Source: an uncultured Acidobacteriota bacterium (GTDB taxonomy: Bacteria; Acidobacteriota; Polarisedimenticolia; Polarisedimenticolales; DASRJG01). From it: DNA of 64,000 nt. Shown here one piece after another: positions 1 through 64,000 of the stretch. The stretch covers positions 54,089-118,088 of the forward strand of contig CAZEII010000007.1 in assembly GCA_964511835.1 (NCBI GenBank), in the 5' to 3' direction. The notes beneath the pieces were generated by a model that was not told the DNA's origin, ran no database searches, and was given only the letters and a program-made list of their open reading frames with translations. The position numbers were made by a program, and so were the translations under genes. Position 1 is the first letter of the stretch. Every line of letters starts with the position of its first letter.

Positions 1-492
1 GTCGCCCATGAAGAGCTCGGTCCCGTAGGTGTGCTCCTGGCGACCAAGCCGGATGCTGAAATCGGACCCCCAGAGCTTCGCGATGTCCACGTATCCCTGG
101 TAGAGCTGAATTCCCTGGGTCGCGAACTGGTAGGCCGCATCGGCTTGGCCAATGGGTGTGGGAGGCATGAAGAACGGGTTGTCCTTCGACGGATCGAACT
201 CGTCGCCGAAGTGGCCGGTGTACTGGAGATCGACGTGGGCACTGACGTTCTTTGAGAAGTTGCCCGTGATGCCGACCATCACCCGGTAAGGTGTGAAGGA
301 GAGTTGGTCGTCGTTGACCGGGCTCGAGCCGGAGTTGTCCTTCAGGTCGAGGTAGTTGTTGAGGTACTCGTACCTAGCCCGAACCATTCCGTCGAAATCG
401 AACGTCGGCTTTTCGTCATCTGCGGCGCGGGCGGGGGCGATCGTCAGCCCTGCCATCGCGCCAGCGAGGACCATGAACAGCGCCTTCTTCAT
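1..492 (-). CDS. outer-membrane porin-like protein (alginate-export/AlgE-like?), C-terminal part lies outside the window
   Basis: Absent from the ORF track because there is no stop in the window. The reverse strand from ATG (490-492), preceded by GGAGG, reads MKKALFMVLAGAMAGLTIAPARAADDEKPTFDFDGMVRARYEYLNNYLDLKDN...RLGRQEHTYGTELFMGD. It has a signal peptide followed by an alternating aromatic/Gly/Asp beta-barrel-like pattern. Confidence 0.6.
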   Translation of the reverse strand, partial: MKKALFMVLAGAMAGLTIAPARAADDEKPTFDFDGMVRARYEYLNNYLDLKDNSGSSPVNDDQLSFTPYRVMVGITGNFSKNVSAHVDLQYTGHFGDEFDPSKDNPFFMPPTPIGQADAAYQFATQGIQLYQGYVDIAKLWGSDFSIRLGRQEHTYGTELFMGD

Positions 493-802
493 TACCAGCC
501 TCCCAGCTGTGAGTCCGTACCGAATCCGCGGGGGGGCGGGATCCGGGGACCATCCCCGGCTTCGGTCGTGAGCTCTTTGATACTCGGTTGAACCCCCCGA
601 CAATCTGGTCTTTCGTCCAGAGCGCGGTAAACAGCAATCCATATGCCCCTGACAACCGAATTTGTAAGTCATGTTAAGGGTGTTTTAATTCAATAACTTG
701 GTAGGTCATCGACCCAAAACCCGACAAGATTTATGGGGGTCTTAATGCGGGGGAGATCCAACGCGTTGAATCGTCCAAGGGCATGGACCGGGTGAATGAG
801 CC

Positions 803-961
803 TCAGAGATAGAGCGCCGGTAGGAGGAGCAAGCCAATCACTGAGATGACGAGCCAATAGCCCGCCACCAAGGTCAGGGAAGCGTTCGGAACCGCCCCGC
901 GAGCCGAGTAGATCCCATGAAGACTTCCCGCGACAACGGCGATCGAGAACAGCCGCTGCAT
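803..961 (-). CDS. small hydrophobic protein (52 aa, about 2 TM), hypothetical
   Basis: This is the tail of track ORF 803..2167, starting at an internal ATG: MQRLFSIAVVAGSLHGIYSARGAVPNASLTLVAGYWLVISVIGLLLLPALYL. It lies directly downstream of msrAB. There is only compositional support. Confidence 0.35.
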   Translation of the reverse strand: MQRLFSIAVVAGSLHGIYSARGAVPNASLTLVAGYWLVISVIGLLLLPALYL

Positions 962-1005
962 AGTCGCAGCAGAACTTCGGTGCCTTTGCGAACGCCTCCG
1001 CTCCT

Positions 1006-2148
1006 TTACTTCTTGAACAGCTTCGCGTACTCGCCGAAGCCTTGGGCCTCGAGCTCGCCAAGCGGAACGAAGCGAAGGGAGGCGCTGTCGATGCAATAGC
1101 GCAGCCCGCTCGGCGGCGGACCGTCGAGAAAAACGTCGCCCAAGTGGCTGCCTGCGAGGCGGCTCTTGACCTCCGCTCCCATCAGGACCATGGGGCCGTG
1201 AGTGACCTTCACGACGTTTTCGGCCTCCAGCGGCCTCGAGAAGCTCGGCCAACCGGTCCCGCTGTCGAACTTGTCGGTCGAGCTGAAGAGCGGCTCGCCG
1301 GAGACGACGTCGACGTAGATCCCGGCCTCGTGGTTGTTCCAGTAGGCGTTGTCGAACGGCGGCTCGGTGGCTCCGTTCTGGGTCACGTCGTATTGGAGCG
1401 GCGTCAGGCGGCGATGCAGCTCTTCGGCGCTCGGCTTCACGTAGGACTTCGGGCCGGCTGCCCGGGCCGACGGCGCTGCGGACGGTTTGGCCGCCGCGGG
1501 CCCGATCGGCGGCTTGCTTTCCCATGTGCGCTCGATGAACGACCCGCGCCCCGAGCCCCATTTGTACGCGAGGTACTCGGCGCGATGCTTGCTGCAGTAC
1601 GCCTGGTGGTACTCCTCCGCCCGGTAAAAAGGCCCGGCAGGGAGGATCAGGGTGGCGATCGGCTTGTCGAACCAGTGCGTCGCTTCGAGGGCCGCCTTGG
1701 AGGCTTCGGCGATCCGCCGCTGCTCCGGGCCGTCGACGAAGATCGCGGTGCGGTATTGAGACCCGCGATCCGCGAACTGCCCGCCGGGATCCGTGGGATC
1801 GATCTGGCGCCAGAAGATGTCCAGAATCTGAGCGTAGGTGATCTTCGACGGATCGAAGCGGACGGACACCGATTCGAAGTGGCCCGTCTCCCCCGATGAG
1901 ACGGCCTCGTAGGTCGGATTCGGCTTCTGCCCGCCGGTGTAGCCGGAGACCGCTTCGATGACGCCGGGCACGTCGTCGAACGCTCCCTCGATGCACCAGA
2001 AGCACCCGCCCGCGAGCAGTGCGACCTCGGATTTCTCCGATGCGGGAGATGTCTTGGCGCCGTCGCGGGCGGATGCCGCGTCGCTTCCCCCGCAGGCGGC
2101 CAGACCGATCGCGGCGAGAAGCCCACACACAGACAGATGGTTTCGCAT
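1006..2148 (-). CDS. msrAB: bifunctional peptide-methionine sulfoxide reductase MsrA/MsrB with lipoprotein signal
   Basis: MsrA motif [11 protein letters not shown], and MsrB part [31 protein letters not shown]...[10 protein letters not shown]. The N-terminus [21 protein letters not shown] is lipobox-like. Confidence 0.9.
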
Positions 2149-2369
2149 GATTCCTCGTGCGCCCCAATCCTTCCTACGTTCAGGAGACGACCGCCGGATT
2201 CATGATGGACGATTCGGGGGCATTTCGCATGCGCAGGCGTCCGTGCCGCGCGTATCCTTAACGGCTTCAAGAGCATCGTAATTCCCCTGGTCTGGAAAAA
2301 TCGCCGTCGGGGAATACCTTTGTTCCGGCGAACGATAGGCGGACGGGGATCCCGTTTCGGGGGCGAACT

Positions 2370-3923
2370 TTGACGACCGACCGCGACGTGCTGACGCCCG
2401 ATGGCTTGACCTTTGTCCTCGATCTGGGGCGGCGCTTCGCTCCGCGCGTGAGCGAGCTGCTGGAGGCGCGTCGCTCGATGCAGGCGCGCTACGACCGAGG
2501 CGACCGCCCGCGCTTTTTGCCCGAGACGCGCGAGATTCGCGAAGGGGCTTGGAAGATCGCCCCGCCCCCCGCGGATCTCGCGGACCGGAGGGTCGAGATC
2601 ACCGGCCCGGTCGACCGTAAGATGATCATCAACGCGTTGAACTCCGGCGCCTCCGTCTTCATGGCCGACTTCGAGGACTCGAACGCGCCGACCTGGGCCA
2701 ATGTGCTGGACGGCCAGGCCAACCTTCGGGATGCCGTCGACGGAACGATCGCGTACGACGACCCGGGCTCCGGCAAGAGCTACCGCCTCGGCGGGAAGAC
2801 CGCGGTGCTGATGGTCAGGCCGCGCGGCTGGCACCTCGTAGAGCGCCACGTCCAGGTGGACACCCGCCCGATTCCGGCCGGATTGTTCGACTTCGGTGTC
2901 TTCCTGTTTCACAACGCGAAGGCTCTGCTGTCGAAAGGATCGGGACCGTACTTCTACCTCCCGAAGATGCAAAGTCATCTCGAAGCTCGCCTGTGGAACG
3001 ACGTCTTCGTTCACGCCGAGCGAGCCCTCGGGTTACCGGCGGGAGTCATCAAAGCGACGGTCCTCATCGAGACGCTCCCGGCCGCCTTCGAGATGGATGA
3101 AATCCTCTGGGAACTGCGCGACCACGCCGCGGGACTCAATTGCGGGCGCTGGGACTACATCTTCAGCTTCATCAAGGTCCACCGGAACGATCCGGGCGCG
3201 GTCCTCCCGGACCGATCGCAGGTCACGATGGACCAAGGGTTTCTCCGGGCCTACACCCAGCTGCTGATCAAGACCTGCCATCGCCGCGGTGCCCATGCGA
3301 TGGGCGGCATGGCCGCCCAGATCCCGATCAAAGGCGACCTCGCCGCGAATGATGCCGCGATCGCGAAGGTCGTGGCGGACAAGCAGCGCGAGGTGCGCGA
3401 CGGGCACGACGGCACGTGGGTCGCCCACCCTGGGTTGGTGCCTGTCGCCGTCCAGGTTTTCGACGCGACGATGCCCGGGCCGAATCAGCTGACCAGGCTC
3501 CGCGAGGACGTCTCGGTGGGAGAGGCCGACCTTCTGGCCGTGCCGCGCGGGACGAGAACGGAGGCGGGACTGCGCTGGAACCTGCGCGTGGGGGTCCAAT
3601 ACCTGGAGGCCTGGCTTCGCGGCGTCGGATGCGTGCCCCTTTACCATCTGATGGAAGACGCCGCGACCGCCGAGATCTCGCGGACACAGGTCTGGCAGTG
3701 GATCCGCCACCGCGCGGCGCTCGATGACGGCCGCAAGGTCGACGCGCCGCTCGTGCACGCTACGTTCGAATCCGAAATGGCCGAGCTCCGTTCCGAGCTG
3801 GGAGCGGAGCGATTCGACGGCGGTCGGTTCAAGGAAGCCATCGCGCTGTTCGAGGGATTGATCTTTTCCTCGACGTTCGAAGAGTTTCTGACCATCCCGG
3901 CCTACGACCTTCTTCGCGATTGA
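2370..3923 (+). CDS. aceB: malate synthase A
   Basis: Motifs [38 protein letters not shown] and [12 protein letters not shown]. The length is 517 aa. The TTG start is uncertain. Confidence 0.9.
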
Positions 3924-3939
3924 GCCCGAGGAGACCCCC

Positions 3940-5193
3940 ATGCCCGATGCGAATTTGCATGCCCCCGTCAACCGCTTCCGAGGGATCGAGCGGCCTTACG
4001 GCGACGCCGACGTCGAGCGCCTCCGCGGCAGCGTGAGGGTGGAGCACACGCTCGCCCGCCTCGGCGCGACTCGGCTGTGGGAGCTCCTTCACACGCGTGA
4101 CTACATCAACTCTCTGGGCGCATTGAGCGGCAATCAGGCGGTGCAGCTGGTCCGGGCGGGATTGGAGGCCGTCTACGTCTCGGGTTGGCAGGTGGCCGCG
4201 GATGCGAACTCGTCTCCGATGACATACCCCGATCAGAGCCTGTACCCCGCGGATTCGGTTCCACGCCTCGTCAGGCGAATCAATCAAGCGCTTCTCCGGG
4301 CCGATCAGATCGAGCACATGGAAGGGAGCGTGACGCGTCCCTGGATGGCGCCGCTGATCGCCGACGCGGAGGCCGGTTTCGGCGGGCCGCTGAACGCGTT
4401 CGAGCTGATGAAGGCGATGATCGAGGCAGGCGCCGCCGGCGTTCACTTCGAGGACCAGCTCTCGTCGGAGAAAAAGTGCGGCCACCTCGGAGGGAAGGTG
4501 CTCGTCCCGACGAGCCAGTTTCTGCGCACGCTGGTCGCGGCACGCCTGGCGGCCGACGTGCTCGGCACCCCCACCTTGCTGATCGCCCGCACCGATGCCG
4601 ACTCGGCCAAGCTGCTGACGTCCGACGTCGATCCCCGGGACCGTCCCTTTTGCACCGGCGAACGGACCTCCGAAGGGTTCTACCGGATCCGATGCGGCCT
4701 CCCGATGGCGATCGCCCGAGGAATTGCCTTCGCGCCGTACGCGGATCTCCTCTGGTGCGAGACGTCGACGCCCGATCTTCACGAGGCACGGGAATTCGCC
4801 GACGGCATCCACGCGAAATTCCCCGGCAAGATGCTCGCGTACAACTGCTCCCCGTCGTTCAATTGGAAGAAGCACTTGGACGACGCGACGATCGCCAAGT
4901 TCCAGCGGGAGCTAGGGGCGATGGGGTACAAGTTCCAATTCGTCACGCTCGCAGGATTCCACGCCTTGAACCACGGGATGTTCGCGCTAGCCCAGGCTTA
5001 CCGGAGCTCGGGGATGACCGCATATTCGGCCCTCCAGCAGGCCGAGTTTGCCGCCGAGCGCGACGGCTACACCGCCACCAAACACCAGCGCGAGGTCGGC
5101 ACCGGCTACTTCGACGAGGTGGCGAAGGTGATCTCGGGCGGGGCGTCTTCCACGGTTGCGCTCGAGGAATCGACCGAGAGCGAGCAGTTCTGA
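3940..5193 (+). CDS. aceA: isocitrate lyase
   Basis: ICL signature [19 protein letters not shown] lies upstream of the ATG. The gene is adjacent to aceB. Confidence 0.95.
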
Positions 5194-5295
5194 GGCAACT
5201 TCGGTGGCGCCTGCGGGCGGCTCGTCCGGCGGCTAAACTAAGCCGGGCGACCGCACGTATTCACGGGCGTCGTATCGCCACCGAAGGAGTCCTCG

Positions 5296-7356
5296 ATGAC
5301 CATCCGCCGCTTCCGTCTCGCTGCGCTCGCGCTGTCCGCGATCGCCGTCTTCGCGCCGTCCCGGGCGGACGACCAGCCGATCTCGCAGCTTCCCTACACG
5401 CCGAGCCTCGACCCGGCCGCCATGGACCGCAGCGCCGATCCGTGCCAGGACCTCTATCAGTACGCCTGCGGGGGTTGGATGAAGAACAACCCACTGCCCG
5501 GAGACCAGCCCAGCTGGAGCGTGTACGGCAAGCTCGCCCAGGACAATCAGCGATACCTTTGGGGGATCCTCGAGGACGCGGCGAAGCCAGAACCGTCGCG
5601 AACGCCGACGCAGCAGAAGATCGGCGACTATTTCGCGGCGTGCATGGATGTGGATGCGGTGGAGAAGGCCGGGGCGCAGCCGTTGGCCGCCGACTTGGCG
5701 AGGATCGCGGGGATGAAGTCGATCGCCGAGCTTGGTCCCATTCTTGGATCGCTTCACGCCCGGGTCATCAGCAATGGCGTTTTGTTCGGCAACGGCGTCG
5801 AGCAAGACGCGAAGGAGTCGACTCAGCAGATCTTCGCGGTCTACGCTGGGGGGCTGGGGCTCCCGGATCGGGACTACTACTTCAAGGACGACGACAAGTC
5901 GAAGGAAACTCGCGCCAAGTACGTGGAATACGTCGCGCGGATGCTCGAGCTCACCGGCGATTCCCACGAGCGGGCGAAGATCGGCGCGGCGACGGTCCTG
6001 CGCATCGAGACCGAGCTCGCGAGGGCATCGCTCACACGCGTGGAGCGGAGGGACCCTTACAAGATCTACCACCACACCGCCCCAGCCAAGCTCAAGAAGC
6101 TCGTTCCGGGGTTCGACTGGGACGGCTACTTCGCTGCCGTCGGCGGTCGACCGAGCGCATGGCTCAACGTCTCGGAGCCCGCGTTCTTCACCGAGGTGGG
6201 CGCGCGCCTCAAGGCCGAAAAGCTGGACGACATGAAGACGTACCTCCGCTGGTCGCTGACGAACATGAGGGCCGATTACCTCTCGAAGGCGTTCGTCGAC
6301 GAGCACTTCGCCTTCTATCGCGCCTACCTGCGCGGCGTGAAGGAGCCTCAGCCGCGCTGGAAAAAGTGCGTCGGCTGGGTCGACCGCGACCTCGGCGAGG
6401 CGCTGGGCAAGGAGTTCGCGGACCGCACCTTCCCGCCGGAGACGAAGGCGAAGACGGTCGCGATGACCAATCTCGTTGTCGCCGCGATGAAAGACCGCAT
6501 TCAGGGGCTCGACTGGATGAGCGCCGAGACCAAGAAGCACGCGATCGAGAAGTTGGGGAAGATTCGGAACAAGGTGGGCTACCCGGACAAGTGGCGCGAC
6601 TATTCGACGCTTCAAGTTTCGCGCGGCGACTTCTTCGGCAACGTCGCGCGGTCGATCGTCTTCGAGACCAACCGGCAGCTGGCGAAGATCGGCAAGCCCG
6701 TCGACCGCGGCGAGTGGGGCATGACGCCGCCTACGGTGAACGCCTACTACAACCCCTCGATGAACGACATCAACTTTCCGGCCGGCGTGCTCATGCCGCC
6801 GCTCTACGACGCGAAGCTCGACGACGCGCCGAACTACGGGAACACGGGTTCCACGATCGGCCACGAGCTGACGCACGGATTCGACGACGAGGGGCGGCAG
6901 TACGATGGCGACGGCAACTTGCGCGATTGGTGGACGAAAAAGGACGGCGAGGAGTTCGAGAAGCGCGCCAACTGTATCCGCGACCAGTATTCGAGCTACG
7001 TCGTCGTGGACGACATCAAGATCAACGGCAAGCTGACGTCCGGTGAGGACATCGCCGATCTCGGCGGAACGATCCTCGCCTGGGCCGCGTGGAAAGAAGC
7101 GACCAAGAGCGAGAAGCTCGTTCCGATCGACGGGCTGACGCCCGACCAGCGGTTCTTCGTCGGGCTCGCGCAATGGGCCTGCGAGAACGAGCGCCCCGAG
7201 AACCAGAGGCTCCTGGCCGCGACCAATCCGCACTCCCCCGGCAAGTACCGGATCAACGGGGTCGTCGTGAACATGCCCGAGTACGCGGCGGCGTTTCAGT
7301 GCCCGGCCGGCGCCGCTCTGGCGAAGCCTGCCGACAAGATCTGCAAAGTCTGGTAG
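5296..7356 (+). CDS. M13 family zinc metallopeptidase (PepO / endothelin-converting-enzyme-like), secreted
   Basis: HELTHGFD (HExxH) and GEDIADLGG (ENxADxGG-type). N-terminal signal MTIRRFRLAALALSAIAVFAPSRA. Confidence 0.9.
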   Translation: MTIRRFRLAALALSAIAVFAPSRADDQPISQLPYTPSLDPAAMDRSADPCQDLYQYACGGWMKNNPLPGDQPSWSVYGKLAQDNQRYLWGILEDAAKPEPSRTPTQQKIGDYFAACMDVDAVEKAGAQPLAADLARIAGMKSIAELGPILGSLHARVISNGVLFGNGVEQDAKESTQQIFAVYAGGLGLPDRDYYFKDDDKSKETRAKYVEYVARMLELTGDSHERAKIGAATVLRIETELARASLTRVERRDPYKIYHHTAPAKLKKLVPGFDWDGYFAAVGGRPSAWLNVSEPAFFTEVGARLKAEKLDDMKTYLRWSLTNMRADYLSKAFVDEHFAFYRAYLRGVKEPQPRWKKCVGWVDRDLGEALGKEFADRTFPPETKAKTVAMTNLVVAAMKDRIQGLDWMSAETKKHAIEKLGKIRNKVGYPDKWRDYSTLQVSRGDFFGNVARSIVFETNRQLAKIGKPVDRGEWGMTPPTVNAYYNPSMNDINFPAGVLMPPLYDAKLDDAPNYGNTGSTIGHELTHGFDDEGRQYDGDGNLRDWWTKKDGEEFEKRANCIRDQYSSYVVVDDIKINGKLTSGEDIADLGGTILAWAAWKEATKSEKLVPIDGLTPDQRFFVGLAQWACENERPENQRLLAATNPHSPGKYRINGVVVNMPEYAAAFQCPAGAALAKPADKICKVW

Positions 7357-7385
7357 CCGGAATAGGGGACACTCCCCTATTCCGG
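7357..7385. terminator. perfect 29-bp hairpin CCGGAATAGGGGACACTCCCCTATTCCGG. REP-like solo element and putative bidirectional terminator.
   Basis: 13-bp arms with a 3-nt loop. It starts 1 nt after the TAG of the M13 peptidase and contains the last 2 codons plus the TAG (cta, 7377-7379) of the convergent asparaginase gene. The sequence equals the fused termini of the full-length repeat at 61432..61512. Confidence 0.7.
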
Positions 7386-8468
7386 CTTGCCCGGCAAGAG
7401 CGCGTCCATCGGGACGTGGCGAGGACCGGAGTCGTCGCAGACCGAGTACTTCGGCTCGCCGCCGCCGAACATCGCCATCGCGGCGTGCTCGCCGGCGATG
7501 TTCATCGCGTAGAACTTGACGTCGAAGTTGGGCGTTCCGTCGGGCTTCAACAGCCGTTGCTCGATCGTCCTCGCCTTGATCCGTCGGAGCGCTTCGGCGA
7601 TCGCATCCTTGGGATGCGCGCCGCGCCGCATCTCCTCGACGACGAAGAACGACGACAGCCCGTAGAGGTTGGCTTCACCGCGCCCAGTCGAGCCGCACGC
7701 GCCGACGTCGCCGTCCACGTAGTTGCCGGCACCGAGGATCGGCGAGTCCCCCACGCGGCCCGGGATCTTGAACGAAAGCCCGCTGGTGGTCGTTGCCCCG
7801 CACAGCTCGCCGTTGCCGTTGAGCGCGCTCATGTGGATCGTGCCGTAGACCCGATCCGGGGAGAGGAGCCCTTCCGCGATCATGGCCCGGCGGGCCCGGG
7901 CGCCTTCGGAGAGCCTCTTCTCCGGATCGAGATAGTGCTCCGGATCGAGACGGCGCTTCCACTCGAGCCACTTCTTCCGCGAGTGCTCGGTGTTCAGGTC
8001 GTCCTCGATCGTGAAGCCGAACTGCCGCGCGAACCTCTGCGCACCGGCTCCGACCAGCAGGTGATGATCGGTGTTCTCCATGACCGCCTTCGCCACGAGG
8101 CTGGGCGTTCGCACACCTTCGAGCGCCGCGACGCCTCCGGCCCGTTTCTTCCTCCCATGCATCACACACGCGTCGAGCTGAACCACGCCATCGGCGTTCG
8201 GAAGACCGCCGTACCCCACGCTGTCGTCCAACGGATCGAGCTCGACAATGTTGACCCCGGCGAGAATCGCATCGAGCGCATCCTCTCCGCGCGCGATCCG
8301 CGTGAACGTCTCGTGAACCGCGGTCCGCAGGCCCCCGTTCTTGAACTCGTTTCCATTCTTGGACGAGATGACGACGGCGCGCGCCGGCTTCGCGCGCACG
8401 ACCGCCGCCGAGAGCCCGGCTGCGATTCCCGTCCTGACGAAATCCCGCCGTGAGACTTTCGACGACAT
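7377..8468 (-). CDS. Ntn-hydrolase, glycosylasparaginase / isoaspartyl peptidase family, Tat-exported
   Basis: Twin-arginine signal MSSKVSRRDFVRTGIAAGLSAAVV. Also YGTIHMSALNGNGELCGATTTSGLSFKIPGRVGDSPILGAGNYVD. Confidence 0.85.
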   Translation of the reverse strand: MSSKVSRRDFVRTGIAAGLSAAVVRAKPARAVVISSKNGNEFKNGGLRTAVHETFTRIARGEDALDAILAGVNIVELDPLDDSVGYGGLPNADGVVQLDACVMHGRKKRAGGVAALEGVRTPSLVAKAVMENTDHHLLVGAGAQRFARQFGFTIEDDLNTEHSRKKWLEWKRRLDPEHYLDPEKRLSEGARARRAMIAEGLLSPDRVYGTIHMSALNGNGELCGATTTSGLSFKIPGRVGDSPILGAGNYVDGDVGACGSTGRGEANLYGLSSFFVVEEMRRGAHPKDAIAEALRRIKARTIEQRLLKPDGTPNFDVKFYAMNIAGEHAAMAMFGGGEPKYSVCDDSGPRHVPMDALLPGKPE

Positions 8469-8516
8469 GGCGCGGCCTCCAGCCGCCGATTATCGCCGGG
8501 ATCCCCACGGTCGTCG

Positions 8517-8849
8517 CTACGCGACGCGCGCGGTCGCCAGAATTTCCTGGATCGACGCCAGGGTCTGGCGGTAGCGCTGTTCGTCCCGGCGGTGAGCCTC
8601 GGTCCGCGTCAGCCTCCAGCCGTGGGTGCCTGCGGCCGGGGCGCAGAAGAAGACGTCCGCTGCGGAACCCGTACCGTCGAACAGGTCGCGAAGCTGGAAG
8701 ATCCTGTGCCGGCGGGCCCCGGCGGTCGGTGCGCTCCGGATTCCGCGGAGGTTGTCGCGAAGCGCTTCGGCGGCGAGGGTGAACCCGCTGTCCTCCAAGA
8801 GCGCGATGGCGTCTTGCAGCAGGGTTTCGATGCGTCGCAAGTCAGTCAT
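8517..8849 (-). CDS. hypothetical protein (110 aa)
   Basis: The ORF has protein-like composition (MTDLRRIETLLQDAIALLEDSGFTLAAEALRDNL...). I recognise no family. Confidence 0.45.
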   Translation of the reverse strand: MTDLRRIETLLQDAIALLEDSGFTLAAEALRDNLRGIRSAPTAGARRHRIFQLRDLFDGTGSAADVFFCAPAAGTHGWRLTRTEAHRRDEQRYRQTLASIQEILATARVA

Positions 8850-8959
8850 GGCGTCCTCCGCAGATTAGGAATGCGCTCCGCCCATGACAACGGTGTGACG
8901 CCCCGGTTAATTCCCCGTTGCGCCCGGGTCTTTCCCGGTCCGACGTTACAATTCCGGCC

Positions 8960-10606
8960 ATGAAGCTCATCGAATGCGTTCCGAATTTCAGCGAAGGGAG
9001 CGATCGCGCCGTGATCGACGCGATCGCAGCCGAGATCACCGCGACCCCCGGTGCGGTGCTGTTGGACGTCGATCCGGGAGTCGCCACCAATCGGACGGTC
9101 GTCACGTTCATCGGCGGCCCCGATGCGGTGGAGCAGGCGGCGTTCCGCGCCATCCGGAAGGCCGCGGCAACGATCGACATGACGAAGCATCGCGGCGAGC
9201 ACCCGCGCTTGGGCGCGACCGACGTCTGCCCGTTCGTTCCCGTTCAGGGCGCAACGATGGACGACTGCGTCGCCGTCGCGAAGCGGCTCGGCCGGCGCGT
9301 CGGCGAGGAGCTCGGTATTCCGGTCTACCTCTACGAGGCCGCAGCGACAACCCCGTCGCGCCGCTCGCTCGCGGACATCCGCAAGGGGGAATACGAGGCC
9401 CTGCCCGAGAAGATGAAGGATCCCTCGTTCGCTCCGGATTTCGGTCCCGCCCGGTTCAACTCGAAATCCGGCGCGACCGTCATCGGCGCGCGCGAATTCC
9501 TGATCGCCTACAACGTCAATCTGAACACCCGAGACAAGAAGCTCGCGACCGCCATCGCGCAGGCGATTCGGGAGGCCGGATCCTCGAAGCGCGGGCCCGA
9601 CGGCAAGCTCAGCGTCACACCGGGCCGGTTCAAGGAGTGCCGCGCGGTCGGCTGGTACATCGAGGAGTTCGGTCGGGCGCAAGTCTCGATCAACCTGACG
9701 AATTACAAGATCACGCCGGTTCACGCCGTCTTCGATGCAGTCTGCGAAGAAGCGGAGAAGCTCGGCCTGAGGGTCACGGGATCCGAGCTGGTCGGCCTGA
9801 TTCCGCGCGACGCACTGCTCGCGGCCGGCGACCACTATCTCTCCAAGCAGGGAAAGACGAGCGGAGTGCCCGAAAAGGAGCGCGTCCACACCTCGGTGCT
9901 CTCCCTGGGATTGTCCGAGCTCGCGCCGTTCGACCCCGGTCTCAAGGTGATCGAGTATCGCTACGCCGGAAAGCCGTCGGGGCTCGCCGCGATGAGTCTG
10001 TGCGACTTCGCCGACGAAGTCTCGAGCAGCTCCCCCGCTCCCGGAGGCGGAAGCGTCGCAGCGCTGTGCGGCGGCCTTTCGGCGGCGCTCTCGTCGATGG
10101 TCGCCGCGCTGGCTTGGCCGAAGCCCGGCATGGAGAGCGCTCGCCCTGTGCTGCGGTCCGCAGGAATCGAGGCGCAGTCCTTGAAAGACTGGTTCCTCGC
10201 AGCCGTCGAGCGCGACACCGAGGCTTTCAATGCCGTGCTCGCCGCCCGGCGACTACCGAAGGCGACCGACGACGACCTCGCCGCTCGCGACGCCGCCCTC
10301 GAGCGCGCGAGCCAGGGCGCTGCGCAAGTCCCGCTCGACGTTCTCGAGTCGTCCGTCAGGGCGTTGGAGCTCGCGCTCACGGCTGCCGCGAAGGGTCATC
10401 CAAGCTCGGCGTCGGATGCCGGCGTTGCGGGGGCGTGCGCGCTCGCCGCCGCGGAGGGAGCGTCGCTCAACGTGCGCATCAACACGCCGTCGTTGACCGA
10501 TCGGAAGGCGGCCGAGGATTTCGCACGCCGGCAGTCGAACGCGCTCGCTCGGGCGCGCGACCTGGCTGAGAGAGTTCGCGAGGCCGTCGACCGGGCGCTG
10601 AGCTAG
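8960..10606 (+). CDS. ftcD: bifunctional glutamate formimidoyltransferase / formimidoyltetrahydrofolate cyclodeaminase
   Basis: N-terminus MKLIECVPNFSEGSD is typical of the formiminotransferase domain. The C-terminal helical cyclodeaminase-like part reads (SSSPAPGGGSVAALCGGLSAALSSMV). The internal ATG of track ORF 8918..10606 was chosen as start. Confidence 0.85.
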   Translation: MKLIECVPNFSEGSDRAVIDAIAAEITATPGAVLLDVDPGVATNRTVVTFIGGPDAVEQAAFRAIRKAAATIDMTKHRGEHPRLGATDVCPFVPVQGATMDDCVAVAKRLGRRVGEELGIPVYLYEAAATTPSRRSLADIRKGEYEALPEKMKDPSFAPDFGPARFNSKSGATVIGAREFLIAYNVNLNTRDKKLATAIAQAIREAGSSKRGPDGKLSVTPGRFKECRAVGWYIEEFGRAQVSINLTNYKITPVHAVFDAVCEEAEKLGLRVTGSELVGLIPRDALLAAGDHYLSKQGKTSGVPEKERVHTSVLSLGLSELAPFDPGLKVIEYRYAGKPSGLAAMSLCDFADEVSSSSPAPGGGSVAALCGGLSAALSSMVAALAWPKPGMESARPVLRSAGIEAQSLKDWFLAAVERDTEAFNAVLAARRLPKATDDDLAARDAALERASQGAAQVPLDVLESSVRALELALTAAAKGHPSSASDAGVAGACALAAAEGASLNVRINTPSLTDRKAAEDFARRQSNALARARDLAERVREAVDRALS

Positions 10607-10613
10607 TCGATGA

Positions 10614-11666
10614 TCAGTTCTGGGCTTCAGGCGGCTCGACCATCGAGAGCCGGTAGATCGTTCCGCGCTTGCTACCGATGCGCTCCAGGAGACCCCTGTC
10701 GACGAGGCGGCGGAGGTTGTCCTTGAGTGTGTTCCGATTCGCTCCGGTCGCCGCCATCAAGAGCGACGCGGCCCCGGTTCCGTTCTCGCGGATGGCGTCG
10801 AGGATGGCCCGCTGCAACGGAGGGAGCTCGCGGGCGCGCGTCTCCAAGTCGATCTTGGCTTGCAGTCGCATCGCCAGCGCCTGGAAGGATTCGAGGAAGA
10901 ACGATATCCACGGAGTGAGGTCCGCCTCGTCGGTCCAGATCTTGGTTTGCGCTCCGTCGATCGCGTCGTAGTAGCTGAACCTCATCTCTTCGAAGACGCG
11001 CTCGAGGCTCGCGTAGTCGGCGAAGCCGTACCCCGCACGCCGCAACAAGTGAGGCAGGATCACCCGCGCCGTGCGGCCGTTGGCCCGCTCGAATGGGCTG
11101 ATGGAGGTGTAGTAGATGAAGAACGTCCCCACGACGAGCACAGGGTGATGCTCGCCGCCGCGCATCTCGATCTCGAGCCAGGAGACGAGGTCCTCGATCT
11201 TGTCTTGAAGCAATCGTGGCGGTAAAGTCTGTAGCACTCGTCCCTGGGCGCGGCCTTCGGCATCGAACACTTCGAGATGAAGAGGGGCCTCGCGCAGAGA
11301 GCTCGGGGAGGGAGGATTGCCGGCTTTGCCCAATACGACCGCGTTCACCGCTGCCAGCTCTTCGAGGGTGACGATCGGACTCGAGGCGGGAAACGACCGG
11401 TCGATGGCGGCGGCGTACCCGACCAGCTCCGCCCGTTCCGGGGCGGTAGCGGTCAGGCCCGCGAGGATGGTGCTCACCTCCGACTCGGTGGCCCGTATCC
11501 CGGCGATCCGGCACGAGGCAGCGACGGACTGGACGCGCGCGGCCTGGCGAAGTCGAGCCAGCGCCTCTGGTGAGACGGCCGTACCCCCCGCCCAAATGGT
11601 CCGAAACTGGCCGATTCTAGCTAGCGCTTTGAGGATTTCTGGGTTGACGGGAATTTTCACGTCCAT
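10614..11666 (-). CDS. Fic-family protein with degenerate active-site motif and C-terminal winged-helix domain
   Basis: The Fic core region reads HPVLVVGTFFIYYTSISPFERANGRTARV. The canonical HxFx(D/E)GNGRxxR is replaced by SPFERANGRTAR. The C-terminus LQRAILDAIRENG...LRRLVDRGLLERIGSKRGTIYRL is wHTH-like. Confidence 0.8.
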   Translation of the reverse strand: MDVKIPVNPEILKALARIGQFRTIWAGGTAVSPEALARLRQAARVQSVAASCRIAGIRATESEVSTILAGLTATAPERAELVGYAAAIDRSFPASSPIVTLEELAAVNAVVLGKAGNPPSPSSLREAPLHLEVFDAEGRAQGRVLQTLPPRLLQDKIEDLVSWLEIEMRGGEHHPVLVVGTFFIYYTSISPFERANGRTARVILPHLLRRAGYGFADYASLERVFEEMRFSYYDAIDGAQTKIWTDEADLTPWISFFLESFQALAMRLQAKIDLETRARELPPLQRAILDAIRENGTGAASLLMAATGANRNTLKDNLRRLVDRGLLERIGSKRGTIYRLSMVEPPEAQN

Positions 11667-11822
11667 TTCACCCAATTCTCCACCCAAATCAGGCCACCCC
11701 CTTACGGGAGGATGGGGAACGCCGGGTCCCGCTCAAGAGCCGTCGTGGCACCGATGATAGACGATCCTCATATTCAAGTCCCGAAGATCGGTAAGAACAC
11801 CCGTTCTCGGTGGAGAACTCTC

Positions 11823-12611
11823 ATGAGCGGTCACCCCGAAAGTACAAACCGCCAGGGCTTCAGGTTCAGGACGGGAGTGCCGGCGGAATTCCGAGACGCC
11901 GGGACGGCTATCACCTGCGAAGCCCAAAATATTAGCCGGAGCGGGGCCCTCTTGGTCGGCGATTTTCAGCCGCCCTCCACGGAAATCATCGAATTCACCC
12001 TACGCGCCCCGTCCGGATCGCTGGCGGTCAACCTCGTGGGCCGCATTATTCGCGTCTCACCCAACACGGGGGGCGACGGCCTGCGAATGGGCCTCGAATA
12101 CGTGGATCTGACTGCGGAGCAGCGGGATACGTTGGAGCTTCTGCTCGCGCGCCTCCTGGAGACTCCGACAGGAGGGCCTTTCGACCATCTCAAACCGGGC
12201 GCATCGACGACCGAGATCAAAAAGGCTCTCGATGCGATACCACTCCCCCAGCGCGTCGCGCTGGCCTCGCGGGCAAACGCTAAGGATCGCGAATACCTGC
12301 GGGCCGATACCAATCCCGGGGTCTTGGAGGCGTTGGCGCACAACCCGCACCTGACCGTCGCCGAGGCTTGCGCGCTGGCCTCGTCACAGCACGTCTTGGC
12401 GGGGACGCTCGAGACGCTCGCCAACGACACGAGGCTCCATACGGACGAGGAGCTCTTCTTCACCATCGCTCGGCATCCGCGGATCTCTCCGGTCACCATC
12501 GAAAAGATCGTGACGAGCCTGAAGGTACCGCAGCTCAAGAGGCTGCTGACGAAGCCGGGTCTGAACCAGATCCTTCGCGAGAAGTTGATCAAGAAGACGA
12601 ATTTGCGCTGA
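11823..12611 (+). CDS. PilZ domain protein with C-terminal helical-repeat region
   Basis: RQGFRFR ... QNISRSGALL matches the PilZ RxxxR / (D/N)xSxxG motifs. GGTGGAG lies 7 nt upstream of the ATG. Confidence 0.7.
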   Translation: MSGHPESTNRQGFRFRTGVPAEFRDAGTAITCEAQNISRSGALLVGDFQPPSTEIIEFTLRAPSGSLAVNLVGRIIRVSPNTGGDGLRMGLEYVDLTAEQRDTLELLLARLLETPTGGPFDHLKPGASTTEIKKALDAIPLPQRVALASRANAKDREYLRADTNPGVLEALAHNPHLTVAEACALASSQHVLAGTLETLANDTRLHTDEELFFTIARHPRISPVTIEKIVTSLKVPQLKRLLTKPGLNQILREKLIKKTNLR

Positions 12612-12627
12612 GCCGCGGTCTTGCGAC

Positions 12628-13875
12628 TCAGGCTTCGCCCAGGTCGTACACGACCATCCCCGATCGCAGCTTCGGCTCGAACCAGGTGCTCTTGGGGGGC
12701 ATGACATCGCCCGCGTCGGCGACCCGCATGACGTCGTCGAGGCTCGTCGGGTACATGGCGAACGCTACGGCGTGCTCCCCGGAGTCCACCCGCCGCGAGA
12801 GCTCGTCGACCCCTCGGATCCCCCCTGAGAACGCGATGCGCGGATCGGTCCGAGGATCCTCGACGCCCAGAATCGGTCCGAGGATCCGCTCTTGAAGGAC
12901 TGAGACATCCAGGCTCTTCACCGGATCGTCCGGGTGGACGGTACCCGGTCGAGCGGTGACGAGACGCCACATGCCGCCGAGGTACATCCCGAACGAAGCT
13001 CGCGCCGGCGGACGCTTCGCCGGCCACGGTTCCTCGACGTCGAACCCTTCCGCGGCAATCCGGGCGACCAAGCGTGACGAGTCCAGACCGTTGAGGTCGC
13101 GGACGAGGCGGTTGTAGTCGAGGATCGCGAGCTCGGCCGCCGGGAAATGAACACTGAGAAACCGGTTGAACGGCTCGTTCCCGGAGACGATTCTCGCGCG
13201 CGCTCGCCGCATCGTCGCGAGGCGCGCGTACGCCGCGGCGCGATGATGACCGTCGGCGACATAGCTGACCGGGATCGCGGCGAGCGCCGATTCGAGCTTC
13301 GCCGCCGCCGTGGGGTCGTCGACGACCCAGAGCGCGTGGCCGATGCCGTCCACCGCTCGAAACTCCACGTCCGCGCGGCGCCCGGTCCCCGCCGCGACCA
13401 TGGCGTCGATCTCGGCGCGGCCTCGGTACGCCAGAAACACCGGCCCCGGATGGGCGTCGATCGCCTCCGCATGACGAGTCCGGTCGTCTTCCTTGTCCGG
13501 ACGAGTGTGCTCGTGCTTCTTGATGCGCCCCAGCAGAAAGTCATCGACCGACGCAGCTCCGACAACGCCGGTTTGCGCGCGATCGCCCATCCACTGCCGG
13601 TAAAGGTAGAAGGCCGGACGCGGATCGCGGACGAGCCAGCCGGCCGCTCGCATGGCCCGAAAATTCTCACGCGCCTTGGCGTAGACGCGCTCGTCGGCAG
13701 GACCGATGGCCGGGTCGAGATCGATCTCGGATTTGACGACGTGCAAGAACGTGTAAGGGTCGCCCTTGGCCAGTGCCCTCGCTTCGTCTGAGTCCAGGAC
13801 GTCGTAGGGAAGGGACGGGATCCTCGCGGCGAGGTCGGCTCTCGGCCGCAGGCCGCGAAAGGGCCTCACATTCAT
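12628..13875 (-). CDS. DUF1015 family protein
   Basis: The N-terminus MNVRPFRGLRPRADLAARIPSLPYDVLDSDEAR and YVADGHHR are characteristic of DUF1015. Confidence 0.8.
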   Translation of the reverse strand: MNVRPFRGLRPRADLAARIPSLPYDVLDSDEARALAKGDPYTFLHVVKSEIDLDPAIGPADERVYAKARENFRAMRAAGWLVRDPRPAFYLYRQWMGDRAQTGVVGAASVDDFLLGRIKKHEHTRPDKEDDRTRHAEAIDAHPGPVFLAYRGRAEIDAMVAAGTGRRADVEFRAVDGIGHALWVVDDPTAAAKLESALAAIPVSYVADGHHRAAAYARLATMRRARARIVSGNEPFNRFLSVHFPAAELAILDYNRLVRDLNGLDSSRLVARIAAEGFDVEEPWPAKRPPARASFGMYLGGMWRLVTARPGTVHPDDPVKSLDVSVLQERILGPILGVEDPRTDPRIAFSGGIRGVDELSRRVDSGEHAVAFAMYPTSLDDVMRVADAGDVMPPKSTWFEPKLRSGMVVYDLGEA

Positions 13876-13913
13876 CTCCAGATCTCCCCGGCGGAGGTTA
13901 ACATGCGATCGTC

Positions 13914-15302
13914 ATGAGAATCGTCTTCGCGGCTATGGTGCCTCTGTGCCTTGCGGTCGCCGTGATCGGCGCGGACAACGCCGAGCCGGTGCCGCGTATC
14001 GTGGATGCGGGCCTCAGGAGCGAGCAGGCCTACCGGAAGCTCTCCTGGCTCACCGACCGCATCGGTCCTCGCCTGTCCGGATCCGACAATCTCAACGCCG
14101 CGATCGCATGGACCCAGGCCGAGATGAAAAGGGACGGACTCGTCAACGTCGGTGCCGAGCGCGCGATGGTTCCTCACTGGGTGCGCGGCGAGGCGAGTGG
14201 AAGGATCCTCGCTCCCGCGCCGCATCCGATGGAGATCCTGGCGCTCGGCATGAGCGACGGTACGCCGCCCGAGGGGATCGCGGCGGACGTCATCGAGGTG
14301 TCGAGCCTCGAGGACGTTCAGGCGCTGGGCGACAAGGCCAAGGGAAAGATCGTCTTGTTCAACAAGAAGATCTTTCCCAACGGGGGAGACGATCGGGGCT
14401 ACGGCTCGGCGGCGGGCCTCCGCCACAAGGGGGCCGCCGCATCCGCGAAGGTCGGCGCGGTCGGTATGCTGATTCGCTCGCTGGCGACGGCCGATCTCAG
14501 GCTCCCGCACACGGGCTCGATGGAATACGAAGACGGCGTGCCGCACATCCCTGCCGCAGCGATCGCTCCGGAGGACGCCGAGCTGATTCACCGCTTTCTC
14601 GCCGCCGGCGAGACGGTCAAGGTCACGTTCACACTGTCGTGCAAGAACCTTCCCGACACCGAATCGGCGAACGTGGTCGGCGAAGTCCGTGGGAGCGAGA
14701 AGCCCGACGAGATCGTCGTGATCGGGGGCCACCTCGACTCGTGGGACGTCGGCACGGGAGCGCAGGACGACGGGGCCGGTTGCGCGGTCGTCATGGAGGC
14801 CGCGCGGTTGATCCGGTCGCTGGCCCTGAAGCCGAAGCGGACGATACGGGTCGTGCTCTTCACGAATGAAGAGAACGGGCTGCGCGGAGGCATCGCCTAC
14901 GCGAATACGCACGCGGCGGAGCTGTCGAAGCACGTCGCCGCGATCGAATCCGACTCCGGAGGGGCACGACCTCAAGGCTTCGGGGTCACCGCCGGACCCG
15001 GCGCCGTCGAGGTCGTCCGGAGACTGGCAGCCCCGCTCGCGCCGATCGCCGCGGACGACGTGCAGGCGGGCGGCGGCGGCGCGGACATTTCGAAGTTGGC
15101 CGATGCCGGGGTTCCCCAGCTCGGGCTTCGTCAAGACGGGACCCATTACTTCGACGTTCACCACACGATGGCCGACACGCTCGACAAGGTCGACCCGCAC
15201 GACCTTGCGATGAACGCGACGGCGATGGCGCTGATGGCCTGGCAGCTCGCGAACCTCGATCCGCCGCTCGCCCGCCCCGAACCGGCGCCTTCCAAGCCCT
15301 AG
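13914..15302 (+). CDS. M28 family aminopeptidase, secreted
   Basis: GGHLDSWDVGTGAQDDGAG and LFTNEENGLRG metal-ligand motifs, plus a signal peptide. Confidence 0.85.
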   Translation: MRIVFAAMVPLCLAVAVIGADNAEPVPRIVDAGLRSEQAYRKLSWLTDRIGPRLSGSDNLNAAIAWTQAEMKRDGLVNVGAERAMVPHWVRGEASGRILAPAPHPMEILALGMSDGTPPEGIAADVIEVSSLEDVQALGDKAKGKIVLFNKKIFPNGGDDRGYGSAAGLRHKGAAASAKVGAVGMLIRSLATADLRLPHTGSMEYEDGVPHIPAAAIAPEDAELIHRFLAAGETVKVTFTLSCKNLPDTESANVVGEVRGSEKPDEIVVIGGHLDSWDVGTGAQDDGAGCAVVMEAARLIRSLALKPKRTIRVVLFTNEENGLRGGIAYANTHAAELSKHVAAIESDSGGARPQGFGVTAGPGAVEVVRRLAAPLAPIAADDVQAGGGGADISKLADAGVPQLGLRQDGTHYFDVHHTMADTLDKVDPHDLAMNATAMALMAWQLANLDPPLARPEPAPSKP

Positions 15303-16231
15303 CGGTCCGAAAGCTCGAAGCCGGCGACCAGCTCGCGCGCCGGCACGGGCGTCGCCGTCGGCCTCAAGCCGTGGCGATGCGCGAGCTGCCCAACCACCAC
15401 CTCGGCCGACATTCCCGCATCGCACAGCTCCTGGAGCGTGACGCCCCGGTGGCGTTTCGAGAGCCGCACTCCGTCGTCTCCCAAGAGAAGCGGGACGTGA
15501 CCGAAGGCTGGCGGTGCCGCATCGAGAGCGCGGTAAATGAGAATCTGCCGGACCGTCGAGGGCAGCAGGTCGTCTCCGCGAACGACTTCGGTGATCTTCA
15601 TCGCGATGTCGTCGACGACGACGGCGAGCTGGTAGGCGGGCACGCCGTCCGCGCGGCGCACGACGAAATCTCCGATCGAGCCGGGATCGGCCTCGTGGGG
15701 GCCATGCACGAGGTCGACGAACGCCTCGATCTCGTCAGGCTCGACGCGGAATCGCCACGCGTGCGCGCGCCCCGCGTCGATGCGGCCCCTCACCTCGGAG
15801 TCGGAAAGGTCGCGGCACGTCCCGGGATACAACGCCTCGTCCCCTGGCGCCTGCGGAGCGCTCGCGGCCGAGCGAACATCCTTGCGGCTGCAGAAGCAGG
15901 GATAAACCCGACGCGCGGCGAGCAGCTTCGCGAACGCGGCGTCGTAAAGCGCTCTCCGTTCGCTCTGCGCGTAGGGCGCATGCGGACCCCCGACGTCCGG
16001 TCCTTCGTCCCAGTCGAGGCCGAGCCAGCGAAGGTCGCGAAGGATCGCTTCGGCCGAGCCGACGACGACTCGGGGACGATCGAGATCCTCCATGCGCACC
16101 ACGTAGGCGCCGCCCTTCGCCCGCACCGAGAGCCAAGCGAGGACCGCCGTCGAGGCGTTCCCGAGGTGGGTCCTCCCCGTCGGGCTGGGGGCGTAACGGC
16201 CGCGTGGATTCATGCCCGCGAACGATGCCAC
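15299..16231 (-). CDS. gluQ: glutamyl-Q tRNA(Asp) synthetase
   Basis: RYAPSPTGRTHLGN (HIGH-like) and VRLSKRH (KMSKS-like). The truncated GluRS size of 310 aa fits. The start may be the downstream MNPRG. Confidence 0.85.
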   Translation of the reverse strand: MASFAGMNPRGRYAPSPTGRTHLGNASTAVLAWLSVRAKGGAYVVRMEDLDRPRVVVGSAEAILRDLRWLGLDWDEGPDVGGPHAPYAQSERRALYDAAFAKLLAARRVYPCFCSRKDVRSAASAPQAPGDEALYPGTCRDLSDSEVRGRIDAGRAHAWRFRVEPDEIEAFVDLVHGPHEADPGSIGDFVVRRADGVPAYQLAVVVDDIAMKITEVVRGDDLLPSTVRQILIYRALDAAPPAFGHVPLLLGDDGVRLSKRHRGVTLQELCDAGMSAEVVVGQLAHRHGLRPTATPVPARELVAGFELSDR

Positions 16232-16309
16232 AGGGCGCGGTCCGGGGCGTCCCTCCTAGGTTTTTGGCGACCGGTTGCGCCTCGAGGTCCCGCGACCGAA
16301 ATTGCCCAC

Positions 16310-16618
16310 ATGAGACGACAAGGCGGCGGATTCGGGTTCGTGATCTTGCTCGTGGTTCTCGCGGTCGTGTTCTATCTCGCGATGAGCAATTTCAAGTCGG
16401 TCGCCCCCGAGGCGATGGAGATCCAGAAGCACAACAGGGCCAGAAAGGCCGGTCAAGACGTGCGCCCCGAGGATCTCCAGCCGAAGCCTCAATCGACGTC
16501 CGCCTCGGGCGACTCGTGGAATCCGACTCCGCCGTCGCGCCCGAACTTGAGCACGATGGACCAGAAGACCTCGGAACACAGCGCCGACGTCAAGGACGCC
16601 CTCTCGCAGGCCAACTGA
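16310..16618 (+). CDS. small membrane-anchored protein, hypothetical
   Basis: Internal ATG of track ORF 15371..16618: MRRQGGGFGFVILLVVLAVVFYLAMSNFK..., one TM helix plus a low-complexity tail. Confidence 0.5.
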   Translation: MRRQGGGFGFVILLVVLAVVFYLAMSNFKSVAPEAMEIQKHNRARKAGQDVRPEDLQPKPQSTSASGDSWNPTPPSRPNLSTMDQKTSEHSADVKDALSQAN

Positions 16619-16682
16619 CCCGGCAGCTAGAATGCCGCCTCCCCGGCCGCGAACGTGCGGTCGCGGTCCCCGCGAGGCGGTC

Positions 16683-18308
16683 ATGCCCAACGGCATCATC
16701 GACGTTCCGATTCCGAAGAACGAGCCCGTCCTGGGTTACTCGCCGGGAAGCTCGGAGCGGCAGGAGCTCGCCGAAACGATGACGGCGATGTCGCAGCGGC
16801 CGATCGACATCGTTCCGGTGATCGCCGGCCGCCGTGTGAAGACCGGCAACATCGGAAAGGCCGTCAAGCCCCACGACCACAAGCACGTGCTTGCGAATTG
16901 GCACCGCGCCGGAGGACGCGATGTTGCGCGCGCGATCGCCGCGGCGCGCGAGGCGCACACCGCATGGTCTCGGATGCCCTGGGAGTCCCGCGCCGCGATC
17001 TTCCTCAAGGCCGCGGACCTTCTCGCCGGGCCGTGGCGGATGACGCTCAACGCCGCGACGATGCTGGGGCAAAGCAAGACGTGCCACCAGGCCGAGATCG
17101 ACTCCGCCTGTGAGCTGATCGACTTCTTCCGCTTCAACGTGCACTACATGCGCGAGATCTACGCGAAGCAGCCGTCGTCGTCGCCCGGGATGTGGAACAC
17201 CTTGGAGTACCGTGCCCTCGAAGGCTTCGTCTTTGCGGTCACTCCGTTCAACTTCACGTCGATCGCCGGCAACCTGCCGACCGCCCCCGCCTTGATGGGA
17301 AACACCGTCGTGTGGAAACCTGCATCGTCGGCCGTTTATTCCGCTTGGTTCATCATGCAGCTGCTCGAGGAGGCGGGCCTGCCCCCGGGTGTGATCAACT
17401 TCGTTCCGGGCTCAGCGGGCGAGGTGGGAGATCCGGTGCTCGCGAGCCAGGAACTCGCTGGAATCCACTTCACCGGCTCGACGGCCGTGTTTCAGGGGAT
17501 GTGGCGGACCGTCGGCGCCAACATCGCGCACTACAAGAGCTACCCGCGCCTCGTGGGCGAAACGGGGGGGAAGGATTTCGTGTTCGCCCACCCCTCGGCG
17601 GACGCAGACGCGTTGGTCACGGGGCTCGTGCGCGGAAGCTTCGAATTCCAGGGGCAGAAGTGCTCAGCCGCGTCGCGCGCCTATATCCCCGTGTCCCTCT
17701 GGCCTCGGGTGGAGAAGGGGCTCATCTCCCAAATCGCGGAGATCTCCGTCGGCGACCCCGCCGATTTCCGGAACTTCATGGGAGCCGTCATCGACGCCGC
17801 CGCCTTCAAGACGATCAAGGGATACGTCGATTTTGCACGGCGCTCGAGGGACGCCTCGCTCGTGACGGGTGGCGGGTGCGACGATCGGAAGGGGTACTTC
17901 ATCGAACCGACGGTGATTCGCACGAAGCGCCCCGACTTCAAGTTGATGCGGGAGGAGATCTTCGGCCCGATCCTGACGGTCTACGTCTACCCCGACGCGC
18001 GACTCGACGAGACGCTCGCCCTGTGCGATTCGAGCTCTCCCTACGCCCTCACCGGAGCGATCTTCGCCCAGGACCGGTATGCCATCGTGCGCATGACGGA
18101 CGCGCTGACGCACGCGGCGGGAAACTTCTACATCAACGACAAGCCGACGGGCGCCGTCGTCGGTCAGCAGCCCTTCGGCGGGAGCCGGGCCTCCGGAACC
18201 AACGACAAGGCGGGCAGCTATCTCAATTTGACCCGCTGGACCAGCGCGCGGGCGATCAAAGAGACCTTCGTGCCCCCGAGACACTTCGGTTACCCGTTCC
18301 TCGGGTAG
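16683..18308 (+). CDS. pruA: L-glutamate gamma-semialdehyde (1-pyrroline-5-carboxylate) dehydrogenase
   Basis: Aldehyde-dehydrogenase fold with FEFQGQKCSAASR (catalytic Cys) and EIFGPIL. The N-terminus MPNGIIDVPIPKNEPVLGYSPGS is typical of P5CDH. Confidence 0.9.
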   Translation: MPNGIIDVPIPKNEPVLGYSPGSSERQELAETMTAMSQRPIDIVPVIAGRRVKTGNIGKAVKPHDHKHVLANWHRAGGRDVARAIAAAREAHTAWSRMPWESRAAIFLKAADLLAGPWRMTLNAATMLGQSKTCHQAEIDSACELIDFFRFNVHYMREIYAKQPSSSPGMWNTLEYRALEGFVFAVTPFNFTSIAGNLPTAPALMGNTVVWKPASSAVYSAWFIMQLLEEAGLPPGVINFVPGSAGEVGDPVLASQELAGIHFTGSTAVFQGMWRTVGANIAHYKSYPRLVGETGGKDFVFAHPSADADALVTGLVRGSFEFQGQKCSAASRAYIPVSLWPRVEKGLISQIAEISVGDPADFRNFMGAVIDAAAFKTIKGYVDFARRSRDASLVTGGGCDDRKGYFIEPTVIRTKRPDFKLMREEIFGPILTVYVYPDARLDETLALCDSSSPYALTGAIFAQDRYAIVRMTDALTHAAGNFYINDKPTGAVVGQQPFGGSRASGTNDKAGSYLNLTRWTSARAIKETFVPPRHFGYPFLG

Positions 18309-18447
18309 CCCTCGAGACGCCGAATTCCGACGGACCTGCGGGCATTTTCGAAAAAAACCGTTCCGGTCTCTTGCCCGGGCCCGGTCCGTAGGGCAGCATG
18401 ATGGTCGTCCGAATTCTTTATACAAAACTGGGGAGCCCGACCTGAGC

Positions 18448-19476
18448 ATGCCATCGTCGAAGGAACTGCTCGACCGCGACCGCAAGGCGGAGCACATTCG
18501 CCTCGCGTTGGAAGAGCGGATGCAGTTCTCCGCGCGCGCCTTCGAGCGTTGGGTCTTCGAGCACGAAGCCCTGCCCGACCTCGACTTCGACGAGATCGAC
18601 CTCACCGTGGAGTTTCTCGGGAAGAGCCTCCGCGCTCCCCTCCTCCTCTCGTGCATGACCGGTGGAACGGAGATCGCCGCCCGGATCAACAGGAACCTGG
18701 CGGCCGCCGCGGAATCCCGCGGCGTCGCGCTCGGCGTCGGATCGCAGCGCAAGGCGCTCGAAGATCCATCGCAAGCCGCAAGCTTCGAGGTCCGCGACGT
18801 AGCGCCAACGATCCCGCTCCTGGCGAACCTCGGCGCCATCCAGTTGAACTACGGCTACGGCATCGAGCACTGTCGGCGCGCGGTGTCGATGATCGGAGCC
18901 GACGCGCTCGTCCTCCACATGAACCCGCTCCAAGAGGCGATCCAGCCCGAGGGGCAGTGCCAATTCGCGGCTCTGCTCCCCAAGATGGCCGAGATCGCCA
19001 CCCAGCTTTCCGTCCCGGTGATCGCGAAGGAGGTCGGAAGCGGCATCTCGGAGGCGACCGGAAGACGCCTTGCGGGAGCCGGGATCAAGATCCTCGATAC
19101 GGCGGGAGTCGGCGGGACGAGCTGGGCGCGAATCGAAGCCAGCCGCGCGCAAGACCCCGAGATGGGAGAGCTTTTCGCCGGCTGGGGGATCCCGACTCCC
19201 GAATCGATCCGGCAGCTCCGCCGCATCGACGGGATCACCATCATCGGCAGCGGAGGGCTTCGCAGCGGACTCGACGTCGCGAAGGCGATAGCGCTCGGCG
19301 CCGATCTCGCCGGGCTGGCCCAGCCATTCCTCGAGGCCGCGATCGATTCCGCCGAGAGCGTCGAGCGCCGCATCGACCGCATCGTGCAAGAATTGAAGAT
19401 CGTCATGTTCTGCCTTTCCTCCCGCACCGTGTCGGACTTGAAATCGGTTCGCATCCGCTTGGAGGCCGAACGATGA
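18448..19476 (+). CDS. fni: type 2 isopentenyl-diphosphate delta-isomerase (FMN-dependent)
   Basis: RKAEHIRLALEE..., LLSCMTGG, AGVGGTSWARIE and GSGGLRSGLDVAKA. Confidence 0.9.
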   Translation: MPSSKELLDRDRKAEHIRLALEERMQFSARAFERWVFEHEALPDLDFDEIDLTVEFLGKSLRAPLLLSCMTGGTEIAARINRNLAAAAESRGVALGVGSQRKALEDPSQAASFEVRDVAPTIPLLANLGAIQLNYGYGIEHCRRAVSMIGADALVLHMNPLQEAIQPEGQCQFAALLPKMAEIATQLSVPVIAKEVGSGISEATGRRLAGAGIKILDTAGVGGTSWARIEASRAQDPEMGELFAGWGIPTPESIRQLRRIDGITIIGSGGLRSGLDVAKAIALGADLAGLAQPFLEAAIDSAESVERRIDRIVQELKIVMFCLSSRTVSDLKSVRIRLEAER

Positions 19477-20756
19477 GCAAGCTGAAAGCCGTCTCCCCCG
19501 ACGCCGCGACGTTGCGCGAAGACATGATTCGATCGCTGGTCGACGGCCGCAGACGGTTCCACGAGATTACCGGCGACTACCGCGCTACCGAAGCCGCGGC
19601 GATCCGGCGGGAGGCGCTCGAGCGGATCTGCGGCGTCGAGCTCCAGGCGATCGGCCACCACTCCTTCGACGCGACGCGGGCGGCCAAGCAGAACTGCGAG
19701 AACATGATCGGGGTCGCCCAGATCCCGATGGGGATCGTCGGCCCGCTGAGCGTGCGCGGCGAGCACATCGACGGCGACGTGTGGGTGCCGATGGCGACGA
19801 CCGAAGGCGCCCTCCTCGCGTCCATCAACCGCGGATGCGCGGCCATCCGGGCCGCCGGCGGCGCCTCGACGCACGTCGACGACGTCGGGATGACGCGCGC
19901 CCCGGTGTTCCGCACGCGCAGCCATCGCGAGACCCGCGCTTTTCTCTCGTGGGTCCGGGATCACGAGGACGACATCCGCGAGGTCGCCTCGGGCACCAGC
20001 CGCTTCCTCGAGCTCACCGAAGTGCGCCCCTACACCTTCGGGACGTCGATCTTCCTCCGGTTCCGCTTCACCACCGGGGACGCGATGGGAATGAACATGG
20101 CGACGATCGCATGCGACCGGATCGTCCGCGAGCTGATCGAGCCGCAGACCGGCGTGCGTTGCGTCGCGCTCTCGGGGAACTATTGCGTCGACAAGAAGGC
20201 GGCCTCGGTCAATTTCAACGAGGGGCGCGGCAAGCGGATCCACGCGGAGGTCGTGATCGACGCGGGCATCCTCCGCGAGACGCTCAAGACCGACGCCGCC
20301 TCGCTCGCCGAGGTCCAATATCGCAAGAACCTTCTCGGGTCCATCGCCGCCGGCTCGATGGGCTACAACGCACATTTCGCGAACGTGCTGTCCGCGATCT
20401 TCCTGGCGACCGGCCAGGATCCCGCGCACGTCGTCGGCGGCTCGACCGGGGTCACTTGCATCGAGGCGCGCGCCGACGGCTCGGCGTATGCCTCGATCTT
20501 CATCCCCGACGCTCCCCTCGGAGCGATCGGCGGCGGCACGTCGTTGAACACGCAAAGCGAGGCTCTGAGGATCCTCGGGGTCGTCCCCGATCCGGAACGC
20601 CCGGGGCACGCGGCGATGCGGCTCGCCGAGATCGTCGGCGCCGCGGTGCTGGCGGGTGAGCTATCGCTCATGGCGGCGTTCACGACGAGCGATCTGGCGC
20701 GCGCACATGAGCGGCTTGGACGCGGCGGCGCTTCGGGCGGCGAACGGGGCGCATGA
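19473..20756 (+). CDS. hmgR: HMG-CoA reductase, class I-like
   Basis: ENMIGVAQIPMGIVGPL, VPMATTEGALLASINRGC and GDAMGMNMAT. ATGA overlap with the idi2 stop. Confidence 0.9.
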   Translation: MSKLKAVSPDAATLREDMIRSLVDGRRRFHEITGDYRATEAAAIRREALERICGVELQAIGHHSFDATRAAKQNCENMIGVAQIPMGIVGPLSVRGEHIDGDVWVPMATTEGALLASINRGCAAIRAAGGASTHVDDVGMTRAPVFRTRSHRETRAFLSWVRDHEDDIREVASGTSRFLELTEVRPYTFGTSIFLRFRFTTGDAMGMNMATIACDRIVRELIEPQTGVRCVALSGNYCVDKKAASVNFNEGRGKRIHAEVVIDAGILRETLKTDAASLAEVQYRKNLLGSIAAGSMGYNAHFANVLSAIFLATGQDPAHVVGGSTGVTCIEARADGSAYASIFIPDAPLGAIGGGTSLNTQSEALRILGVVPDPERPGHAAMRLAEIVGAAVLAGELSLMAAFTTSDLARAHERLGRGGASGGERGA

Positions 20757-21772
20757 GCGGGGAGGCCGCGGTTTCCGCTCCGGGCAAGACGATCCTTTTC
20801 GGAGAGCACGCTGCGGTCTACGGACATCCGGCCTTGGTCGCGGCGCTCGACCACCGGCTGACGGCGACGGCCCGCGCCTCTTTCGCGGGAAGGCCGGGAA
20901 GCGGCACGCTGCGGCTCGATGTTCCCTCGCTCCGAATCACGCGAACGGTCAGCTGGTCTCGCGTCGTGCCGCACGTTCGGGCGCCCGGAGACCTCGCGAT
21001 CCTCGCGGCGACGATCGGATTGGCTGATCTCGGACGTCCTCCCGCTTCCGTCCACCTGGTCATCGACTCGACGATTCCGTCGGGCTCCGGCTTCGGGAGC
21101 TCAGCGGCGCTCGCTGTGGCGGTCGTCGCGGCGTGCCGGCGCGCGGCGGGCGGGGACGCGGACCCCGACGAGATCGCGCGCTTGGCGTCGGAGGTCGAGC
21201 GGCACCAGCACGGCAAGGCCTCTGGTGTCGACGTGCAGGCGGTGCTGCGCGGCGGCGTGCTCTGGTGCCGGCGCCTTCCGGACGGTACTCTCGCGCGGGA
21301 TCCGCTCACCGCGTCGTCGGAGAATCTCGACGTGATACGGCTGTTTCATTCGGGCGCTCCGAACGAAACGACCGGCGAGATGGTCGCTGTGGTGCGCCGC
21401 CTCCTCGATCGGGATCCGGCCCTGGTCCGTGAGGCATTCGGGACGATTGAAGAGGCGACCCGCAAGGGCCGGGAGGCGCTCGTCCGGGGGGACGTCGGCG
21501 CCTTCGTTCCGATCATCCGCCGGGCGGAGAGCGCGCTCGAGGCGCTCGGCGTGGTGCCGCCGGGGGTCCTCTCGGCGATTCGCGCGATCGAGGCTCAGGG
21601 TGGGGCGGCGAAGATATCGGGAGCTGGCGGCCTCACGGGGGCGGGCGCGGGTCTGATCCTCGTCGTCCACCCGGACGTCACGTGGCACGATCGATTCGCC
21701 CCACCCGCCGGCTGGACCGCGCATCGCGTTCCGCTCGGCGCGGAGGGGCTCCGCACGGAGAAGGCCGCATGA
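20753..21772 (+). CDS. mvk: mevalonate kinase
   Basis: APGKTILFGEHAAVYG and GHMP motif IPSGSGFGSSAALAV. ATGA overlap with hmgR. Confidence 0.9.
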   Translation: MSGEAAVSAPGKTILFGEHAAVYGHPALVAALDHRLTATARASFAGRPGSGTLRLDVPSLRITRTVSWSRVVPHVRAPGDLAILAATIGLADLGRPPASVHLVIDSTIPSGSGFGSSAALAVAVVAACRRAAGGDADPDEIARLASEVERHQHGKASGVDVQAVLRGGVLWCRRLPDGTLARDPLTASSENLDVIRLFHSGAPNETTGEMVAVVRRLLDRDPALVREAFGTIEEATRKGREALVRGDVGAFVPIIRRAESALEALGVVPPGVLSAIRAIEAQGGAAKISGAGGLTGAGAGLILVVHPDVTWHDRFAPPAGWTAHRVPLGAEGLRTEKAA

Positions 21773-22773
21773 CCGGCAAGTCCACAGCCACCGCCCCGTC
21801 GAACATCGCCTTCATCAAGTATTGGGGGGCGCGGGACCTCGAAGCGGCCGTTCCGATCAACGCCTCGATCTCGATGACGCTGACGGAGTGCGTCAGCCTC
21901 TCGACCGCTGCGTTCGACGAGGGATCCGATGCGGAAGACCGCATCGAGCTCGTCGGCGAGGACGGATCGCTGATCCTCCCCTCGGCCTCCTTTCGCGAGC
22001 GGGCCCTGGCGCACCTCGGCCGCGTGCGCCGGTGGGCGCACCGACGCGGCGCGTTCCGCGTCGCCACGCGGAACTCGTTTCCGACGGGGGCCGGGATCGC
22101 CTCGTCGGCCTCGGGATTCGCGGCGCTGACGATCGCCTCGACCAAGGCCCTCGGCCTCAGACTGACTCTTCCCGAGCTGTCCGATCTCGCACGCATGAGC
22201 GGCTCGGGCTCCGCCGCGCGCTCCGTGCTCGGGGGATACGTCGAGTGGTCGCCGGCCGGCGAGGGCGCAGGCCACGCCGTCGCGCTCGCTCCGGCCTCCC
22301 ACTGGGATCTTCGCGACGTGATCGCCATCGTCGATCACGGCGAGAAAGACGTGTCGTCGCTCGATGGGCACCGCCTCGCGGCGTCGAGCCCGCACTTCGA
22401 GACGCGCCAGCGGATACTTCCGGAGCGCTTGGCCGTGGTTCGAAAGGCGATCGAAGAGCGCGATCTCAAGGCCCTCGGGCCTCGGTTAGAGGAGGAGGCG
22501 ATCGAGCTGCACTTGATCGCCATGTCCTCCAAGCCGCCGATCTTCTACTGGAAGCCGGGCACGGTGCAGGTCCTCGACCATCTCCGTGCGATGCGCCGCG
22601 AGGGGCTCGACGCTTGGGCCACGATGGATGCAGGCGCAAACGTCCACGTGATCTGCACGCGAGAGGCCGAAGCGCCGGTCGTCTCGGCGCTCGAAGGGCT
22701 GTCCGGCGTCAGCCGTGTGCTCCTCGACGGCGTCGGGGAAGGACCCCGGGACGAGCGGGAGCACCTCTTCTGA
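21769..22773 (+). CDS. (di)phosphomevalonate decarboxylase family protein. Substrate (MVAPP vs MVAP) is undetermined.
   Basis: APSNIAFIKYWGARD and FPTGAGIASSASGFAAL. ATGA overlap with mvk. Confidence 0.85.
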   Translation: MTGKSTATAPSNIAFIKYWGARDLEAAVPINASISMTLTECVSLSTAAFDEGSDAEDRIELVGEDGSLILPSASFRERALAHLGRVRRWAHRRGAFRVATRNSFPTGAGIASSASGFAALTIASTKALGLRLTLPELSDLARMSGSGSAARSVLGGYVEWSPAGEGAGHAVALAPASHWDLRDVIAIVDHGEKDVSSLDGHRLAASSPHFETRQRILPERLAVVRKAIEERDLKALGPRLEEEAIELHLIAMSSKPPIFYWKPGTVQVLDHLRAMRREGLDAWATMDAGANVHVICTREAEAPVVSALEGLSGVSRVLLDGVGEGPRDEREHLF

Positions 22774-23579
22774 TGCGAAGGCCGATCGTCTTCCTGAAGC
22801 TCGGCGGGAGCCTGATCACGGACAAGGCACGTCCCGGCGTAGCGCGGCTGACGGGGATCCGGCGGCTGGCGCGGGAGCTCGCGACGGCGGCCCGACGTTC
22901 CGGCGGACCGCGCTTGCTCGTCGGTCACGGCAGCGGCTCGTTCGGACACGCGGCCGCGGCCCGTGGCGGACTGACCCACGGCGCCGATGCGCGCCGAAGC
23001 CTCGCGGCCGTGGCGCACACTCAGCGGCGCGCGGCGGACCTTCACAGGATCGTGGTGGACGCGCTCGAGGACGCCGGCGCTCGGCCGTACTCGTTCGCGC
23101 CGTCGAGCTTCCTGCTCGCCGCGAGCGGGCAGCTGACGGACGTTTTCGCCGACCCAATTTTCGAAGCGCTCGAGCGCGGGCTGCTGCCGGTCGTTTACGG
23201 CGACGTCGTTCTCGATCGCAGGCGCGGCGCGATCGTGGTTTCCACGGAGGAAGTTTTCCTGGCTCTGGCGGCGGAGGCTGCGGCAAGAGGCGTTCCGGTG
23301 ACGCGGGCGGTCTGGCTCGGCGAAACCGACGGCGTTCACAACGGGCACGGGAGAACGATCGCGCGGATGTCGGCGAGCGAGGCGGCGCGAACCGCGCGCC
23401 GGGTCACCGGGGCGTCGGGGGTCGATGTGACCGGAGGGATGGCACTGCGCCTTGCCGCGGCCGCAAAGTTCGCCCGGCAGGGCATCTCGTCGTGGATCGC
23501 CGACGGACGCAAGGCCGGTGCGATCGGCGGAGGCCTGTCGGGGCGTAGCACCGGCGGGACCCGGGTGGACGCCCGGTGA
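22773..23579 (+). CDS. ipk: isopentenyl phosphate kinase (amino-acid-kinase fold)
   Basis: VFLKLGGSLITDK, LVGHGSGSFGH and YGDVVLD. TGATG overlap with the upstream gene. Confidence 0.8.
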   Translation: MRRPIVFLKLGGSLITDKARPGVARLTGIRRLARELATAARRSGGPRLLVGHGSGSFGHAAAARGGLTHGADARRSLAAVAHTQRRAADLHRIVVDALEDAGARPYSFAPSSFLLAASGQLTDVFADPIFEALERGLLPVVYGDVVLDRRRGAIVVSTEEVFLALAAEAAARGVPVTRAVWLGETDGVHNGHGRTIARMSASEAARTARRVTGASGVDVTGGMALRLAAAAKFARQGISSWIADGRKAGAIGGGLSGRSTGGTRVDAR

Positions 23580-24475
23580 GAGCGATGGCGAACCTCGACG
23601 ACCTCTTGGAGAAGACCAGCCGGACGTTCGCGTTGTCGATCCCGATGCTGCCGGAGCCGACGCGTCGCCACGTCGGCATCGCCTACCTTCTCTTCCGCGT
23701 CGCGGACACCTTCGAGGACGCGGCGCAATGGCCGCGCGCCAAGCGAATCGCCGCTCTGGCCGAGTTCGCCGGGCTGCTCGAAACCCAAGGCGGGGAACCC
23801 GCCGCGGCGGCACGCTGGCTCGCCGACGTTCCCGTCTCCCATGCGGGCTATCTCGAGCTGCTGCGTGAGACGCCCACGGTGATGGACGCCTACTGGTCGA
23901 TGCCGCCGTCCGTGCGGGCGGTTCTGCGGCGCGACGTGCTCCGCACGATCGCGGGGATGGCGGGCTTCGTGCGCCGCGGCGACGCTCGCGGCAATCTGCG
24001 CCTCGCGTCGATGCGCGAGCTGCGCGACTACTGCTATGCGGTGGCGGGGATCGTCGGTGAAATGTTGACGGAGCTGTTTCTGCTGGACGCCGCGGTCCTC
24101 GCGCCCCACGCCGCGCGCTTGAGGCGGCGCGCTCGGTTCTTCGGTGAAGCGCTCCAGCTCGTCAACATCCTGAAGGACGCGAGCTCCGATGCGACGGAAG
24201 GGCGGGTGTACCTTCCGGCGGGGGTCTCCCGGGGGAGCGTGTTCGCACTGGCGCGGCGCGATCTCGTCGTCGCGGCGGCGTACGTCGCGACGATGCAGCG
24301 CGCGGGAGCGCCCGACGGCTTCGTCGCGTTCACCGGGTCTCCCGCGGTCCTGGCGCGCGCGAGTCTCGATCGGATCGAGTCCACCGCTCCTGGCGCGAAG
24401 CTCACCCGTGCGGAGGTCGGCTCCCTGATGGAGCGGATGTTCGAGAATCTCGCCGCGAGACGCCCTCTGCTCTAG
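23576..24475 (+). CDS. squalene/phytoene synthase family protein (squalene-synthase-like)
   Basis: SRTFALSIPML, YLLFRVADTFED (Asp-rich 1), YCYAVAGIVGEML and NILKDASSDATEGRVYLP (Asp-rich 2). GTGA overlap with ipk. Confidence 0.85.
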   Translation: MRAMANLDDLLEKTSRTFALSIPMLPEPTRRHVGIAYLLFRVADTFEDAAQWPRAKRIAALAEFAGLLETQGGEPAAAARWLADVPVSHAGYLELLRETPTVMDAYWSMPPSVRAVLRRDVLRTIAGMAGFVRRGDARGNLRLASMRELRDYCYAVAGIVGEMLTELFLLDAAVLAPHAARLRRRARFFGEALQLVNILKDASSDATEGRVYLPAGVSRGSVFALARRDLVVAAAYVATMQRAGAPDGFVAFTGSPAVLARASLDRIESTAPGAKLTRAEVGSLMERMFENLAARRPLL

Positions 24476-26157
24476 CCCCCGCGTCGCATCGTTCGGATCC
24501 TCTCGAGATTCCCGGCGAAGCCGGTGTTCTCCGGATCGAGGCGAACGGCGTCGGCGAACTCGTGCTCGGCCTCGTCGAGCTTTCCGGCGCGAGCCAGCAC
24601 CACCCCGAGCGCCCCATGCGCCGCGGCGTCATCCGGAGACGCCTGGACGGCTCGGCGGAGCTCGACCTCGGCACCGGCGAGATCGCCGCCGCGGAGCCGC
24701 CGCGTCCCCTCGGAAGTCAGAGCCGCGGAGAGCTTGGCGCGTAGCTCGGGATCGCGCTCGCCGTAGCTCACGGCGCGCTGATACGCCTCGATCGCCTCGC
24801 CGGTCCGCCCCAGCTTGATGAGCGACTCGCCGAGCGCCACCCACGCCTGCGTGTACCGATCCCAGATCTCGAGCGACCGATGGAGCTCCGCGACCGAATC
24901 TTCGAATCGCCCCTGACGGTAGAGGCTCCGGCCGAGCGCGTGGTGGGCGACCGCGCTCGGCCCGGTGACCGAAATCGTGTGCTCGAAGAGCGTCGTCGTG
25001 TCGCGCCAGAGCGAGGCCTGCCGCACTGTCAATACGGAAAAGGCGGCGACGACCGTGGCCGCGAGGGCGATCGCGGCCGGACGCGCAAGCCGATCTCCCA
25101 TCTCCCAGACGAGGGCGACGACCGGTCCGACCAGCGGCAAGTACGTGTAACGGTCGGCCATCGATTGCGGTCCGACCTGGATGATGCCGACGACCGGGAG
25201 CAGCGTGGCGAGGTACCAGCCCCAGCCGACGGACCAGTGCGGTTTCGTCCTCCACGCGCCCGCGGCGAGTGCGGTCAGCGCGGCGATTGCGAGCGCGGAA
25301 GCCGCCACGCGCGGGAGGGTCAGGCGCGAGAGGTCGTACGGATAAGGGTTCGCGAGCCCGTGCGGCCAGAGGGTCAGCACGAGGTAGTCGATGGTCGAAA
25401 CGCAGGCGTTGGCCAGCCTCGTCGGGAGCGGCACCACCTCGAGCCCCGAGACGGCACCGGCGCGCGACTGCGCCACCAAGGTCACGATCGCCGACAGCGC
25501 GGAGAGCGCAAAAAACGGCAGCTTTTCCCGCACGCTCCGCCGGACATCGAACCTGTCGAGCGGCCATCGATCGAGGAGCACCATCAGCACGGGAAGGGTG
25601 ACGAGCATCGGCTTCGCCATCAGACCAGCCGCGAACAGGCCGAGCGCCGTGACGTAGCGTGCCCGGGACGGCTTTTCGACCCAGAGGACCCAAGCGTAGA
25701 GAGCGGCGAATCCGAGCGCCTGAGAAAGCACGTCCTTGCGCTCGGCGATCCACACGACCGATTCCACGCGGAGCGGGTGGATCGCGAAGAGGAGCGACGC
25801 GGCGGCGCTCCGTCCCTCCTGCGCGGTGAGACGGACGAGGAGCAAGAAGAGCAGCACGGCGGCCGCGGCATGGTAGACGACGTTCGCGACGTGGAAGGTG
25901 CTCGGGCCGGGCCCCCCGATCGACCGATCCAGCATGAGCGAGATCCACGTCAGCGGATGCCAGTTCGCGCGCTCGAAGCTCGTGAGCGCCCAGCCGATTC
26001 CCTCGCCGGTCAGCCCCTTCTGGACGATCGCGTTGTCGGCGACGTAGCCGCGATCGTCCAGCTCGATGAAGTCGTAGGACGCCGCGCGCCCGAACGCCGC
26101 GGCAACGGCGAGGACGATGCCCGCGGCGATCGCGAGCCGCCTCGTGCGCGCGCTCAT
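24472..26157 (-). CDS. multi-pass membrane protein with C-terminal TPR repeats (TMTC-like / GT-C-like)
   Basis: Start taken at MSARTRRLAIAAGIVLAV (ATGA overlap with the upstream GNAT). The N-terminal half is polytopic and the C-terminal TPR reads (ALGESLIKLGRTGEAIEAYQRAV...). It is a paralogue of 40566..42503. Confidence 0.75.
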   Translation of the reverse strand: MSARTRRLAIAAGIVLAVAAAFGRAASYDFIELDDRGYVADNAIVQKGLTGEGIGWALTSFERANWHPLTWISLMLDRSIGGPGPSTFHVANVVYHAAAAVLLFLLLVRLTAQEGRSAAASLLFAIHPLRVESVVWIAERKDVLSQALGFAALYAWVLWVEKPSRARYVTALGLFAAGLMAKPMLVTLPVLMVLLDRWPLDRFDVRRSVREKLPFFALSALSAIVTLVAQSRAGAVSGLEVVPLPTRLANACVSTIDYLVLTLWPHGLANPYPYDLSRLTLPRVAASALAIAALTALAAGAWRTKPHWSVGWGWYLATLLPVVGIIQVGPQSMADRYTYLPLVGPVVALVWEMGDRLARPAAIALAATVVAAFSVLTVRQASLWRDTTTLFEHTISVTGPSAVAHHALGRSLYRQGRFEDSVAELHRSLEIWDRYTQAWVALGESLIKLGRTGEAIEAYQRAVSYGERDPELRAKLSAALTSEGTRRLRGGDLAGAEVELRRAVQASPDDAAAHGALGVVLARAGKLDEAEHEFADAVRLDPENTGFAGNLERIRTMRRGG

Positions 26158-26759
26158 TGCCGGGCGAGCCTCTCTTCGAGGCGCGCCTTCACGCGCGGCC
26201 ATTCCGCATCGACGATGCCGTAGTAGACCGTGTCGCGCACGAAGCCGTCCCAGCAGACACGGTGACGGCGAAGCACGCCCTCGCGCGCGGCGCCGAGCCT
26301 CTCGATGGCCGTCTGCGATCGGAAGTTGCGCGCATCGGTCTTCAGCGTGACCCGGTGCGCTCCTTGCTCGTCAAACGCGTAGGACAGAAGGAGGAGCTTG
26401 CACTCGGTGTTGATCGCGGTGCGCTGCCAGCGCGGGCCGATCCACGTCCAACCGATCTCGAGCGCACGGTGCCGCCGCTGGATGTCGAGAAAACGCGTCG
26501 ATCCGACGGCGGCCCCCGACGCGGCATCGACGATGGCGAGCGGGATCTCGACGCCGCCCTCGGCTTCGGCCCAAGCCTGGCGGATCATCGAGCCGGCGTC
26601 CTCCGGCGACCGCAGCGCCGGTCGCGGCATGTAGATCCAAGTCGCATCGTCGGATCCGGCGGCAAAAAGGTCGCCCGCGTGGGCCGGATCCAGGGGCTCG
26701 ACGACGACGCGCCTTCCTCTGAGAATCGTCGGCTGCGGATCGAAGAGCGGTGGGAGCAT
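26154..26759 (-). CDS. GNAT family N-acetyltransferase
   Basis: Internal ATG of track ORF 26154..27104: MLPPLFDPQPTILRGRRVVVEPLDP...LEIGWTWIGPRWQRTAINTECKLLLLSYAFDEQGAHRVTLKTDARN. Confidence 0.8.
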   Translation of the reverse strand: MLPPLFDPQPTILRGRRVVVEPLDPAHAGDLFAAGSDDATWIYMPRPALRSPEDAGSMIRQAWAEAEGGVEIPLAIVDAASGAAVGSTRFLDIQRRHRALEIGWTWIGPRWQRTAINTECKLLLLSYAFDEQGAHRVTLKTDARNFRSQTAIERLGAAREGVLRRHRVCWDGFVRDTVYYGIVDAEWPRVKARLEERLARQ

Positions 26760-26826
26760 GCCGCCGGATTCTAGCCCGCGTGCTCGCGGAGTATGATCGC
26801 TCCGCGTCGGCCAAGGGAGAACGATC

Positions 26827-27228
26827 ATGAGCACCCGGAGCGTCCCATCGCGGCTCGCGGCGATTGCGGCGGTGTTCTTGTCCCTCGCGGGCATCGCCGG
26901 GACGGTGGCGCTCAAAGAAGCCTCTTCGAAGCTGGCGGCGGACGAGCTGGCGCCGGTCTTCGGACGGATCCAGAAGCTGATCGATTCCGGGTTCGGCGAA
27001 TCCGAGCGCGACGTGGTCGTCTCCTCGATCGCCGGATTGAAGCCGGACGACGAGTTCTCGCGCGAGTTCTCCGTGAAATTCGGCGGGCACGAGATCCCGC
27101 TCAAGATTCACGCCGTCATGGCACCCCGCGAGCTCGCGGTCGTCGATTTCGCGTCGACACCCGATCTGACCGACGCGATTCGCAGGGAGGTCAACAGCGT
27201 CCTCGACGCGCGCGACGGCCACAGGTAG
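26827..27228 (+). CDS. membrane-anchored hypothetical protein (133 aa)
   Basis: N-terminal TM helix (RLAAIAAVFLSLAGIAGTVAL) followed by a soluble domain. I recognise no family. Confidence 0.5.
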   Translation: MSTRSVPSRLAAIAAVFLSLAGIAGTVALKEASSKLAADELAPVFGRIQKLIDSGFGESERDVVVSSIAGLKPDDEFSREFSVKFGGHEIPLKIHAVMAPRELAVVDFASTPDLTDAIRREVNSVLDARDGHR

Positions 27229-27231
27229 CGA

Positions 27232-27807
27232 TTGGGCAAGGGACGCCTCGAGGCCTTCAGCGACGGCGTGATCGCCATCCTCATCACGATCATGGTCCTC
27301 GAGCTGAAGACGCCGCACGGCGTCGAGCTCGAATCCCTGCGGCCGCTCGTTCCGGTGCTCACCTGCTATCTCCTGAGCTTCATCACCATCGGGATCTACT
27401 GGAACAACCACCATCACATGCTCCACGCGGCCGGCAAGGTCAACGGCCGCATCTTGTGGGCGAACCTCCATCTGCTCTTCTGGCTGTCGTTGGTTCCGTT
27501 CGTCACCGACTGGATGGGCGAGAATCGCTTCGCGTCTCTCCCGGTGGCGATGTACGGCTCGGTCCTTCTCATGGCCGGCTGCGCCTACTATCTTCTCGAG
27601 CGCGTGCTGGCGGCCCATCGCGGGAAGGAGTCGAAACTGGCGATGGCGGTCGGAAAAGACGCGAAGGGAGCCGCGTCCCTCGCGATCTACGCGGCGGCGA
27701 TTCCGATCTCGTTCCTCAACCCGTGGATCGCCTTCGCGATGTACGTCCTGGTCGCGGCGATCTGGCTCGTTCCCGATCGCAGGATCGAGCGCGCGCTCGC
27801 CGAGTGA
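27232..27807 (+). CDS. TMEM175 / DUF1211 family potassium-channel-like protein
   Basis: The N-terminal signature RLEAFSDGVIAILITIMVLEL and a 6-TM layout. TTG start. Confidence 0.8.
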   Translation: MGKGRLEAFSDGVIAILITIMVLELKTPHGVELESLRPLVPVLTCYLLSFITIGIYWNNHHHMLHAAGKVNGRILWANLHLLFWLSLVPFVTDWMGENRFASLPVAMYGSVLLMAGCAYYLLERVLAAHRGKESKLAMAVGKDAKGAASLAIYAAAIPISFLNPWIAFAMYVLVAAIWLVPDRRIERALAE

Positions 27808-27851
27808 GCGGCGTCGCCGAGGCCTCGCGCGCCATGGGGTAACCGAGCGTC

Positions 27852-29402
27852 TCAGTTGTAATGCTTCGACCCGCTCCAAGCGCCGGCCAGCGGCACCTTG
27901 AGATCTCGCGCGACCCAGATTGTGAGGTCGCTCTCGTACGGCATGCAGTCCGCGCAGCGAAACGAGCCGCCGGGCTCGACGCTCTTGAAGTTTCGGATGT
28001 GATCGGCGCGGTCGCCGCCGATGATCAGCACGACGGCACCCGTACACGAGCCCGGTCCCCAGAGCCAGTAGCTGTTGTGCCCCGACATGGCGCGCGGGAG
28101 GCCCAGAGCGGGCCCGAAATAATCGATGGCGCCCGCTTCGCCGTAGTTCTGACCGTAGATGCAAGCTTTGGCTCGCTCGTCCGGCGCCAGCTCGGCATAG
28201 ACGGTCGCCACGCTTCGCGTCATCTCCTCCCAGCCGTGCATGTCGGCGAAGAATTGCGGCAATCGTCCGAGCCGGTGGTTTTCGTCCGAGCCGGGGGCGA
28301 CGCCGAGCGCCGCGGCGTAACGGACGAAGCGATCCTCGGAGAGCAGCGGCTTGATCACGGGCGCGACGATCAGGATCGACGCCGCCGCGATGAGCGCGAC
28401 CGCGCGCGCAGGGCGCCGGAATCGTCCCGCGGTCCACGCTTCGAGCGCGACGCCTGCGGCGGGGAACAGCAGCGTCAGACCCGGAGCGAAGTAGTACGCC
28501 TTCGAGACCGATGCGGCGAAGAGGACGAGCACGACGAGAGCCGCCCAACCGAGCGCGCGGAACGGCCGCGCGGCGCGCGCGAAGAGGAGCCATCCCATGC
28601 CGGCTAGAGCGAACGTAAATCCGACCGGTCCCCCCATCTGAAACTGCCGTGCCACGAATCCGACGGGCCCGAGCACGGTGATCTTGTGCCGCTGTGCGTT
28701 GGCGACGAACTCCCTGGTCGGCCAGCCGTGGGCCACCTGCCAGAGGATGTGGGGCGCGAAGAGCAGGGCGGCGACCGCGCCCCCGATCCAGATCCAGCGC
28801 TCGCGGAGGATGTCGAAGCGCCGCGAGATCACGATGCCGAGCCCCAGCCCGGCGCCGAGCATGACGACGTCGACCTTGTTCTCGAGGCCGATTCCGGCCA
28901 GCGCGCCGAACGCGACCCAGAGGCGAGGGCTGCCTCCGGCCAGAGCCGCCGACGCGATGCGCGCGAGCCCCGCCCAGATCAGGACGTCGAACGCGTTCAT
29001 CGAGTAGATCGAAAAGAGGCTGAGATAGATCGGCGCGACAGCCGCGAGCAACTGCGCCATCAAGCCGGCCCACCGGCCCCCTCCCATCGTGCGCGCGGTG
29101 TCGCCGACGAGAAGCACGGTTCCGGTGAGAGCGAGCGCCGAAACGATACGGAGCACGATCCACGAATCGCCCGCGACGTGACGCGCGGCCCAGGCGATCA
29201 GCGCGACGAGAGGTGGATGGTCGACGTAGCCCCAGTCCAAGTGCTTTCCGCAAGCAATGTAATAGAGCTCATCGCGGAAGATGCCGTACCCACGGGCCGT
29301 TGCCCCGAAGAGCAGGAGCGCGGTCAGCGGAATCGCCCACCGGCCCCAGCCCTCGAAGCGATTCTCGCGTTGACCGGAACGGGCCATCGGCGTACCTCGC
29401 AT
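27852..29402 (-). CDS. glycosyltransferase family 39 (ArnT/PMT-like) membrane protein
   Basis: FRDELYYIACGKHLDWGYVDHPPL and a polytopic membrane profile over 516 aa. Confidence 0.8.
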   Translation of the reverse strand: MRGTPMARSGQRENRFEGWGRWAIPLTALLLFGATARGYGIFRDELYYIACGKHLDWGYVDHPPLVALIAWAARHVAGDSWIVLRIVSALALTGTVLLVGDTARTMGGGRWAGLMAQLLAAVAPIYLSLFSIYSMNAFDVLIWAGLARIASAALAGGSPRLWVAFGALAGIGLENKVDVVMLGAGLGLGIVISRRFDILRERWIWIGGAVAALLFAPHILWQVAHGWPTREFVANAQRHKITVLGPVGFVARQFQMGGPVGFTFALAGMGWLLFARAARPFRALGWAALVVLVLFAASVSKAYYFAPGLTLLFPAAGVALEAWTAGRFRRPARAVALIAAASILIVAPVIKPLLSEDRFVRYAAALGVAPGSDENHRLGRLPQFFADMHGWEEMTRSVATVYAELAPDERAKACIYGQNYGEAGAIDYFGPALGLPRAMSGHNSYWLWGPGSCTGAVVLIIGGDRADHIRNFKSVEPGGSFRCADCMPYESDLTIWVARDLKVPLAGAWSGSKHYN

Positions 29403-29445
29403 GAGGCGGTATCATGCACGACGCGAGTCCCCAGGGAGGTTCCCC

Positions 29446-29871
29446 ATGAAGCGATCCGCGTCTGCAGTGTGGACCGGCGGCCTCAAAGACGGCCGTGGCA
29501 CGGTCTCGACCGAAACCGGCGCGCTGAAGGAAGCGCAATACTCGTTCAGCTCGCGGTTCGAGGCTGGAAAAGGCACGAACCCCGAGGAATTGATCGCCGC
29601 GGCCCATGCCGGCTGCTTTTCGATGGCTCTATCCGGCCAGCTCGGCGCCGCCGGCATGAAGGCGGAGCGGATCAAGACGACCGCGATCGTCTCGATCGAA
29701 AAGCAAGAGAGCGGGTTCGCCATCACAGGAATTCATCTCGACCTGACAGCGAAGATTCCGGGCGCCGATCCGGAGGCGTTCCAGAAAGCTGCGACGGCCG
29801 CCAAGGAGGGGTGCCCGGTCTCGAAGGCCTTGAAGGGTCCGATCACGCTGGACGCCAAGCTGGAGCGCTGA
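29446..29871 (+). CDS. osmC: OsmC family peroxiredoxin
   Basis: MKRSASAVWTGGLKDGRGTVS..., with the two conserved Cys contexts AHAGCFSMAL and AKEGCPVSKAL. Confidence 0.9.
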   Translation: MKRSASAVWTGGLKDGRGTVSTETGALKEAQYSFSSRFEAGKGTNPEELIAAAHAGCFSMALSGQLGAAGMKAERIKTTAIVSIEKQESGFAITGIHLDLTAKIPGADPEAFQKAATAAKEGCPVSKALKGPITLDAKLER

Positions 29872-29900
29872 TTCCGGCTCCGGCGGCAAGGGGGGCGGCC

Positions 29901-30080
29901 ATGACATCGTTCTCCTGCTCGGCTCGATCGCTCGTCGCCGCGGCGGTGGTCCTGTTCCTCGCGTTCGTCGCCGCGGGGAGCTGCGGGGTTCCCGGCAGCT
30001 TCGGCAGTGGGTATCCCGAGCAATTCCCGGCCGAATCTCGCGATTGGGGAATCACGCGATCGAATCATTCGTGCCCGTGA
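29901..30080 (+). CDS. possible small exported protein (59 aa)
   Basis: Internal ATG of a track shadow ORF: MTSFSCSARSLVAAAVVLFLAFVAAGSCG... has a signal-like N-terminus. There is no other support. Confidence 0.3.
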   Translation: MTSFSCSARSLVAAAVVLFLAFVAAGSCGVPGSFGSGYPEQFPAESRDWGITRSNHSCP

Positions 30081-30113
30081 GCGCAATTCTGCCGAAGGAC
30101 CGACCTCTCTAGG

Positions 30114-30560
30114 ATGGAGATCCGCCGCATCACGGCCGCGGCAGCGCGCGACGTGCGCCACCCGGTTCTTCGCGCAGGCTTGCCGTTCGAGACGGCGATC
30201 CTTCCGCACGACGACGATCCCGAGACGCTCCACCTCGGGGCGTACGAGGACGGCCGTTTGGTCGGCGTCGCCACCTACTTTCCAGAGATGTATCCGGACC
30301 GGCCGGGTCTTGCGGCTTGGCGGCTTCGAGGCATGGCGACGCTGCCCGAGATGCGGGGGCGCGGCGCCGGATGCATGTTGCTCGAAGAAGGGATGCGCGC
30401 GGCGATCGACGCTGGCGCCGTCGTGATGTGGTTTCACGCGAGGACGACCGCGCGCGGCTTCTACGAGAAGCTCGGGTTCGTCTCCGTCGGCGACGAGTTC
30501 TTCGTCCCGATGACGGGCCCGCACTACGTCATGTTCAAACAGCTCGCGGGGAACGCGTGA
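30114..30560 (+). CDS. GNAT family N-acetyltransferase
   Basis: LRGMATLPEMRGRGAGCMLLEEG...ARGFYEKLGF (acetyl-CoA-binding Q/RxxGxG/A motif). Confidence 0.85.
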   Translation: MEIRRITAAAARDVRHPVLRAGLPFETAILPHDDDPETLHLGAYEDGRLVGVATYFPEMYPDRPGLAAWRLRGMATLPEMRGRGAGCMLLEEGMRAAIDAGAVVMWFHARTTARGFYEKLGFVSVGDEFFVPMTGPHYVMFKQLAGNA

Positions 30561-31066
30561 GCGCGCAGGCGCAACCCCTTGCGAGGCGGCCGGTCGACAT
30601 AGTCTTCATCGGCTTCTGGGCGATCAATTTCTGTTTCATCACGTACATGATCGACCTCGAGCAGCTCGTCATCCCCGATCCGGCGCACTTCGTGTACCCG
30701 GTGTGGCCGCCGCGCTTCGCGGTCGACGCGATCCACTGGTGGGCGCGTGGGTTCGATCCCGTCGTATGGGCGCGCGAGCCCTGGTATCGAGCGACGATCT
30801 GGATCGACTCGCTCATATTCGGCCCGTTCTACCTCGCCGCGATCTACGCGTTCTGGAAGGGGCGGAGCTGGATCCGCATCCCCTGCATCGTCTGGGCGGG
30901 GATGATGCTCGCGATCGTTATGATCATTCTGTTCGAGGAGCTGTGGGGGAAGAGCCCGACGACGGCGCCGGTCGCGGTGGTCGCCGCCAACCTTCCCTGG
31001 CTCCTCTTTCCGCTCGCGGCGGTCGTTCGGATGGGCCGCGGGGGTCCCTTCGGGGACGGGAGTTAG
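30557..31066 (+). CDS. EXPERA-domain-like membrane protein (TMEM97 / sigma-2 receptor / EBP-like)
   Basis: GTG start overlapping the GNAT stop (GTGA). Four TM helices. The segment FGPFYLAAIYAFWKGRSWIRIPCIVWAG resembles, from memory, the TMEM97 segment around YAFLKG..WIR.PAI. This needs HMM confirmation. Confidence 0.6.
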   Translation: MSAQAQPLARRPVDIVFIGFWAINFCFITYMIDLEQLVIPDPAHFVYPVWPPRFAVDAIHWWARGFDPVVWAREPWYRATIWIDSLIFGPFYLAAIYAFWKGRSWIRIPCIVWAGMMLAIVMIILFEELWGKSPTTAPVAVVAANLPWLLFPLAAVVRMGRGGPFGDGS

Positions 31067-31144
31067 CCAGGCAGACCGGCATCACGTGATGAGATCCGTC
31101 GACCATGCTTTCAAGATGCTGCACAAGTGACGTAGGCTTCACGC

Positions 31145-31477
31145 ATGAAGCCGCTCCTTCCGACCGAAGTCTTCGTTCGCCGATTGATCGCGAGCGTCGC
31201 GGCAGGGTGCGGCCTCGTGGCCGCATCGCTCGCGGTGGGGATGGTCGGCTATCACGGATTCGAGGGGCTGCCGTGGATCGACTCCTTCGTCAATGCTTCG
31301 ATGCTCCTGTCCGGCATGGGCCCGCTGTTCCAGCCGGTGACGATCGGCGGCAAGCTGTTCGCCGGGATCTACGCGCTCTACAGCGGCCTGGCGGTGCTGG
31401 TGATCGCGGGCGTCATGTTCGCTCCGGTCATCCACCGCTTCCTTCACCGATTCCATCTCGAAGCCGACGAGGACTGA
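31145..31477 (+). CDS. small membrane protein (110 aa), pore-loop-like, hypothetical
   Basis: Two TM helices flank WIDSFVNASMLLSGMG, a position analogous to a channel pore loop but without a K+ filter. Confidence 0.5.
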   Translation: MKPLLPTEVFVRRLIASVAAGCGLVAASLAVGMVGYHGFEGLPWIDSFVNASMLLSGMGPLFQPVTIGGKLFAGIYALYSGLAVLVIAGVMFAPVIHRFLHRFHLEADED

Positions 31478-31478
31478 T

Positions 31479-32258
31479 GTGCGGATGACGCTCTCTCTCA
31501 CGCGCTTCGCGACGGCGATCGCTCTCCTCGCACTCGCTCCCTCGGTGGCGTCGGCCGATTTCGCGGCCGCGACGAAGGCGTTCGGAAGGCTGCTCTCGAC
31601 GTACGTCACCCCCCGAGGGGTCAAGTACGACGCCTGGCGCGCCTCGGGCGTGGACCTGAAGACGATCTCGGAGGTCGTCTCGCTCTACCGCAACACCGAC
31701 ACCAGACCCTTGTCCCCCAACGAGAAGAAAGCTCTCTACATCAATCTGTACAACGCGAAGGTCTTGGAGCTCGTCCTTCTCTCGCATCCCCGAAACTCGA
31801 TCACGGAGTTGTCGAAGGGACCACGAGCTTTCGAGATCTTCAGCCGGGACGCGTTCGCGTTCGACGGAAAGACCCTGAGCTTGAACGATCTCGAGAAGAA
31901 GCTGCGGGACGAGTTCAAGGACCCGCGCACCCATTTCGCGGTCAATTGCGCGTCCAAATCCTGCCCACCGATCCGAGCGGAACCCTACGCCGCCGAGACG
32001 CTCGACGTCCAGCTCGACGATGCGACCCGCTCGTACCTCGCTCGTCCCGGATCGGTCGAGGTGACCACGGAAGGCGGCCGGGCGAAGATCACGACGGTGA
32101 AGATCTTCGATTGGTACGCCGACGACTTCAAAGTTACCGGCGGCGCGCTCGGATTCCTCGTGAAGTACGGGCCTCAGGCCGCCGTCGACGCGATCGCCGC
32201 CGGCAAGACGAAGCTCGACTTCGCCGAATACGATTGGAGCCTGAACGCGGCGAAGTGA
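31479..32258 (+). CDS. DUF547 domain protein, secreted
   Basis: Signal peptide, YINLYNAKVLELVL and HFAVNCASKSCPPIR, which are typical of DUF547. Confidence 0.8.
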   Translation: MRMTLSLTRFATAIALLALAPSVASADFAAATKAFGRLLSTYVTPRGVKYDAWRASGVDLKTISEVVSLYRNTDTRPLSPNEKKALYINLYNAKVLELVLLSHPRNSITELSKGPRAFEIFSRDAFAFDGKTLSLNDLEKKLRDEFKDPRTHFAVNCASKSCPPIRAEPYAAETLDVQLDDATRSYLARPGSVEVTTEGGRAKITTVKIFDWYADDFKVTGGALGFLVKYGPQAAVDAIAAGKTKLDFAEYDWSLNAAK

Positions 32259-32265
32259 CGGAGCC

Positions 32266-33057
32266 GTGCCCACCTACCGCCTCGATCTCGAGTACGAAGG
32301 AAGCCGCTACCGCGGCTGGCAGGAGCAGCAAAACGCCCGCTCGATCGCCGGCGAGCTGAAGCGTGCCGTCGCCGAGGCGGGAGGCGAGATCGTCGACCTC
32401 GGCGGTGCCGGCCGCACCGACGCCGGCGTTCACGCGCTGCACCAAGTCGCTCACCTCAGGCTGCGCGAGTCGGTCGACCCGCGACGCTTCCGCCTGGCGG
32501 TCAACGACGCGCTTCCCCACGACATCCACCTCCTGGCGATGAAGCAGGCGCCGGACCGGTTTCACGCACGTCACGACGCGGTGCTTCGCTCGTATCTCTA
32601 CCAAGTCTCGCGCCGACGCACAGCCTTGGCGAAGCGGAGCGTCTGGTGGATCAAGCGCCCTCTCGATGCCGCCTCGATGGAGCGGGTTGCCGGCAAGGTG
32701 CCCGGGATGCACGATTTCAGCAGCTTCTGCGAACGCCCTCAGGATCAAGAATCCACCCGTGTTCTCGTCGAGCGCGCGGAGATCGCGACGGACGGCGCCT
32801 TGATCCTGGTGCGCATCGCGGCGTCGCACTTCCTGTGGAAGATGGTCCGGCGCCTCGTCGGGGCACTGGTCAAGGTCGGCGCGGGAGAGCTTGCGGAGCG
32901 GGACTTCGAGGCGCTGCTTCGGGGTCCGGTGAAGGGCCTTTCGACCGCCGCGTGGACCGCGCCCTCCGCGGGCCTCTACCTCGAGCGCGTGATGTACGCG
33001 GGCGAACCGCCGCTTTCAGCGATCAAGGCGGTGGTGCCGGTGTCGAAGGAGCCGTAG
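32266..33057 (+). CDS. truA: tRNA pseudouridine(38-40) synthase
   Basis: YRLDLEYEGSRYRGWQEQ and GAGRTDAGVHA (catalytic Asp). Confidence 0.9.
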   Translation: MPTYRLDLEYEGSRYRGWQEQQNARSIAGELKRAVAEAGGEIVDLGGAGRTDAGVHALHQVAHLRLRESVDPRRFRLAVNDALPHDIHLLAMKQAPDRFHARHDAVLRSYLYQVSRRRTALAKRSVWWIKRPLDAASMERVAGKVPGMHDFSSFCERPQDQESTRVLVERAEIATDGALILVRIAASHFLWKMVRRLVGALVKVGAGELAERDFEALLRGPVKGLSTAAWTAPSAGLYLERVMYAGEPPLSAIKAVVPVSKEP

Positions 33058-33625
33058 AGCGGATCGCCGGGGCGAGCACGCTCAGGATTCCCCAGTCGCA
33101 CGCTGCATGGGCGCACATCGCACACTGGAGCCCCATGGACTGGTAGAGGCGGCCGAGTAAGAACCCGGCCGTCGCGGTTGTCGCCAGATAGGCGAGCTTC
33201 CGCGCGGAAACGCCCTCGTTGAGATGAGCGGTCCCACCGTGCGCCGCCGCGAACAAGAGCGACGTGAGCCAGATTCCGATCCACGGTTGGAGCGCGCCGC
33301 GGAACAACAGCTCCTCGGAGAATCCTGCGAGGAGGGAGGCGGCAACGATGGACCACCACGCCCGAACGATGGGCCTCAGCGGTGCGACGCCGTGAATCAC
33401 CGATCCACGTGCTGGCGATCGCAGCACGGCGAATCCGGCCAGCGATCCGACGAGCGCGCCGAGCGGCAATCCCGAGAGAGCCTGGCCGGGCGTCGATCGA
33501 ACGAACGCGACTTGATCGCCGGTGTGACGCGCGAAAATGACCACAGCCGCGAGGGCGACCAACGCGCCTTCGACGACGGCCAGATGCCTGAGCTCGAGCT
33601 CGGCCGAAGCGCCTCGATCGCCCAT
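33023..33625 (-). CDS. CPBP family intramembrane glutamic endopeptidase (CAAX protease-like)
   Basis: FSEELLFRGALQPW and LLFAAAHG motifs. The 3' end overlaps the truA 3' end by 35 nt. Confidence 0.8.
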   Translation of the reverse strand: MGDRGASAELELRHLAVVEGALVALAAVVIFARHTGDQVAFVRSTPGQALSGLPLGALVGSLAGFAVLRSPARGSVIHGVAPLRPIVRAWWSIVAASLLAGFSEELLFRGALQPWIGIWLTSLLFAAAHGGTAHLNEGVSARKLAYLATTATAGFLLGRLYQSMGLQCAMCAHAACDWGILSVLAPAIRSTAPSTPAPPP

Positions 33626-33854
33626 CAGGGTTTTTCCAAGCTCTCCGGCGAGCCCTCCATGGAGTCATCGTCCGAGGGTCGCTTCTCCGCATCGTCCTCA
33701 CGCTTGGCGGGGGCCGGAGCTCGAGACGGAGTCGGAGCTGGTGGAGAGGGCTGTCGCCCGGGATGCCAACCCTTGCGGAGGGGAGGCATCCTCGGCGGCT
33801 GGCGCGGCGAGTGTTTTTCGGTGAGATCGACACGCTCGAGCTTCCCTGGGCCGC

Positions 33855-34940
33855 TCAATCCCATGGCTCCTTCGCCTCGTCCTCGGCCGGTTTCCACTTC
33901 ACCCGGTACACGGCCGCAGGTCTGAGCTGGCCCTCGATCGCGCCTTGCACCTCGCTCGCCGTCGGGCGGACGCCGGCGCGTCGCGGGATCGCGAGAAAAG
34001 CCTCCAGATCGAACGGCTTCCCGCTTTTGGCGACGTCGTCGCGCCACAAGGCGAGCGCGGGATCCGGCGAGAACCAGCGTCCTTCCAGCCGCTCGAACGC
34101 CGACCAGAGCGAGAAGACGGGGACCTCGAGGGGTGCTGCCAGCTCCCCGGGGAAACCTTCACGCTCCAGGATCTCGCCCGTGACGGCGATGCGCATCGGG
34201 GCGGGGAAGGGGTCGTAGACGAGGCGCGAGATCTCGTCGAGCGTGTAGGGCTCGCCGGGCGCCGGATCGAGAACGGCGCCGACAGCGCTGATCGCGTCGC
34301 TGACGGCATCGATGAGTCCGTCTTCCTCGCCGCTCGGCGGGTCCCCTTCCGTTTTGACGTCGACGATGGCGCCGATGCAGGAGCGCGCGCGGTCGGGGTG
34401 CGAGGCGAGGTAGTCGTAGAGCTTGCTCGTCGCGGCGGCGTAGGCGGCGATCTTCGCGCTGAACGTCCCGAGCTCGGCGTCCATCTTCTGACGCTGGGCC
34501 GCCGTGGCGCGCATCGCGCGTGATGGGGCGAGGGTCAGCTCCCCCCAATCCTTTCCGTCGGCGTAGGTGACCCCGACGCCGATGTCGCGGAAGAACTCAC
34601 GCAAGTCGGCGGGAGTCCCGAGGAGTGCGCGGCGCCGGACGCGCCGCAGGTTGCCGCGATCGCGGTCGACGATGTCCTGCTGGCGTTCTGGGTCGACGGC
34701 GCGCAGGCGCGCGCTCCAAGCATCGCTGCCCGATTCGAGGGCTCTCGCCTCCGATTCGAGGCGCTGCTGGACGCGCGGGGCTTTGTCGTAATCCGTGGGA
34801 TCGCGGAGCACCGTCCCGATCGAAATCATCGACGCACCGCCGCGCAGGATTCGAATCTCGAGCGATTCGGATACGGGGGGCTCGAGGCAGCCCGCCAGCG
34901 GTAGCGCGACCAAGACCACGGCCCAACGGCGAGCGTCCAT
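33855..34940 (-). CDS. lipoprotein, hypothetical (361 aa)
   Basis: Internal ATG: MDARRWAVVLVALPLAGCLEPP (lipobox LAGC). I recognise no family. Confidence 0.6.
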   Translation of the reverse strand: MDARRWAVVLVALPLAGCLEPPVSESLEIRILRGGASMISIGTVLRDPTDYDKAPRVQQRLESEARALESGSDAWSARLRAVDPERQQDIVDRDRGNLRRVRRRALLGTPADLREFFRDIGVGVTYADGKDWGELTLAPSRAMRATAAQRQKMDAELGTFSAKIAAYAAATSKLYDYLASHPDRARSCIGAIVDVKTEGDPPSGEEDGLIDAVSDAISAVGAVLDPAPGEPYTLDEISRLVYDPFPAPMRIAVTGEILEREGFPGELAAPLEVPVFSLWSAFERLEGRWFSPDPALALWRDDVAKSGKPFDLEAFLAIPRRAGVRPTASEVQGAIEGQLRPAAVYRVKWKPAEDEAKEPWD

Positions 34941-34992
34941 GGCGGCCTCCGGTGGTTCCTCTCCTACGAGAGTACACGGGCATTGCATTCTT

Positions 34993-35017
34993 TGAAGAAA
35001 AAGGGGAGTGTCCCCTT
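34993..35017 (+). repeat. solo arm of the REP/REPIN-like family: GAAGAAAAAGGGGAGTGTCCCCTT (hairpin AAGGGGA-GTG-TCCCCTT)
   Basis: It matches the right arm of the full-length copy at 58033..58060 (GCGAAAAAAAGGGGAGTGTCCCCTTTTCC). It ends directly at the GTG start (35018) of the aminotransferase. Confidence 0.65.
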
Positions 35018-36163
35018 GTGCGGGTCCCGAAGGATCTGAGACCGACGGCGTGGGCGCGGGCCCGTGCGGCGCGCGGGGAGGTGCCGTACGACCTGACCGT
35101 GAGCAATCCGACGATGTGCGGCTTCACGTATCCGCACGGCTTGCTCGACCCTCTCCGCGACCCGTCTGGGCTCCACTACCGGCCGGATCCCAAGGGGTTG
35201 CGCAGCGCGAGAGAGGCCATCGCGCGGGAGTATGGCGCGCGCGGCGTCGATGCCGATCCGGAGCGGATCGTTGTGACCGCGTCGTCGAGCGAGTCGTACT
35301 CGTTCTTGTTCAAGGTGCTGTGCGAGCCGGGCGAGTACGTCCTGGTTCCGACGCCGTCCTACCCGTTGTTCGAGCACTTGGCGGCGCTCGACGGCGTGCG
35401 CGTCTCGCGGTTCGCGCTCGATCCCGCCAACGGCTGGCAACCGGCGTTCCTCGAGATCCGCGCGGTGTCGAGCGCGCGGGCGGCGATCGTCGTCCACCCG
35501 AACAACCCGACGGGCTCTTGGGTCGATCCGGTGTTCGGCGAGCGATTGGTCGAGCGCCCTGGCGCCTTGTCGATCCCCTTGATTGTCGACGAAGTGTTCC
35601 TCGACTACCCGCTTTCAGCGAGCCCTCTGGCCCAGACTTACGCGGCGCGTGAATCGGGGCTGACGTTCACGCTCGGAGGCTTGTCGAAGAGCCGCGGGCT
35701 GCCGCAGCTCAAGTTGTCGTGGATCGTCGCCAGCGGGCCAGACGCCGAGGTGGGACCGATGGTCGACGCGCTGGAATTCGTCGCGGACAGCTACCTCTCG
35801 GTCGGGACGCCGATCTTGGCAGCGCTGCCGGAGATCCTCCACCGCGCGGAGCCCGTCCGCGACGCCATCCTCGCGCGATGCACCGAGAATCTGGCCCAGG
35901 CGCGTGCGCTGACGCGCACCTACCCGGGAGTCGAACTCCTCGAGCCCGGCGGTGGCTGGAGCGCCGTCGTGAGGTTCCCGCGCGTCCTCTCAGAGGAGCG
36001 GCTGGCGGTCGAGCTGCTCGAAACCCACGGCGTCGCCGTGCACCCCGGCTATTTCTTCGATTTCGCGGTGGAGGGGTTCTTCGTCGTCAGCTTGCTCCCG
36101 CTTCCCGGCGTTTTCGAGACCGGCCTCAAGCTGGCGCTCGACGCGATTGCCTCGCGTGTGTAG
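35018..36163 (+). CDS. class I/II pyridoxal-phosphate-dependent aminotransferase
   Basis: VRVPKDLRPTAWARARAARGEVPYDLTVSNPT is the N-terminal pattern of the alanine/aspartate aminotransferase-like family. LGGLSKSRGLPQLKLSW carries the PLP Lys. The GTG start was chosen and is uncertain. Confidence 0.8.
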   Translation: MRVPKDLRPTAWARARAARGEVPYDLTVSNPTMCGFTYPHGLLDPLRDPSGLHYRPDPKGLRSAREAIAREYGARGVDADPERIVVTASSSESYSFLFKVLCEPGEYVLVPTPSYPLFEHLAALDGVRVSRFALDPANGWQPAFLEIRAVSSARAAIVVHPNNPTGSWVDPVFGERLVERPGALSIPLIVDEVFLDYPLSASPLAQTYAARESGLTFTLGGLSKSRGLPQLKLSWIVASGPDAEVGPMVDALEFVADSYLSVGTPILAALPEILHRAEPVRDAILARCTENLAQARALTRTYPGVELLEPGGGWSAVVRFPRVLSEERLAVELLETHGVAVHPGYFFDFAVEGFFVVSLLPLPGVFETGLKLALDAIASRV

Positions 36164-36188
36164 CGGGACCAAAGCTTCGTCGTGTGAA

Positions 36189-36222
36189 GTTTTGTAACAA
36201 AAAAGCAGAATGTCCCGGATTT
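36189..36222 (+). repeat. degenerate half-copy of the REP/REPIN-like family: GTTTTGTAACAAAAAAGCAGAATGTCCCGGATTT
   Basis: Near-identical to 56637..56668. It aligns to the right half of copy C (CTTTGCGACGAAAAAGGGGAATGTTCCC). It abuts the stop (36223) of the esterase gene. Confidence 0.55.
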
Positions 36223-37029
36223 CTATCCCAGCAGGAATCGAACGAGCTCCGGGAAGCGGCCGGCCCAGGCGGCCTCGTTGTGGAGGCCGCCCTTGACCTC
36301 GATGTACCGTAGGTCGGGGCCCTCGCGGTACCCCTTGCGCACGAGGATGTCGCGCGCATGGCGGACCTTCTGCACGTACCCGCTCTTCGGGCGCCCTTCT
36401 TTGGTACCGACGTCAACGTAGATCCGTCCGCCGACGAACTTCGCCCGCTCGAGGTACTCGATCATGGCGCCTTGCGCGAAGCCGATCGACGGCGAGACCG
36501 CTCCGACGGCGCCGAAGACGTCGGGACGCTCGAAGAACGCGTAGAGGCTGATCAGCCCGCCCATCGAAGAGCCGATCGTCGCGGTCGCTTCGGGTTGCCC
36601 GGTCGTGCGGAACGCGTCGTCTACCAGCGGCTTGACCGTGTCGACGATGAACTTCAGGTAGTCCGCCGCGCGGCCGCCCCCGAGACGCGCGTCGTGGAAC
36701 GGGCTGTACTCCGACAGCCGGTCCACGCCGGCGTTGGGCAACCCGACGACGATCGCTTCGAGCCCTTCCTTCGCCAGCGCCTCCAGCGCTTCGTCGACGC
36801 GCCACTCCCCTGCGTAGCTCGTGGCCGCATCGAAGAGGTTCTGGCCGTCGTGCATGTAGAGGGTGGGAAAGGTCTGGTTGGCCGTCGGATAGGACGGAGG
36901 CAAATACACGAGGATCTCGCGGCTGTTGCTGAGCTCGGCGCTCTTGACGCCGCGGAGCACCTTGACGGTGCCCGCGACGCGCCCCGAGCCTCCCTCGTAG
37001 ACGTCCTCGTAATCGAGCCAGTCCGTCAT
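36223..37029 (-). CDS. alpha/beta hydrolase, putative esterase family (enterochelin-esterase-like)
   Basis: LVYLPPSYP...FPTLYMHDGQNLFD and IGSSMGGLISLY (GxSxG). Confidence 0.8.
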   Translation of the reverse strand: MTDWLDYEDVYEGGSGRVAGTVKVLRGVKSAELSNSREILVYLPPSYPTANQTFPTLYMHDGQNLFDAATSYAGEWRVDEALEALAKEGLEAIVVGLPNAGVDRLSEYSPFHDARLGGGRAADYLKFIVDTVKPLVDDAFRTTGQPEATATIGSSMGGLISLYAFFERPDVFGAVGAVSPSIGFAQGAMIEYLERAKFVGGRIYVDVGTKEGRPKSGYVQKVRHARDILVRKGYREGPDLRYIEVKGGLHNEAAWAGRFPELVRFLLG

Positions 37030-37382
37030 CGCCGCCGAACGATATCAAGTCAGGGCGCGGGCGGCATCGGCTCCATGGGGTAACCCAGTTTTTTGCCGAG
37101 CGCTCCATAGCTGAAACGCGGCATGAAGAGCATCTTCGACTCTCCGACGCCACATCGGGCGCATCAGCGTGACGAGCCCGGCCACCACGGCGGCACCGAG
37201 GGCGAGCATTCTCGGTGCCGGCCATTCCGCGGGAAAAACGCTCAGCCATTCCCGGCGGGCGACGAAGACCGAGATCGCGAAGAGTTACACCAGAACGAGG
37301 ATCTGCGAGGTCAGATAGGTGCTCTTGGGCGGAAGCGGAGCGGCGGATGTCCTCCGAGCCGACCTGATTGCCGACGTGCACG

Positions 37383-38654
37383 TCAGGATTCCTTCGGAAG
37401 GCGTCCGAGACTCCACTTGAGCGCCGGCGGCGTCAAAAAGGTCGTCACGATCACCATGATGACGGTGGCCGAGAAGATGGCAGGGTCGACGATCCGCTCG
37501 TTCGCGACGGTGAGCCCGAGGCCGATGTTCGCAAAGATGAGGCCGACTTCGCCGCGCGGGATCATGCCGAGACCGACCGTCACTCGATCAACCCCTTGGC
37601 CGATCACGCCGAGCGAGCAGGCCTGCTTGCCGACGACGGCGGCGATCGTGAGGCAGCCCGCGAGACCGAGCATCCCGGGCTCGGCGAATGATCGCAGGTC
37701 GGTCAACATGCCCATCTGGACGAAGAAGATCGGCACGAGGAACGACGAGATGGGGCGCATCGACTCTTCGAGAGGCTGGGCCCCTCGCCGTACGCATTCC
37801 GCGGTATGGCGGGGTTCGATGATCAGTCCCGCGACGAAGGCGCCGACGATCGGCGCGAGCTGAATCGCGTTCGCGAGCCATGCGAGGGAAAAACAGAGGC
37901 CCAATCCGAGCGCCGGAAGGACGCCGGTGGAGCGGAAGCGCGAGGCGAGCGCGAAGACGCGGGGAACCAAGAGCGCGCCCAGGGCCAGCGAGCCGCAGAT
38001 GAAGGCGATCGCCTTGACGAGCGGCCGGCCGATCTCTCCCCACGAGAACGGATCGCCATGATCCGCGCTGACGACCATCCCGATGACGGCAGAGAGAATG
38101 ACGAGGCCGAGAACGTCGTCGATCACGGCGGCGCCCAAGATGACCCGGGCCTCCTTGCTCTGCAGCCGCCCCAAGTCCTTGAAGACGCGCGCGGTGATCC
38201 CGACGCTCGTTGCGCACAGCGTCGCCCCCATGAACACGTGGAGATAGACGGACGATTGCGGCAAGAGCCACGCCGAGACGCCCCAACCGAGAAGGAACGG
38301 CGCAGCCACCCCGAGCGTTGCAACGACGAGCGACGAGGCGCCCACGCTCATCATCTGCCGGACCGTCGATTCGAGCCCGACCTCGAACAGGAGGATCAGG
38401 ACGCCGATCCGCGCGAGCATGTCGATCGACGCGTCGTGCTTGATCGCGTCGAGCCCATGGACCCCCACGAGGCCGAGGTTTCCCAGCGCCACGCCGGCGA
38501 TCAGCTCGCCCAGAACCGATGGCTGGCCGAGGCGGCTCGCGACCTCCCCGCCGAGCTTGGCGGCCACGAGGATCAGCGCGACCGCCAGCACCACCGTCGC
38601 GACCGGGTCGCGATGGGCGCCGGCCGCGAGAAGCGTCAGGGGGATTCCATGCAT
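37383..38654 (-). CDS. cation:proton antiporter (CPA2 / Kef-type Na+/H+ exchanger family)
   Basis: Polytopic: GQPSVLGELIAGVALGN, ARIGVLILLFEVGLE and ILGAAVIDDVLGLVIL. Internal ATG (MHGIPLTLL) chosen. Confidence 0.85.
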   Translation of the reverse strand: MHGIPLTLLAAGAHRDPVATVVLAVALILVAAKLGGEVASRLGQPSVLGELIAGVALGNLGLVGVHGLDAIKHDASIDMLARIGVLILLFEVGLESTVRQMMSVGASSLVVATLGVAAPFLLGWGVSAWLLPQSSVYLHVFMGATLCATSVGITARVFKDLGRLQSKEARVILGAAVIDDVLGLVILSAVIGMVVSADHGDPFSWGEIGRPLVKAIAFICGSLALGALLVPRVFALASRFRSTGVLPALGLGLCFSLAWLANAIQLAPIVGAFVAGLIIEPRHTAECVRRGAQPLEESMRPISSFLVPIFFVQMGMLTDLRSFAEPGMLGLAGCLTIAAVVGKQACSLGVIGQGVDRVTVGLGMIPRGEVGLIFANIGLGLTVANERIVDPAIFSATVIMVIVTTFLTPPALKWSLGRLPKES

Positions 38655-38707
38655 GCGGCGGCCATGATAGAACTCCTCGCTACCTTGTTGATCCACGGAG
38701 AACGCCC

Positions 38708-39604
38708 ATGAAGAACTCGTTGCTCGTCCCCGCAGCGATCGTCTCCTTCGCACTCGCCCCGGCGGCCGCGCGCGCCCAGGGGGACGACTTCGCCAAGGTC
38801 GAGATCAAACCGACGAAGGTCGCCGGCTCCGTCTGGATGCTCCAAGGAGCGGGAGGGAACATCGGCGTCTCCTCCGGCCCCGACGGACTGCTGATCGTCG
38901 ACGATCAGTTCCTTCCGCTGGCCGACAAGATCAAAGTCGCCTTGAAAGGGATCTCACCCGACGGCAAGCTCGCATTCGTCGTCAACACGCACTGGCACGG
39001 CGATCATACCGGCGGCAATCGCGTCTTCGGAAAAGAGGCGACGATCATCGCGCAAAGCAACGTCCGGAAGCGCCTGTCGGTCCCGCAGGAGCGGAACGGC
39101 AAGCCGATCGATGCGTCGCCGAAGGAAGCGCTGCCCGTCGTCACGTTCGATGACGGCGTGACGATTTGGTTCAACGGCGAGGAGATCCAAGTGCTCCACC
39201 TGCCCCACGGCCACACCGACGGGGACGCGATCATCTTCTTCAAGGGCTCGAACGTCGTTCACATGGGTGACCAGTTCTTCAATGGGATGTTCCCGTTCAT
39301 CGACGTCGCGTCGGGGGGTGACGCTGCCGGCTACGTCAAGAATGTCGCGGACATGATCGCCAAGATCCCGGCCGACGCGAAGATCATCCCCGGCCACGGC
39401 CCGCTCGGCACGCTCGAGGATCTCAAGAAGTTCCACGCGATGCTCGCGGCCACCACCGACATCGTCAGGTCGGAGGTCGCGAAAGGACTGTCGCTGGAAG
39501 ATGCGAAGAAAGCCGGGCTTCCCGACCAGTACAAGCCTTTCGCAACCGACTTCGTGACCGTCGACCGCTGGGTCGAGATGCTCTACACCTCTCTCAAGCG
39601 GTAG
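38708..39604 (+). CDS. MBL-fold metallo-hydrolase, secreted
   Basis: Signal peptide MKNSLLVPAAIVSFALAPAAARA and NTHWHGDHTGGN (HxHxDH). Confidence 0.85.
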   Translation: MKNSLLVPAAIVSFALAPAAARAQGDDFAKVEIKPTKVAGSVWMLQGAGGNIGVSSGPDGLLIVDDQFLPLADKIKVALKGISPDGKLAFVVNTHWHGDHTGGNRVFGKEATIIAQSNVRKRLSVPQERNGKPIDASPKEALPVVTFDDGVTIWFNGEEIQVLHLPHGHTDGDAIIFFKGSNVVHMGDQFFNGMFPFIDVASGGDAAGYVKNVADMIAKIPADAKIIPGHGPLGTLEDLKKFHAMLAATTDIVRSEVAKGLSLEDAKKAGLPDQYKPFATDFVTVDRWVEMLYTSLKR

Positions 39605-39619
39605 GGGACACGCCCCTAC
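39601..39619. terminator. perfect hairpin GTAGGGGACACGCCCCTAC. REP-like solo element and putative bidirectional terminator.
   Basis: 8-bp arms with a 3-nt loop. The TAG stop of the + gene (39602-39604) and the TAG stop of the - gene (cta, 39616-39618) both lie in the stem arms. It begins with GTAG. Confidence 0.65.
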
Positions 39620-40509
39620 GGATTGAACGGGGAGCTTTCGACCAGCGCCCCTCGGACACCGAGGGCGTCGCGGGATTCGAGTACGCGCGCGGGCGTGACA
39701 CGGATCAGGCGGAGAGCGCCGGCGGACGCCGTCGCGTGCGATTCATCCCAGTCGATGGAAGCCGCTCCCGTGAGCTGGACGACACGGCCCGACTCGAAAT
39801 CGAGGAAGAGCAGTCCCGCGAGGGGCGTGATCTCGATATTGCCCAGCGACTGGAACATGTTGTTGCCGGTGTAGTCGGGAATGACGAGAGTCCCGTCCCT
39901 CTCGATGCGGACGAACCCCGGCCTACCCCCGCGGTGCGATGCGTCCGCGCCGCCTTCGGAGACGGTCGCCATGAAGAAGGTGTCGGCGGATTCGATGAAG
40001 CCGCGCTGGTCATGGGTCAAGGTCTCGGAGTCCGACAGACGGGCCGCGGGGCTTCGGGCGATTGGCTCGAGGTGCCTGACCTGGATGTACTTCCGGCAGT
40101 TCCCGAACGCCTCGTGCACGCGCAAGCGGAATCGTCCGAGCCCGATCGTCTCCCCAACGCCGTTGACGCGGTAGCGCGATCGGGTCGAAAGGTCGATCGC
40201 GAGTAGGGCCATCGGACCGGGCCGCCGCAGGTTCTCGTGGATCGGATCGCTCGCGTCGAAGCCTCCTGTGAGCAGGAGCGTGACGTCGTCCTGGACTCGA
40301 GCGAGTCCGGGTGGGCCCGACACGGGTGAGGCCCAGGGTCTTCCACGATCGTCGATCGACGCGACGACGAGGAACGGCTGCTCCTCGATGAACTCCGCCG
40401 CATCCGAATCGATCCGGGTCGCCACGATCCGTCCGACCCGCATCGCTCGCTCCCGGACGCCGGCCTTCTCCTGGACGGCTTTCTCGCCGCGATGAAAGGG
40501 ATCTCTCAT
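39616..40509 (-). CDS. pyridoxamine 5'-phosphate oxidase-family (FMN-binding split-barrel) protein
   Basis: MRDPFHRGEKAVQEKAGVRERAMRVG...EQPFLVVASIDDRGRPWASP, with two split-barrel-like halves. Confidence 0.7.
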   Translation of the reverse strand: MRDPFHRGEKAVQEKAGVRERAMRVGRIVATRIDSDAAEFIEEQPFLVVASIDDRGRPWASPVSGPPGLARVQDDVTLLLTGGFDASDPIHENLRRPGPMALLAIDLSTRSRYRVNGVGETIGLGRFRLRVHEAFGNCRKYIQVRHLEPIARSPAARLSDSETLTHDQRGFIESADTFFMATVSEGGADASHRGGRPGFVRIERDGTLVIPDYTGNNMFQSLGNIEITPLAGLLFLDFESGRVVQLTGAASIDWDESHATASAGALRLIRVTPARVLESRDALGVRGALVESSPFNP

Positions 40510-40565
40510 GGGAGAAGGAAGTGTAGCGTTCGCACCCTTGGGAGCGCCCACTAGAATGGGCCGCC

Positions 40566-42503
40566 GTGAGCCATGCCACGCTCCCCCGGGCTTTCTGGAC
40601 TGCCGCTCCCGCTCTTGCCGCGATGATCGTGTACGGGGTCACGCTGCGCGGAGCCTTCCTGTACGACGACGAGCTGATCATCAAACAGAACCGCTGGGTT
40701 CACGATGCTGGTGCGCTGCCGCAGATTCTCCTGAAACCGCTTCTGCCCGCGCCCCCAGCAGGCGCCACGAACTACTACCGGCCCGTCGTGCTCGGTCTCT
40801 ACAACGTGACTTGGAGGATCGGAGGTGGACGCCCGTTCGCGTTTCATCTCCTCAACGTCGCGCTCCACATGATCAACGCGACGCTCCTGCTCCAGCTCGT
40901 TCGGCGCGTGACCGGGGACACGGCCCGGATTGCGGAGGGCTCGGCGATCCTCTTCGCGGTGCATCCGCTCACGACCGAAGTCGTGGCCTGGCCGAGCTGT
41001 CTCCCCGAGCTGACGTACGCCGCTCTCGGTCTCGCCGTTCTCCTGATGCGTGTGATCTCCTGGACGCGCGAGGGCTGGGCGGCGAGAGGGTGGCTGCTGG
41101 GTGCGGGCTTCGCTTTCGGGCTCGCTTGCGCGTGCAAGGAGTCGGCGGTCGCGCTCATCCCACTCATCGGATTGCTGGAGCTGTGGGTGCGACCCGCCCG
41201 TTCGACGGACGTGCGCCGGCGGTGGCTTTCCGCCCTGGGAAGCGCCGTTCCGTACGTCGTGGCGTTCGTCATGTTCATGATCGTTCGGAGCTCCGTCCTC
41301 GGGGGATTCGTTCCTCGCGGATTCCACCCGACGAAGACTCCGTTCGACGCGGCGCTGAACGCGCCCTGGCTCCTTCTGCGCTACGTCAAGTCGATGCTCT
41401 TCCCGTTCACGCTGCTCGTCGAGCATCTCGTGCCGCTCGCGACGTCCGTCGCGGATCCCAGGTTTCTCGTCGGCGCCATCGTCGTCCTCGCCGGCATCGC
41501 CGGCGCGCTCGTCCTGCGGAGGCGTCGACCCGACCTCGCCTTCGCGGCCGCGGTCGCCGTTCTGCCGATTCTCCCCGCGCTCTATTTGCCCGCCCTCGGC
41601 CGCGATTCCTGGGCCGAGCGCTATGCGTATCTCGGTGTCGCAGGTTTCTGCTGGCTGACCGCCGGCGGCCTCGGGGCGCTCCTGTCGAGGCGCCTCGAGA
41701 CAGCTCCGCGCCGGGTGCTTCCCGCCTTCGTCGGCGTTCTCGCCGTCGCCGCCGGAGCGCGCACGTTCGCGCGTTGCGCCGACTGGCACGACGACGGTAC
41801 GCTCGGGGCTGCTACGATCGCCGTCGAGCCCAGGGCGTCGATCGGGTACTTGCTGCTCGGGAATTGGCACGCGCGGGAGGGGCGGAAAGAGGATGCGTTG
41901 CGCGCATTTCAAGATGGCGTCGCTCACGTGCCCGACAACGCGGAGCTGCAGCTCGACGCCGTCGCGCTCTCGATCGGGCTCGGCCGGCTTTCGCCGCAGG
42001 ATGCGGCGGCCGCCTATCAGCGGCTGTCCGCCGACGCCCCCGCGAACGCATCGGTTCAGTACAACCTCGGGCAAGTTCTTCTCGAGGCCGGACGCGTCGA
42101 CGAGGCACGAGGTGCGTTCAGCCGCTCCCTCGAACTGGCTCCCGCCTCGGTCCCCGCGATGACGGCGCTCGCCGTCATCGCCTCCCAGCGCGGCGACTCC
42201 GCCGAGTCGATTCGCCTTTGCCGCAAGGCCCTGGCGATCGACGCGCGCTCCACGCCGGCCTTGCAGCAGCTCGCCGTCGCGCTGCTCCGCTCGGGTGACA
42301 CCGCGGGCGCCTTGGCCGCGCTCGAGCGCGCGATCGCGATCGACCCGTCCGACAAGGAAACCCTGAACCGCTTGGGCGTCGCCTATGCCCGCGCCGGACG
42401 CATGGAGGAGGCGCGCCGTTCCTGGGAGCGGGCCCTGACCATCGACCCCGGCTTCGCCGGCGCCCGGCAGAATCTCGATCGCCTGCAGCGCGCCAACCCG
42501 TAG
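40566..42503 (+). CDS. multi-pass membrane protein with C-terminal TPR repeats (TMTC-like / GT-C-like), paralogue 2
   Basis: The N-terminus GAFLYDDELIIKQNRWV parallels ASYDFIELDDRGYVADNAIV of 24472..26157. There are many TM helices and C-terminal TPRs (YNLGQVLLEAGRVDEARGAFSRSLELAP...). Confidence 0.75.
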   Translation: MSHATLPRAFWTAAPALAAMIVYGVTLRGAFLYDDELIIKQNRWVHDAGALPQILLKPLLPAPPAGATNYYRPVVLGLYNVTWRIGGGRPFAFHLLNVALHMINATLLLQLVRRVTGDTARIAEGSAILFAVHPLTTEVVAWPSCLPELTYAALGLAVLLMRVISWTREGWAARGWLLGAGFAFGLACACKESAVALIPLIGLLELWVRPARSTDVRRRWLSALGSAVPYVVAFVMFMIVRSSVLGGFVPRGFHPTKTPFDAALNAPWLLLRYVKSMLFPFTLLVEHLVPLATSVADPRFLVGAIVVLAGIAGALVLRRRRPDLAFAAAVAVLPILPALYLPALGRDSWAERYAYLGVAGFCWLTAGGLGALLSRRLETAPRRVLPAFVGVLAVAAGARTFARCADWHDDGTLGAATIAVEPRASIGYLLLGNWHAREGRKEDALRAFQDGVAHVPDNAELQLDAVALSIGLGRLSPQDAAAAYQRLSADAPANASVQYNLGQVLLEAGRVDEARGAFSRSLELAPASVPAMTALAVIASQRGDSAESIRLCRKALAIDARSTPALQQLAVALLRSGDTAGALAALERAIAIDPSDKETLNRLGVAYARAGRMEEARRSWERALTIDPGFAGARQNLDRLQRANP

Positions 42504-42513
42504 GAGAGAGCGA

Positions 42514-43071
42514 ATGCGCGTTTCCGTTCCGCTGCGCCGCGCTTACAAGCTGATCAATCACGGTCCGACGACGCTGATCACGTCGGAAGCGTCCGGCCGG
42601 CGCAACGTCATGACCGCGGCTTGGGTGATGGCGATCGACTACGATCCCGCCCGGCTGGTCGCCGTGATCGCGGCCGACACGCTGACGCGGAAGCTCGTCG
42701 ACGAGTCCGGGGAGTTCGTCGTGAACGTTCCGACCGTCAAGCTGCTCGACGCCGTGTACGCGATCGGGCAGGTCTCCGGCGAAGAGACCGACAAGTTCGA
42801 CGAGCACGCGCTCGTGACGTCTCCGGCGTCGATCGTCAGGGCGCCGCTCCTCGAGGGGTGCGCAGCTTGGCTCGAATGCAGGGTGATTCCCGAGCCCGAG
42901 ATTCGGGAGAAGTACGATCTCTATGTGGCGGACGTCGTCGCCGCTTGGGCGGACGATGCCTCCTTCGTCGAGGGCGTGTGGCGGTTCGCGACCGACGCCG
43001 ACCGTACGCTGCATCATCTGTCCGCGGGGGCGTTCGTCACCAGCGGCGACATCGTGAAGGCCAAATCGTAG
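42514..43071 (+). CDS. flavin reductase family protein
   Basis: PTTLITSEASGRRNVMTAAWVMAIDYDPARLVAVI and GEFVVNVP. Confidence 0.8.
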   Translation: MRVSVPLRRAYKLINHGPTTLITSEASGRRNVMTAAWVMAIDYDPARLVAVIAADTLTRKLVDESGEFVVNVPTVKLLDAVYAIGQVSGEETDKFDEHALVTSPASIVRAPLLEGCAAWLECRVIPEPEIREKYDLYVADVVAAWADDASFVEGVWRFATDADRTLHHLSAGAFVTSGDIVKAKS

Positions 43072-43084
43072 GAAGGAGTCCGTC

Positions 43085-44734
43085 ATGCGCCGGCTTCCGC
43101 TCGCATTCAGCTTGGTGGCCGTGGCTCTCGCCCCCGCCGTCGCGGTGGACCCTCCCACCTCGAAGATCACCGCTACCGGTTTGATGCGCGACATCAAGGC
43201 GCTGTCGGACGACGCGATGGGCGGGCGCGGTCCGGGAAGCGCCGGCGACAAGATGGCGCGCACCTACATTGCGAACCGCCTCAAGGAGATCGGCTTCGCG
43301 CCCGGCGGCCCCGGAGGGGGCTGGGAGCAGCCGTTTCCCATCATCGGCATGACGATGGAGCATCCGGCATCGTGGACGTTCCGCGCCGCGTCCGGCAAGC
43401 AGGTTCCGTTCCGCTGGTGGGACGACTTCATCGGGAATTCCGGGGTGCAGGCGGCCAAGGTGTCGATCGAGAACGCCGAGGTCGTGTTCGCGGGGTATGC
43501 GATCGAGGCCCCCGAGTTCAAGTGGGACGACTTCAAGGGCGCGGATGTCGCGGGGAAGATCCTGCTCGTCTTGAACAACGATCCCGATTGGGACCCCAAT
43601 CTATTCGGCGGGAAGAAACGGCTGTACTACGGACGCTGGGACTACAAGTACGCGAGCGCCGCGAAGCACGGGGCGGCCGGCGCGATCATCATCCACACCG
43701 AGCCGTCCGCCGGGTACGGCTGGAACGTCGTCCAGACGTCCTGGTCGGGTACGGCGTTCGAGCTCAAGAGCCAGGGCGAGCCGCGCGTCAAGCTGCGGAG
43801 CTGGATGACCGAAGCCTCCGCCCGGCGGCTCGTGAAGATGTCGGGAAAGAGTCTCGACGCCCTCGTCGCCGCGGCGCGGAGCCGCGACTTCAAGCCGGTT
43901 TCGCTGGGGATCACCACCTCGATCTCCTTCGACGTAAAGCTCGAGGACACCGAAACCGCCAACGTGATCGGCGTTCTCGAGGGGTCCGACCCGGAGTATC
44001 GCGGCGAAGCGATGATTTACACCGCGCACCACGATCACCTCGGGATCGGCGCGCCCGACGCGACGGGTGACAAGATCTACAACGGGGCGCTCGACAACGC
44101 GTCCGGCTGCGCGCAGGTCCTGGCGATCGCCGAGGCGTTCGCGGCGACCGAGCCGCGCGGGAGACGGAGCGTGATGGCCGTGTTCGTCGGCGGCGAGGAG
44201 CAGGGATTGCTCGGCTCTCAGTATTTCGTCGCGCATCCCACGATCCCGATCGCGAAGATGGCAGCCAACCTCAACATCGACGGCGGCAACATCTTCGGCC
44301 GCACGACCGACGTCGCGATCGTCGGGAAGGGGAAATCCGATCTCGAGATGAGGCTCGCGGCCGCTGCCAACGGGCAGCACCGCGAAGTCGTCGACGAGCC
44401 GGAGCCCGACAAGGGTTACTACTACCGCTCCGATCAGCTCAGCTTCGCGCGCGTCGGCGTCCCCGCCCTTTATTTCAAGTCGGGGCAGACCTACGTCGGC
44501 CGTCCCGCGGGCTGGGGGAAGGAGAAGGAGGCCGAATACCGGAAGACCCGCTACCACCAGCCGAGCGACGTCGTCACGCCGGAGTGGAACTTGGACGGCA
44601 TGGTAGACGACGATGTGCTCGCGTACCGGGTCGGCTGGTCGATCGCGCAGGGCGGCGGGCTTCCCGCGTGGTTCCCCGGAGACGAGTTCGAGGCCAAGAG
44701 GAAAGCCGCACTCTCCGGCGGTGCCGCCAAGTAA
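43085..44734 (+). CDS. M28 family peptidase with PA domain, secreted
   Basis: Signal peptide. [31 protein letters not shown] and YHQPSD. Confidence 0.85.
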
Positions 44735-44752
44735 GGGATCCGATTTCCGTCG

Positions 44753-45433
44753 GTGCTATTCTCCGACGGCATGGCCGGGGCGAACACAGCGGTATCCACG
44801 ATCGCCCGCAAGGCCGTGATGGCCGTCACCGGGCTCATCCTGTTCGGCTTCGTCCTCGTCCACATGATCGGGAACCTGCAAGTGTTCCTGCCCGATCACG
44901 AGGCGATCAATCACTACGGCCGGTTCCTGCGAGAGGCGCTTCACGGCGCCGGGATCTGGGTCGCCCGTGCGACGCTCCTCGGCGCCGTCGGACTTCACAT
45001 CGGCGCGGCGTGGTCGCTCAGCCGGACGAGCTGGAGGGCGCGCCCAGTTCCTTACAAGATCGTGACCCCAGATGCCTCGACGTATGCCTCGCGGACGATG
45101 CGCTGGAGCGGACCCATCCTCCTGCTCTTCATCGTCTACCACCTTCTCCATTTCACCGTCGGCACCGTCCATCCAGACTTCGTCGAAGGAAACGTCTACC
45201 GGAACGTCATCGTCGGCTTTTCGTCCTGGCCGGTGGCGGTCTCCTACATCGTCGCGATGCTGGCCCTCGGCCTTCACCTTCAACATGGCGCGTGGAGCAT
45301 GTTGCAGTCGCTCGGCGTGTCGCATCCCAGGTGGAACGGCCTTCGCAAGAGTGCGGCGACCGCCTTCACGCTGATCGTGGTCGCCGGATTCATCTCCGTT
45401 CCGCTGGCGGTCGTCGTCGGCATCCTGAAGTAG
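44753..45433 (+). CDS. sdhC: succinate dehydrogenase cytochrome b subunit (b558-type, single 5-TM anchor)
   Basis: [23 protein letters not shown] and [11 protein letters not shown] carry the heme-ligand His. It lies upstream of sdhA and sdhB. Confidence 0.8.
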
Positions 45434-45441
45434 GGCGCGCC

Positions 45442-47355
45442 ATGGAGCTCCGTTCCAACGTCCCGGACGGGCCGATCGACACCAAGTGGACCCGGCACCG
45501 CTTCGAGATGAAGCTGGTCAACCCGGCGAACAAGCGGAAATACACCGTGATCGTCGTCGGCACGGGGCTGGCCGGGGGAGCGGCCGCCGCGTCGATGGCC
45601 GAGCTCGGCTATAACGTCAAGGCGTTCTGCTATCAGGATTCGCCGCGCCGGGCCCACTCGATCGCCGCTCAGGGTGGAATCAACGCCGCGAAGAACTACC
45701 AGAACGACGGCGACTCCGTCTGGCGCCTCTTTTACGACACGATCAAAGGGGGCGATTTTCGCGCGCGCGAGGCCAACGTTTATCGGCTCGCCGAGCTGTC
45801 CGTCAACATCATCGACCAGTGCGTCGCGCAGGGCGTGCCGTTCGCGCGCGAATACGGTGGCGTGCTGGCCAACCGCTCGTTCGGCGGTGCGCAGGTCTCG
45901 CGCACGTTCTACGCCCGAGGCCAGACCGGCCAGCAACTCCTCCTCGGCGCCTATCAGGCGATGGAGCGGCAGATAGGCCTGGGCAAGATCACGATGCACG
46001 CGCGGCACGAGATGCAGGACCTGATCGTCGTCGACGGCCGCGCCCGCGGGATCGTCGTGCGCGACATGGTCACGGGCGAGATCGAATCGCATCTCGGGGA
46101 CGCCGTCGTGCTCGCAACCGGCGGCTACGGAAACGTCTTCTACCTGTCGACGAACGCCACCGGCTGCAACGCGACCGCGATCTGGCGCGCCTACAAGCGC
46201 GGCGCGGCATTCGGCAATCCTTGTTACACGCAGATCCACCCGACCTGCATCCCCGTCAGCGGCGACCACCAGGCGAAGCTGACGCTGATGTCCGAGTCGC
46301 TGCGGAATGACGGGCGCATCTGGGTTCCGAAGCAAAAGGGGGACACCCGGACGGCCTCCGAGATTCCGGAACACCAGCGCGACTACTATCTCGAGCGGAA
46401 ATACCCGAGCTTCGGCAACCTCTCGCCACGCGACATCTCCTCGCGCGCCGCGAAGGAGGTGTGCGACGAGGGGCGTGGCGTAGGTCCCGGCGGCCTGGGC
46501 GTCTACCTCGATTTCGCCGACGCCATCAAGCGGCTGGGCGAGGCCGCGATTCGCGAGCGGTACGGGAACCTGTTCGACATGTACGAGCGGATCACAGACG
46601 AGAATCCCTATCGGGTGCCGATGCGCATCTTCCCTGCCGTGCACTACACGATGGGCGGCTTGTGGGTCGACTACAACCTGATGGCGACGCTTCCCGGGCT
46701 CCACGTCATCGGCGAGGCCAATTTCTCCGATCACGGGGCGAATCGCTTGGGCGCGTCGGCGCTGATGCAAGGGTTGGCCGACGGCTACTTCGTCATTCCG
46801 TACACGATCGGAGCCTACCTGGCCGGCGCGAAGCTCGAGAAGATCGGTGCCGACCACGCCGAGGTCAAGCGGACCGAAATCGAGGTGTCCGGCCGGATCG
46901 GACGGCTCCTCGCCATCGGCGGGAAACGGACGACGTCGTCGTTCCACCGCGAGCTCGGGAAGCTCATGTGGGAGCACTGCGGCATGGCGAGAAACGAGAG
47001 GGGGCTGACGGTCGCGCTCGCCGAGATCCCGAGACTCCGCGAGGAATTCTGGACGAACGCGCGGGTCGTCGGGGACGGCGCCGAGCTCAACCCGTCGCTC
47101 GAACACGCCGGGCGCGTGGCCGATTTTCTCGAGCTGGCCGAGCTGATGTGCCGCGATGCGCTCGAGAGGCGCGAGTCATGCGGCGGACACTTCCGCGAAG
47201 AGTACCAGACCGAAGACGGCGAAGCCCTTCGCGACGATCGGGATTTCTGTCACGTCGCCGCGTGGGAGCACCGGGGCCCGAACAACGATCCGCTGCGCCA
47301 CGTCGAGCCCCTGGCGTTCGAGAACGTCCACCTCGCGATGCGGAGCTACAAGTAG
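45442..47355 (+). CDS. sdhA: succinate dehydrogenase / fumarate reductase flavoprotein subunit
   Basis: [14 protein letters not shown] and [17 protein letters not shown] (FAD-linking His). Internal ATG of track ORF 44584..47355. Confidence 0.95.
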
Positions 47356-47357
47356 CC

Positions 47358-48134
47358 GTGAATGTCACCCTTCACGTTTGGCGGCAAGCTTCGGCGACCG
47401 ATCCGGGGAGCTTCGTCACCTACCGCGCTACGGGCATCAGCCCCGACATGTCGTTCCTCGAGATGCTGGACGTCGTCAACGAGCGCCTGATCGAGAAGGG
47501 CGAGGAGCCGATCGCGTTCGACCACGACTGCCGAGAGGGGATCTGCGGAACATGCGGGATGGTGATCAACGGCAGGCCGCACGGGCCTCGAAAGCTGACG
47601 ACGACCTGCCAGCTCCACATGCGGTCCTTCGAAAACGGCGCTTCGATCACGGTGGAGCCGTGGCGCGCCGCCGCGTTTCCGGTCGTGCGCGACCTCGTCG
47701 TCGACCGGAGCGCTTTCGACCGGATCATCCAGGCGGGCGGCTTCGTCTCGGTGCCGACGGGGAGCGCGCCGGACGGCAACGCGATCCCGGTGCCGAAGGA
47801 CGACGCCGAACGCGCGATGGATGCCGCCGCCTGCATCGGCTGCGGCGCCTGCGTCGCCTCGTGCCCCAACGCCTCGGCCGCACTGTTCGTCGCGGCGAAG
47901 ATCAGCCACTTGGGCCTGCTCCCACAGGGACAGGCGGAGCGCGACGCGCGCGCGCTCGGCATGGTGGCCCGAATGGACGCCGAGATGTTCGGATCGTGCA
48001 CGAACCACGGAGAGTGCGAGGTCGCGTGCCCGAAGGGGATCTCGCTCGAGACGATCGCGAGGATGAACCGGGATCACCTGTTCGCGTCGGTCACGCGACG
48101 CCCCGAGACCGAAGGATCCGGCGGCACCGGCTAG
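47358..48134 (+). CDS. sdhB: succinate dehydrogenase iron-sulfur subunit
   Basis: [22 protein letters not shown] and [15 protein letters not shown] start 2 nt after the sdhA stop. Confidence 0.95.
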
Positions 48135-48143
48135 AGGAGGCCC

Positions 48144-48707
48144 ATGCGCTCACGACACCTCATCCTCTGCGTCTCGCTTCTCGCCCTCCACTTCGCGACG
48201 CTGCCGGCGCGCGCGGCCAGCTCGGCGTCGAATCGCGGCGGCCGGGGGACCGGCGCTCGGACGGGTGTCGGCGTCGGCGCCACGCTTCCTCAAGGGGAGT
48301 TCGGCGATTTCAACGACCCGGGTTATTTCCTTCAGAGCCGGTCGCTCTACGTGGAGAAGATCATCGGCGGGCGCGCGGCGGCCTACTACGGGGACACGGC
48401 GGGATCGAACGGCGCGGGCGGCGGCCGTGTCTACGGATTCGATTTCGACGTCCTGGCGAAGGTCGGCAGCCCCGATACGTTCGGCTACGCCTTCGCCGGA
48501 GCGGGATACGGAAAGCTGACCTTCACGTCGTCCGGCCCGACGCCGGGCTCATCGGTCCGCGATTCCTACTACGATTGGTGCTGGACCGGAGGGATCGGAT
48601 TCTCGTTCAAACGCAAACACGGCTTTTATCTCGAAGCGAGCTACGTCTCGTACCAGACCAATCCCCGGGCCGATTTCGTTCCTGTCGTCGTCGGATTCGA
48701 GTTCTGA
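48144..48707 (+). CDS. outer-membrane beta-barrel protein (small OMP)
   Basis: Signal peptide MRSRHLILCVSLLALHFATLPARA, a Gly/Tyr-rich alternating pattern, and a C-terminal ...VVVGFEF. Confidence 0.7.
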   Translation: MRSRHLILCVSLLALHFATLPARAASSASNRGGRGTGARTGVGVGATLPQGEFGDFNDPGYFLQSRSLYVEKIIGGRAAAYYGDTAGSNGAGGGRVYGFDFDVLAKVGSPDTFGYAFAGAGYGKLTFTSSGPTPGSSVRDSYYDWCWTGGIGFSFKRKHGFYLEASYVSYQTNPRADFVPVVVGFEF

Positions 48708-48732
48708 GGGCGCGCCGCCCGCAAGGCCGAAG

Positions 48733-49047
48733 TTACTTCCCAAGCGTCAGGACGTAGTCCGCGATCGCCTTGGCGTCCTCGGCGCTGACCTTGTCGCCGA
48801 GCCCCTTCATCTTCCCTTTGCCCTCATGGATGTCTTTGACGATCCCCTCGGCGGTGGCGGTCTTCTTCCAGTCCGGGTCGTTGAAGTTCTTCGACCCGGC
48901 GGCCATTTTCTTGGCGACGCCGTCCATGCCGTGGCACATGGCGCACTTCGACTCGTACAGCTTCTTGCCATCGGGAGCCGCGAGGAGCGGTCCGGCCGAC
49001 GCGAGCGCGACGATGAGAACCCCCGTCACCCCTGTTCTGGTCTTCAT
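48733..49047 (-). CDS. class I c-type cytochrome, secreted
   Basis: Signal peptide plus the CAMCH heme-binding motif. 104 aa. Confidence 0.9.
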   Translation of the reverse strand: MKTRTGVTGVLIVALASAGPLLAAPDGKKLYESKCAMCHGMDGVAKKMAAGSKNFNDPDWKKTATAEGIVKDIHEGKGKMKGLGDKVSAEDAKAIADYVLTLGK

Positions 49048-49883
49048 GGAAAGTCTCCTTTGCCGGCCGCAAGTCTAACCGCGTTTCCAGAAGGATCGCG
49101 AACGAGCCGACCCTCCCCGACCGGCACTCGAGCTCCGGCCAGGCGGGACAGCGCGCGGCCGAGCTGATCGAGATCGGGATAGCGAAGGACGAACTCCCGG
49201 AGCCCCACCGCACCCGGCGGAGGAGGTGGCGCGCCCACGCCTCCCCACGTGTTGAACGCGATGTGGTGGTGGTAGCCGCCGATCGAGACGAACGATGCCG
49301 TGGGTCCGTACCGGGTCGTGCGCTCGAATCCGAGAAGCTCGCAGTAGAACTGCTCCGCCGGGGAGATGTGAGCCACCCTCAAGTGGATATGGCCCATGGT
49401 CGTCCCGTCGGGAAGGCCGTGCCAGGGCGACCGATCGCCCTCGGACGCCTCGAAGAGATCGTCGAGATCGAGAGGGTCGGTCGTCATGCGCAGTTCGCCT
49501 CCCTGCCAAGCCCATTCTTCGCGCGGGCGGTCGCGGTACAGCTCGATGCCGTTCCCTTCCGGGTCGGCGAGGTAGAGCGCCTCGCTGACGAGATGGTCGG
49601 CCGCTCCCTGGAGCGGAGTCCGGGTCTCGGCGAGATGGACGAGCGCGCGCGCGAGGGATTCGCGGGACGGAAGAAGGACGGCAAAGTGGAAGAGTCCGGT
49701 CGCTCCGTGCGCGGGGCGTGCGCCCTTGTGCTCGACCAGCTCGAGGAGATCGACTCCCGGTGCGCCGAGCCGCGCGGTCGATCCGTCGTTCGAGTGAACG
49801 ATCATCCCGAGGCGCTCGGTGTAGTAGGCGACGAGCTTGGGAAGATCGGCGACCGTCAGGCGCACCGGGCCGACGACGCTCAA
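49044..49883 (-). CDS. VOC family protein (two-domain glyoxalase / extradiol dioxygenase-like)
   Basis: This is the C-terminal part of track ORF 49044..51062: VRLTVADLPKLVAYYTERLGM...LFHFAVLL...HIHLRVAHISPAEQFYCELLGF...GGYHHHIAFNTW. The start (TTG at 49883 or GTG at 49865) is uncertain. Confidence 0.75.
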   Translation of the reverse strand: MSVVGPVRLTVADLPKLVAYYTERLGMIVHSNDGSTARLGAPGVDLLELVEHKGARPAHGATGLFHFAVLLPSRESLARALVHLAETRTPLQGAADHLVSEALYLADPEGNGIELYRDRPREEWAWQGGELRMTTDPLDLDDLFEASEGDRSPWHGLPDGTTMGHIHLRVAHISPAEQFYCELLGFERTTRYGPTASFVSIGGYHHHIAFNTWGGVGAPPPPPGAVGLREFVLRYPDLDQLGRALSRLAGARVPVGEGRLVRDPSGNAVRLAAGKGDFP

Positions 49884-50383
49884 GGGAGGGCCCTCTCGAA
49901 CCACTGGACGTCCCAATACTTCCCGAACTTTCGTCCGATCTCCCGATACAGCCCGGCCGGCCTGAACCCGAATCGCTCGTGAAGCGCGATCGACGCCGGG
50001 TTCGGGATCACGATCGCCGCATAAGCGCGGTGCACGTCCTCGCCGGCCAGCGCGTCGAAGAGACCGGCGTAGAGTCGCGTGCCGATTCCGCGCCCCTGAT
50101 GATCCGGATGAACGTAGACCGTGAACTCGACCGAGGTGAGGTACCCCGGCTTCTCTCTCACCCTGCCGCAGTTCGCGTAGCCGGTGATCGTGCTTCCTTC
50201 TGCGGCGACGAGCAGGCGATGCCGTCCCGAGCTCCCGTAGTGGCTCATCCACTCCCGGCGGTTCTCGAGCGAGACAGGCTCGAGGTCGAACGTGGCCGGG
50301 CTGGTCCTGACGTAATGGTTGTAAATGTCGGTGATGGCGGCGAGGTCGCCGACGGCCCCCGACCTGACGATGACGCCGTCCAT
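49880..50383 (-). CDS. GNAT N-acetyltransferase (phosphinothricin-acetyltransferase-like)
   Basis: DLAAITDIYNHYVRTSPATFDLEPVS and VHPDHQGRGIGTRLY. ATG start at MDGVIV. Confidence 0.85.
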   Translation of the reverse strand: MDGVIVRSGAVGDLAAITDIYNHYVRTSPATFDLEPVSLENRREWMSHYGSSGRHRLLVAAEGSTITGYANCGRVREKPGYLTSVEFTVYVHPDHQGRGIGTRLYAGLFDALAGEDVHRAYAAIVIPNPASIALHERFGFRPAGLYREIGRKFGKYWDVQWFERALP

Positions 50384-50429
50384 CCGCAAACGCTACCACC
50401 CCAAGCGCGAGACGCCAGGCCCAGCTACG

Positions 50430-51092
50430 ATGTTCCGCATGAGCGCCAGGATCGCCCTCCCGAAGCGACGCCAGAGCCTGGGCGAGGAGATCGCCAACAG
50501 CGTGAGCCACGGCGTCGGCGCCCTCGCGGCCCTGACGGCGGCGCCCGTCCTGATCGTCGCGGCAGCTCGACGGGGTGACGCGGCGTTCATGGTCGGCGCC
50601 TGCATCTTCGCGGCCACGATCGTTGTGATGTACGTCTCGTCGACCCTCTACCACGCGCTGGCAGATAACCGCGCGAAGCGCGTCTTTCGCGTTCTCGATC
50701 ACGGCTCGATCTACCTGCTGATCGCTGGGACGTACTCGCCGTTCACTTTGGGGGTCCTCCGGGGTGCGTGGGGGTGGACCCTGTTCGGCATCGTCTGGGG
50801 GCTCGGCATTCTCGGCATCGTGATGAAGTCCACCGGTCGGGCTTGGCATCCGATCGTCTCGACGGGGCTGTACGTCCTCATGGGATGGCTGGCGTTGATC
50901 GCGGTGCGCCCGCTGGGGAGCGTGCTCCCGGCGTTTTCGATCGTGTGGCTTGCCGTCGGCGGTCTCGCGTATACCGCCGGTGTCGCGTTCTACGCCGCGC
51001 GGAGGTTGCGGTACGGCCATTTCGTTTGGCACCTTTTCGTCGTCGCCGGCACGGCGTGCCACGTGGCGGCCGTGTTGGCCTGCACGTCGTGA
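50430..51092 (+). CDS. hemolysin III / PAQR family membrane protein
   Basis: EEIANSVSHGVG, SSTLYHAL and LDHGSIYLLIAGTYSPF. Confidence 0.85.
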   Translation: MFRMSARIALPKRRQSLGEEIANSVSHGVGALAALTAAPVLIVAAARRGDAAFMVGACIFAATIVVMYVSSTLYHALADNRAKRVFRVLDHGSIYLLIAGTYSPFTLGVLRGAWGWTLFGIVWGLGILGIVMKSTGRAWHPIVSTGLYVLMGWLALIAVRPLGSVLPAFSIVWLAVGGLAYTAGVAFYAARRLRYGHFVWHLFVVAGTACHVAAVLACTS

Positions 51093-51340
51093 CGATCAAG
51101 CTCGAGTCGAATGTAGAAGCGCGGTGCCTTGCGTCGATCAAGCGCTACTTTCGCGAGAGGCTCGATGACGACATCGGCGATCTGAAGGCTTCACTGCTGC
51201 TCGAGTTCGTGCTCAAGGAGGTCGGGCCGAGCATCTACAACCGCGCCGTCGCGGACGCGCAGGCGAAGATTCAGGACGCCGTCATGGACCTCGACGGCAC
51301 GTGCCACGAACCGGACCCCGGCTACTGGAACAAGCCGTAA
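51089..51340 (+). CDS. DUF2164 domain protein
   Basis: VTIKLESNVEARCLASIKRYFRERLDDDIGDLKASLLLEFVLKEVGPSIYNRAV. GTGA overlap with the upstream stop. Confidence 0.65.
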   Translation: MTIKLESNVEARCLASIKRYFRERLDDDIGDLKASLLLEFVLKEVGPSIYNRAVADAQAKIQDAVMDLDGTCHEPDPGYWNKP

Positions 51341-51366
51341 GCGGCGAACGCGATGAGGAGGTCGTG

Positions 51367-51978
51367 ATGCCCCTGCTGTCCTGGTGGCCGCTCGCGGCGG
51401 CGGCGCTCGGAGGCTCGTACCACCTGTGGGCGGGTTGGATGCACTCGCGGCGCGCCCGCCGCGTGGTAGCGATCGTGCTCGCGACCGGGCTCACGGGAGC
51501 GTTGGCCGTCGCGGCGACCTCGAAGACGACGCCGCCCGCTCGCATCGGATCGGTGATCGAGAGTTTCCTGCAATGGGCCGTCGAAGGACGAGAACTCCCG
51601 TCCGATCCGCCGAAGGCCTCCCCTGCCCTTCCGCACCGGAACTGCGGCGGAAAGCTCGATCCCCAGCATCCGCCTGCCACGGTGTACGTGGCGTGGCAGC
51701 TCTCCGCCGAGGCGCAGCACGCGGCGTGCAATTGGAAGTACGACGTCGCGTCGCACCATGCGTCACCCCTGTCGGCGGAGGAAGCGGCCGACGCGTCGAA
51801 GCAGATCATCGCCGGGAGCATCGGTCCGGAGCAGCGGGCGTTCTTCCACTCGGTGCCGATGGGCGACGGAAGACTCTCGGTCACCGCGGGTTACTGCTGG
51901 GGCTCGGCGTCTGGCACGTTCGCGTTCAAGGACGATCGAGCGATCCTCATCAGCGACGTCGCCATCCACGGCTACTAG
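51367..51978 (+). CDS. membrane-anchored hypothetical protein (203 aa)
   Basis: Internal ATG: MPLLSWWPLAAAALGGSYHLWAGW... There are two TM helices followed by a Cys-containing soluble domain. I recognise no family. Confidence 0.5.
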   Translation: MPLLSWWPLAAAALGGSYHLWAGWMHSRRARRVVAIVLATGLTGALAVAATSKTTPPARIGSVIESFLQWAVEGRELPSDPPKASPALPHRNCGGKLDPQHPPATVYVAWQLSAEAQHAACNWKYDVASHHASPLSAEEAADASKQIIAGSIGPEQRAFFHSVPMGDGRLSVTAGYCWGSASGTFAFKDDRAILISDVAIHGY

Positions 51979-51989
51979 ACTTGGCCTCG

Positions 51990-52757
51990 ATGATTCCCGA
52001 GCAACGGTTCTCGAACCGCGTCGACGACTACGTGCGCGCACGTCCGGGCTACCCCGGAGCCGCGATCGACTGGCTCGCCGGCACGTTCGGGCTGGCGCCG
52101 CCGGCGGCGATCGCCGACGTCGGAGCCGGGACCGGGATCTCCGCGGCGGTCTTCCTCGACCGCGGGTTCCACGTCAGCGCGGTCGAGCCCAACGAGGCGA
52201 TGCGCCAAGCGATGACGGCACGCCTGGGCTCCCATCCGCGGTTCCGCGCGGTCGCGGGCACCGCGGAGGCGACCACGCTTCCGGCGGAGGGCTTCGACGC
52301 CGTGATCGCCGCGCAGGCGTTCCATTGGTTCGACCGCAAGGCGTTCCGCGTGGAGTGTCGGCGCATCCTCAAGCCGGACGGCTTCGTCGCGCTTTTTTGG
52401 AACGTCCGGCGCCTCGAGGACTCCCCGTTTGCCGCCGAGTACGAGAAGCTCCTTCGCACGTTCGGCACGGATTACACGACGGTCCGGCACGAGAACGTCA
52501 CCGACGAGGACCTCGCCTCGTTCTTCGCAGGACCTTACGAGCAGCGATTCTTCGAGAACGTACAAATTCTCGATCGCGCGGGACTCCGTGCCCGGTTGCT
52601 CTCGTCGTCCTACGTGCCGGCGGCGGGCCATCCCCGGTGCGAGCCGATGCTCGCGGCGCTGGACGAGCTGTTCGACGCCCAACAGCGCGATGGCACGGTT
52701 CCGATGGTCTACGACCTCCGCGTCTACGCGGCGCGCCTGCCGGACGACGGCGGCTAG
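51990..52757 (+). CDS. class I SAM-dependent methyltransferase
   Basis: IADVGAGTGISAAVFLDRGFHVSAVEPNEAM (motif I) and DAVIAAQAFHWF. Confidence 0.85.
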   Translation: MIPEQRFSNRVDDYVRARPGYPGAAIDWLAGTFGLAPPAAIADVGAGTGISAAVFLDRGFHVSAVEPNEAMRQAMTARLGSHPRFRAVAGTAEATTLPAEGFDAVIAAQAFHWFDRKAFRVECRRILKPDGFVALFWNVRRLEDSPFAAEYEKLLRTFGTDYTTVRHENVTDEDLASFFAGPYEQRFFENVQILDRAGLRARLLSSSYVPAAGHPRCEPMLAALDELFDAQQRDGTVPMVYDLRVYAARLPDDGG

Positions 52758-52834
52758 GACGTCGCACCGCCCAGTCCGCTCGCGGTGGGCCACGCGTGCC
52801 GGGCCGCGACTGCGTGCCCGGCGGCGATCATCGG

Positions 52835-54643
52835 TCAATCCAAGTGACCTTTCTCGGCGTCCCCCATCGGAACGCTTGCAGGGAAGTACTCCTTCCATCG
52901 CTTTTCGACGGTCGACGCCGTCCTTTCGTCGGCGAAAAGCTCCCTGGGAAAGCCGGGGGCGAGTCGGGCGTCGAAAACGACCGGCGGCGTCAGCGTGACG
53001 TGATTGCGGACGATCCGCTTGGCGGCCGCGTGAATGTCCGCTCCGGGCTCGAAGCGCGTAAAGGTCGTCCAGAGAAAGTTGATCGTCGAGGCCGCGGCTC
53101 GCGCCGGCTCATCCGTAACGACGACGAGCGGCCACTCCTTGAAGGCCGGGTGCTCGGCGAACCGCTCCGCGGCGTTGGCGTCGTCCGCGAAGGGCGGCGC
53201 GCCCACGACGAGACACCCCGGACAGAAAACTCTGGGATCCCGAAGGTCGGCGGGAGGCTCGACGGTGGGGCGAAACTCGCGAGGAAGAGCGCGCACCGGG
53301 TCACCGACGCCGAGCCAGACCCCCTTCGACCCCTCGTTGACCGTCGGTCCCGTGTAATCGAGCGTGTCCATCGAGACGTTCGAGAAGACGAACAGGTCGA
53401 TCTCCGGCTGCGTCCTCTCGAGGAGATGCGTGAGCACCGACTTGAAGTCCTTGAGATCGACATCACGGTCCAGCACGATCAGGAACTTCGTCAGCGAGAG
53501 CTGCCCCTCGCCCAAGATCCGAAACGCGGACATCATCCCCTCCCGCCGGTACCGCTGTTTCACGATCGCCGCGGCGAGCGAGTGATAGCCGGTCTCTCCG
53601 TACGACCAGAGACTCTTCACCGCGGGCATCACCAGCGGGAACAGGGGGGAAAGCAGCTCCTGGAGCAGATCGCCGATAAAGAAGTCTTCTTGGCGGGGCT
53701 TGCCCACGACGGTCGCGGGGAAGATCGCGTCCTTTCGATGGGCGACGTGCGAGATCTCGAAAACCGGGTAGTCGTGACGAAGAGAGTAGTAGCCGTAGTG
53801 ATCGCCGAACGGCCCTTCGGGTTTGCGCGTCTTCGGCGGCACGGCGCCGATCAGCGCGAATTCCGCCTCCGCGGCCAGATCGTGCACCCCGGGGCCGGGG
53901 CAAAGCGCGAGCCGCCCGCCCTCGATCAGCGACGCCAGCATCAGCTCAGGAACGTTTTCGGGAAGCGGCGCGACGGCGGCCAGAATGAGCGCTGGCGGCC
54001 CGCCCAGGAAGACCGTGACGGGAAGGGCCTCGCTCCTCCCCTCGGCGATTGCGTAGTGGAAGCCGCCTCCCTTGCCGATCTGCCAGTGCATCCCCGTCGT
54101 GCGCGTGTCGTGCACCTGCAGACGGTAGACGGCGAGATTCGAGCCGTTCGTCTCCGGGTGTCGCGTGAATACGAGCGGCAGCGTGATGAACGGACCCCCG
54201 TCCTCGGGCCAGGTGGTCAGCACGGGGAGCCGGTCCAGGCGGACGTCGGTCGTGACGACCTCGGTCACCGCCCCTCGCGATCTCCTCTTCGTCCCGAGCG
54301 ACAGCGCCTCGAGAGCGAGGTCGCGCGCGCCCCAGAGCTTGCCCAGAGTCGGCGGCATGATCGTCTCGGCGAGCGCGGCGAGTCGTCGTACGAGCCGCTC
54401 CGGCCGCTCGCCGAACGCCAGCTCCGCGCGCCGGCGCGTTCCGAACAGGTTCGTCGCGAGCGGGAACGAGGACCCGTCGACCTTCGTGAACAACAGCGCG
54501 GGCCCGCCCGCGGCGATCACCCGCCGGTGGATCTCCGCGACCTCGAGATTGGCCGACACGGGTGTCTCGACGACCGCAAGATCGCCGTCTCTCTTGAGCT
54601 GGTCGAGGAAGGCGCGCACGTTCGAAAACGACCGCTCTGGCAT
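52835..54643 (-). CDS. UbiD family decarboxylase (long form, 602 aa)
   Basis: FLDQLKRDGDLAVVETPVSANLEVAEIHRRV and GMHWQIGKGGGFHY. No ubiX-like gene is in the window. Confidence 0.85.
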   Translation of the reverse strand: MPERSFSNVRAFLDQLKRDGDLAVVETPVSANLEVAEIHRRVIAAGGPALLFTKVDGSSFPLATNLFGTRRRAELAFGERPERLVRRLAALAETIMPPTLGKLWGARDLALEALSLGTKRRSRGAVTEVVTTDVRLDRLPVLTTWPEDGGPFITLPLVFTRHPETNGSNLAVYRLQVHDTRTTGMHWQIGKGGGFHYAIAEGRSEALPVTVFLGGPPALILAAVAPLPENVPELMLASLIEGGRLALCPGPGVHDLAAEAEFALIGAVPPKTRKPEGPFGDHYGYYSLRHDYPVFEISHVAHRKDAIFPATVVGKPRQEDFFIGDLLQELLSPLFPLVMPAVKSLWSYGETGYHSLAAAIVKQRYRREGMMSAFRILGEGQLSLTKFLIVLDRDVDLKDFKSVLTHLLERTQPEIDLFVFSNVSMDTLDYTGPTVNEGSKGVWLGVGDPVRALPREFRPTVEPPADLRDPRVFCPGCLVVGAPPFADDANAAERFAEHPAFKEWPLVVVTDEPARAAASTINFLWTTFTRFEPGADIHAAAKRIVRNHVTLTPPVVFDARLAPGFPRELFADERTASTVEKRWKEYFPASVPMGDAEKGHLD

Positions 54644-54654
54644 CGGGCGGCATT

Positions 54655-55740
54655 ATGAGGGAATCTGTCACCGTGAAGCGCATTCGACGGCCGCTCGCGA
54701 TGGGAGCCCTAGCCTCACTTCTGGCCGGGTGCGGCGGAACGAGCACCCCCCCGCCGGCTGCGACGATGCCTCCTGCCGATCCGTCGTCCTCGAGAGATTT
54801 CGTGCGCGGCGTTCTGACGCTCGGCGTGGGCGGCGGCTTGCTGCGCGAATGCGGAGCCCCCTCGGGACGCGCCCTGACGGTCGCAGATCCCTCGGGATCG
54901 CTGGCGACCGCTATGGCCGGGCTCGCATCCGACGCGGCGCGCGGGGTCTACGCGGAGTTGAACGGCGAGCTCAGCTCCGACGGATCGTCGCTCGCCGCGC
55001 CGACGCTGTTGCGTGCGCGCGATCCGAAGGAGCCCACAGGGTGCGACGTGCCGGTCTTCGACGGCGAGTACCGCGCGAGCGGAAACGAGCCGTTCTGGTC
55101 GGTCGAGATTCGCCAGGACGGCATCATCTACAGCGATCCAACGGTTCCCACCGGTCGCACGTACCCGTACGCGTTCACGCGCACGGAGACCGGATCGGTG
55201 GTCTATGCGACCAAGATCACGAGCCCGGCCGTGTCGACGCTCGAGATCGCGCTCGAGCCCGGGCGATGCGTCGATTCGATGTTCGGCGAGATTCGGGGTT
55301 TCGCAGCGCACGCGAAGCTCGACGGCCGGAAGCTCGAGGGGTGCGCTGCGCCCGGCGTTCCTCACGGCGAATTCGGCAGCGCGGCGCTCGACGAGCTGAG
55401 CCGTTACGCGGGATGCTACCCGTCGCGGGCGCGCCTCTGGAGCGAGCCGACGATCCACAGGAGGCTCGAGGCGCTGCTCGGCGCACAGCTGCCGGATTTC
55501 CTCGAGAACATGAAGGTCGAGAGCCCGTTGACGAAGGACAACGACGTCTACTACACGATGGGGAACAAGCCTCACCAGGGGGGCTCGGACGGCGCGATTT
55601 TCTTGGCCGACGCGGGATCGGACACGATCGAGGTAATCCTGTTCGTCCGCGGCGAACGGAAGGACGTCGGCGAAGGAGGGCGCGACGTCGCCGCGCCCGC
55701 GGAGGTCACGGCGGCGCTGAGCAATCTCGGCAGGCACTGA
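54655..55740 (+). CDS. lipoprotein, COG3650-like (GNEPFW motif)
   Basis: Lipobox LLAGCGG. SGNEPFWSVEIRQDG ... CVDSMFGE ... LEGCA. Confidence 0.6.
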   Translation: MRESVTVKRIRRPLAMGALASLLAGCGGTSTPPPAATMPPADPSSSRDFVRGVLTLGVGGGLLRECGAPSGRALTVADPSGSLATAMAGLASDAARGVYAELNGELSSDGSSLAAPTLLRARDPKEPTGCDVPVFDGEYRASGNEPFWSVEIRQDGIIYSDPTVPTGRTYPYAFTRTETGSVVYATKITSPAVSTLEIALEPGRCVDSMFGEIRGFAAHAKLDGRKLEGCAAPGVPHGEFGSAALDELSRYAGCYPSRARLWSEPTIHRRLEALLGAQLPDFLENMKVESPLTKDNDVYYTMGNKPHQGGSDGAIFLADAGSDTIEVILFVRGERKDVGEGGRDVAAPAEVTAALSNLGRH

Positions 55741-56306
55741 TGCCGACGGAGCGCGTCCTCGGCCTGGTCGGAAGTCTGCGCGCGGCCTCGCACAACGGTT
55801 TTCTCCTCCGTGCCGCGGCCGAGGCGGCGCCTGCCGGTCTCACGATCCTGCCGTTCGGCCTCGCCGCGATCCCCGTGTTCAACGCGGACGTGCTGGCCTC
55901 GGGCGAGCCTGCTTCCGTGGCGGAGCTACGCGCTGCCGTGCGCGATTCCGCCGCCCTCTTGATCGCGAGCCCGGAGTACAACTACGGCATTCCGGGCGTT
56001 CTCAAGAATGCGATTGACTGGATCTCGCGGCCGCCCGGCCGCTCGCCGCTCGAACGCAAGCCCGCCGCGATCATGGGGGCGAGCGCGGGGCGCAGCGGCA
56101 CGATGCGCATGCAAATGGAATTGCGCGTCGTGCTGCAGTCGGTCGAGATGTATGTGATGCCGAAGCCCGAGGTGATCGTCCCCTACTCTCGGGATGCGTT
56201 CGACGACGACGGTCGGCTGACCGACGCCGTCACTCGCCATCGGTTGGTGGAATTCATGGCGGCATTCGCCGGTTGGATCCGCCGATTCCCGGCGGAGGGC
56301 CGCTAG
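55740..56306 (+). CDS. NAD(P)H-dependent FMN reductase family protein
   Basis: VLGLVGSLRAAS and IASPEYNYGIPGVLKNAIDW. TGATG overlap with the upstream stop. Confidence 0.85.
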   Translation: MPTERVLGLVGSLRAASHNGFLLRAAAEAAPAGLTILPFGLAAIPVFNADVLASGEPASVAELRAAVRDSAALLIASPEYNYGIPGVLKNAIDWISRPPGRSPLERKPAAIMGASAGRSGTMRMQMELRVVLQSVEMYVMPKPEVIVPYSRDAFDDDGRLTDAVTRHRLVEFMAAFAGWIRRFPAEGR

Positions 56307-56542
56307 GCCGCTGCCTTCCGCACGAGGAAGACGAACTTGCCTCCGTCGGTGTGCGAGCTCACCAGGTCGTTTCCCGTGTCGTCAGCCCACGCCGGAATAT
56401 CCGCGAGCGATCCCTTGTCCGTCGAGATGATCTTGAGAACCTGCCCCGGCTGGAGCGTCTTCATCTCTTTCGCCGCCTTCACGACCGGCATCGGGCACAT
56501 CAGCCCCGACGCATCGACGACGCGATCCTCTTTGACGTCCAT
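56303..56542 (-). CDS. TusA/SirA-like sulfurtransferase
   Basis: 79 aa with DASGLMCPMPVVKA (CPxP motif). Confidence 0.85.
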   Translation of the reverse strand: MDVKEDRVVDASGLMCPMPVVKAAKEMKTLQPGQVLKIISTDKGSLADIPAWADDTGNDLVSSHTDGGKFVFLVRKAAA

Positions 56543-56636
56543 GCCCGCCTCCTCCGGGACATTCTGTTAGGCCCTTCTCCTGCGGGTGCGTGATGGTGCG
56601 TGAAAGCGTTCGGAAAACGGAGCCTGTCCCGTTTTG

Positions 56637-56668
56637 ATTTTGTAGGAAAAAGCAGAATGTCCCGAATT
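56637..56668 (+). repeat. degenerate half-copy of the REP/REPIN-like family: ATTTTGTAGGAAAAAGCAGAATGTCCCGAATT
   Basis: Near-identical to 36189..36222. It lies 11 nt beyond the stop (56680) of the DsrE-like gene. Confidence 0.55.
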
Positions 56669-56679
56669 GGGAGCGCCCT

Positions 56680-57231
56680 TTAAATGAACAGCGTCACGTG
56701 CGCGCGCCGCGCATAAGAGAGGAAAGCGGCGGCGCCGCCGAATTCTACGCCCGGGATGAAGTCGTCCTGGGTGAAGCCGAACACGTCCATGGTCATCTGA
56801 CAGGCGATCATCTGCACGCCGGATTCGCGTACGGCGTCGTGCAGCTCGTGAATCGGCGCGACGTTCTTCTTCGCGAACATCGATTTCATCATCATGGTCG
56901 CCATGCTCTGCATGCCCGGAAGCGCGTTGACGAGCTCGGGGATCGGCATGGGCATCGGCATGCCCGGATTGGCGACGGGCGACACCCTGAGCCTCGACTC
57001 GAAATCCTTGTGGATGACGTTGAGGCCGTAGAACGTGAAAAAGATCGAGGTTTCCATCCCGGCGGCCGCGGCGGCGCTTCCCAGGATCAGCGGTGGGTAG
57101 GCCCAATCGAGCGTTCCCTTCGAGGCGATGATCGCGGCCCGCTTCGCAGCCGGGTCTTTCTTCAGCGCGGCTTCGATCTCTTCGCGGACGATGCGGCGTA
57201 TCGCGGCTTCGTTGAGATCGACGTCGATCAT
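56680..57231 (-). CDS. DsrE/DsrF/DsrH-like family protein (COG2210-type)
   Basis: Internal ATG of track ORF 56680..57777: MIDVDLNEAAIRRIV...AAIIASKGTLDWAYPPLILGSAAAAAGMETSIFFTFYGL. Confidence 0.75.
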   Translation of the reverse strand: MIDVDLNEAAIRRIVREEIEAALKKDPAAKRAAIIASKGTLDWAYPPLILGSAAAAAGMETSIFFTFYGLNVIHKDFESRLRVSPVANPGMPMPMPIPELVNALPGMQSMATMMMKSMFAKKNVAPIHELHDAVRESGVQMIACQMTMDVFGFTQDDFIPGVEFGGAAAFLSYARRAHVTLFI

Positions 57232-57269
57232 GGCGAGCCTCCGAGCGGGATCGATCAGTATAGCGCCGC

Positions 57270-60416
<3,147 letters not shown>

Positions 60417-60423
60417 GAGTCTC

Positions 60424-61977
60424 TCACCCCACCTCTCCTTGCAGGTACCACCGATTCTTCCCCCGATCGAAGAACACCCACAAGTTCTGGCCGTTCTTCG
60501 TCTCGGCGAAGTGGTAATCCCGGAAGATCGGCTGCCTCCACCAATGACCCGACACGATGTAAGGCCCGTTCACCTTCACGACCGGCCCCTGCGCCAGACC
60601 GCGCAGCAGCCAGCCGTCGGGCTCGTGCCGCTCGCGCGGCGGGAGCGGCACCGGCGTCGTGAAGAGGCGGCGGATCAGGCGCGGCTCGTCGACGGTGCGA
60701 GGCTTGGCTTCGGGGAGCGAGGTCACCGGCGCCCAGGCGAAGCGCGCTTCGGGGAGGTGCGCGTCGCGCGGTTCGGCGCGCACGACGGCGTCGTCTCCCA
60801 ACGCCGCCTTCACGCGCGCCAGCGCCCGCGCGCCGGCTTCGAGATCGCGGCGCTTCTTCACGCCGAAGAGCTGGTGCTGCTTTTCGACGGCCGCCACCTC
60901 GCGTGCAACGAGGACGATCTCCATCACGCCGTCGGGGAGCTTCCGCACCGCCTGGAGACGCAGGCGGATCAGCTCGAGCAGGATCTTGGGGACGAGGGTG
61001 GGGGCCGCAGGCTGGATCGATTCGAGGTGCTCGCCCAGCCGCTCGAAGCGGAAGGCGATCTGCAGCTCGGCGAGGGCACGCCCCTTCGCCGCGATCTCGT
61101 CGAGCATCGGGCCGAGCGCCTCTTCGATGCGCGCGACGATGCGCAGCGCGTCGAGCTCGGGATCGTCGAGGATCAGGCGCCGCGTCGCGGGGATGACGGG
61201 ATGCTCGGGGACGAGCGGCTCCGTCAGCGCTCCCGATGCCAAACGATGGAGGCGGCGGACGTCGGGACCAAAGCGGACGCTCACGCCGTCCAGCGGGAGA
61301 TCGACGAATAGACCGACGGTCGTGATGCCCAGCTTCAAGAGCGTGTCGCGCGCTTGCGTGGGAAGCGCGAGCCGGTCGAGGCGGACTTCTCTCGCCGCTG
61401 CACGCTCGATTTCGGGTGTGTCGAAGACGACGGAATAGGGGACACTCCCCTTTTTCTTGCAAAGCTCCCCGGATACCGCTTTGCTGCGAAAAAGGGAAGT
61501 GTCCCCTATTCCCTTGGCGACGACATATACGGCAAAGCGATCAAAGCCCACGACGAGGGATGTGGTGAAGCCCGCGCGGACGACCTCAGCATGCAGCGAA
61601 GATGCCCACTCGGTGAGCGAGCCGAACAAACGCTCGAGCCCCTTGGCGTCGAGCCAGAAGACGCCGGGCTCGTCCCGGCCGGGCTCGACGAACGGCGTGA
61701 AGCGGCGGAGCAGCTCGGTCAGCTGCGCGATCTCGCCGTCGAGATCGCTCTGTGTGACGACGCCGGCACGCAAGCCGGCTGCGAGCGAGAGCCCGGCGGC
61801 GTAGCGCATGCCGGTCGAGATCCCGGCCGCTCGAGCCGCCTCGTTGATCCAGAGGATCGTCCCCTGGGGCGTGTCGGCCGCGACGACGGCGGCGGGATGC
61901 TCGCGCCAGTCCGGATGCTTCCGCAGCAGGAGCTGGAGCGGGAACGCGGGAAGGTCAATGCAGGCCGTCCGGTCCAC
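60424..61977 (-). CDS. imuB: Y-family polymerase-like protein ImuB, carrying an in-frame repeat insertion
   Basis: MDRTACIDLPAFPLQLLLRKHPDWREHPAAVVA. Its position between imuA and dnaE2 fits. Confidence 0.9.
   Translation of the reverse strand: MDRTACIDLPAFPLQLLLRKHPDWREHPAAVVAADTPQGTILWINEAARAAGISTGMRYAAGLSLAAGLRAGVVTQSDLDGEIAQLTELLRRFTPFVEPGRDEPGVFWLDAKGLERLFGSLTEWASSLHAEVVRAGFTTSLVVGFDRFAVYVVAKGIGDTSLFRSKAVSGELCKKKGSVPYSVVFDTPEIERAAAREVRLDRLALPTQARDTLLKLGITTVGLFVDLPLDGVSVRFGPDVRRLHRLASGALTEPLVPEHPVIPATRRLILDDPELDALRIVARIEEALGPMLDEIAAKGRALAELQIAFRFERLGEHLESIQPAAPTLVPKILLELIRLRLQAVRKLPDGVMEIVLVAREVAAVEKQHQLFGVKKRRDLEAGARALARVKAALGDDAVVRAEPRDAHLPEARFAWAPVTSLPEAKPRTVDEPRLIRRLFTTPVPLPPRERHEPDGWLLRGLAQGPVVKVNGPYIVSGHWWRQPIFRDYHFAETKNGQNLWVFFDRGKNRWYLQGEVG
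61432..61512 (+). repeat. full-length REPIN/RPE-like palindromic element, copy B (81 bp), inside imuB codons 156-182
   Basis: GGAATAGGGGACACTCCCCTTTTTCTTGCAAAGCTCCCCGGATACCGCTTTGCTGCGAAAAAGGGAAGTGTCCCCTATTCC. Translated in imuB as GIGDTSLFRSKAVSGELCKKKGSVPYS. Confidence 0.9.
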
Positions 61978-62587
61978 GACACACCTCCGTGATGCTCCAG
62001 GTTTTCCCCCCGCGCTTGTCCTTCAGCGCGACGGCCGCGCAGCTGAAGCGGCCCCCATCGCCGCGCACGCGCGAAGCGGTGTGCGCGCGCAGCGTCACGA
62101 GCGGGCCCAAGGACGGCCGCGCGGCGTCCTTGTCGGTCAGGCAGACGATCGCCGCGGCGTGCTGCCGCGCCAGCATCGCCAGGCGCGAGGTGGCGTGCAT
62201 GGGGAGGCGCGCGTCGGCGCCCAGGTCGAGCACGACGAGGCCGAACGCCCCCGAGCGAACGAGAAGATCCGCCGCCTTCGCCGCCGTGATCGCATCCTTC
62301 GCCCACACGACGGGGAGCGCCGTGAGATCGGCGCCAGCGTCCGCGGCATCGGGGGGATAGAACGGCGCATCCCTGCGCCCGATCCACGCCGCAGGCTCCC
62401 CGCGGCGCTGCGCATCGATGACCCATCGGAACGCGAGCGTCAACGGAGCCCCCGCGACCGAGGCGGATATCTCGATGAGACCAGAGAGGGAACATTCCCC
62501 TTTTTCTTGCAAAGCTCCCCGGATACCGCTTTGCGACGAAAAAGGGGAATGTTCCCTCTCGACCCTCTCCAAAGAATGCCCCCTCAT
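61955..62587 (-). CDS. imuA: ImuA-like (RecA/SulA-fold) translesion-synthesis accessory protein
   Basis: Internal ATG of track ORF 61955..63520 that overlaps the lexA stop (ATGA). GLIEISASVAGAPLTLAFRWVIDAQRRGEPAAWIGRR...GAFGLVVLDLG resembles the degenerate P-loop/RecA-like core of ImuA. The position between lexA and imuB fits. Confidence 0.75.
   Translation of the reverse strand: MRGHSLERVEREHSPFSSQSGIRGALQEKGECSLSGLIEISASVAGAPLTLAFRWVIDAQRRGEPAAWIGRRDAPFYPPDAADAGADLTALPVVWAKDAITAAKAADLLVRSGAFGLVVLDLGADARLPMHATSRLAMLARQHAAAIVCLTDKDAARPSLGPLVTLRAHTASRVRGDGGRFSCAAVALKDKRGGKTWSITEVCRGPDGLH
62484..62560 (+). repeat. full-length REPIN/RPE-like palindromic element, copy C (77 bp), at imuA codons ~10-35
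   Basis: GAGAGGGAACATTCCCCTTTTTCTTGCAAAGCTCCCCGGATACCGCTTTGCGACGAAAAAGGGGAATGTTCCCTCTC. In the imuA frame it reads EREHSPFSSQSGIRGALQEKGECSLS. Confidence 0.9.
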
Positions 62588-63189
62588 TCCAGTGACCTCC
62601 GCACTTCCACGACTCTGCCCAACACCTTGACGTCGGAGGGCTGAGGAACGATCGGTTGGTAGGCGTCGTTTTCGGGGTGAAGCTCGACGCGGCCGCGCTT
62701 CAGGTGGAGGCGCTTGATCGTCGCTTCGTCCCCCACCATCGCGACGACGATGTCGCCGGACGACGCGGTCGGCTGGCGGCGCACGATCACGACGTCCCCT
62801 TCGAGGATGCCGGCGTCTTTCATGCTGTCGCCGCGGACGCGCAGGCTGAACAGCTCGCCGGGTTGGCGGCGCGTCTGCACGGGGAGGTGCCCTTCGAGAT
62901 CTTCGACCGCCAGATCGAGCGGACCCGCGGGGACGCGGCCCAAGAGCGGCACCATCACCGTCGGCGCCTCGCCCCGGCCGGGCAACCTGAACCCCCGGGC
63001 GATGCCAGGGTCTTTCTTCAAGCGCCCCTCTTCGACCAGGCCGTCCAAGTGTTCCCGTGCCGTCTGCGGGGAACGGAAGCCGAAGGCTTCCATGACCTCG
63101 CGCACCGTCGGGGGCCGCCCCCCGGCGAGGCGGTCGCGGACGTAGCGAAAGACTTTTTCGCGCGTCTGGCCGGCGGGTGTGCGTCCCAT
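62584..63189 (-). CDS. lexA: LexA repressor (S24 peptidase)
   Basis: N-terminal wHTH (PTVREVMEAFGFRSPQTAREHL), LLGRVPAGPL (Ala-Gly cleavage site), GDSMKDAGI (Ser) and EATIKRL (Lys). GAAGGAGGG lies upstream of the ATG. Confidence 0.95.
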   Translation of the reverse strand: MGRTPAGQTREKVFRYVRDRLAGGRPPTVREVMEAFGFRSPQTAREHLDGLVEEGRLKKDPGIARGFRLPGRGEAPTVMVPLLGRVPAGPLDLAVEDLEGHLPVQTRRQPGELFSLRVRGDSMKDAGILEGDVVIVRRQPTASSGDIVVAMVGDEATIKRLHLKRGRVELHPENDAYQPIVPQPSDVKVLGRVVEVRRSLE

Positions 63190-63229
63190 GCCTGCCCTCC
63201 TTCAAGAACCCGTGCGTGGGATCAATATA

Positions 63230-63245
63230 CCATACAAATGTATGG
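63230..63245. promoter_or_regulatory. perfect 16-bp palindrome CCATACAAATGTATGG, candidate LexA operator in the lexA / small-peptide divergent region
   Basis: 7-bp arms with an AA centre, 41-56 nt upstream of the lexA ATG. On the lexA strand it is followed immediately by TATATT (a -10-like hexamer, 63224-63229). It sits in the only AT-rich patch of the region. Confidence 0.5.
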
Positions 63246-63331
63246 TGTACACAAAAACAACAATCCGCAGGAAAATTCTCCCAGGGCTTCTGACGTATGC
63301 TCGGAAACCCTTTGGAATGGAGGAGACTCCC

Positions 63332-63523
63332 ATGAAGAAAGTCGTCCGTCTCGTCGCGACGTTGGCCTTCGTCGGTTCGATCGGGCTCGGGATCACTGCC
63401 CTGCTCAGCACGCCGGTCAAGGCGGTCGACAACCCCTGCGATCCCACGTTCCAGATGCTGAGGAATTGCAGGGCCCAGCACGGGAAGTGGGACAGCTCGT
63501 GCTGCTGCTGTCGCCTGCATTGA
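63332..63523 (+). CDS. small secreted Cys-rich protein (63 aa precursor)
   Basis: GGAGGAG lies 7 nt upstream of the ATG. MKKVVRLVATLAFVGSIGLGITALLSTPVKA is a signal peptide. The predicted mature part, VDNPCDPTFQMLRNCRAQHGKWDSSCCCCRLH, has 6 Cys including a CCCC run. Confidence 0.6.
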   Translation: MKKVVRLVATLAFVGSIGLGITALLSTPVKAVDNPCDPTFQMLRNCRAQHGKWDSSCCCCRLH

Positions 63524-63579
63524 TCGTGTGGCTGGAATCGGCGAGAACCCAGTCCCCCGCCCTTTCGTAAGCTCCTCCG

Positions 63580-64000
63580 ATGAATCCCCGGCGGTTCGCC
63601 TCGGCGCTCGTCCTTGTGATCCCCCTCGCAGGGCGGGCGCCGGCGGCCGCCGCGGACCTCACCCCTGACGCCGCCTACGCTCTCGTCGTCCGGTCGCCGC
63701 TGTCGCGCGACCCGTTCCCCAAGCCCGAGGAGCTGACGGCGGCTCGCAAGGCGCTGGAGCCGCAAGCGACGCGGGATCCGAAATCGGCGCGCTGGGCCTA
63801 CGCCCTTGCGCACGTCGCCAATGCCGAGGCCGAACAGGCCAAGGGCGACGAGCAAAAAGCCAAGAGGAAGGAAGCGCTGGAGCGGTTCCAGCACGCCGCC
63901 GAGCTTCAGCCGAAGGACGCCGACAACCAGTTCTGGATCGGGAACGCGGCGTTCGACCATGTCGACGACGTCGGCATGCTCTCGCAGATGTCGCTCGCAT
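63580..64000 (+). CDS. secreted helical/TPR-like protein, C-terminal part lies outside the window
   Basis: Absent from the ORF track because there is no stop in the window. The ATG at 63580 gives MNPRRFASALVLVIPLAGRAPAAAADLTPD...KSARWAYALAHVANAEAEQAKGDEQKAKRKEALERFQHAAELQPKDADNQFWIGNAAF. Confidence 0.5.
   Translation, partial: MNPRRFASALVLVIPLAGRAPAAAADLTPDAAYALVVRSPLSRDPFPKPEELTAARKALEPQATRDPKSARWAYALAHVANAEAEQAKGDEQKAKRKEALERFQHAAELQPKDADNQFWIGNAAFDHVDDVGMLSQMSLA

Follow-up and report, generated by a model that had tools for sequence, protein, structure and literature searches.

An 81-nt near-perfect palindromic repeat, hereafter copy B, occupies positions 61432-61512 of the 64-kb window (the whole stretch of DNA that was analysed), where it is read in frame as codons 156-182 of imuB on the minus strand. 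It is one of many dispersed copies of a repeat family that mostly occupies intergenic sites in a group of Acidobacteriota allied to Candidatus Polarisedimenticolaceae. The explanation we consider probable is that one copy of this family, which resembles REP dimers and REPINs, entered imuB in the ancestor of the whole clade and was afterwards inherited vertically, kept up, flipped and lost. The repeats of this family consist of two self-complementary 25-nt units with the GGGGACAC motif, inverted around a small conserved hairpin. The landing place is the loop equivalent to the KPxG palm loop of active Y-family polymerases, and the copy would be tolerated there as a disordered surface loop of 27 residues. 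During its vertical inheritance, hairpin-templated correction or gene conversion with other copies would have kept the arms complementary, the centre was repeatedly inverted in place, and many lineages saw the copy erode or disappear cleanly.

Copy B has the order GGAATAGGGGACACTCCCCTTTTTC-TT-GCAAAGC-TCCCCGGATACC-GCTTTGC-TGC-GAAAAAGGGAAGTGTCCCCTATTCC, and neither the element nor its parts are assigned a strand. The left arm GGAATAGGGGACACTCCCCTTTTTC (61432-61456) is itself self-complementary (GGGGA-CAC-TCCCC), contains the GGGGACAC motif and pairs with the right arm GAAAAAGGGAAGTGTCCCCTATTCC (61488-61512), the two being complementary at 24 of 25 positions. Between them lies an inner hairpin (61459-61484), composed of the stem GCAAAGC/GCTTTGC and the 12-nt loop TCCCCGGATACC (61466-61477), which forms the asymmetric centre of the element and is found inverted in some orthologues. 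The 14-nt termini are exact reverse complements, GGAATAGGGGACAC occurring with zero mismatches at 61432 (+) and 61499 (-); with up to three mismatches, this sequence occurs 11 times for 2.9 expected. Folded as single-stranded DNA, the 81 nt reach -30.1 kcal/mol (z = -10.1), and a 105-nt stretch of the imuB mRNA reaches -62.7 kcal/mol (z = -9.2); in either case, 200 shuffled sequences all folded less well. The first-pass annotation stated that the inserted block coincides exactly with the palindrome and that the opposite strand is open as well. Both statements are borne out: the ORF reads ...VYVVAK-GIGDTSLFRSKAVSGELCKKKGSVPYS-VVFD..., where GIGDTSLFRSKAVSGELCKKKGSVPYS is residues 156-182 and spans 61432-61512 (G156 = 61512-61510, S182 = 61434-61432), and the other strand reads GIGDTPLFLAKLPGYRFAAKKGSVPYS without stops. 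A search of the 57000-64000 region against Rfam 15 gives no match at the gathering score, the only hits being generic miRNA-precursor hairpins far below it.

The host gene belongs to a row of four consecutive genes on the minus strand, lexA (62584-63189), imuA (61955-62587, its ATG at 62587 overlapping the lexA stop at 62584), imuB (60424-61977, 517 aa, Pfam IMS at E = 9e-11) and dnaE2 (57270-60416). This order was established by Pfam matches on the neighbouring ORFs and is identical in the orthologous loci L003-L006. The ImuB protein encoded here is a catalytically dead Y-family-like polymerase paralogue. Its AlphaFold model has the Y-family fold, with Dpo4, Dbh, DinB, iota and Rev1 as the best Foldseek matches (E down to 6e-21), and a profile search matches REV1, Pol IV and Pol eta. 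The Y-family DxD is replaced by IDLPAF, in which the nearly invariant P10 is aligned with the second Asp of REV1 VDMDCFF, and DE is replaced by LDA, in which A111 is invariant. The absence of these catalytic carboxylates is an established feature of ImuB. The protein also has a conserved QxxLF motif at residues 367-371, and its named orthologues belong to Candidatus Polarisedimenticolaceae (Acidobacteriota).

Two further full copies are present in the window. Copy A (57979-58059) is in frame in dnaE2, within the HHH_6 region, and is read in another frame than copy B, giving EKGTLPFFSQSSPDTALRKNRGVSPF. Copy C (62484-62560) follows the lexA stop (62584) and precedes the conserved core of imuA; it is in frame in imuA, in a third reading frame, if the ATG at 62587 is used. 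The three copies are thus read in three different frames in dnaE2, imuB and imuA, 15 of the 18 copy-by-frame combinations are stop-free, and the orientation of the loop varies among these copies of one operon. A solo 25-nt unit, GGAATAGGGGACACTCCCCTATTCC, is found between convergent genes at 7359-7383 and carries the exact 14-mer terminus of copy B; like copies A and C, it has no assigned strand. All three full copies of the 64-kb window fall inside one 5.6-kb operon, a clustering for which simple neutrality does not account.

Outside the window, a scan of one genome per GTDB species with the loop-core pattern RRGCTCCCCGGATACCGCYY matched at least 94 stretches, and five Acidobacteriota MAGs contain at least 21, 14, 9, 8 and 7 matches to the loop core, respectively. 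With nhmmer, the window and all the fetched loci yield at least 69 full-length copies, at least 56 of them in the scanned MAG loci. Among the copies listed with usable flanks, about 44 of 47 lie outside a continuous coding frame, as judged by a crude GC3/open-frame criterion, and many are located between convergent genes; the two identifiable coding exceptions among the listed copies occupy the dnaE2 site of other MAGs (L080 and L100). The dimers measure 70-87 nt, and solo units occur not only in the window but also in L004 (3077-3106) and L003 (11460-11487). The family thus displays two of the features by which REPs and REPINs are recognised, a short palindromic unit that is found both alone and in inverted pairs folding into a larger hairpin, and, by the crude GC3 test, a mainly extragenic location downstream of genes or between convergent genes. 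These observations bear on the view that the block is a native, lineage-specific loop of ImuB whose palindromy arose in place, the other copies being derived or coincidental. Such a view would agree with the presence of a translated block in many orthologues, but it is contradicted by the dozens of near-identical copies at unrelated, mostly intergenic loci of several genomes, by the reading of the element in three frames in imuA, imuB and dnaE2, and by the existence of empty and nested states of the imuB site, and we regard it as extremely unlikely.

The alignment of ImuB orthologues, which the first-pass annotation had recommended, shows that the block was inserted: all the distant ImuB orthologues, about 60 clusters at 53-67% identity, read A(K/R)x-RRG-VHV at the site and lack the block, and the homologous loop of REV1 is equally short. 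In the profile alignment, the ImuB site 'akrg' aligns with REV1 KAKPDG, that is, with the short KPxG palm loop of the active Y-family polymerases. In the active enzymes, the lysine of this loop contacts the incoming nucleotide (cf. Dpo4 K159). In the AlphaFold model, built with 79 homologues, the pLDDT falls below 50 only at residues 161-178, between helix 147-162 and strand 182-184, and exceeds 90 in the flanks. The block is accordingly predicted by the model to be translated as a disordered surface loop. Its tolerance would result from the non-catalytic nature of ImuB at the palm loop, combined with the length of the element, which is divisible by three, and with its lack of stops. The claim of an exact 27-codon insertion holds for the palindrome, which covers exactly 27 codons, but not for the gain over an empty site: the empty-site orthologues measure 495 aa, the full-insert ones 522 aa and the window protein 517 aa. 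Five left-junction codons (QRGRQ in L002) are missing from the window copy, a loss partly common to its nearest relative L005, so that the net gain amounts to +22 codons. At the two ends of the palindrome, the GGA and TCC codons stand at positions of native or junction residues, and the boundaries of the indel in the source genome are blurred by the five-codon junction loss.

The orthologues document several states of the imuB site. It is empty in L001 (AAG GGG AAG CGC GCC GTG CGC CTC TTC), contains the full 27-codon insertion in the orientation of the window in L002 and L003, shows identical junctions with the asymmetric centre inverted, bulges included, in L004 and L006, and harbours a second element nested at the centre of the first in L005. 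On a neighbour-joining tree of ImuB computed with the insert masked, the crown clade comprises 43 orthologue clusters: 16 have full copies in the window's orientation, 9 have full copies whose centre is inverted at identical junctions, 1 has a nested copy, 14 retain remnants such as KKGSVPF, and 3 are cleanly empty and robustly nested within the clade. In 96-100% of 100 bootstraps, the empty P0027 forms a group with P0002 and P0004, which bear the element, and the other element-bearers fall outside this group. Since P0027 is nested among element-bearers, its empty state is secondary and results from clean loss or from allelic replacement; a nested clean empty site could thus reflect allelic recombination instead of excision. 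The first-pass annotation had suggested a search for precisely empty sites in closely related strains. Such sites do exist (L001/P0027), but the insertion is common to dozens of orthologue clusters and is not a strain-level one. The same annotation had named a homologous 27-residue block devoid of any nucleotide palindrome as the finding that would speak against an insertion. No such block was seen: the five orthologues with the window form whose DNA was fetched all have the palindrome. Judging from this distribution among orthologues, the insertion into imuB is ancient and not a recent strain-level event. Two more distant orthologues have different palindromes at the same site, and such different palindromes at one site also allow repeated independent insertions instead of a single ancient event.

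The presence of the two orientations raises the question of an intragenic inverton. In this case, the centre lying between the 25-bp inverted arms would flip reversibly within populations and exchange ten residues of the ImuB loop, RSKAVSGELC for LAKLPGYRFA and the reverse. Intragenic recoding invertons have been documented (PMC10028968), both orientations of the present element are stop-free, close orthologues (L003 and L004) have one or the other between junctions of identical nucleotide sequence, and their interspersion across the tree calls for at least about six switches. On the other hand, the two orientations were seen only between orthologues of different samples, the neighbourhood showed no invertase, the loop has a predicted disorder and an unconserved peptide, and rare template switching or gene conversion by other copies is equally able to flip the centre. 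We thus hold a programmed reversible switch to be very unlikely.

The element keeps its palindromy. Across 63 copies, 27 of the 31 stem pairs show compensatory changes that affect both sides and keep the pair; the invariance of the loop in this set is a consequence of the scan, which required the loop. Relative to L005 and L002, the window copy has changed symmetrically: the left arm has ATA for AAA where the right arm has TAT for TTT, and GGA faces TCC. It is thereby a perfect palindrome at these positions, and its termini match those of the solo unit at 7359 exactly. Among the orthologues, more distant ones (about 73-75% identity) have different, near-perfect palindromes at the imuB site, with 25 uninterrupted pairs in L103. 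Among orthologues, the divergence of the element is similar to or higher than the gene-wide level and, unlike that of the rest of the gene, is not biased to third codon positions, a comparison that concerns 27 codons. Purifying selection on the 27-residue peptide was considered and rejected, this codon-position pattern, drawn from 27 codons only, being against it. The combination of a divergent codon pattern and a kept pairing indicates that the hairpin, and not the peptide, is what is preserved. The candidate mechanisms by which the arms would be maintained are quasipalindrome template switching (PMC7202029, PMC7954356) and gene conversion from other copies, which can pair in either orientation; the residence of the copy in the gene would be nearly neutral. 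Both processes would also account for the flips of the centre.

The preservation of the hairpin could alternatively be the work of selection, the palindromes acting as regulatory elements that throttle the transcription, the translation or the mRNA stability of a mutagenic operon. This would explain both the kept palindromy, with its compensatory changes, and the presence of three copies in one operon: all three full copies of the window are in the imu operon, and several orthologous operons have elements at the three sites. The stability of the imuB mRNA hairpin given above points in the same direction, as do arms that score as terminator-like and are followed by T tracts. However, on the sense strand the hairpin of copy B is not followed by a T tract, the imuB copy is eroded or lost in 17 of the 43 crown clusters, and the orientation of the loop differs among the copies of the operon and among orthologues, which makes an orientation-specific RNA role unlikely. 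Furthermore, most members of the family are intergenic, and these intergenic copies keep their stems too, so that the upkeep of the stems may be mechanistic. None of these observations calls for a regulatory or phase-variable role, and we consider a selected regulatory role to be unlikely.

The palindromy often extends into the flanks. In 20 of the 54 dispersed copies listed, it runs at least 12 nt past the conserved core in a copy-specific sequence; on average, 12.5 of 20 flanking positions are complementary, against 6.5 when flanks of different copies are paired, and in many cases a second layer of GGGGACA makes up the extension. These flank palindromes, taken with the nested copies (L005, L001), suggest either insertion into the apex of an existing hairpin or outward growth of the palindrome. 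No recurrent direct repeat that could be a target-site duplication is found at the ends of the copies, the two flanks of a copy being in many cases inverted repeats, and the GCAC and CAC present at the imuB junctions are inconsistent between orthologues. The target-site duplications flanking terminal inverted repeats by which DDE-type MITEs are recognised are thus not observed; the family shares with these elements its small size, non-coding nature, terminal inverted repeats and dispersal, but it is almost entirely hairpin, and an autonomous IS related to it was not encountered.

The element is probably mobilised by a single-strand, hairpin-recognising transposase of the HUH type. Over about 870 kb (the window and the fetched loci), tblastn with the E. 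coli RayT gives nothing below E = 1, and with six acidobacterial and one Geobacter TIRYT (PMC3733652 supplement) nothing below E = 0.08, and a regular expression for HUH/Y motifs applied to all the ORFs of the window and of about 100 loci yields no candidate. An ORF located between two close copies in L046 was considered as a transposase and rejected by inspection, being secreted/lipoprotein-like. Conversely, 80 metagenomic TIRYT loci from other Acidobacteria are all devoid of the element and show no enrichment of the GGGGWSAS motif. This motif is the consensus of the inverted repeats (TIRs) flanking the RAYT-like TIRYT genes, of which Acidobacteria have a distinct group (PMC3733652), and the arm motif GGGGACAC fits it; this resemblance, a matter of motif sequence, offers a possible lead to TIRYTs. 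The first-pass description of an in-frame selfish insertion is thus sustained as far as the in-frame insertion is concerned, in view of the empty orthologous sites and the many dispersed copies, selfishness and mobility being suggested by the dispersal only.

Among known systems, the REP dimers and TIRs of Di Nocera, De Gregorio and Rocco (2013, PMC3733652) are similar in their self-complementary units, found solo and as inverted dimers, and in their location, mostly downstream of genes and between convergent genes. Their intragenic dimers encode 20-30 aa and their hosts are biased to genes of DNA synthesis and repair, including dnaE2 (Oter_4053 of O. terrae and Swit_1119 of S. wittichii; PMC3733652). 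The present family differs by its host phylum and lineage, by the lack of an invariant GTAG or CGTC tag (the bases preceding GGGG vary, as in AAAA, AATA, GTA or GAGA, and GTAG occurs in few copies), by the lack of a TIRYT adjoining any copy in the searched loci, and by its specific conserved central hairpin with a 12-nt loop; imuB is not mentioned among the hosts of that study. With the REPINs and RAYTs of Bertels and Rainey (2011, PMC3116915), the family shares the assembly of two inverted units and a spacer into one long hairpin, the dozens of copies per genome, the vertical persistence and the absence of target-site duplication. Its units are themselves palindromic, unlike those of REPINs, many copies are centred in longer copy-specific palindromes, and the likeness concerns the architecture of the repeat, an association with RAYTs being not seen in the searched loci.

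The classic translated analogue, as summarised in PMC3733652, is provided by the Rickettsia palindromic elements (RPEs). Like copy B, RPEs are in frame, readable in several frames and translated as extra surface segments; they have no sequence relationship with it, are longer (about 100-150 bp) and reside in reduced AT-rich genomes, whereas the great majority of the present family is intergenic. Ogata and colleagues are said to have described RPEs in 2000 as palindromic repeats lying in frame in the genes of functional proteins.

The phenomenon itself, REP dimers located inside repair genes, dnaE2 among them, has been known since 2013; the family and the host gene imuB are new. What stands out here is that all three mutasome genes are hit, that in-place inversion and clean loss are documented and that the palindrome is maintained. 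With this acidobacterial lineage, which has been little studied, ImuB and apparently all three mutasome genes join the few repair genes listed as containing translated palindromic repeats. Could the SOS mutasome operon specifically attract or retain the palindromes of imuA, imuB and dnaE2, as self-maintaining invertible hairpin modules? Attraction would result from a transposition that targets single strands or hairpins and strikes the LexA-controlled operon while it is induced, and retention from hairpins that throttle or phase-vary the mutasome. We find this improbable; if true, it would explain mechanistically why intragenic REPs are in excess in DNA-repair genes, as has long been noted. 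The metagenomic orthologues expose the life history of one intragenic copy, with gain, inversion, nesting, symmetric change, erosion and clean loss, and this series constitutes a natural test set for the upkeep of palindromes inside genes and for the over-representation of repair genes among their hosts. For annotation, it serves as a warning that, in these genomes, ImuB, ImuA and DnaE2 include about 25 repeat-derived residues.

Copy A of the palindromic element (window 57979-58059) lies in-frame within dnaE2, in the HHH_6 region, which spans 109 residues in the window against 88 profile positions, and its reading frame differs from that of copy B in imuB. The same dnaE2 site is filled by the element in the imuB orthologue loci L003, L004 and L005 and in the metagenome-assembled genome loci L080 and L100; it carries a nested variant of the element in L001 and is without it in L006. 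Copy C (window 62484-62560) follows the lexA stop codon and precedes the conserved ImuA core (LIEISAS...). The lexA stop is overlapped by an ATG (ATGA) at window 62587; if imuA starts there, copy C would be translated in the third frame as approximately its codons 9-36. The element is arranged in the same way at imuA in L005, and is absent from this position in L004 and L006.

Within the imuB gene of L005, a second element is inserted precisely at the centre of the first (10455-10645), and the resulting ImuB counts 545 residues. The more distant orthologues of clusters P0043 (L102 969-2534) and P0049 (L103 6001-7518) carry in the same ImuB loop near-perfect palindromes of other sequence, GGGAACAGCTACCCTTTTCCCGC..GCGGGAAAAGGGTAGCTGTCCCC and GGAAAAGGTGTCAGGCACCTTTTTG..CAAAAAGGTGCCTGACACCTTTTCC, respectively. 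This loop either is a recurrent target or holds an old insertion that has been co-evolving as a hairpin.

Many of the intergenic copies have a palindrome that reaches at least 12-20 nt past the conserved core (L007, L013, L015, L024, L043, L049, L051, L072, L082, L090, L091 and L096), by a stretch that is specific to each copy and is frequently a second GGGGACA layer. The element thus occupies the precise midpoint of a larger palindrome, an arrangement that may result from the targeting of hairpin apices or from the outward growth of the palindrome.

Single units of the family, 25-30 nt in length, are found at window 7359-7383 and 34990-35018, L004 3077-3106 and L003 11460-11487. These solo units look like bidirectional terminator hairpins standing directly after stop codons. 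The ORFs flanking the unit at window 7359 are convergent, and its terminus GGAATAGGGGACAC is identical to that of copy B.

The lexA gene is preceded by an AT-rich site that resembles a promoter, TGTACA-16-TATATT (window 63224-63262, minus strand), and that overlaps the palindrome ACCATACATTTGTATGGT, a candidate LexA box for the lineage of the window. The imuB and dnaE2 genes of the window overlap, and no gene separates them; some orthologous operons have an additional small ORF between the two. That of L001 (2075-2389) and L002 (2114-2428) encodes 104 residues and gave no match in a Pfam search, and that of L004 (11641-12036) is a 23S_rRNA_IVP-family gene.

A full copy of the element was also observed at L037 6415-6484. 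The contig, 514 kb long, bears the label 'uncultured Actinomycetes bacterium', and this occurrence could reflect mislabelling, misbinning or horizontal transfer.

Follow-up and report, generated by a model that had tools for sequence, protein, structure and literature searches.

A 22-bp dyad in the lexA promoter of an uncultured Acidobacteriota bacterium is a probable LexA operator related to the GTAC-N4-GTAC box

Introduction

In bacteria without Pol V, the ImuA-ImuB-DnaE2 mutasome is the main route of damage-induced mutagenesis. The DNA analyzed here, a 64-kb stretch from an uncultured Acidobacteriota bacterium (the whole stretch is referred to as the window), contains a lexA gene followed by imuA, imuB, and dnaE2, and a palindrome precedes lexA. 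This raises the question of whether the palindrome is the operator of the LexA encoded next to it, which genes it would serve, and how it relates to the LexA boxes of other bacteria.

Position of the dyad upstream of lexA

An earlier note on this DNA had described a perfect 16-bp palindrome located 41–56 nt upstream of lexA. The coordinates agree with this distance: the 16-mer CCATACAAATGTATGG occupies 63230..63245 of the window (+ strand), and the lexA ATG lies at 63189..63187 on the − strand. The 7-bp arms of the 16-mer are indeed perfect, but its 2-nt center, AA, is not self-complementary, so that 14 of 16 positions are palindromic (two mismatches against its own reverse complement). The dyad is really longer than described. 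It extends over 22 bp (ATACCATACAAATGTATGGTGT, 63227..63248) with the layout ATACCATACA-AA-TGTATGGTGT, in which the 10-bp arms carry one mismatch, and it ends about 37–38 nt from the lexA ATG. On the lexA strand, the palindrome is followed by TATATT (63229..63224), 20 nt, the Shine-Dalgarno sequence GAAGGAGGG (63203..63195), 5 nt, and the ATG. The features of the locus, in window coordinates, are as follows.

63227..63248, no strand assigned: 22-bp dyad, the proposed LexA operator, 34.8 bits on the matrix built from lexA promoters
63230..63245, no strand assigned: 16-mer of the earlier note, with perfect 7-bp arms and AA center
63224..63229, − strand: −10 hexamer TATATT, which starts with the outer TAT of the dyad
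63246..63251, − strand: −35-like hexamer TGTACA, at a 16-nt spacer, overlapping the other end of the dyad
63195..63203, − strand: Shine-Dalgarno sequence, 5 nt before the lexA ATG
62584..63189, − strand: lexA, 201 aa, TIGR00498 at 170 bits (cut-off 111), with PF01726 and PF00717 matches
61955..62587, − strand: imuA, at most 210 aa, 55% identity to Thiocystis ImuA (E 2e-61), with a weak NF033429 match
60424..61977, − strand: imuB, homologous to Y-family polymerases; contains an IMS domain and falls far short of the DinB cut-offs
57270..60416, − strand: dnaE2 (imuC), error-prone DNA polymerase, 1314 bits against NF004225
63332..63523, opposite to lexA: divergent small gene; the box lies in the 142-nt divergent intergenic region

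Perfect inverted repeats of the 7+2+7 type number 12 in the window, against a mean of 8.7 in shuffles. As such palindromes occur at about the chance rate, we rejected within-window statistics as proof of function. The significance of the palindrome comes instead from its position inside the lexA promoter and from its conservation across species, described below. The dyad at lexA is the sole AT-rich one among these repeats. The window contains no second copy, just as the earlier note had claimed: scanning the 64 kb, we found no further match to the 16-mer at up to three mismatches, to the core pattern RKACAWWTGTMY at up to one mismatch, or to the matrix at 14 bits or more.

Architecture of the lexA promoter

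Promoter calling in 62400..63400 gave a single sigma-70-like site, which reads in the direction of lexA. Its 16-nt spacer is filled by the dyad, which also extends into both hexamers; the core promoter of lexA is thus overlapped by a dyad-symmetric site. The earlier note had described the palindrome as abutting a −10-like hexamer. Overlapping is the more fitting term, since the full dyad reaches into this hexamer and shares three of its bases.

The same arrangement is found at lexA homologues. In 54 of 78 homologous promoters, a TANNNT hexamer stands at the same place relative to the box, beginning with the last three bases of the box. As a rule, TTGAC or TTGC stands immediately before the family box, whose distance to the ATG has a median of 37 nt. 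Many relatives have TTGACA or TTGCAT right next to the box; the −35 element of the window, TGTACA, is weaker than these. Because the box overlaps the hexamers, its conserved outer bases (ATA...TAT) could partly reflect promoter elements rather than LexA contacts.

lexA and the cassette genes

The window LexA has the composition of a canonical LexA. It consists of a winged-helix LexA DNA-binding domain and an S24 peptidase domain, and it aligns with E. coli LexA structures over residues 10–182. The Ala-Gly cleavage site (VPAGP), the serine of GDSM, and the lysine of KRL all align with their counterparts in E. coli LexA. Its closest named homologues belong to Acidobacteriota, e.g., Candidatus Polarisedimenticolaceae, and, apart from the window, the identical protein turned up solely on contigs of 2–3 kb. 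No second lexA was seen in the 64-kb window, and a Pfam search of ten neighboring window ORFs revealed no SOS-type gene.

The ATG of imuA at 62587 overlaps the lexA stop codon (ATGA), and independent gene calls likewise let the next gene begin on the lexA stop. The frame 61955..62587 is backed by the GC content at third codon positions and by homology. Its true start is uncertain, since residues 13–37 are encoded by a palindromic repeat element. Another frame, 61719..62495, was rejected as imuA, having no family match and no similarity to Thiocystis ImuA. Further downstream, imuA and imuB overlap, and a gap of 7 nt separates imuB from dnaE2. These overlaps and the 7-nt spacing fit a single transcription unit for the four genes, and lexA-imuA-imuB-dnaE2 are probably read as one transcript.

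The palindromic element stands in frame between lexA and the conserved part of imuA, and its RNA is predicted to fold strongly (−90 kcal/mol). It could modulate read-through into imuA. Promoter and terminator calling placed no terminator-like site at this element. A search of 57000..64000 against Rfam returned no known RNA family, giving only sub-threshold hairpin look-alikes (miRNA models) on palindromic elements.

Conservation of the box in lexA promoters

A protein-profile scan, limited to one genome per species, yielded 80 loci with a LexA 55–88% identical to the window protein. They are distributed over Acidobacteriota including Terriglobia, Vicinamibacterales, Planctomycetota, Desulfobacterales, other deltaproteobacterial bins, Zixiibacteriota, Chromatiales, and others. 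From the lexA upstream regions, we built a 22-column matrix with the consensus ATACCAKACAWWTGTMTGGTAT. Of the 81 lexA upstream regions (the 80 loci and the window), 78 have a site that scores 18 bits or more and lies no farther than 300 nt from the ATG. As for the three exceptions, one region is cut by a contig end, and the other two carry a site 349 and 625 nt upstream.

The phylogenetic footprinting that the earlier note had suggested as a check on relatives' lexA promoters recovers the same box. Its inner positions C9, A10, T13, G14, and T15 are kept in 75–78 of the 78 sites, with C9, A10, G14, and T15 kept in 76–78. Among relatives whose LexA is 78–88% identical to that of the window, the box together with the −10 element forms the only invariant block upstream of lexA, and the DNA farther upstream is unalignable even at this distance. 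The box is thus retained in front of orthologous lexA genes while its flanks diverge.

We also notice a possible covariation between the box and the recognition helix of LexA. Where residues 40–41 are Ser-Pro, half-site position 7 is T in 32 of 32 half-sites; G occurs at this position only together with Val at residue 41. This covariation of helix 3 with the half-site is suggestive of a direct read-out, although it is confounded by phylogeny.

Specificity of the box

Scanning 1.27 Mb of related DNA around the homologous lexA genes, we found 84 sites of at least 14 bits, compared with none in five shuffles. Upstream of lexA lie 81 of them, and the other three are dnaE2 or cassette sites. Two of these stand before a separately placed dnaE2, at about 140 nt in Thiocystis violacea and at about 50 nt in a second locus (L043 and L062, respectively; both dnaE2 products score above 1300 bits against NF004225). 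The third (L070) precedes a degraded lexA fragment that is followed by imuA-imuB-dnaE2. Where enough sequence is available, imuA comes after lexA in 68 of 69 loci, and imuB and dnaE2 follow lexA in 48 of 53. The box tracks lexA and the mutagenesis cassette, and nothing else in the 1.27-Mb sample. As regards other damage-inducible genes, the window has no further site, and the extra sites of relatives stand only before dnaE2 or imuA, where these genes have a promoter of their own.

A wider view comes from scanning metagenomes for the exact 20-mer pattern TACCRKACAWWTGTMYGGTA, which occurs at no fewer than 122 sites in at least 120 loci. Among the matches listed, about 80 sites immediately precede a lexA homologue, three more adjoin lexA fragments cut by contig ends, and still others stand before an imuB accompanied by a lexA remnant (L102) or before a DnaE-type polymerase gene (L111). 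Many of the LexA proteins at these listed matches are only 30–45% identical to the window LexA. They include further clades that carry the box: low-GC Ignavibacteria, an unnamed high-GC clade, and a clade akin to Steroidobacteraceae (Gammaproteobacteria), in which imuB and dnaE2 lie close by. An assignment of the low-GC lexA loci to Patescibacteria was rejected, as their named homologues are Ignavibacteria.

Away from lexA, the picture among the matches listed is as follows. The neighbors of high-GC sites are heterogeneous, with no recurrent SOS gene. In Ignavibacteria, the identical 20-mer also stands before recurrent genes other than lexA.

Interpretation as a LexA operator

Taking these results together, the 22-bp dyad at 63227..63248 is very probably the operator of the LexA encoded downstream. 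Conservation, specificity, and cassette context give this reading good comparative support. The earlier note had gone further, calling the palindrome the operator of the whole lexA-imuA-imuB-dnaE2 unit. Comparison favors this too, through the box in 78 of 81 promoters, the additional sites at dnaE2 and imuA, and the tight packing of the genes.

A LexA dimer would bind the two half-sites (ACCATACA and its mirror), which contain the AC-N4-GT core. Once bound there, LexA would bar RNA polymerase from the promoter, because the site takes up the entire spacer and extends into the two hexamers. Given the tight packing of lexA-imuA-imuB-dnaE2, the box would hold the repressor and the ImuA-ImuB-DnaE2 translesion mutasome silent as long as there is no DNA damage. 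RecA-stimulated self-cleavage of LexA, for which the Ala-Gly site, the serine, and the lysine are present, would then release the promoter. We infer LexA binding, repression, co-transcription, and damage induction at this box by analogy with the lexA2-imuA-imuB-imuC operon of P. putida, which has the same operator core.

Spacers of sigma-70 promoters are not normally conserved in sequence. The inner C9, A10, T13, G14, and T15 of the box, however, are kept in 75–78 of 78 promoters across phyla, and shuffled DNA contains no site of 14 bits or more. It is barely credible, in this light, that the palindrome is a product of chance or a purely promoter-related feature (an AT-rich spacer with its hexamers) devoid of repressor function, even though 7+2+7 palindromes are near their expected number in the window (12 versus 8.7) and the outer bases of the dyad coincide with the hexamers. 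The location of the box in a 142-nt divergent intergenic region would suit a different regulator in place of LexA, such as one whose gene lies elsewhere or one that acts on the divergent gene at 63332..63523. Such a regulator is highly improbable: the box follows lexA through many genomes whose upstream neighbors differ and whose upstream DNA is unalignable, holds a fixed place in the lexA promoter, recurs at dnaE2 or imuA promoters, and has the core of the characterized LexA2 operator.

For an operator bound by LexA, the scope of the repressor has to be considered as well. The window LexA might be the general SOS repressor of its host, in which case the box would also precede recA, uvrA, ssb, and genes of this kind outside the window; alternatively, it might be a cassette-restricted second LexA like LexA2 of P. 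putida. That no second lexA is seen in the window agrees with a general repressor, and the 20-mer before recurrent non-lexA genes of Ignavibacteria, among the matches listed, indicates that such boxes can act on a larger regulon. On the other hand, all extra sites in the 1.27 Mb around the 80 homologous lexA genes belong to the cassette, and the high-GC metagenome sites off lexA have no recurrent SOS gene beside them (among the matches listed). Moreover, the lexA genes of this clade nearly always stand in physical linkage with imuA-imuB-dnaE2, which is also the pattern of Pseudomonas LexA2, whose regulon is reportedly essentially its own operon. We therefore regard a general SOS repressor as rather unlikely.

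An extended motif common to divergent LexA clades

The extended dyad is common to at least four LexA clades that differ in their recognition helices. The helices SPQTAREHL and AVQTAREHL occur in Acidobacteriota, Planctomycetota, Desulfobacterales, other deltaproteobacterial bins, Zixiibacteriota, and Chromatiales. AVETARAHL is the helix of the unnamed high-GC clade, NRQGIDQHL that of the Steroidobacteraceae-like Gammaproteobacteria, and NRATVQQHL that of Ignavibacteria. From this distribution, we tentatively suggest, as a possibility and not as the leading expectation, that the extended 20–22-bp dyad ATACC-AKACA-WW-TGTMT-GGTAT may be an uncatalogued LexA-binding motif, old in form, that marks the main SOS regulon of Ignavibacteria. 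If so, the shorter boxes of Pseudomonas LexA2 and of cyanobacteria would be derived from it, and it would define an Ignavibacteria regulon that apparently includes prophage genes.

The box is a probable switch of the mutasome in uncultured Acidobacteriota and in several other environmental phyla. Once validated, the box matrix would allow SOS and mutagenesis regulons to be predicted straight from metagenome-assembled genomes. One box serving LexA clades that are 30–45% identical bears on how motifs are retained or changed after duplication and transfer of the cassette. An extended box common to such divergent LexA clades may be worth a dedicated comparative study.

Comparison with known LexA boxes

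The earlier note had called the palindrome non-canonical and had found it to match none of the LexA boxes known to its author. This view does not hold, as the site has the geometry and core of GTAC-N4-GTAC boxes, and its central 10 nt, TACAAATGTA, are identical to those of the Pseudomonas LexA2 operator. It consists of inverted tetranucleotide half-sites exactly 4 nt apart with the AC...GT core (ATAC-AAAT-GTAT). Six of the eight positions of GTAC-N4-GTAC are matched, and the outer half-site bases differ (A for G, T for C). Close relatives (L001, L005, L008, L013, and L014) read GTAC...GTAC. Judged by its geometry and core, the window box belongs to the GTAC-N4-GTAC lineage. Neither exact published consensus (GTACNNNNGTGC or RGTACNNNDGTWCB) is matched, and we therefore file it as a variant rather than a strict member of the GTAC-N4-GTRC class.

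The nearest characterized system is that of Pseudomonas. The operators of lexA2-imuABC read GAGTACAAATGTGCTC in P. putida KT2440 and GAGTACAAATGTACTC in P. fluorescens (PMC5544203, S6 Fig), and the LexA2 consensus is given as GTACNNNNGTGC, GTAC-N4-GTGC (Abella et al., 2004, 2007, as cited in PMC5544203 and PMC5261740). The imuABC genes of Pseudomonas are co-transcribed with lexA2, damage-inducible, and controlled by LexA2 (PMC5261740). Both boxes are palindromes with a 4-nt center and an invariant AC...GT core. Both are located at the −10 region, with lexA heading an imuA-imuB-dnaE2 cassette, and the LexA2 box is autoregulatory, as that of the window probably is too; in the window, gene order and overlaps place such a LexA2-type box at the head of lexA-imuA-imuB-dnaE2. 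The half-sites differ, being ATAC and GTAT in the window and GTAC and GTGC in Pseudomonas. So do the flanks, which are CC...GG in the window, within the extended ATACC...GGTAT 22-bp dyad, and GA...TC for LexA2. The distance from box to ATG is 37 nt in the window, whereas it is 3–4 nt in Pseudomonas. A tblastn search of a plasmid collection with the window LexA returned no relative above 46% identity and no Pseudomonas LexA2.

The cyanobacterial LexA box, RGTACNNNDGTWCB or AGTACWNWTGTACT (Mazon et al., 2004; PMC3091678), has the same spacing and core as the window box. One of the sites predicted before cyanobacterial lexA, GGTACAAATGTATT, agrees with the window core at 11 of 14 positions; for the site of Nostoc all4790, CGTACATTTGTACC, agreement with the core of some relatives (L008, L013, and L014 among them) reaches 13 of 14 (sites from PMC3091678). 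Cyanobacterial LexA sites are also predicted before recA, uvrA, ssb, and other genes (PMC3091678). In contrast to the window LexA, cyanobacterial LexA has no link to an imuA-imuB-dnaE2 cassette. The cyanobacterial flanks are A...T instead of CC...GG, and the window box deviates from RGTACNNNDGTWCB at 3 of its 11 specified positions.

The Gram-positive LexA (DinR) of Bacillus subtilis recognizes CGAAC-N4-GTTCG. This box shares the N4 half-site spacing and the invariant AC...GT with the window, whereas its half-sites are GAAC and GTTC instead of ATAC and GTAT. The cyanobacterial pattern has itself been called rather similar to the Gram-positive box (PMC3091678). On the matrix of the 14-nt core, scores are 26.4 bits for the window, 13.7 for Nostoc all4790, 12.5 for Prochlorococcus lexA, 11.9 for P. 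fluorescens LexA2, and 5.5 for the B. subtilis consensus; the family minimum is 10.6. Matches to GAAC-N4-GTTC in the window are at chance level only, with none near lexA.

Within the same phylum as the window host, Acidobacteriota, the LexA box of Acidobacterium capsulatum is reportedly GTTC-N7-GTTC. The study by Mazon et al. (2006) on it is cited by title in PMC3789691. That box is a direct repeat of the alphaproteobacterial type, whereas the window box is a dyad and a quite different motif. The direct repeat is absent from the lexA promoter, and its two matches in the 64 kb (8304 and 54438; 2.4 expected) are at chance level, with none near lexA. The window box is accordingly not the motif published for Acidobacteriota, and the phylum would hold a LexA-box type other than the direct repeat of A. 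capsulatum.

The SOS box of E. coli is CTGT-N8-ACAG. Its half-sites and spacing differ from those of the window box, but the logic is shared, with a dyad in the core promoter, an autoregulated lexA, and RecA-triggered self-cleavage. Helix 3 reads SPNAAEEHL in E. coli and SPQTAREHL in the window (DNA-contacting residues as in PMC3091678). Set beside these systems, the window box is a variant of an already known type, set apart by an A in place of G at the outer base of the half-site and by the distinctive CC...GG flank of its extended dyad.

A palindromic repeat element within the cassette

Inside the lexA-imuA-imuB-dnaE2 cassette of the window, we observed three copies of a palindromic repeat element of approximately 70-85 bp, all of them in frame with the ORF around them.

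Copies of the palindromic repeat element in the window
62487..62557: copy in the imuA N-terminus, in frame
61432..61496: copy in imuB, in frame
57978..58060: copy in the dnaE2 HHH_6 domain, in frame
7359..7381 and 34998..35017: partial arms elsewhere in the window

The element has the stem GGGGAAYAYTCCCCTTTTT and the loop core GCAAAGCGGTATCCGGGGAGCTTTGC, and the copy in the HHH_6 domain of dnaE2 inserts a peptide of about EKGTLPFFSQSSPDTALRKNRGVSPFPF. The minus strand of 62440..62600, which spans the imuA copy, is predicted to fold with an energy of -90.3 kcal/mol (z -7.5); no terminator-like site is called in the region. An Rfam search of 57000..64000 gave no matching family for the element, which we take to be reminiscent of the Rickettsia palindromic elements.

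Copies are also present in relatives from the profile scan (L001 7230..7304; L003 10636..10706 and 15143..15205; L006 3884..3956 and 2816..2868), with copies at the equivalent spot 3' of lexA, and the post-lexA copy of L003 is likewise in frame with imuA. Three Logan contigs (L201, SRR12313478; L202, SRR12313483; L203, SRR12313484) were retrieved whose LexA is identical to that of the window, and all three end approximately 78 nt past the lexA stop, within the element. This shared end position is what one would expect if assembly had broken off at a repeat present in many genomic copies.

The leader and the divergent ORF beside lexA

Immediately past the -10 hexamer comes a leader motif, CCCACGCACGG (63204..63223, minus strand). 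It is kept at the equivalent position in L001-L003 and L005-L007, and is conserved in most relatives with a LexA 78-88% identical to that of the window, the remaining leader being variable. The motif could be the transcription start region.

On the other side of the promoter lies a divergent ORF:
63332..63523, plus strand: 63 aa, with a signal peptide and, at the C-terminus, a Cys-rich stretch (…DSSCCCCRLH)

Gene callers report this ORF on independent contigs too. It has no family match, and it is not kept beside lexA in the relatives.

Degraded lexA genes and tandem boxes

Two degraded lexA remnants (L070 12219..13259; L102 ~2604) retain the box, the proposed LexA operator, upstream. What is left of the protein is C-terminal (DEATVKTFRPRGRRVELRPENPAFEP and VIEVKRSLE, for example), and imuA or imuB and dnaE2 come next. 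L070 also has, 2.2 kb upstream, a lexA that is intact and carries a box of its own. This arrangement points to duplication of the cassette or replacement of the repressor gene.

The Desulfobacterales lexA promoter of L080 (~9930..9975) has two tandem boxes, the first being ATACCGTACATTTGTACAGTAT and the second, ~30 nt downstream, TACCAGACATTTGTATGGAT.

The box in distant LexA clades

Among the metagenome matches listed, lexA is preceded by the very same 20-mer, TACCATACAWWTGTATGGTA, on Ignavibacteria contigs of 29-39% GC. Their LexA shares only 31-40% identity with the window LexA, and its recognition helix reads NRATVQQHL. We found no description of an Ignavibacteria LexA box in the literature searched.

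Ignavibacteria loci with TACCATACAWWTGTATGGTA before lexA
L085, L090, L092, L094, L108, L112, L119, L121, L124, L128, L130, L134, L141
L150, L155, L163, L165, L167, L172-L174, L181, L196, L197, L199, L200; others besides

On low-GC contigs (31-36% GC), which are probably Ignavibacteria, the box also stands directly 5' of a recurrent ~90-aa protein with a CPCSECW motif and no Pfam match.

Box before the CPCSECW protein (locus, position)
L081 1394
L085 1754
L097 832
L133 2052
L137 1066
L144 1558
L162 416
L192 879

At L198 256 (38% GC), the box stands before the gene for the small subunit of a phage terminase (PF03592). Such placement of the box suggests that prophage or mobile genes are under LexA control.

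A high-GC gammaproteobacterial LexA clade, represented among the metagenome matches listed by L083, L095, L117, L120, L139, L179 and L195, has the same box a few nt from the predicted start codon or overlapping it. The clade has the recognition helix NRQGIDQHL, and its single named homologue belongs to Steroidobacteraceae. Five of the seven loci have dnaE2 on the same contig, four of them with imuB as well. The layout of the box in this clade resembles that of the P. putida lexA2 promoter, in which 3 nt separate the end of the box from the ATG.
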